64,000 bases of DNA from Staphylococcus phage vB_StaM_PB50, in the sequence record OR770614.1. The stretch is one strand, 5' to 3'. Every line of letters starts with the position of its first letter. The stretch's first letter is position 1. A program made the translations under genes and the position numbers. The notes under the pieces were generated by a model. That model saw only the letters and a program-made list of their open reading frames with translations, made no database searches and had not been told where the DNA came from. Shown piece after piece: positions 1 to 64,000 of the stretch.

Positions 1-10369: not shown

Positions 10370-12268
10370 CTATCTAAACATTATATTTACAATTTCATTT
10401 CTAAAAGCTTTATCTAATTCTCTAGCTTCATCTGGAAAGAATTTACCTATATATCTACATAATTCTCTAAAGAATTCTGGTAGAGTTAAATGAGTTAATT
10501 CAATACCGTCATATGATATTATGAAGTGATTAGTTTCATAATATGTATTTTTATTATTTGAAACCTTATCAGAAATATTTTTTACTAATCGTTTAGCAAC
10601 AGAATTAATTTTTAAATCAAATTTTATATTAATACCAGAATCTTTTAAAAGACCCAGACTCATTTTTTCTTCAAAGTAACTATCTAAATCTTTATAATAA
10701 AATCTACTAGCATTTACGTCAATATCATATTTAAAGTTATTGAATATTTTATCAATTTCTTCAATTTTACTTGCAGCATAAGAACTATTTTTATACATTA
10801 ATGGTTCTATAATACTATTAGACGTTACATCTATAATATTTATTCTATTTATATTCTTATTACTAAATACCGAATTAGAATTTAATTCTATACCAGCCTT
10901 TATTAATTCATCTATTTTAAAATCAGAATGATCTCTAGTTAATAATTTATTTTCTTTAATAAGGTTAATATTTCTTCTAAGTTTACTAGGTGTATTACTA
11001 AGAATTAATTTGAAAAGTGATTTTATAGTTTCAAATTCAAATTTCTTTAATTTAGAAGGATTATATAAGTATTTATCTATTAATCCATAGAAATACTTGT
11101 GTTCAATTATACAGATATCATTAGTTAATAAGTTATACGATTCTAAGTTACAAATTTTACTAATTCTTCTATTTTCAGTTAAACTTGTTTTATTCACATA
11201 TAAATCATTTATATAATTACCTAATAAGATATTATAATAATTATTGCCATCCATGCATTTTTTAAGGATATTTAATTTAGTATCTTTTAAATCAAATTCA
11301 TTTTTATAATTTGAATCATAATTTTTATATCCTTCATCTTTGGTTGATGTGAATAACCATTCAGGTAAGAAGTTGTCCATTACAGCATATTTCTTTATAT
11401 TATTTTTACTACTATTATCATTAATAAAAGTAAATGCTTTAGTTAATATATATTCAAATTTATCAAAGTTCATATCTACAACAATTTCAAACATATCTGG
11501 AGCTATACCTTTACGATAATCAACTGACTCACTATAATAATTATTGATATGCTTTCCTGGTTTTAAATCATTAATTAAAATACTAAGTTCTTCTTTTCTA
11601 TTTTTGTTAATTTTACAATCTATATACTCTATTATTAGATTCATAAAATAATCATTTAAATTCACATTTTTATTTTTAATATAAATCTTGTCTAAATTAT
11701 TTTTAGAAATATAAGATAATTGTAGGTATGAGAAGATTAAATTAAATAAAAAGAAATCTCTATCTATTTTCTTTATATTTCCATTTTTACATTTATTGAT
11801 TCCTTCTGATAAACTATATGGAACTAACAAACTATAATAAAAATTAAAAAGACTATTTTTACTTAAGTATTCTTCAATTAAACTAATATTATCTCTAGTA
11901 TCAAATATAGATCTATTTAACATTGCTTCTAAACTACTAATCATTTCTGAATACATAATTTTTGTTGTACTGTCTAAATTTTGTTTATCTATTTGATCAC
12001 TTAGGTATTTTATTGAATTTAAATAATCTTCTTTCTTTGGATTCTGTAAGTGAACATTAGATTGTTCCTTTAGACCTTTTGCTTCTTGTACAGACATTTT
12101 ATTTATATTTTCAATAACATCAGAAAAGAAATCATTAAATTTAGTTTTAATATTATCATTATAGAATTCAAATATATTATCTACATTAATACCATTATTA
12201 TCAATATATTCCAATTTATCAATTATGTCATTTATTAAGTCTCTATGAACTGCCATTATCATATTCAT
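10370..12268 (-). CDS. hypothetical large protein
   Basis: 632-aa ORF; no motif recognised. Confidence 0.5.
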   Translation of the reverse strand: MNMIMAVHRDLINDIIDKLEYIDNNGINVDNIFEFYNDNIKTKFNDFFSDVIENINKMSVQEAKGLKEQSNVHLQNPKKEDYLNSIKYLSDQIDKQNLDSTTKIMYSEMISSLEAMLNRSIFDTRDNISLIEEYLSKNSLFNFYYSLLVPYSLSEGINKCKNGNIKKIDRDFFLFNLIFSYLQLSYISKNNLDKIYIKNKNVNLNDYFMNLIIEYIDCKINKNRKEELSILINDLKPGKHINNYYSESVDYRKGIAPDMFEIVVDMNFDKFEYILTKAFTFINDNSSKNNIKKYAVMDNFLPEWLFTSTKDEGYKNYDSNYKNEFDLKDTKLNILKKCMDGNNYYNILLGNYINDLYVNKTSLTENRRISKICNLESYNLLTNDICIIEHKYFYGLIDKYLYNPSKLKKFEFETIKSLFKLILSNTPSKLRRNINLIKENKLLTRDHSDFKIDELIKAGIELNSNSVFSNKNINRINIIDVTSNSIIEPLMYKNSSYAASKIEEIDKIFNNFKYDIDVNASRFYYKDLDSYFEEKMSLGLLKDSGINIKFDLKINSVAKRLVKNISDKVSNNKNTYYETNHFIISYDGIELTHLTLPEFFRELCRYIGKFFPDEARELDKAFRNEIVNIMFR

Positions 12269-12299
12269 CTCCTATTTATAAAAAATACTGATTTAACTA

Positions 12300-12908
12300 T
12301 TAAATAAAATTATCTTTTACTGCATATTTATTCATTTCTTTAATTAATGATTCAACTATTTCTTCTTTTAATGAATCTAATAAAAACTTCTCTAAAGAAT
12401 CTATAAATTGTTTGTATGTTAATTCTTTCCATTCTGATTTAATATTAATATATAAAGATCTATTTTCTTTACTAAATGCTTCATATTCTTTATAAAATAC
12501 TTTAGCAATTTCTTTGAATGTCTTCTTACTAATTATAGGTAATTCTTCTACATTATCTAAGAAGAAATAATATAGAGGATATACTTCATCTTCTGTATAT
12601 ATTTTAGAATCTATAGATATTTTTATAGTATGTGCATCCAATTTTTCTTTACCACTATTGTTATACAGAGATATATCTCCTATTTCTAAATTATTTAAAC
12701 TCATATCACTATTTTCCTCCATATCTTTAGATTCAGTAGATGGTGTTTCCCAAACTTTAGTAGTAGAAAAAAGATTATTTTGAGATGGAAGATTATAATT
12801 TACTCTTTTTGCATCTGTATGAAATACAACATTATCTGTATCTATATCAAATCTTTCAGCTAATTTTTTATATGTTTCTTTAAAATCTCTATTAATTTTA
12901 ATCACCAC
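12300..12908 (-). CDS. hypothetical protein with related tail (..EMNKYAVKDNFI)
   Basis: 202 aa; C-terminus resembles the NFK-tail family. Confidence 0.5.
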   Translation of the reverse strand: MVIKINRDFKETYKKLAERFDIDTDNVVFHTDAKRVNYNLPSQNNLFSTTKVWETPSTESKDMEENSDMSLNNLEIGDISLYNNSGKEKLDAHTIKISIDSKIYTEDEVYPLYYFFLDNVEELPIISKKTFKEIAKVFYKEYEAFSKENRSLYINIKSEWKELTYKQFIDSLEKFLLDSLKEEIVESLIKEMNKYAVKDNFI

Positions 12909-12985
12909 TTTTTATTAAATAAGGAGTAATGATGAAATTAATCACCATTACTCCAATTATATTTATTTTGAATCTTCTTTAATTT

Positions 12986-13216
12986 TTATCCTGCATCATA
13001 CGTGTTATCACCATTGATTGAAGTAGTTGGCTCTACTTTTTCCCACTCTACATCTGATTTAAATTTAGGTCGAAAATCTCCATCGCCATCTGCAAAAATT
13101 GAAACACTGCCAGACGAACCTACTATTCCAAGACATTCCATTTCGTTCAACATTGACATAAAACAATCAATCCATCTTTCTTCCATTTCAACTTCAATTG
13201 TAAATTTCTTTTTCAT
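12986..13216 (-). CDS. hypothetical small protein
   Basis: 76-aa ORF flanked by GGTAATGA-type hairpins. Confidence 0.35.
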   Translation of the reverse strand: MKKKFTIEVEMEERWIDCFMSMLNEMECLGIVGSSGSVSIFADGDGDFRPKFKSDVEWEKVEPTTSINGDNTYDAG

Positions 13217-13280
13217 AATAATACTCCTTTATTAAAAATAAAAGTAATGATGAAATTAATCATCATTACTTTTATTATAT

Positions 13281-15943
13281 TTATTTTGAATCTTCTTTAA
13301 TTTCTTTAACTAGATTATTTATTTCTCTAGGTGATAAATCTTTAATATCATCTACATTTTCGAATTTTTCCATTAAGAACTCTAATTGATCTGGAGAAAG
13401 ATCCATAATTGAATGAAGATCTTCTTCTCCTGCTTTATTATAATCAATACTAACATTTAGTGGACTAAAGTAAGCATTAAGTACTTTAGTGTTATTATTT
13501 TGATATCTCTTTTCAAATGAAGTATTTAATTTAAACGGATTACCTGTATATAACTCTACTAATAGACGTTTTCTTAAGTCTTCATTATTAGAGTACATAT
13601 TAGTTAATTCATTAATAGCTTTGATAGATCCACCGATCATCATGTTAGTTGTTTCCATCTCACCGCAGTTATTCTAAATATTATTATTTAGCTAGACTAT
13701 ATCATTACCATTTAAGGTAGAATATATTTAGTCGTTGAACACTAATTAAAGTGATGCCGATTAGTTTAATACTCTTCTCAGCAATTAATATTCTTTACAT
13801 TTATACATTTCTATATAACGGAGCCTTTATTTGACTCTGAGAGGATTGTTGTTTATTCTTGATCTATAGAACTTAGAATCGGGTGTTCGTGTGGGAATAC
13901 CACTGTAATTATTAAAGTCAATTGATTTTGCACTTAATTTCCCACTAGGCTCGTGTTTTAACTTCAGGTGATACAAATCTCCAACCATAAATGTTCTATT
14001 ACTAACATCTAGTCGGTTTTTCTTAATATTGTATTTATTGAATAAGTATCTGATTTGTTCAGATTCAATATTATCAAAGAAAGGTGCTTGATGAAGTACA
14101 ATACCATTTTTAATAAAGTCTTCAATAGCTTCTTTAGTCTCTTCATTATCTAAACTATCAAATAATTTTACATAATTATCATAAGATACTTTATCTGCAT
14201 CTTTGATATATTCTAATAAATATTCTTTCTGCTTATTAACATCATCTAACTTACTAATACGATGTCTAATAACGCTTGAAATATGATTTAATTCTAATTC
14301 AACTAATGCTGAAGGATTTCCTCTATTAATAATACCCATATTATTATGAATTAAGTCTACTCTTTTCTTAATAGGGGTTTTATTATCTTTTGTGAAATCT
14401 TCTCCATCAAATTCAGTAATCATTGGCATTTCATTATCTGGAACAATCTTAGCTACTACACCTTTTCCACCGTACCTTGTGCTTATTTTTGCATTTGTGT
14501 TAATGAACTTCATATACTTTACTAAGAAGATCAGACTATATCATTACCTTCATATAAGGTAGAATATATTTAGTCGTTGAACACTATTTATAGTGATGCT
14601 GATTAATTTTATAATTCTCAGCAATTAATATTCTTTACATATAAATTTTCATTCATAAGGGACCTATTAATTTGATCCGTGCACTAAAGGTTTCTTCTCT
14701 AATACTTTAACTCTAAATACGATTTTATCAAATTGATTTCCATCATATACAAGTTTAGCATTAGGATCAATGTAGCTCTTAAATCTATTATAAGTTCTAA
14801 TTAAATCATTACTAAATTTCTTCTTGCGTACAATATCATCAGTAACAGTTACAAATGTACGATAGAAGTGTTCTAAATCTTTGATATATTTTAAGAATTG
14901 CTCTGAGTACTTTTCATTCTCTAATTTTTCAATTGATTCATTATTAAGTACATCAATATCAATAATTTTACCATGTACCTTGTATGCATTATCACTTTCA
15001 ACAATTTTAGATAACATATCATTTTTAAATTTATGAATTAATTCGTCATAGTTTAGTCGTCTTGTTGCTGTTAATACACCATCTTTAATTTCTTCTCCAA
15101 CATCTGGAAATGCTTTATAACTTTCTTCATCACCATAAATATTTAAAGGAATATCATTTGTATTTATAGTTACATTAACTACATGAACGAAATAACTTGA
15201 CATTTTCTCAGCTAATGATTCTGATACAACAATACCATCTTCCTATAGGTTATAATTAATAAAATTATACCATAGACTATATCATTACCGTTTAAGGTAG
15301 AATATATTTAGTCGTTGAACACTGTTTTTAGTGATGCTGATTAATTTAATAACATCTCAGCAATTAATATTCTTTACATACATAAATTTCTTTATGCAGG
15401 AACAAAGTTAATTTTATTCGTAAATCCTTTATCTGGTAAAAATACTGAAGTAGCGTTTGTACCATATTGGAAATTATTTGATTCTTCATCATAGTTTTGA
15501 TCTTTATAAAGTACTTCATTTTTATCAACAGTACTACCAATTTCTAAAGAATCAATTTTTTCATTTTGATATTTATTACCGAACTTCTCAGCTAAATGAT
15601 TAGCTTCTTCTCTAATAATAATATCATACTCATCATTATCTTTATACTTCACTAAATAGTATTTTACATATTTATTCTTTTCAAATATAAAAATAACTTC
15701 AAAATCTCTTTCAGCTTTCTTATAACCAGTTGAATATTTACCCACTTGATTCTCAAAACCAGTTTGAATTAATGGAGGTTCAGCTTCAGTTAATTGAATA
15801 CATTGACCTATATGTGAAGTGAACATTTGTGATCTATTACCATTAGTTCTATTAACATTAGGCATTAATAGTAGTTCCGATAAAAATTCATGACTTTTCT
15901 TATCTTCAATCTCTTGCATTCTTTGTGTTCTTTCCTTTGTCAT
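13281..15943 (-). CDS. multisubunit RNA polymerase beta-subunit homologue (C-terminal half, betaC-like), four exons
   Basis: Exon 1 carries SHIGQCIQLTEAEPP (cf. RpoB HYGRVCPIETPEGP); exon 3 carries KISTRYGGKGVVAKI...MPM...DG...D.I.N..G...R (cf. GDKMAGRHGNKGVISKI...NPLGVPSRMN); exon 4 begins GEMETT (cf. GGQRFGEMEVW). Proposed exons: 15416..15943, 14675..15239, 13834..14491, 13281..13665. Only exon 1 has a Shine-Dalgarno sequence. Spliced product is about 711 aa. Confidence 0.75.
13666..13833 (-). mobile_element. mini group I intron 3 in RNAP beta-like gene (about 168 nt)
   Basis: Same cores; 5' splice after ..AGAGU (IGS GCUC); 3' splice after ..AACUG. Junction ..NNNPLRV|GEMETTNMM recreates the universal beta GEME motif. 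Confidence 0.65.
14492..14674 (-). mobile_element. mini group I intron 2 in RNAP beta-like gene (about 183 nt)
   Basis: Same P/Q/R/S cores. 5' splice after GGAU with IGS GUCC; 3' splice after ..AAAUG. Junction ...KKPLVHG-S-KISTRYGGKG aligns to RpoB IQPGDKMAGRHGNKG. The ORF-track ATG at 14513 and its first 7 codons are intronic. Confidence 0.65.
15240..15415 (-). mobile_element. mini group I intron 1 in RNAP beta-like gene (176 nt, ORF-less)
   Basis: Conserved cores P AAUUGCUGAGA, Q AAUCAGCAUC, R GUUCAACGACUAAAUA, S (U)GAUAUAGUCU. Exon ...GFTN ends in U; IGS GUUC pairs with exon GAAU (U.G); omega G then EDGIVVSE. Joined peptide KGFTNEDGIVVSE matches RpoB NGYNFEDSILVSE. Confidence 0.75.
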
Positions 15944-16100
15944 CCTATAAACACTCTCCCTGTAATATAAAAGATAATGTGAAATAATATTCTCTTAATA
16001 TTCCACATTTTTATAATATATATTTAATAATAATTTTGTGCAATGGAATGGATCCAATGACACTTATTTTATGTCATTGGATATTCCATTTTAAATATAA

Positions 16101-17420
16101 TTAACCTTTTTCTACTTCAACTTCATTTTTCTCTGAATCATAGTATTTTCCATCTGAACCTAACCAAATATCTTCTTCACTATTAATACATTCCACTAAC
16201 TCTAATTCTTCTTCATCTAAACTTGATTCATGTTCAATTGAAGCTAAGAATTTATCTTTATAGATATTTCTAATGTATTTATCAAAGTACTCTTGGAAAT
16301 CTTTGTTCCCTTCATATTTCTCTTGGAAAGTTTTAAGTGTAAAACTTACATCATCATAACCATCAATACGGTAAGCACGAGGATTACCTTTTAATAATTT
16401 TTGCTCTTGTAAATATAATAAGTTTGATAGAGTATTATTAAATCCATCTTTTTGTTCAAAGATCAAATTAAATTTAGCTCCAGCTGCATTTGAACGTGAT
16501 TTAATTACTTCAACTGTATTGATAAAACCTTTAATTCCGTATTTAGCTTGATTAGAACTTCCTTCTGGATCTAAAGCTTGTGATGGACTAATTTTAAACA
16601 TGTTATTTGCCATATAGTTGATTGCTTTACCACCTGGTAGTGCTTCACCTTGTTTAAGATAATTTAATTCTTTAGGTGTAGCTGCATAAGGATTAATATC
16701 AATTTTAGTTGTAATATGGTTAATTAAAATAAGCATAATATTAGCCGAGTTTAATGTAGATGAACCAATAATACGTTTAATGAATGTTGTATTATCTTTA
16801 GCTTGTTTAGTGGCATTCATTTGTCCACCTTCACCATCTTTATCATCAATTTCTTTAGAAGCCATTGTAGCAACAGAGTCAATAATAACTACTGTTGGAG
16901 CCATGAATGAAACTTTTTCTCCAGTTTCTGGATCAATCTTATCTGTATGAATAGTAAATTCTTCTTCACTTTCTAATTTAGTATCACGAATACCACGAAT
17001 TAATTGATCCACTGAATCTAAACTAATCTTTTTATTTAATTTAGTGTATTTATCTTGTTTCGTTTGTTTAGACCAACCAGTTAATTGATAAATACGTTCA
17101 TCGGTAGTTGCATCCTCAAAGTCATAATGAATGATACTAGCATTTTCAAATGGTTCAACAATTTTAGCTGCAGCTTGAATTGCTAATGTTGTTTTACCTG
17201 AACCTGATCCACCAATAAATGTTGTAACTTTACCACCCATTAAACCAATACGTTCATCATCAGTTACAGTATTTAAAAAACCATTTCTATAATCTAATAA
17301 GTTGATTCCTGACTCATACATAGGTGTGTAATTATCTTCCTTACCATATACATTAGGGTTTGATTTGATTAAATCATGAATTTTACTTGTTAATTTTGCC
17401 ATTGAAATTTCACTCTCCAA
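16101..17420 (-). CDS. RecA/UvsX-family recombinase
   Basis: 439 aa; Walker A GGSGSGKTTLAIQAAA, Walker B-like VVIIDSVATMASK; RecA-like core with long C-terminal acidic extension. Confidence 0.8.
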   Translation of the reverse strand: MESEISMAKLTSKIHDLIKSNPNVYGKEDNYTPMYESGINLLDYRNGFLNTVTDDERIGLMGGKVTTFIGGSGSGKTTLAIQAAAKIVEPFENASIIHYDFEDATTDERIYQLTGWSKQTKQDKYTKLNKKISLDSVDQLIRGIRDTKLESEEEFTIHTDKIDPETGEKVSFMAPTVVIIDSVATMASKEIDDKDGEGGQMNATKQAKDNTTFIKRIIGSSTLNSANIMLILINHITTKIDINPYAATPKELNYLKQGEALPGGKAINYMANNMFKISPSQALDPEGSSNQAKYGIKGFINTVEVIKSRSNAAGAKFNLIFEQKDGFNNTLSNLLYLQEQKLLKGNPRAYRIDGYDDVSFTLKTFQEKYEGNKDFQEYFDKYIRNIYKDKFLASIEHESSLDEEELELVECINSEEDIWLGSDGKYYDSEKNEVEVEKG

Positions 17421-17529
17421 AAATTATTTAATACTATAACGTTATTTATTATATCAAATTTTTTATAAAAAAGCTAGAAATTTTTCTTAAGAATTAAAAG
17501 TTTTTTCTAGCTAAATGATATTAATATTA

Positions 17530-17715
17530 CTAATTAGTTAATATGAAAATCACTAAGAAAAATAATAACTGTATAAAAGCTAAACTTAATAAAACATATA
17601 AAGCTTTGATTCTTTTTCTTTCTTTACTAACTGTTTCTATTCCATAAAATGTTTTCAAAATATATAACATTATGAAAAGCATTACAACATTTAAGATTAT
17701 TGTGAATAAACTCAT
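17530..17715 (-). CDS. small membrane protein
   Basis: 61 aa, two hydrophobic helices. Confidence 0.4.
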   Translation of the reverse strand: MSLFTIILNVVMLFIMLYILKTFYGIETVSKERKRIKALYVLLSLAFIQLLFFLVIFILTN

Positions 17716-17795
17716 TAAAAGGTTTCTCCTTTCTAAAAAAAAAATATTAAATAACCTAACCCATTTATAAAAATGAGTTAGGTTGAGTTTTTAAT

Positions 17796-18281
17796 TTAAT
17801 TTTGTAATTTGAGACTTATATCGTATTTGTTATTAAGTTCATTAACTTTCTTATCTATTTTATTGTAACAATAATTATAATCAGTTTTATCTAGCAATAT
17901 GTCAAGCTCTTCAATATACATTTCTAGACGTTTACTACGTTCACTTTCTGATTCTTCTTTTAATGTATTATTCGTTCTCGTTTTTACATCTTCTAATTTT
18001 TTAGTGATAAAATTTAAATCATTAATAAACACCTCTGATTTCTCTAAATCAAATACTATAGCAGGTTTATCTAAAAAAGTTATTACCATTTTTCCATCAT
18101 CATCATCAACGATAGTATAGTTAAAAGAAAAATATTTCATATCAAGAGTTAAATTTTTTATTACAAAAGGCATAAACAACTCATAATTCAGAAAGTAACC
18201 AATATCTTTTTGTATCTCTTTTATAATTTTATATTTGGATTCAATTTCTTTTATATTCTTTAATATCTTTTTATTATCCAT
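17796..18281 (-). CDS. hypothetical protein
   Basis: 161-aa ORF. Confidence 0.5.
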   Translation of the reverse strand: MDNKKILKNIKEIESKYKIIKEIQKDIGYFLNYELFMPFVIKNLTLDMKYFSFNYTIVDDDDGKMVITFLDKPAIVFDLEKSEVFINDLNFITKKLEDVKTRTNNTLKEESESERSKRLEMYIEELDILLDKTDYNYCYNKIDKKVNELNNKYDISLKLQN

Positions 18282-18397
18282 TATAATATCATCCTTTATT
18301 TTTTATATGAAGCTAAATTTACTAATCCTAATACTAGAATTGAAATTAACGTATACGGTAGTATGAATAACATAATTATTGACTCCTTTCTTCTATA

Positions 18398-18739
18398 TTA
18401 ATATATTTTACTTTTATCTTCATGATATTCAGATATTGATGATCTAGAACTTGCTATTAAGATAATCAATAACATTATAGATAACACTATAGCAATAAAT
18501 GAATCTTTGAAAAACAAAGACCATACTAAATATGACAAAACTATTGATGCTAAAGAAATCATTATTCCTAAAGAAGATTTGACATTGAATCCCATAAAAC
18601 TCTTATACCAAAAGCCATGAGTTCCATAGTCAACATCTCTCCAAATAAACATAGGATTTCTAATCATAAGAATAATACCGCATAAAAACGTTATAAATAA
18701 TAAACCAATTAATATAAACATAAAAATTGACATATACAA
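18398..18739 (-). CDS. membrane protein (3-4 TM)
   Basis: 113 aa; predominantly hydrophobic. Confidence 0.5.
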   Translation of the reverse strand: MYMSIFMFILIGLLFITFLCGIILMIRNPMFIWRDVDYGTHGFWYKSFMGFNVKSSLGIMISLASIVLSYLVWSLFFKDSFIAIVLSIMLLIILIASSRSSISEYHEDKSKIY

Positions 18740-18751
18740 ATCATCCTTTCA

Positions 18752-19024
18752 TTATACTACATCCGCATACATAATATATTCATTATCAATATATCCATAA
18801 TATGCCATAATAGCTTTAATTTTATTTTCTACTTGAAAAGTATCTACATCAGAATGATAAGATGGTCTCATATTACATTCAGGATCATCAAATAAAAGAT
18901 ATTCAATTTCTATTGATTTACCTTCTTTTTTAATTACTGCAGATATATTTTCTTCTTTAAATTTATTTTGAATTAATTCAAATCTTTTATTTGTTTTATT
19001 TTTAAATATATTAAATAAACCCAT
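18752..19024 (-). CDS. hypothetical protein
   Basis: 90-aa ORF with SD. Confidence 0.45.
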   Translation of the reverse strand: MGLFNIFKNKTNKRFELIQNKFKEENISAVIKKEGKSIEIEYLLFDDPECNMRPSYHSDVDTFQVENKIKAIMAYYGYIDNEYIMYADVV

Positions 19025-19266
19025 ATCCTATTCATCTCCTATTTAAATAATTATTTAGATTGTTAATAGTACAACTAATACAGTATATATAGTAAATGAT
19101 ATTATCAATAGTATTGATAATATAACTGTAATTTTACCCATTAAACCTTCAAGACTCTCCGTATCAACCCCCCTATTACAAAGGATATAGTTGTTACCAC
19201 CATTAATACAATCGTAGATATTGATGTTATAATTGCTAATATTTCCATTTAATTACACCATCTTCA

Positions 19267-19800
19267 TTATTTATTTTTATATAAATTTCCATTCATATAA
19301 TCATTAAATTCTTTTATCTGTTCTACATTAAGAATACCATTTATGATATCATTATATTCTTTACTTATTTTCTTAGTCTTCTTCATATTTAATTTTTCAT
19401 TGTTTTCAATGAAATTAAACCAATGATCATAAAACATAGGTCTTTTTACTGATCTAGAGAATAAATATTCCCTTTTATCTTTATCAGATAATAATTCTTC
19501 TGAAGTTACACCTAATTCACCTTTTACAAAGAATTTTTTATCTGGATTTTTTAATAAATAATGACCCGCATATAATCTTTCGCCACCATCTTTTTCTGAA
19601 ATCAATAAAAAAGACATATTTAAAAATTCCATGATCCCATTTATATTAGTTCCAAATATGTTTTTATCTTGATATATTCGATCTTCATTATACAAATATT
19701 TTGTTTTTTCATTTATATTACCAATTTCATTAGCTTGTAATAATACTAATATAATTAAAATAATTATTACAAATACTAGTGCACCTATTATCCATGTCAT
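19267..19800 (-). CDS. N-terminally membrane-anchored protein
   Basis: 177 aa; N-terminal TM MTWIIGALVFVIIILIILVLL. Confidence 0.5.
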   Translation of the reverse strand: MTWIIGALVFVIIILIILVLLQANEIGNINEKTKYLYNEDRIYQDKNIFGTNINGIMEFLNMSFLLISEKDGGERLYAGHYLLKNPDKKFFVKGELGVTSEELLSDKDKREYLFSRSVKRPMFYDHWFNFIENNEKLNMKKTKKISKEYNDIINGILNVEQIKEFNDYMNGNLYKNK

Positions 19801-20240
19801 AGTTAATAAACCACCTTTCTTATTGTAAAATGTATATCATTTCTATTAAGTTTATTCTCGGTAAATATAATATTGATATGATCAATATAATTAATGAAAA
19901 TATACCACCTGCCATAACTAGTGCATTATCATTAATTTCTAAACCTAAAATAACCAAGCAAAGACCGATTATAGATAATATAGTTAACATTTTATGTCCA
20001 CCTTTCTTTTAATTTATAAAGAGTAATGAACTTAATGTACATCACTCTATTAATAAAACTAACTTCCAGTAATTACACCAACTATACCTGTAGCTATAAA
20101 TAATATTACGGTTATTGCAGCCAAAACTACAGTTATTGATAAATATAATTCATCATCCCAAAATAAAGCTGCTATGAAAAAAGAAATTAAAGTTAAAACG
20201 AAAAATGTAATGAATGATATTAATAAAAACATATCCATAG

Positions 20241-20561
20241 TTATTTTCTCCGATCTTTAACTAATTTGAAATTCTTATCTCTACTTTCATGTTTAATATT
20301 CCCATTCCAATCAACTATATCAATTTCATAACCATAATCTTTAAATTTTTTATTATTTCTAAATTTATTAATCGCTGAATTTAAATAGCTTTTAGAATCA
20401 GCTTTAATATAAATTAATTTATATTCTTTACTTGCCATGTAATATCTAGGTAAATTTTCAGTATAATTATCATTTGATGCATCATTTTTAGTTTTATAGT
20501 TTATGAATAACATTACAGATAAAATTGTTAACATTACAATTACTAATATTGTAGTACCCAT
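20241..20561 (-). CDS. N-terminally membrane-anchored small protein
   Basis: 106 aa; N-terminal TM. Confidence 0.45.
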   Translation of the reverse strand: MGTTILVIVMLTILSVMLFINYKTKNDASNDNYTENLPRYYMASKEYKLIYIKADSKSYLNSAINKFRNNKKFKDYGYEIDIVDWNGNIKHESRDKNFKLVKDRRK

Positions 20562-20563
20562 GA

Positions 20564-21208
20564 TTATTTCACCATCTTTTCATATTTATTATACAAATGA
20601 TAATTTATTATAGAATCCATTCCTTTAATAGCATACATAAATATATACATTATTGTCTCATATTTATTTAAATTATTAGTATCTATACGTATATAAGTTT
20701 CTTTATATTCCACATTCAAATCATTCATATTATGAGTTATACTTTTGATTCTTTTCGTAAAATCCTCATCAATAATTTTATCATCTATAGATTTAACTAG
20801 TCTAAATCCACTATCAGTTTCTTGCAAGTATGCAATTAATTTAAATGTATTACTTTTAGTGACCAAGAACATATCATCTTCTTCAATTTTATCTTTAATG
20901 TAATTACCAAATTCTTCAAATTTAGTTTTATGATAGATATTATTCTCCATTAGATAATCTACCCACTCATAATAAGTGGGATAGTTATGGTAAGTATCAA
21001 ATTTATAATTTTGACTTATAGCAAATTTATAATTTTGACTTATATTTTTTCCTTGAATTCCTCTACGAACTTGCGTTATATATGCAGATATTGTTTCTTC
21101 ATTAAATTCTTCTTTAAATAATAAAAGAATTATTTTGTTGTTATACCCTTTGTCAATCATTTTAGATATAAAATGTAATTGTGAGTCATTAAATTTTTTA
21201 ATATGCAT
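20564..21208 (-). CDS. hypothetical protein
   Basis: 214-aa ORF; contains direct peptide repeat ISQNYKFAISQNYKF. Confidence 0.5.
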   Translation of the reverse strand: MHIKKFNDSQLHFISKMIDKGYNNKIILLLFKEEFNEETISAYITQVRRGIQGKNISQNYKFAISQNYKFDTYHNYPTYYEWVDYLMENNIYHKTKFEEFGNYIKDKIEEDDMFLVTKSNTFKLIAYLQETDSGFRLVKSIDDKIIDEDFTKRIKSITHNMNDLNVEYKETYIRIDTNNLNKYETIMYIFMYAIKGMDSIINYHLYNKYEKMVK

Positions 21209-21304
21209 ATCAAAATCTCTCCTTTAATTTTATTTATTCTTCTAATTTAAATCTCCTTATAATATATTAGAAGTAATGACAAATAATGTGTCATTACTTC
21301 ATTT

Positions 21305-30689: not shown

Positions 30690-32086
30690 CGGTTATCCTA
30701 TATATTTCTATATAAGCCAGACTATATCTTAATCCCAGAGGGATCATTCCTGTTTCGATTTAAAGGGTTCTCACCTACTTTTATTTATAAAAGCCCTACT
30801 CCTATTGCGAAATTTCATCGCTTAAAGGATAGTCGTTGAACCAATTTATTAGTATTTTGTCTATTTTTTGCATTTCATAAAAGTTTATACGAAGTAAAGG
30901 TATTTCTCTTTCTTTACAAAAATTATTTTTTAATTCATCTCTTTTATTTATATCTTTATCTCTAAACATACTTTTTCTATGATTATTATTGTGTTGTCTT
31001 CCATCGAACTCTATTAAAGTATTATTTCCTGATACATAGAAATCAAATCTCAAGCTTTTTTTGTATTTTAAATCAGGAAATGTTTTTTCTTTAATATAAT
31101 CTATATTATTTTTTTCTAGAAATTTGATTATGTTTTTTTCTCCTCTAGAATATGTGTTCCCTAAACGTCTGTCTTTACGACACATAGGACAACCAGGCAT
31201 TTCATATATCCATCTAGGTTGTTTATAAAAAGTATGATTACATTTCACACATTTGAATTTATTTTTAGATGTATTTGTTTTATATTCATCCAGACATATT
31301 ATATCTCCATTAAACAAATTAGACAGCCTTTCTTCAAATTCTTCATGTGTTATAATTTTAAATTTAGGGGGATTACATACAGGACAACTATCACTTTTTC
31401 TTTTTCTTAGTTGTGATATGCTATTTTCAAATTCATGTCCGCATCTTTTATCTCTCATCACTATTTTAGAATTTATATTTTTGTAATCTCCACTCACATA
31501 CTCTTTATGATAAATATTTAATTTCTCGTTTATAGTATTAAAATTAGATTTTTTTAAACTTCTCTTTTTAATACCGCAATGTGGACATACTTTCCCTACT
31601 TTTATTTTTTCAAATGTTCTTTGGAATTCTTTATTACATTTTAAACATACAAAATCCATTTTAGTTTTTGTATTTACATATTCTTTAGATAATAAGATAC
31701 ATTTATTTTTTACTTCTTCTTTTACATCTTCAATACTAAAAAATTTTCTAGACATTATTAATCTCTCCCAATTTTATATTATAAAAAATAGTTAACTGGG
31801 TTAGATAAAATTGCTAATAAAATTGGTGCTGATTTCCCATTATTTCAATACTTAGGACTCTTAAAAAGAGCTTTTATTTCACCATATATCATCTCACTAC
31901 TTGTTTCTACTTTCGTTCCATTTAGGCAAGTGAGCTTTAGGGAGTTCCAGCTTTAAAGGAATTTATTCGACACTATATTGCTATAGTAGAAGGGGCCAAG
32001 TTCTCTAAACCCGTTTTCATTGATCTTGATGAAGCGTCTAAACTGTAAGCATTCTTTTTCGAAAGGAGCTGTTGTACAATAATTTC
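30690..32086 (-). mobile_element. group I intron carrying an endonuclease ORF (about 1.4 kb; 5' boundary approximate)
   Basis: R GGUUCAACGACUAUCC at 30828..30843 and S AAGAUAUAGUCUGG at about 30705..30722; GC-rich paired region 31800..32080; Q-like AAUCAGCACC just upstream of the ORF; P9-like hairpin then omega G before the last exon. Confidence 0.6.
30802..31755 (-). CDS. intron-encoded homing endonuclease, PD-(D/E)xK (Vsr/DUF559-like) with three N-terminal CxxC..CxxC zinc ribbons
   Basis: 317 aa; repeated C..C....C..C zinc fingers; C-terminal SLRFDFYVSGNNTLIEFDGRQH resembles the RFDF...IE.DG..H nuclease motif; the last 6 codons (WFNDYP) are encoded by the intron R element. Confidence 0.6.
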   Translation of the reverse strand: MSRKFFSIEDVKEEVKNKCILLSKEYVNTKTKMDFVCLKCNKEFQRTFEKIKVGKVCPHCGIKKRSLKKSNFNTINEKLNIYHKEYVSGDYKNINSKIVMRDKRCGHEFENSISQLRKRKSDSCPVCNPPKFKIITHEEFEERLSNLFNGDIICLDEYKTNTSKNKFKCVKCNHTFYKQPRWIYEMPGCPMCRKDRRLGNTYSRGEKNIIKFLEKNNIDYIKEKTFPDLKYKKSLRFDFYVSGNNTLIEFDGRQHNNNHRKSMFRDKDINKRDELKNNFCKEREIPLLRINFYEMQKIDKILINWFNDYPLSDEISQ

Positions 32087-32270
32087 ATACACTATTTTTA
32101 TTTAGTGTTTAGACTATATATTCATCCTATTAGGAGTTTTAATTTTAGTCGTTGAACTTTATTAAGATTATTTACTTAATATTAGATGCTGATCAGTTTC
32201 ATAAACTTTCCCAGCAATTTAAAAAATTTTACATATACATTGCTGTATAAGGAGGCTACAACAGTATTTA
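32087..32270 (-). mobile_element. mini group I intron (ORF-less), boundaries approximate
   Basis: Cores P AAAUUGCUGGGAAAG, Q GAUCAGCAUC, R GUUCAACGACUAAAA, S AUAUAGUCU; 5' start UAAAUACUGUUGUAGCCUCC with IGS GCCUC pairing exon GAGGU; P9 hairpin ACACUA...UAGUGU. Confidence 0.55.
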
Positions 32271-32284
32271 ACCTCTTAACATGT

Positions 32285-32460
32285 AAGTCATTTATCTTTA
32301 CTATATTCATTTTATAGATGAGACTATATCTTCTTCGTCATATATTTAGTCGTTGAACAATTTAATTGATGCTGATCAACTTTAAATGTCTTTTCAGCAG
32401 TTAATATGATTTTAATTGAGCTCATACATAAGTTAACCCAACCGGTACTTTATATCTTGT
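32285..32460 (-). mobile_element. mini group I intron (ORF-less), boundaries approximate
   Basis: Cores P AACUGCUGAAAAG, Q GAUCAGCAUC, R GUUCAACGACUAAAUA, S AAGAUAUAGUCUC; P9 hairpin CUAUA..UAUAG; 5' end probably within the last ~15 codons of ORF 32422..34107. Confidence 0.5.
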
Positions 32461-34107
32461 TCTTAATGGATCTTCTTTATTTCCATCATGTCTATAATAA
32501 ACAAATTCATTCATAGGAACTTCTAGTTTGTCTAAAGCTTCTTGTATTTGATTAATATCAGCTTCAGATTTATTAGGTAAAACTTCTATATAGAAATTCT
32601 CATCACTATTTATGAAACGTTTAATATATCTCATAAATTCTTCATCATTCATTTCATCATAAAAAGATTTATAATTTCTCATATTACTTTGATCTTTATC
32701 TAATGAAGATATAACGTCAAGTATTTTATTTTGAATTTCCTGACGTTTCTTTTTACTATCGCTTACTGCTTCATTTAAGATTGATTCTGATTCTAGGATA
32801 GTTTCATTTAAAGTATTTTCATTGAATTCCATAAAGAATCTTTCGATTATTTCTATATCACTAGATATTGCTTTTTGGAAATCAAAGTTAGCAGGAATTT
32901 CTTTAACACTAAATTTGAATTCTCCATTATCTTTAACATTCTCATCGAAACCAAATTTATCTGCACTATATCTATTAATATCTTCCATATTACCAAATAT
33001 AATTGGACTATCAATACTAAAGTCTGCTAATACATATCCTTGTCCATTATATGATACAGGGAAAAGTTTTATTCTATTTTTAGATGGTTCTACATATGAA
33101 ATTAATTCTATGGATTTGATTCCTAATTTCTTTTCTAATATTTTAAAATAAAGTAAAGCTAATAAGTTAGGATTTATTCTTCCTTGATCTGGTTTAATAG
33201 AGAAGTTTTCATCTAATATCATTGAAGGAGTTACTGTGTAATAAATTTCTTCAGATTTATCTTCAGTAAATACAGGTTTAGAATTTTTAGTTTTATTATA
33301 TAGATAATTAAAAACATCCAATTCATTTTCTAATTGATATTCATAAATTATATCATTTAATTTATTATCAAATTCATAGTCTCCATAGAATTTATAGATA
33401 TCGGTTTCATTATATTTTAAAACTTCTTTATTTATGAATAAAGGTGAATTGAGTACATTGTTCTCTGTAAATATTTTATTGTATATAATATCTTCTTTAG
33501 AATCTGAGAAAATATCATTTCCCATAGATTCTAAAACTTTTACTAAAGTTCTTAACTTAGCATCATTATAGAAATTATACTTATCTTTATTATAACTTAC
33601 ATATTCCTCAGAATTTAAATACTCGCTGAAATCTTTTCTTTTAGTTGAATCTTTACTTAGAAATCTAACTTTAGTAACTTCCGTAAGCTTATCAATATCA
33701 TTCAAAATAGTTTTAATACTGCCAGTATCGGTAACAACAATAGGATTTCCTCCTTTGTAATCTCCGGCATAATCAATTAAAACATCTTCTTCTCTACTTT
33801 TTTGATTTTGAAGAACTATAAATCTAATTTGTGTATTATCATTAAAATACTTAATTAAACTAATATCAAACCAACAAGAATTTCCTTTTTTATCATGATT
33901 TTGACTTTCATTATAATCTAATAGGAAATCTATTTCTGATTCAGTGACTAATATTTCTGTTTCATTCACTAAATCAATAGGAGATTTAATTACACTGATA
34001 TTATCCGATCCACATTCAGAACAAGATGTGATATCTTCATTATATTCTTGAACTTTGCTACAAGAATTACATCTAACGTATTTATTTTTCAATCCATTCA
34101 CTTCCAA
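32422..34107 (-). CDS. first exon of intron-interrupted gene; possible RNAP beta-prime-like (C-terminal module) protein
   Basis: 561 aa; N-terminal CxxC-x12-CxxC zinc ribbon. Followed by three intron cores and a beta-prime region-H-like terminal exon. True 3' end of this exon lies upstream of the ORF-track stop. Family assignment tentative. Confidence 0.35.
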   Translation of the reverse strand: MEVNGLKNKYVRCNSCSKVQEYNEDITSCSECGSDNISVIKSPIDLVNETEILVTESEIDFLLDYNESQNHDKKGNSCWFDISLIKYFNDNTQIRFIVLQNQKSREEDVLIDYAGDYKGGNPIVVTDTGSIKTILNDIDKLTEVTKVRFLSKDSTKRKDFSEYLNSEEYVSYNKDKYNFYNDAKLRTLVKVLESMGNDIFSDSKEDIIYNKIFTENNVLNSPLFINKEVLKYNETDIYKFYGDYEFDNKLNDIIYEYQLENELDVFNYLYNKTKNSKPVFTEDKSEEIYYTVTPSMILDENFSIKPDQGRINPNLLALLYFKILEKKLGIKSIELISYVEPSKNRIKLFPVSYNGQGYVLADFSIDSPIIFGNMEDINRYSADKFGFDENVKDNGEFKFSVKEIPANFDFQKAISSDIEIIERFFMEFNENTLNETILESESILNEAVSDSKKKRQEIQNKILDVISSLDKDQSNMRNYKSFYDEMNDEEFMRYIKRFINSDENFYIEVLPNKSEADINQIQEALDKLEVPMNEFVYYRHDGNKEDPLRTRYKVPVGLTYV

Positions 34108-34228
34108 TTCTTTATATTTCTTAATATGATGATGTTTCTTTACAAATTTACCAAAAAATTAAATAAAATAGGTAATGACCAAATTAATGATCATTACCTA
34201 TATTTAACTTCTTCCAAATCAACATTTT

Positions 34229-37200
34229 TTAATTTGTTTTAATAATTGATGCATCAACACAATATTCACTATCATTTAATTTCATTAAAGGATTTCCAAA
34301 AGTTGTACGTTTATAAGTGTTTATCTCAGATAAAGGTACATTAATAGTTTTATTTTCAGTAACTAATAATAGATTGTCTTCTTCTTCATTATCAATCATG
34401 CTAATGTACATTACTGAATCTTTATCTTCTTTAAATTTAGCTGCGATAACTCCTTTAATTGATCTAGATTTAACTGGTATCTCATCTATTTCAACTTTCT
34501 TAGCTAAACTTTTATGAGTGACAATTAGTACTTTATTTTGACCTGAATCAATAACAGTTGAAGCAACCTTATTATTTTTATTAATTGTAGTATTACTGAA
34601 AATAGCTGATCCGATAGTTGTACGTTTTTGAACTGGAACTAACTCATGGGAGAATCTAATCATATTTCCTTTTTCAGATACTGCAACTAAGTTAAAAGGT
34701 TTCTTAGAGTGTACATTATGAACATTTACAACTTTATCATCTTCATTAAGCTTAATTAAAATTACTCCTGATCTACTAATTTCTTCAACCATAACCATTT
34801 TAATTTTATTTAATTCAGTAGTGACTACAAAAGCTGTATCTGGGTCTTTTAATTCTTCATCAGTTAATGTGAAAGCTTTAACGATATTTTCTTTTTTAGT
34901 AAATCTAGTAATATCTTTACCAAAGTTATTTAATGATTTAATTTCTGGGAATTCGTATACTTTATCATAGAATAACTTACCTTGATCTGTTACTAGGAAT
35001 AAATTATCTTTACTATTAGCGTTGAATATGTTTAGAGGTACATCTCCATCAGATAATTTACCAATACTAATACCTTTACCATTACGTTTCTGAGGTTTAC
35101 TCACTTCAGCTTTAACTTTCTTAATTTTACCCTGTTTAGTTATAATGACCATGAATTCTTCATCTTTAACTAATAAATCTTTATTATCTGATTTAAAATC
35201 TAAATCTGAATATTTAGTAATTCTATTTCTCTTAAGTGTATTTTTATCTTTCTTAATTTCTTTTAATTCTTCCACAATAAGATTTTTTAGTTTATTAACA
35301 TCTTTCATGTATTCCATTTCAGAATTAACTATTTCTTCTTTTTCATTCTTCTCTTCAATAAGTTTATTTACTTCAAGATTATTAATTGTATATAGTTTCA
35401 TATCAGCTACATACGCTGCTTGAGCGTGTGATATATTAAATTTCTTACTAACTGTATCAATAATATCTTCTTTACCTTTACCAGACTTAACAATCTTAAT
35501 TAATTGATCTATATTCTTAGAATCTAATACAACTAGCAAACCTTCTATAATATGAATACGACTTCTTAAATCTTTAATTTTAAATGACTTGATACGTTTA
35601 ACAGTAGACTGTCTAAATTCAATCCATCTATCAAGAATATTTAATAAATTAGTTTCAATTAGTTTATTATTATCTACTAATTTAATATCAAAATTAATTC
35701 TAGAAGTTACAGTTTTAATTTTATATAATTGATTAAGTGCTAAATCTAAGTCTGTTGATTTTGTATACTGCAATATTAGATTAACATTACCTTTTTGAGA
35801 TCCATCAGAAATATTCTTAAGTCCATCTAATCTTTCTTCTTTATAAGCTTCTTTAATAGCTTCAATCATTCTTTCTAAAGTTATATTATAAGGAATTTCT
35901 GTTATTGTTAATGTAGATTTACTTTCATCTTTTTCAATAACTGATCTTAATAACATTGATCCTTTTCCTGTTCGATAATATTTCTCTAGATCATCTACAT
36001 AAGCTTCTCCGCCATAAGGAAATTGTGGTCTAAAATTATTATCTTTAATTAATGTCTTTAATTGTTTGTTAGGATTTTTAAGTCTATCAATAGTAATGTT
36101 AACTACATCATTAATATCATGTGGAGGTAAATCAGAACGATGTCCACCACCACCAATACCAAAACTACCATTAACTAATATATAAGGTAATTTAGCAGGT
36201 AATACCAAAGGTTCTAACATTGATCCATCAAAGTTTTTAACCATATTAACTGCATTATCATTGATATTATCTAATAAATTTCTTTCTGAGAATTTATTCA
36301 ATCTCATCTCTGTATTGTGGTGAATAAAACCTTCAGCCATAAATGAGTGATCTTCAGTATCAACTCTAATTGAGTATACAGTTTCTTCTTCATCTAAAGA
36401 TTCAATAGATTTAACTTTATCAAAATATGTGTTATTATCTAAGTATTTAGATATAAATAATAGTAAGTGATCATTATCTAATATTTCAATACCATATTCT
36501 TCCTCTAATAGATTAAAATTATTTAAGAAATTCTTTCTTGTATTGAATAATTCTGGATAAAAGTAATTAGTCATTTTTCTTTCATCTAACACTTCAGATA
36601 AGAAAGGTATAATTTGATATTTATTAGGTTTATCATCTCTGTACATATTTATTATACTTTCGATTTTATCATTATATAGTTCATCATCTTTAATTAAATG
36701 ATTAACTAAGTTTTTCAATGAATGTATATCTTGTATTTGTAGTCTAAACGTATCAGTACTGAATTCATTTATTACAGAATATATTCCAAATTGAGATAAT
36801 AATACAGATATTTCTTGCATAAATTTTTTACTATAACTTTCTATAATTAAACCGATATTATCTACAATCTCACTATCTTGTCTGAATAATTCCATTAAAA
36901 ATTCTCTTTTATATCCTAAACAAGCTTCAAGAATTTTATCAGGTAATATTTTTTCAGTCTCAATAGATTTCATTAAAATTCCGTATTCAGGATCTAAAGT
37001 ATCTTTAAAATATTTTTGAGATAAAAGTTCTCCCCATTTTCTAAAACTTTCTTTTTCATTTTCATTAAGATTTTTACTTCTAAAATCTTTAAGATCATTC
37101 TTAATCATAGTTCTATTGATTAAGTAGTCTCCTTCTTTAATTTCATCCATTGTTTTCCATTTAAAATCTAATCCTTTTGTTGGATGTTTGATTACAGTTA

Positions 37201-37783
37201 ATAAAGGATGATTTAATGTTGCTTTAATATTTTTACCAGATTCAGTTTCTAACTCCATTACTTTATGTTTACCTGAATTAAAGAACTTACTAGCTTTCAC
37301 TGATTTTCTTCTAAAGTCTTTTACTACTTTATCAATGCTATGTGTAGTATCTAAATCTGTATTAGGTACAATGTCTTTAATACGTCTTAGTTCACCTTCA
37401 GATAATTCCACAATATGATTTCCTGTTAAACAATAACGTGAAGCGGCTGCTGATGCTCCTGTAATAGAACCAAAAGCTCCATGACCTTCAATTAAAGGTT
37501 GGTTCATAGAAAATGGTGTAATCATATTAACCGCAGAATCATAAATACCATCATTACTATGTGGATGTAATATAGTTGTATCACCAGCAATTCTAGCAGA
37601 TTTAGCAAATTTTTTATCTGATCTATAACCATTTTTATACATAATATATAATATTTTTCTTTGAATAGGTTTCAACCCATCTCTAACATCTGGTATTTGA
37701 CGATTTGTATTAATCTCATTAAAATAAATCATCATATTATCATGAACTACTTCTTTTAAATCTTTCTTAAAAATCTCTGCCAT
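34229..37783 (-). CDS. DNA topoisomerase II subunit A (GyrA/ParC/T4 gp52-like) containing an intein
   Basis: RQIPDVRDGLKPIQRKILY, AKSARIAGD...HPH.NDGIYDSAVNM, GHGAFGSITGASAAASRY then intein then TEMRL.. and LPAKLPYILVNGSFGIGGG; extein is about 811 aa. Confidence 0.9.
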   Translation of the reverse strand: MAEIFKKDLKEVVHDNMMIYFNEINTNRQIPDVRDGLKPIQRKILYIMYKNGYRSDKKFAKSARIAGDTTILHPHSNDGIYDSAVNMITPFSMNQPLIEGHGAFGSITGASAAASRYCLTGNHIVELSEGELRRIKDIVPNTDLDTTHSIDKVVKDFRRKSVKASKFFNSGKHKVMELETESGKNIKATLNHPLLTVIKHPTKGLDFKWKTMDEIKEGDYLINRTMIKNDLKDFRSKNLNENEKESFRKWGELLSQKYFKDTLDPEYGILMKSIETEKILPDKILEACLGYKREFLMELFRQDSEIVDNIGLIIESYSKKFMQEISVLLSQFGIYSVINEFSTDTFRLQIQDIHSLKNLVNHLIKDDELYNDKIESIINMYRDDKPNKYQIIPFLSEVLDERKMTNYFYPELFNTRKNFLNNFNLLEEEYGIEILDNDHLLLFISKYLDNNTYFDKVKSIESLDEEETVYSIRVDTEDHSFMAEGFIHHNTEMRLNKFSERNLLDNINDNAVNMVKNFDGSMLEPLVLPAKLPYILVNGSFGIGGGGHRSDLPPHDINDVVNITIDRLKNPNKQLKTLIKDNNFRPQFPYGGEAYVDDLEKYYRTGKGSMLLRSVIEKDESKSTLTITEIPYNITLERMIEAIKEAYKEERLDGLKNISDGSQKGNVNLILQYTKSTDLDLALNQLYKIKTVTSRINFDIKLVDNNKLIETNLLNILDRWIEFRQSTVKRIKSFKIKDLRSRIHIIEGLLVVLDSKNIDQLIKIVKSGKGKEDIIDTVSKKFNISHAQAAYVADMKLYTINNLEVNKLIEEKNEKEEIVNSEMEYMKDVNKLKNLIVEELKEIKKDKNTLKRNRITKYSDLDFKSDNKDLLVKDEEFMVIITKQGKIKKVKAEVSKPQKRNGKGISIGKLSDGDVPLNIFNANSKDNLFLVTDQGKLFYDKVYEFPEIKSLNNFGKDITRFTKKENIVKAFTLTDEELKDPDTAFVVTTELNKIKMVMVEEISRSGVILIKLNEDDKVVNVHNVHSKKPFNLVAVSEKGNMIRFSHELVPVQKRTTIGSAIFSNTTINKNNKVASTVIDSGQNKVLIVTHKSLAKKVEIDEIPVKSRSIKGVIAAKFKEDKDSVMYISMIDNEEEDNLLLVTENKTINVPLSEINTYKRTTFGNPLMKLNDSEYCVDASIIKTN
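36314..37432 (-). mobile_element. intein (373 aa) with LAGLIDADG-type endonuclease domain, inserted after the catalytic tyrosine of the topo II A subunit
   Basis: Begins Cys right after AAASRY (CLTGNHIVEL, block A; TLNHPLLT, block B); ends ..DHSFMAEGFIHHN followed by Thr (block G); internal LL..FGIYS-type endonuclease blocks. Codons verified at 37430-37432 (Cys) and 36311-36322 (HHN-T). Confidence 0.85.
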
Positions 37784-37854
37784 TATCGTTTCAGTCCTTT
37801 TCTAATAATTATAAATAATAAAATTTCGTTAATTTATATTTTTAAATAAATTTA

Positions 37855-37889
37855 AACCTAATACCCATTTATATTATAGGTATTAGGTT
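37855..37889 (-). terminator. hairpin AACCTAATACC..GGTATTAGGTT (second hairpin family)
   Basis: Related copies at 3574..3605, 17753..17784, 38788..38816, 51238..51269. Confidence 0.4.
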
Positions 37890-37894
37890 AGTTA

Positions 37895-38137
37895 TTAATC
37901 ATCTTTATTATTACATTTATTCTTTTTAATTTTATCTTTAGTTTTTTTAATTCTAAAAATAATAAAAGATATAACTAATGCTAATATAAGTGATAGAGTT
38001 AAAAAATTAATAATTCCATCATTATTATCTACATGGAATTCATTAATTGCATTTTCAGTAACATCATCTTTAACAACAATAGCGTGTTTAGGAATTAATG
38101 CTTCTTCTTTAGCTTTATCTGTATCTATAAGCTCCAT
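37895..38137 (-). CDS. small C-terminally anchored membrane protein
   Basis: 80 aa with one TM helix. Confidence 0.4.
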   Translation of the reverse strand: MELIDTDKAKEEALIPKHAIVVKDDVTENAINEFHVDNNDGIINFLTLSLILALVISFIIFRIKKTKDKIKKNKCNNKDD

Positions 38138-38191
38138 ACAAAATCACACGTCCTTGTCACATTTTATTATATAGTGTTGTTCTTCATAATA

Positions 38192-38737
38192 TTAGCTGAA
38201 TTCGGATAAGGTTGTATAGTATTCATAAAGATTATTCAACACTTCATCTATAGAATATAAGTTATCTTCTTCTAATTCTATTTCAACAAAATGTCTAGGA
38301 CATCTTGTACCTAAGAAATTTTCACTTTCTGCAATGATATAGCATCTTACAAATGTTGTGTATTTACCCATTTGTTCTTCATTAAATTCAAAAGGTGCAA
38401 ATTCACTCATTTTTTCATTATCAATAAAAGCAATTTCAATAGCTCCATACATATCTATTGAATCATCGACTTCATTTAAATAATCTTCAATATCAACAAA
38501 GATAAAATTACCATTTCCAGTAAATTCTTCTTTATTGTTTAAAGTATACTCTATCATATTTCTATTATTTCTTTTATTAGATTTTTCTTTTATTCTATCG
38601 ACTAAATTATGTTTTATAAAAATTCTTTCTAAATCAGATAAATATCTAAATTCATCTTCTGCCATTTCATTCATTGGAGATAATTTCTTTACCATTAATC
38701 CTAAATCTTCAGTATTGTCTAAATTTAATTTATTCAA
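38192..38737 (-). CDS. hypothetical protein
   Basis: 181-aa ORF. Confidence 0.5.
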   Translation of the reverse strand: MNKLNLDNTEDLGLMVKKLSPMNEMAEDEFRYLSDLERIFIKHNLVDRIKEKSNKRNNRNMIEYTLNNKEEFTGNGNFIFVDIEDYLNEVDDSIDMYGAIEIAFIDNEKMSEFAPFEFNEEQMGKYTTFVRCYIIAESENFLGTRCPRHFVEIELEEDNLYSIDEVLNNLYEYYTTLSEFS

Positions 38738-38828
38738 AATATACCAACTCTCTTAAATGTATTTTATTTTAAAAACTTAAATAGGAAACCTAATACCAAT
38801 GTGTAGGTATTAGGTAATTTCTTTCTAA

Positions 38829-39200
38829 TTAAATATTATTTATATTATTCCATTTTGAATTTGGTTTTAACAAATCAGACATTGATAATTCATCATTTAA
38901 ACATACTTCACCAGTATCTTCATTAGTATACCAAATTCTAGCAAGGTATCTTCCAAAAGCATCAGATTTGTAAGTTTGTAATAGTAACTCTTTACCTTCC
39001 ACACGCTCCTTAACAAATTCAGTTGCTTCTTTATAATTTTCTTGTCCTCTTTCTGGAGTGTCCACATCAAGAATTCTTATTCTTCTTTTTGCACTCACAT
39101 CAAAACCAAAATCAATAATAACGTCAATGGTATCACCATCAACAACTCTTTCACATTTTGCTTTAAAAATATATAAATTATCTTTACTAATATTACCCAT
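38829..39200 (-). CDS. staphylococcal (micrococcal) nuclease-fold nuclease
   Basis: 123 aa; VVDGDTIDV...RIRILDVDTPE and downstream R/Y catalytic-like residues typical of SNase domain. Confidence 0.7.
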   Translation of the reverse strand: MGNISKDNLYIFKAKCERVVDGDTIDVIIDFGFDVSAKRRIRILDVDTPERGQENYKEATEFVKERVEGKELLLQTYKSDAFGRYLARIWYTNEDTGEVCLNDELSMSDLLKPNSKWNNINNI

Positions 39201-39279
39201 TATATAACGTCCTTTTTAAAAAATGTATTATACAATATTGTTTTTGTGACCTTTATTAGTAAGTCAATAAATATATTCA

Positions 39280-39714
39280 TTAAATGTATTTCATTTCTTT
39301 TCCTAATTTTTCAAATAGACTTTTATCATATCTATATCTATGATAAAAAGTAAAATATGATTTAGGAACCCAACATAAATTTTCTATACTAATATTTTCT
39401 TTATTCCCATCAATAAAATGTATTGAATCATATTCATATGGTTTTGGATTTTTTACAAACGTTTTAGCTAATAAACTATGTACTTGTACAGTATATTTTT
39501 TGCCTTTATAATTCATAGTAAAATACTTAGTTCCATTACCATTTTTAAATAACGCATATTCACATTCTTTAACTATATGCATTCTTCCTTTATGATCCTT
39601 AACTATATCCGCTACACGTTTTACTCTTCCAGATTTAGTTATTTTAAGAATACCTTTATATCCTTTAGCATCATACCATTCTTCTTCTACATTATTCAAT
39701 TTTTCTTGTGACAA
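39280..39714 (-). CDS. free-standing HNH homing endonuclease (NUMOD4 + HNH_3)
   Basis: 144 aa; EEWYDAKGYKGILKITKSGRVKRV and HFIDGNKENISIENLCWVP. Confidence 0.7.
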   Translation of the reverse strand: MSQEKLNNVEEEWYDAKGYKGILKITKSGRVKRVADIVKDHKGRMHIVKECEYALFKNGNGTKYFTMNYKGKKYTVQVHSLLAKTFVKNPKPYEYDSIHFIDGNKENISIENLCWVPKSYFTFYHRYRYDKSLFEKLGKEMKYI

Positions 39715-39759
39715 GACTCTTACACTTCTTTCTTATATTTTATTATAAGAAGTAGTTAA

Positions 39760-40329
39760 TTAGAGACTATAATTATATGTGAGATAATGGAATCTAAATC
39801 TATTATTTTTATTTGTTATATCAAATTTTAGACATAATTGATCGTCATAAAAAGGAGTACCTGTAGTAAAACCTTTTTGATAATTGACTAAATTGATATA
39901 GATATTTGATAACGATCTTTCTATTTCTAGATGTTTAAAACCTAAAAATTCTTCATTTAATTCAACTATAATTCTATTTTCTTTAACCATATTATCGTAA
40001 TGAGAGGATAAAGTATTAGCTTCATTAAAGAGTTTATTATTTATCATTTTAATATCATAAGCTTTATCATAAAATTTATTATTAAACTGCAACCTTTTAT
40101 CCATACTTCTTGGTGCTATATGTTCAGTGTCAATTTCAAACATATCAGAAATATTTTCTTTATATTTTAATTCTTTAAAAACTACATCAAATAAATTATA
40201 AATTCCATTAATCATAAATATTGCAAATTGACTTTCAGAAAATATTTTATTTTTTAATTCAGGTTCAATATAATTATTATCTATTTCTTTAATAAATTCA
40301 TCTATAATTTTAGTCATTTTTGTTGTCAC
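39760..40329 (-). CDS. hypothetical protein
   Basis: 189-aa ORF overlapping the next gene start by 20 nt. Confidence 0.5.
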   Translation of the reverse strand: MTTKMTKIIDEFIKEIDNNYIEPELKNKIFSESQFAIFMINGIYNLFDVVFKELKYKENISDMFEIDTEHIAPRSMDKRLQFNNKFYDKAYDIKMINNKLFNEANTLSSHYDNMVKENRIIVELNEEFLGFKHLEIERSLSNIYINLVNYQKGFTTGTPFYDDQLCLKFDITNKNNRFRFHYLTYNYSL

Positions 40330-63987: not shown

Positions 63988-64000
63988 TATTTCAGTTTCC

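Follow-up and report, generated by a model that had tools for sequence, protein, structure and literature searches.

The Staphylococcus phage Twort has three group I introns in orf142, and the td, nrdB and nrdD introns of phage T4 belong to subgroup IA2; in both phages the introns measure at least about 250 nt and contain the additional helices P7.1/P7.2. A much smaller intron is that of the Azoarcus pre-tRNA-Ile, situated in a bacterial tRNA gene, which is of subgroup IC3, 205 nt long, G+C-rich and very stable. For jumbo phages, Lavysh et al. 2016 (Virology 495:185) reportedly describe RNAP, gyrase and polymerase genes of Bacillus phage AR9/PBS1 as split by self-splicing introns. The Jug jumbo phages of Bacteroides/Phocaeicola have on average 18.5 introns per genome, with a mean length of about 206 nt, and these interrupt essential genes and have their splicing backed by metatranscriptome reads (PMC12880540). 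Closest to the gene described here are those of phages MarsHill, Madawaska and Machias, which GenBank joins from 4, 3 and 6 pieces, respectively. The intron-split state of the gene is already annotated and published in these relatives, and the present locus is a new example of it, not new in kind. In the MarsHill-type phages the introns were inferred from protein alignment only, without intron class or RNA structure (bioRxiv 10.1101/2020.12.14.422802).

The window, the whole 64,000-nt stretch of DNA that was analysed, comes from an AR9-like Staphylococcus jumbo phage with 96% identity to phage AH12. Four minus-strand ORFs, 15943..15392, 15203..14667, 14513..13827 and 13658..13281, would as separate products be approximately 183, 178, 228 and 125 amino acids. 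The initial annotation had read them as one homologue of the C-terminal half of an RNAP β subunit and the homology agrees, judging from which the four ORFs are pieces of the gene for the non-virion RNAP (nvRNAP) β C-terminal subunit. The joined product, approximately 82 kDa and 712 amino acids instead of the 711 first given, matches chain 7S00_C of the AR9 nvRNAP over residues 15-660 (E 5.2e-137). The homology to this solved structure is full-length and includes the conserved β motifs, and the alignment has 0 gaps at any of the three junctions. The product also matches bacterial β subunits (E 1e-14 to 1e-9) and Pfam RNA_pol_Rpb2_6 (PF00562), the latter with 37.8 bits as compared to a cut-off of 23.4. 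Nine cultured phages have an uninterrupted copy of the gene. Alignment of the DNA to the uninterrupted genes of PALS_2 and DC4 set the boundaries and showed three exact in-frame insertions of 173, 183 and 168 nt. The features of the locus are as follows (a caret marks a splice junction).

16013..16020, minus strand: TATATTAT motif, AR9/MarsHill-type early promoter consensus, upstream of exon 1
15416..15943, minus strand: exon 1, amino acids 1-176, ending in GFTN with a U at 15416; 84% nt identity to PALS_2 CDS nt 1-525
15243..15415, minus strand: intron 1, 173 nt, no ORF; exact gap against PALS_2 and DC4; core 15381..15273; terminal G at 15243
14675..15242, minus strand: exon 2, from EDGIVVSE to LVHG plus the first base of the Ser codon; 81% nt identity to PALS_2 nt 526-1097
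14492..14674, minus strand: intron 2, 183 nt, no ORF; gap against PALS_2; core 14642..14532; terminal G at 14492
13834..14491, minus strand: exon 3, from (S)KISTRYGGKG to NNPLR plus the first two bases of the Val codon; 80.5% nt identity to PALS_2 nt 1096-1752
13666..13833, minus strand: intron 3, 168 nt, no ORF; gap against PALS_2; core 13802..13693; terminal G at 13666
13281..13665, minus strand: exon 4, from (V)GEMETTNMM to EDSK plus the stop codon; 78% nt identity to PALS_2 nt 1756-2132
13237..13276, no strand assigned: terminator-like hairpin just 3' of the stop codon

Across the junctions the joined product reads GFTNEDGIVVSE, HGSKISTR and PLRVGEME, and the uninterrupted PALS_2 and DC4 genes read GMTNEDGIVVSE, LVHGSKITTRYGGKG and NNPLRIGEME at the same points. 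The earlier proposal that the junctions restore conserved β motifs is confirmed by these two genes, which are continuous at exactly these positions. The coordinates first proposed were right for introns 2 and 3, while the 3' end of intron 1 had to be moved from 15240 to 15243. Intron 1 is then 173 nt and ends in G (CCTATAG^GAAGAT), as the junction GFTN^EDGIVVSE needs, and with a boundary at 15240 the Glu would be lost and the last base of the intron would be A. The G+C content of the introns is about 25%. The early promoter consensus TATATTAT is taken from MarsHill-type phages (bioRxiv 10.1101/2020.12.14.422802), and between 12575 and 18770 it has no copy on the two strands other than the one at 16013..16020. 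Over the whole window its count is no higher than chance, with 47 found as compared to 51 expected, so a single copy upstream of the gene is weak evidence. No further terminator-like sites were found inside the gene.

The assignment of the three insertions to group I has four supports: end-to-end alignment to RF00028, although below its gathering threshold, covariation in P3, P6 and P8 including the P3/P7 pseudoknot, guide sequences that covary with the exon in P1, and a terminal G in each intron. A conserved block of 109-111 nt is present once in each gap. Identity between the three is 89-91% for the cores and 79-81% over the entire introns. Six copies of the R-element string GTTCAACGACTAAATA, 5 exact and 1 with 2 mismatches, are found in the window against 1.2 expected, a count reached in 0 of 100 shuffles. 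All the elements named in the initial annotation are present: P and Q as UGCUGA/UCAGCA (UCGGCA in intron 3), R as GUUCAACGACUAAAU and S as GAUAUAGUC. The 5' splice site follows a U and the intron ends in a G in all three cases, with the boundaries fixed independently by the intact homologues. In minimum free energy folds of all three, the splice-site U faces a G in P1, followed by a P2 with a GAAA loop. The guide pairs of P1 change together with the exon, GAAU/GUUC, GGAU/GUCC and GAGU/GCUC, within helices GAAUAAA/UUUGUUC, GGAUC/GGUCC and GAGUC/GGCUC for introns 1, 2 and 3, respectively. By visual inspection P10 is convincing for intron 1 only, where GAAG/CUUU may form it.

Helices P2-P9 are present in the three introns. 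The catalytic core is intact and conserved, with the P3/P7 pseudoknot, J6/7, J8/7, the bulged P7, the U.G pair and the terminal G, and the strings A[C]GACUA/UAGUCU, GUUCA and (A/U)GAUA vary little or not at all among 48 distinct family members. We take the conserved R and S strings to match those of Tetrahymena. Around the core there is very little, P5, P6 and P8 are helices of 3-5 bp and the GAAA loop of L2 is the only peripheral element. The P7.1/P7.2 helices that mark subgroup IA2 are missing, since the stretch that begins with R (CAACGACUA) and ends with S is 43-46 nt long and holds P3', one P8 hairpin of 3-5 bp and J8/7. Inteins were rejected on account of in-frame stop codons in the insertions, and translational bypassing on account of their full ribozyme core.

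A covariance model specific for the family, R1, scored introns 1, 2 and 3 at 120.1, 111.6 and 124.9 bits. The general Rfam model RF00028, applied to slices of approximately 210 nt (range used approximately 210-390 nt), gave 20.1 bits (E 0.003, full length) for intron 1, 42.3 bits (E 6.6e-10, model positions 1-253) for intron 2 and 44.9 bits (E 1.1e-10, full length) for intron 3. All three values are below the gathering threshold of 50 bits, which is a curated score cut-off and not a biological feature. With Rfam there was no group I match in the whole window at the gathering threshold, nor in a 2.9-kb slice in E-value mode. The blank result on long sequence is due to speed filters and the score threshold, not to the absence of a core. 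The initial annotation, which had made its case dependent on covariance models being able to fold the core, is thus upheld by the short slices, which align full length, and not by the longer scans.

The core is also supported by covariation. Among the 48 distinct members, 93.1% of the cells were paired as compared to 31-46% when the partners were slid. Changes on both sides were found in 6 of 6 pairs in P3, 4 of 4 in P6 and 5 of 5 in P8, P4 was 100% paired and P7 invariant. Since the alignment was made to fit the model, these counts are biased towards the structure, and this is offset in part by a partner-swap test that is free of the model alignment. In that test the longest P3 helix had a mean of 5.93 as compared to 4.26 +/- 0.09 after swapping, and the observed value was reached in 0 of 500 swaps. 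RNAalifold, run on four copies, recovered P2, P4, P7 and P8 but gave an incorrect nested helix in place of the pseudoknotted P3, therefore P3 was set by hand and tested separately.

The window holds four more introns besides the three in the nvRNAP gene.

44981..45157, minus strand: intron of the same family in DNA gyrase B, 177 nt, R1 99.3 bits; interrupts the Toprim motif ITSDAD^DDGLH, boundaries from sequence and frame
32289..32435, minus strand: intron of the same family in the virion RNAP (vRNAP) β N-terminal subunit, 147 nt, R1 87.6 bits; boundaries from the intact DC4 protein
32271..32288, minus strand: micro-exon ACTTACATGTTAAGAGGT, 18 nt, between two introns, encoding (Y)LHVKR(L) and matching DC4 VGYLHVKRLQQ
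32077..32270, minus strand: second vRNAP β intron of the same family, 194 nt, R1 70.5 bits and RF00028 42.0 bits
30690..32008, minus strand: group I intron of 1319 nt with R and S elements; junction SMKTG^QLSGSD matches DC4

In all four the guide likewise pairs, each with its own exon, and the micro-exon is identical in Machias. The 147-nt intron lacks P2 and leaves no space for P8, and RF00028 aligns to it with 26.6 bits with both regions deleted. The introns of the nvRNAP gene were initially placed among the smallest group I introns, which is true, although the window itself contains a smaller one. The 1319-nt intron contains an ORF, 31755..30802, for an endonuclease-like protein of 317 amino acids with zinc-finger and DUF2726 matches. 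The 3' end of this ORF overlaps the R element, and its homologue in MarsHill carries the annotation homing endonuclease.

Compared to the described systems, the locus is most like those of MarsHill, Madawaska and Machias, where the introns are in the same gene and of the same family (R1 64-118 bits in L001, L003 and L007). MarsHill has introns at two of the three sites as well, HGS^K and PLR(V/I)^GEME, but at the remaining sites the occupancy in these phages is unlike that of the present gene. There are about six sites in the gene, and their occupancy varies between close relatives; only the window phage and AH12 have an intron at N^ED, which is unannotated in AH12. The IMG/VR contigs of 200-400 kb, putative Jug phages judging from their size only, have the same P4, R and S strings (103 stretches with 268 R1 matches). 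The Jug phages infect hosts of another phylum and belong to another phage lineage, their introns are longer than the 147-194 nt found here, and by sequence the Staphylococcus copies group apart as a subgroup. In a set of bacterial and archaeal genomes numbering 185,579 the exact family pattern was not found, and a looser R to S pattern matched 32 contigs, nearly all of them metagenome-derived assemblies. AR9 is a related jumbo phage, reportedly with two multisubunit RNAPs, but its nvRNAP β-C gene is uninterrupted. The scan of AR9 covered its two gyrA introns only and gave no match to R1 (best 16.5 bits, E 0.13). A family link to the experimentally validated AR9 introns found no support in this gene or in gyrA. 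Unlike the Twort and T4 introns, those in the window have only 25-37 nt between R and S, room for one short P8 hairpin. With the Azoarcus intron they share a minimal P1-P9 structure, the lack of large peripheral domains and the GAAA tetraloop on L2, but the phage introns are 20-60 nt shorter and contain about 25% G+C. A literature search for the smallest known group I intron gave nothing useful.

We consider it highly probable that 15943..13281 on the minus strand is one gene with three compact ORF-less group I introns, belonging to a single family that has spread through the phage lineage. The gene would be transcribed as a single pre-mRNA in which each intron folds to a minimal P1-P9 core. 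An external guanosine would attack after the U of the P1 U.G pair, and the freed 5' exon would then attack after the terminal G, joining the exons exactly and restoring the 712-residue frame over the three conserved β motifs. That splicing occurs, autonomously or helped by protein, is what we infer from the sequence, and with about 25% G+C and very short P5, P6 and P8 helices autonomous folding is not assured. As the introns have no endonuclease, their spread must use endonucleases acting in trans, recombination between co-infecting relatives or reverse splicing, and any such route is speculative.

The subunits of jumbo-phage RNAPs are already divided into N- and C-terminal genes (bioRxiv 10.1101/2020.12.14.422802), AH12 is annotated with separate CDSs at this place, and every fragment has some in-frame start codon. 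It could therefore be argued that the four ORFs are translated separately and assemble unspliced, as a further split of β, with the conserved blocks as mere intergenic repeats. We find this very improbable, because the breaks lie within codons and within conserved motifs, their positions vary among phages that are 80-96% identical, and the supposed repeat has a covarying group I core and guide sequences matched to the exons. Furthermore, the starts at 15203 and 14513 would drop conserved residues (EDGIVVSESLAEK and the Lys of GSKISTRYG) and lack ribosome-binding sites. The weak or absent Shine-Dalgarno sequences pointed out in the initial annotation were found again: there is none upstream of 14513, 15203 has only GAGAAA, and at 13658 a GGTGAG abuts the ATG. 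Even less credible is that the gene is a pseudogene and the blocks some other kind of repeat, for instance a MITE-like insertion or regulatory RNA. There are many copies per genome, blastn places 28-33 in AH12, Machias and LY01, but the elements fit the group I model from end to end. The exon frames are open, with no frameshifts and 80-84% nt identity to intact homologues (78% for exon 4), the gene encodes an essential polymerase subunit, and viable cultured relatives have the same insertions.

The remaining alternative accepts true group I introns, too reduced for unaided splicing and in need of a phage or host protein (a maturase or an RNA chaperone) or of another intron copy. The very small size, the low G+C content, the short P5, P6 and P8, a periphery reduced to the L2 GAAA loop and the RF00028 scores below threshold are all in line with this, as is the family member in the window that lacks even P2 and P8. 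Every element of the catalytic core is nevertheless intact and conserved, and self-splicing is seen in ribozymes of about 200 nt, both engineered ones and natural ones like that of Azoarcus. We regard obligate assistance as unlikely, although less so than separate translation or a pseudogene, and keep one spliced gene as the best explanation.

It is possible, though doubtful, that the phages carry a family of minimal group I ribozymes of 147-194 nt, missed by routine Rfam scans, with natural variants lacking both P2 and P8 and with tandem introns on either side of micro-exons of down to 18 nt, whose autonomous splicing would make them the smallest natural self-splicing group I introns and P8 dispensable. 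If true, this would be a minimal scaffold useful in structural work on ribozymes and in their engineering. With their 147-183 nt and about 25% G+C, the introns come close to the smallest size at which a complete group I core is possible. In AH12-like records at least nvRNAP β, virion RNAP β and gyrase B appear as fragments or 'hypothetical proteins'. As default Rfam misses the introns, essential genes are systematically mis-annotated, which a family-specific covariance model such as R1 repairs. The finding adds a Gram-positive jumbo-phage lineage to those with short ORF-less group I introns at tens of copies per genome, and with presence and absence varying site by site among phages of 80-96% identity, the lineage is well suited to work on the spread of introns without endonucleases.

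The window region is 96% identical to Staphylococcus jumbo phage AH12, 92% to Machias, and about 80–83% to MarsHill, Madawaska, DC4, PALS_2, S6 and LY01; these relatives are AR9-like, each with a pair of multisubunit RNA polymerases (bioRxiv 10.1101/2020.12.14.422802). The gene for the C-terminal half of the non-virion RNA polymerase (nvRNAP) beta subunit is a single uninterrupted 2142-nt ORF in PALS_2 and DC4. When the window region was compared with this intact ORF by blastn, four collinear blocks with 78–84% identity were obtained, and the three segments between them are missing from the intact genes. The pieces and insertions are:

15943..15392, minus strand, ORF, first of four gene pieces
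15415..15243, minus strand, intron 1, 173 nt, insertion relative to the intact gene
15203..14667, minus strand, ORF, second of four gene pieces
14674..14492, minus strand, intron 2, 183 nt, insertion relative to the intact gene
14513..13827, minus strand, ORF, third of four gene pieces
13833..13666, minus strand, intron 3, 168 nt, insertion relative to the intact gene
13658..13281, minus strand, ORF, fourth of four gene pieces

Alignment to the intact gene showed that the initial annotation had placed introns 2 and 3 exactly. The 3' end of intron 1 had been set at 15240, 3 nt beyond the correct 15243, which would remove the Glu of the annotation's own junction and let the intron finish in A, not G. 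With the corrected boundary, the conceptual spliced product is 712 aa long and not 711. The three reconstructed junctions agree exactly with the intact homologues (GMTNEDGIVVSE, LVHGSKITTRYGGKG and NNPLRIGEME). The proposed identity as a beta C-terminal half also held: the product matches residues 15–660 of the solved AR9 non-virion RNAP chain 7S00_C (E 5e-137), the alignment running ungapped through all three junctions, and bacterial beta subunits and Pfam RNA_pol_Rpb2_6 were matched as well. If translation began at the internal ATG of 15203 or of 14513, conserved residues would be lost, and both lack a convincing ribosome-binding site, as had been noted. No terminator-like sites were found on the coding strand inside the gene, and one hairpin lies 3' of the stop codon. 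The sole TATATTAT motif near the gene, the AR9/MarsHill early-promoter consensus (bioRxiv 10.1101/2020.12.14.422802), is immediately 5' of exon 1, which is weak evidence since overall the motif shows no enrichment. The insertions are in-frame and exact in an otherwise conserved essential gene, and the original observation is confirmed with one 3-nt boundary corrected.

Each insertion contains a core of 109–111 nt, 89–91% identical among the three, with the predicted P, Q, R and S elements of classical group I introns (AAUUGCUGA, AAUCAGCA, GUUCAACGACUAAAU and GAUAUAGUC, respectively). The expectation that a covariance model would fold this core was borne out in part. Rfam gave no group I match in the whole window at the gathering threshold or in a 2.9-kb slice in E-value mode, but on slices of about 210 nt the whole group I model RF00028 (positions 1–253) aligned to each intron, which means that a group I core does fold under this model. 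The scores, 20.1 bits (E 3e-3), 42.3 bits (E 7e-10) and 44.9 bits (E 1e-10) for introns 1, 2 and 3, are all under the 50-bit cut-off, and routine Rfam scans overlook these introns. The DC4 genome paper reported no Rfam introns; as DC4 is truly uninterrupted, at least in the nvRNAP beta C-terminal and virion RNAP (vRNAP) beta genes, this is uninformative on Rfam sensitivity.

The last base is U in each of the three 5' exons and G in each of the three introns. In minimum free energy folds the splice-site U faces a G in the P1 hairpin of every intron, and the P1 guide varies with the exon (GAAUAAA/UUUGUUC, GGAUC/GGUCC and GAGUC/GGCUC for introns 1, 2 and 3). P1 is followed by a P2 hairpin with a GAAA cap in 3/3 introns, while the P9 hairpin differs from one to another. 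The layout is P1-P2-P3-P4-P5-P6-P7-P3'-P8-P7'-P9-G, with P5, P6 and P8 of just 3–5 bp each and no peripheral extensions. Unlike the T4/Twort-type IA2 introns, they have no space for P7.1/P7.2 helices.

A family covariance model (R1), built from the six copies in the window, found exactly those six there (70–125 bits). Related loci totalling 0.9 Mb, namely Staphylococcus relatives and IMG/VR contigs of 200–400 kb fetched by the exact P4'-R-S pattern, gave 268 matches. In the 48 distinct sequences within the 150 top matches, pairing of the proposed structure with its P3/P7 pseudoknot was 93.1%, as compared to 31–46% with the partners slid 1–3 columns. Compensatory changes occurred at every pair of P3 (6/6), P6 (4/4) and P8 (5/5); P4 was 100% paired and P7 invariant. 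Because this alignment is fitted to R1, we added an alignment-independent partner-swap test. For each of 97 distinct cores, it took the longest helix that the 12 nt preceding P4 can form with the 11 nt following GACUA. The mean P3 helix was 5.93 bp, against 4.26 +/- 0.09 with partners swapped between sequences, and was reached in 0/500 swaps. P3 has four forms in the window alone (GAAUAU/AUAUUC, UAUUAU/AUAAUA, UCAUAU/AUAUGA and UUUUAA/UUAAAA). The insertions combine a covarying group I core with exon-matched guides and the boundary U and G, and their interpretation as group I introns is supported. Most likely, one pre-mRNA spans all four exons, the introns would leave by guanosine-initiated, two-step transesterification, and the ligated RNA would be translated into the 712-aa product. 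The introns are reduced and AT-rich, carry no endonuclease, and may splice alone or with the help of a protein.

Seven group I cores lie in the window, each of them minus-strand. Gyrase B (exons in ORFs 46672..45137 and 44953..44213) has one intron, and the vRNAP beta gene has three, of 147, 194 and 1319 nt:

45157..44981, minus strand, gyrase B intron of the same family, 177 nt, inside the Toprim motif (ITSDAD/DDGLHIQ)
32435..32289, minus strand, vRNAP beta intron of the same family, 147 nt, P2 absent
32271-32288, minus strand, micro-exon ACTTACATGTTAAGAGGT, 18 nt, between the 147-nt and 194-nt introns
32270..32077, minus strand, vRNAP beta intron, 194 nt, directly 3' of the micro-exon
32008..30690, minus strand, vRNAP beta group I intron, 1319 nt, carrying a 317-aa ORF

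The 147-nt intron has 17 nt from GACUA to AUAUAGUC, hence no space for P8, and RF00028 aligned to it at 26.6 bits with the P2 and P8 regions deleted. In Machias, a cultured phage, it is conserved at 146/147 positions. Among natural group I introns it may be the smallest. The micro-exon codes for (Y)LHVKR and the first base of a Leu, in agreement with the intact DC4 protein, and is identical in Machias. The Machias annotation probably missed it, since the CDS is given as only 3 pieces despite 3 R elements. The third of these lies about 250 nt downstream of the second vRNAP beta intron, possibly in a short intron at the site that the 1319-nt intron occupies in the window. The ORF of the 1319-nt intron (31755..30802) is endonuclease-like, with treble-clef zinc-finger and DUF2726 matches, and the R element of the ribozyme, GGTTCAACGACTA, overlaps with its final codons (…NWFNDYP…). 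This intron is not present at the same site in AH12 or Machias.

P8 has no space in 9 of the 97 distinct cores (e.g. L008 and L015:2407-2513, two IMG/VR loci). At least five different P3 sequences, still complementary, occur among these, which suggests that P8 loss is recurrent and tolerated. Neighbouring cores are 150–300 nt apart in 64 intervals in the fetched loci, which implies tandem introns with very short exons or micro-exons in between. The huge-phage IMG/VR contigs (L008–L110), judged by size probably Jug-type Bacteroides phages, carry many cores sharing P4'/R/S strings, often in tandem, with five in succession at L015:3198-4209. A looser pattern, GTTCAACGACTA-N18-48-GATATAGTC, was seen in 32 genome contigs, nearly all metagenome-derived assemblies whose taxa vary widely, Heimdallarchaeota and Rickettsiales bins among them; the contigs are probably phage or prophage. 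The stricter family pattern had no match in genome contigs.

Mapping with the intact PALS_2 protein gave about six insertion sites in the nvRNAP beta C-terminal gene, with occupancy varying by phage:

N175/E176: window, AH12
S365/K366: window, AH12, MarsHill
G372/G373: MarsHill, Machias, Madawaska, LY01
~542-549: AH12, Machias, LY01
~565-570: LY01
585/586: window, MarsHill, Madawaska, AH12, Machias

The gene is uninterrupted in nine cultured phages (DC4, PALS_2, S6, SA1, LPJP1, AR9, PBS1, Goe21 and phiR1-37). By blastn, intron 2 matched 28 places in AH12, 29 in Machias, 33 in LY01, 9 in MarsHill and 11 in Madawaska, and none in PALS_2, S6 or DC4. Between HLK(542) and GEME(586), AH12 (L002 3641-5860) and Machias (L003 3445-5260) have an endonuclease-sized ORF and three tandem mini-introns where the window has one intron; the intron load is thus very unlike between phages that are 92–96% identical.

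GenBank records already join this gene from 4 pieces in MarsHill, 3 in Madawaska and 6 in Machias. Korn et al. described RNAP, gyrase B and polymerase genes broken up by introns in these phages, predicted from protein alignment and with the intron class unnamed (bioRxiv 10.1101/2020.12.14.422802). AR9 differs from the window in that its nvRNAP beta C-terminal gene is intact, and its gyrA introns gave no match to R1. In Jug phages, group I introns average 18.5 per genome and about 206 nt in length, with 37/76 backed by metatranscriptome junction reads (PMC12880540). With these precedents, the window introns are a correctly recognised further case of a known phenomenon and their novelty is modest. 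What is added here is that the introns are explicitly assigned to group I on structural evidence, that Rfam is shown to overlook the family, and that the introns are very small.
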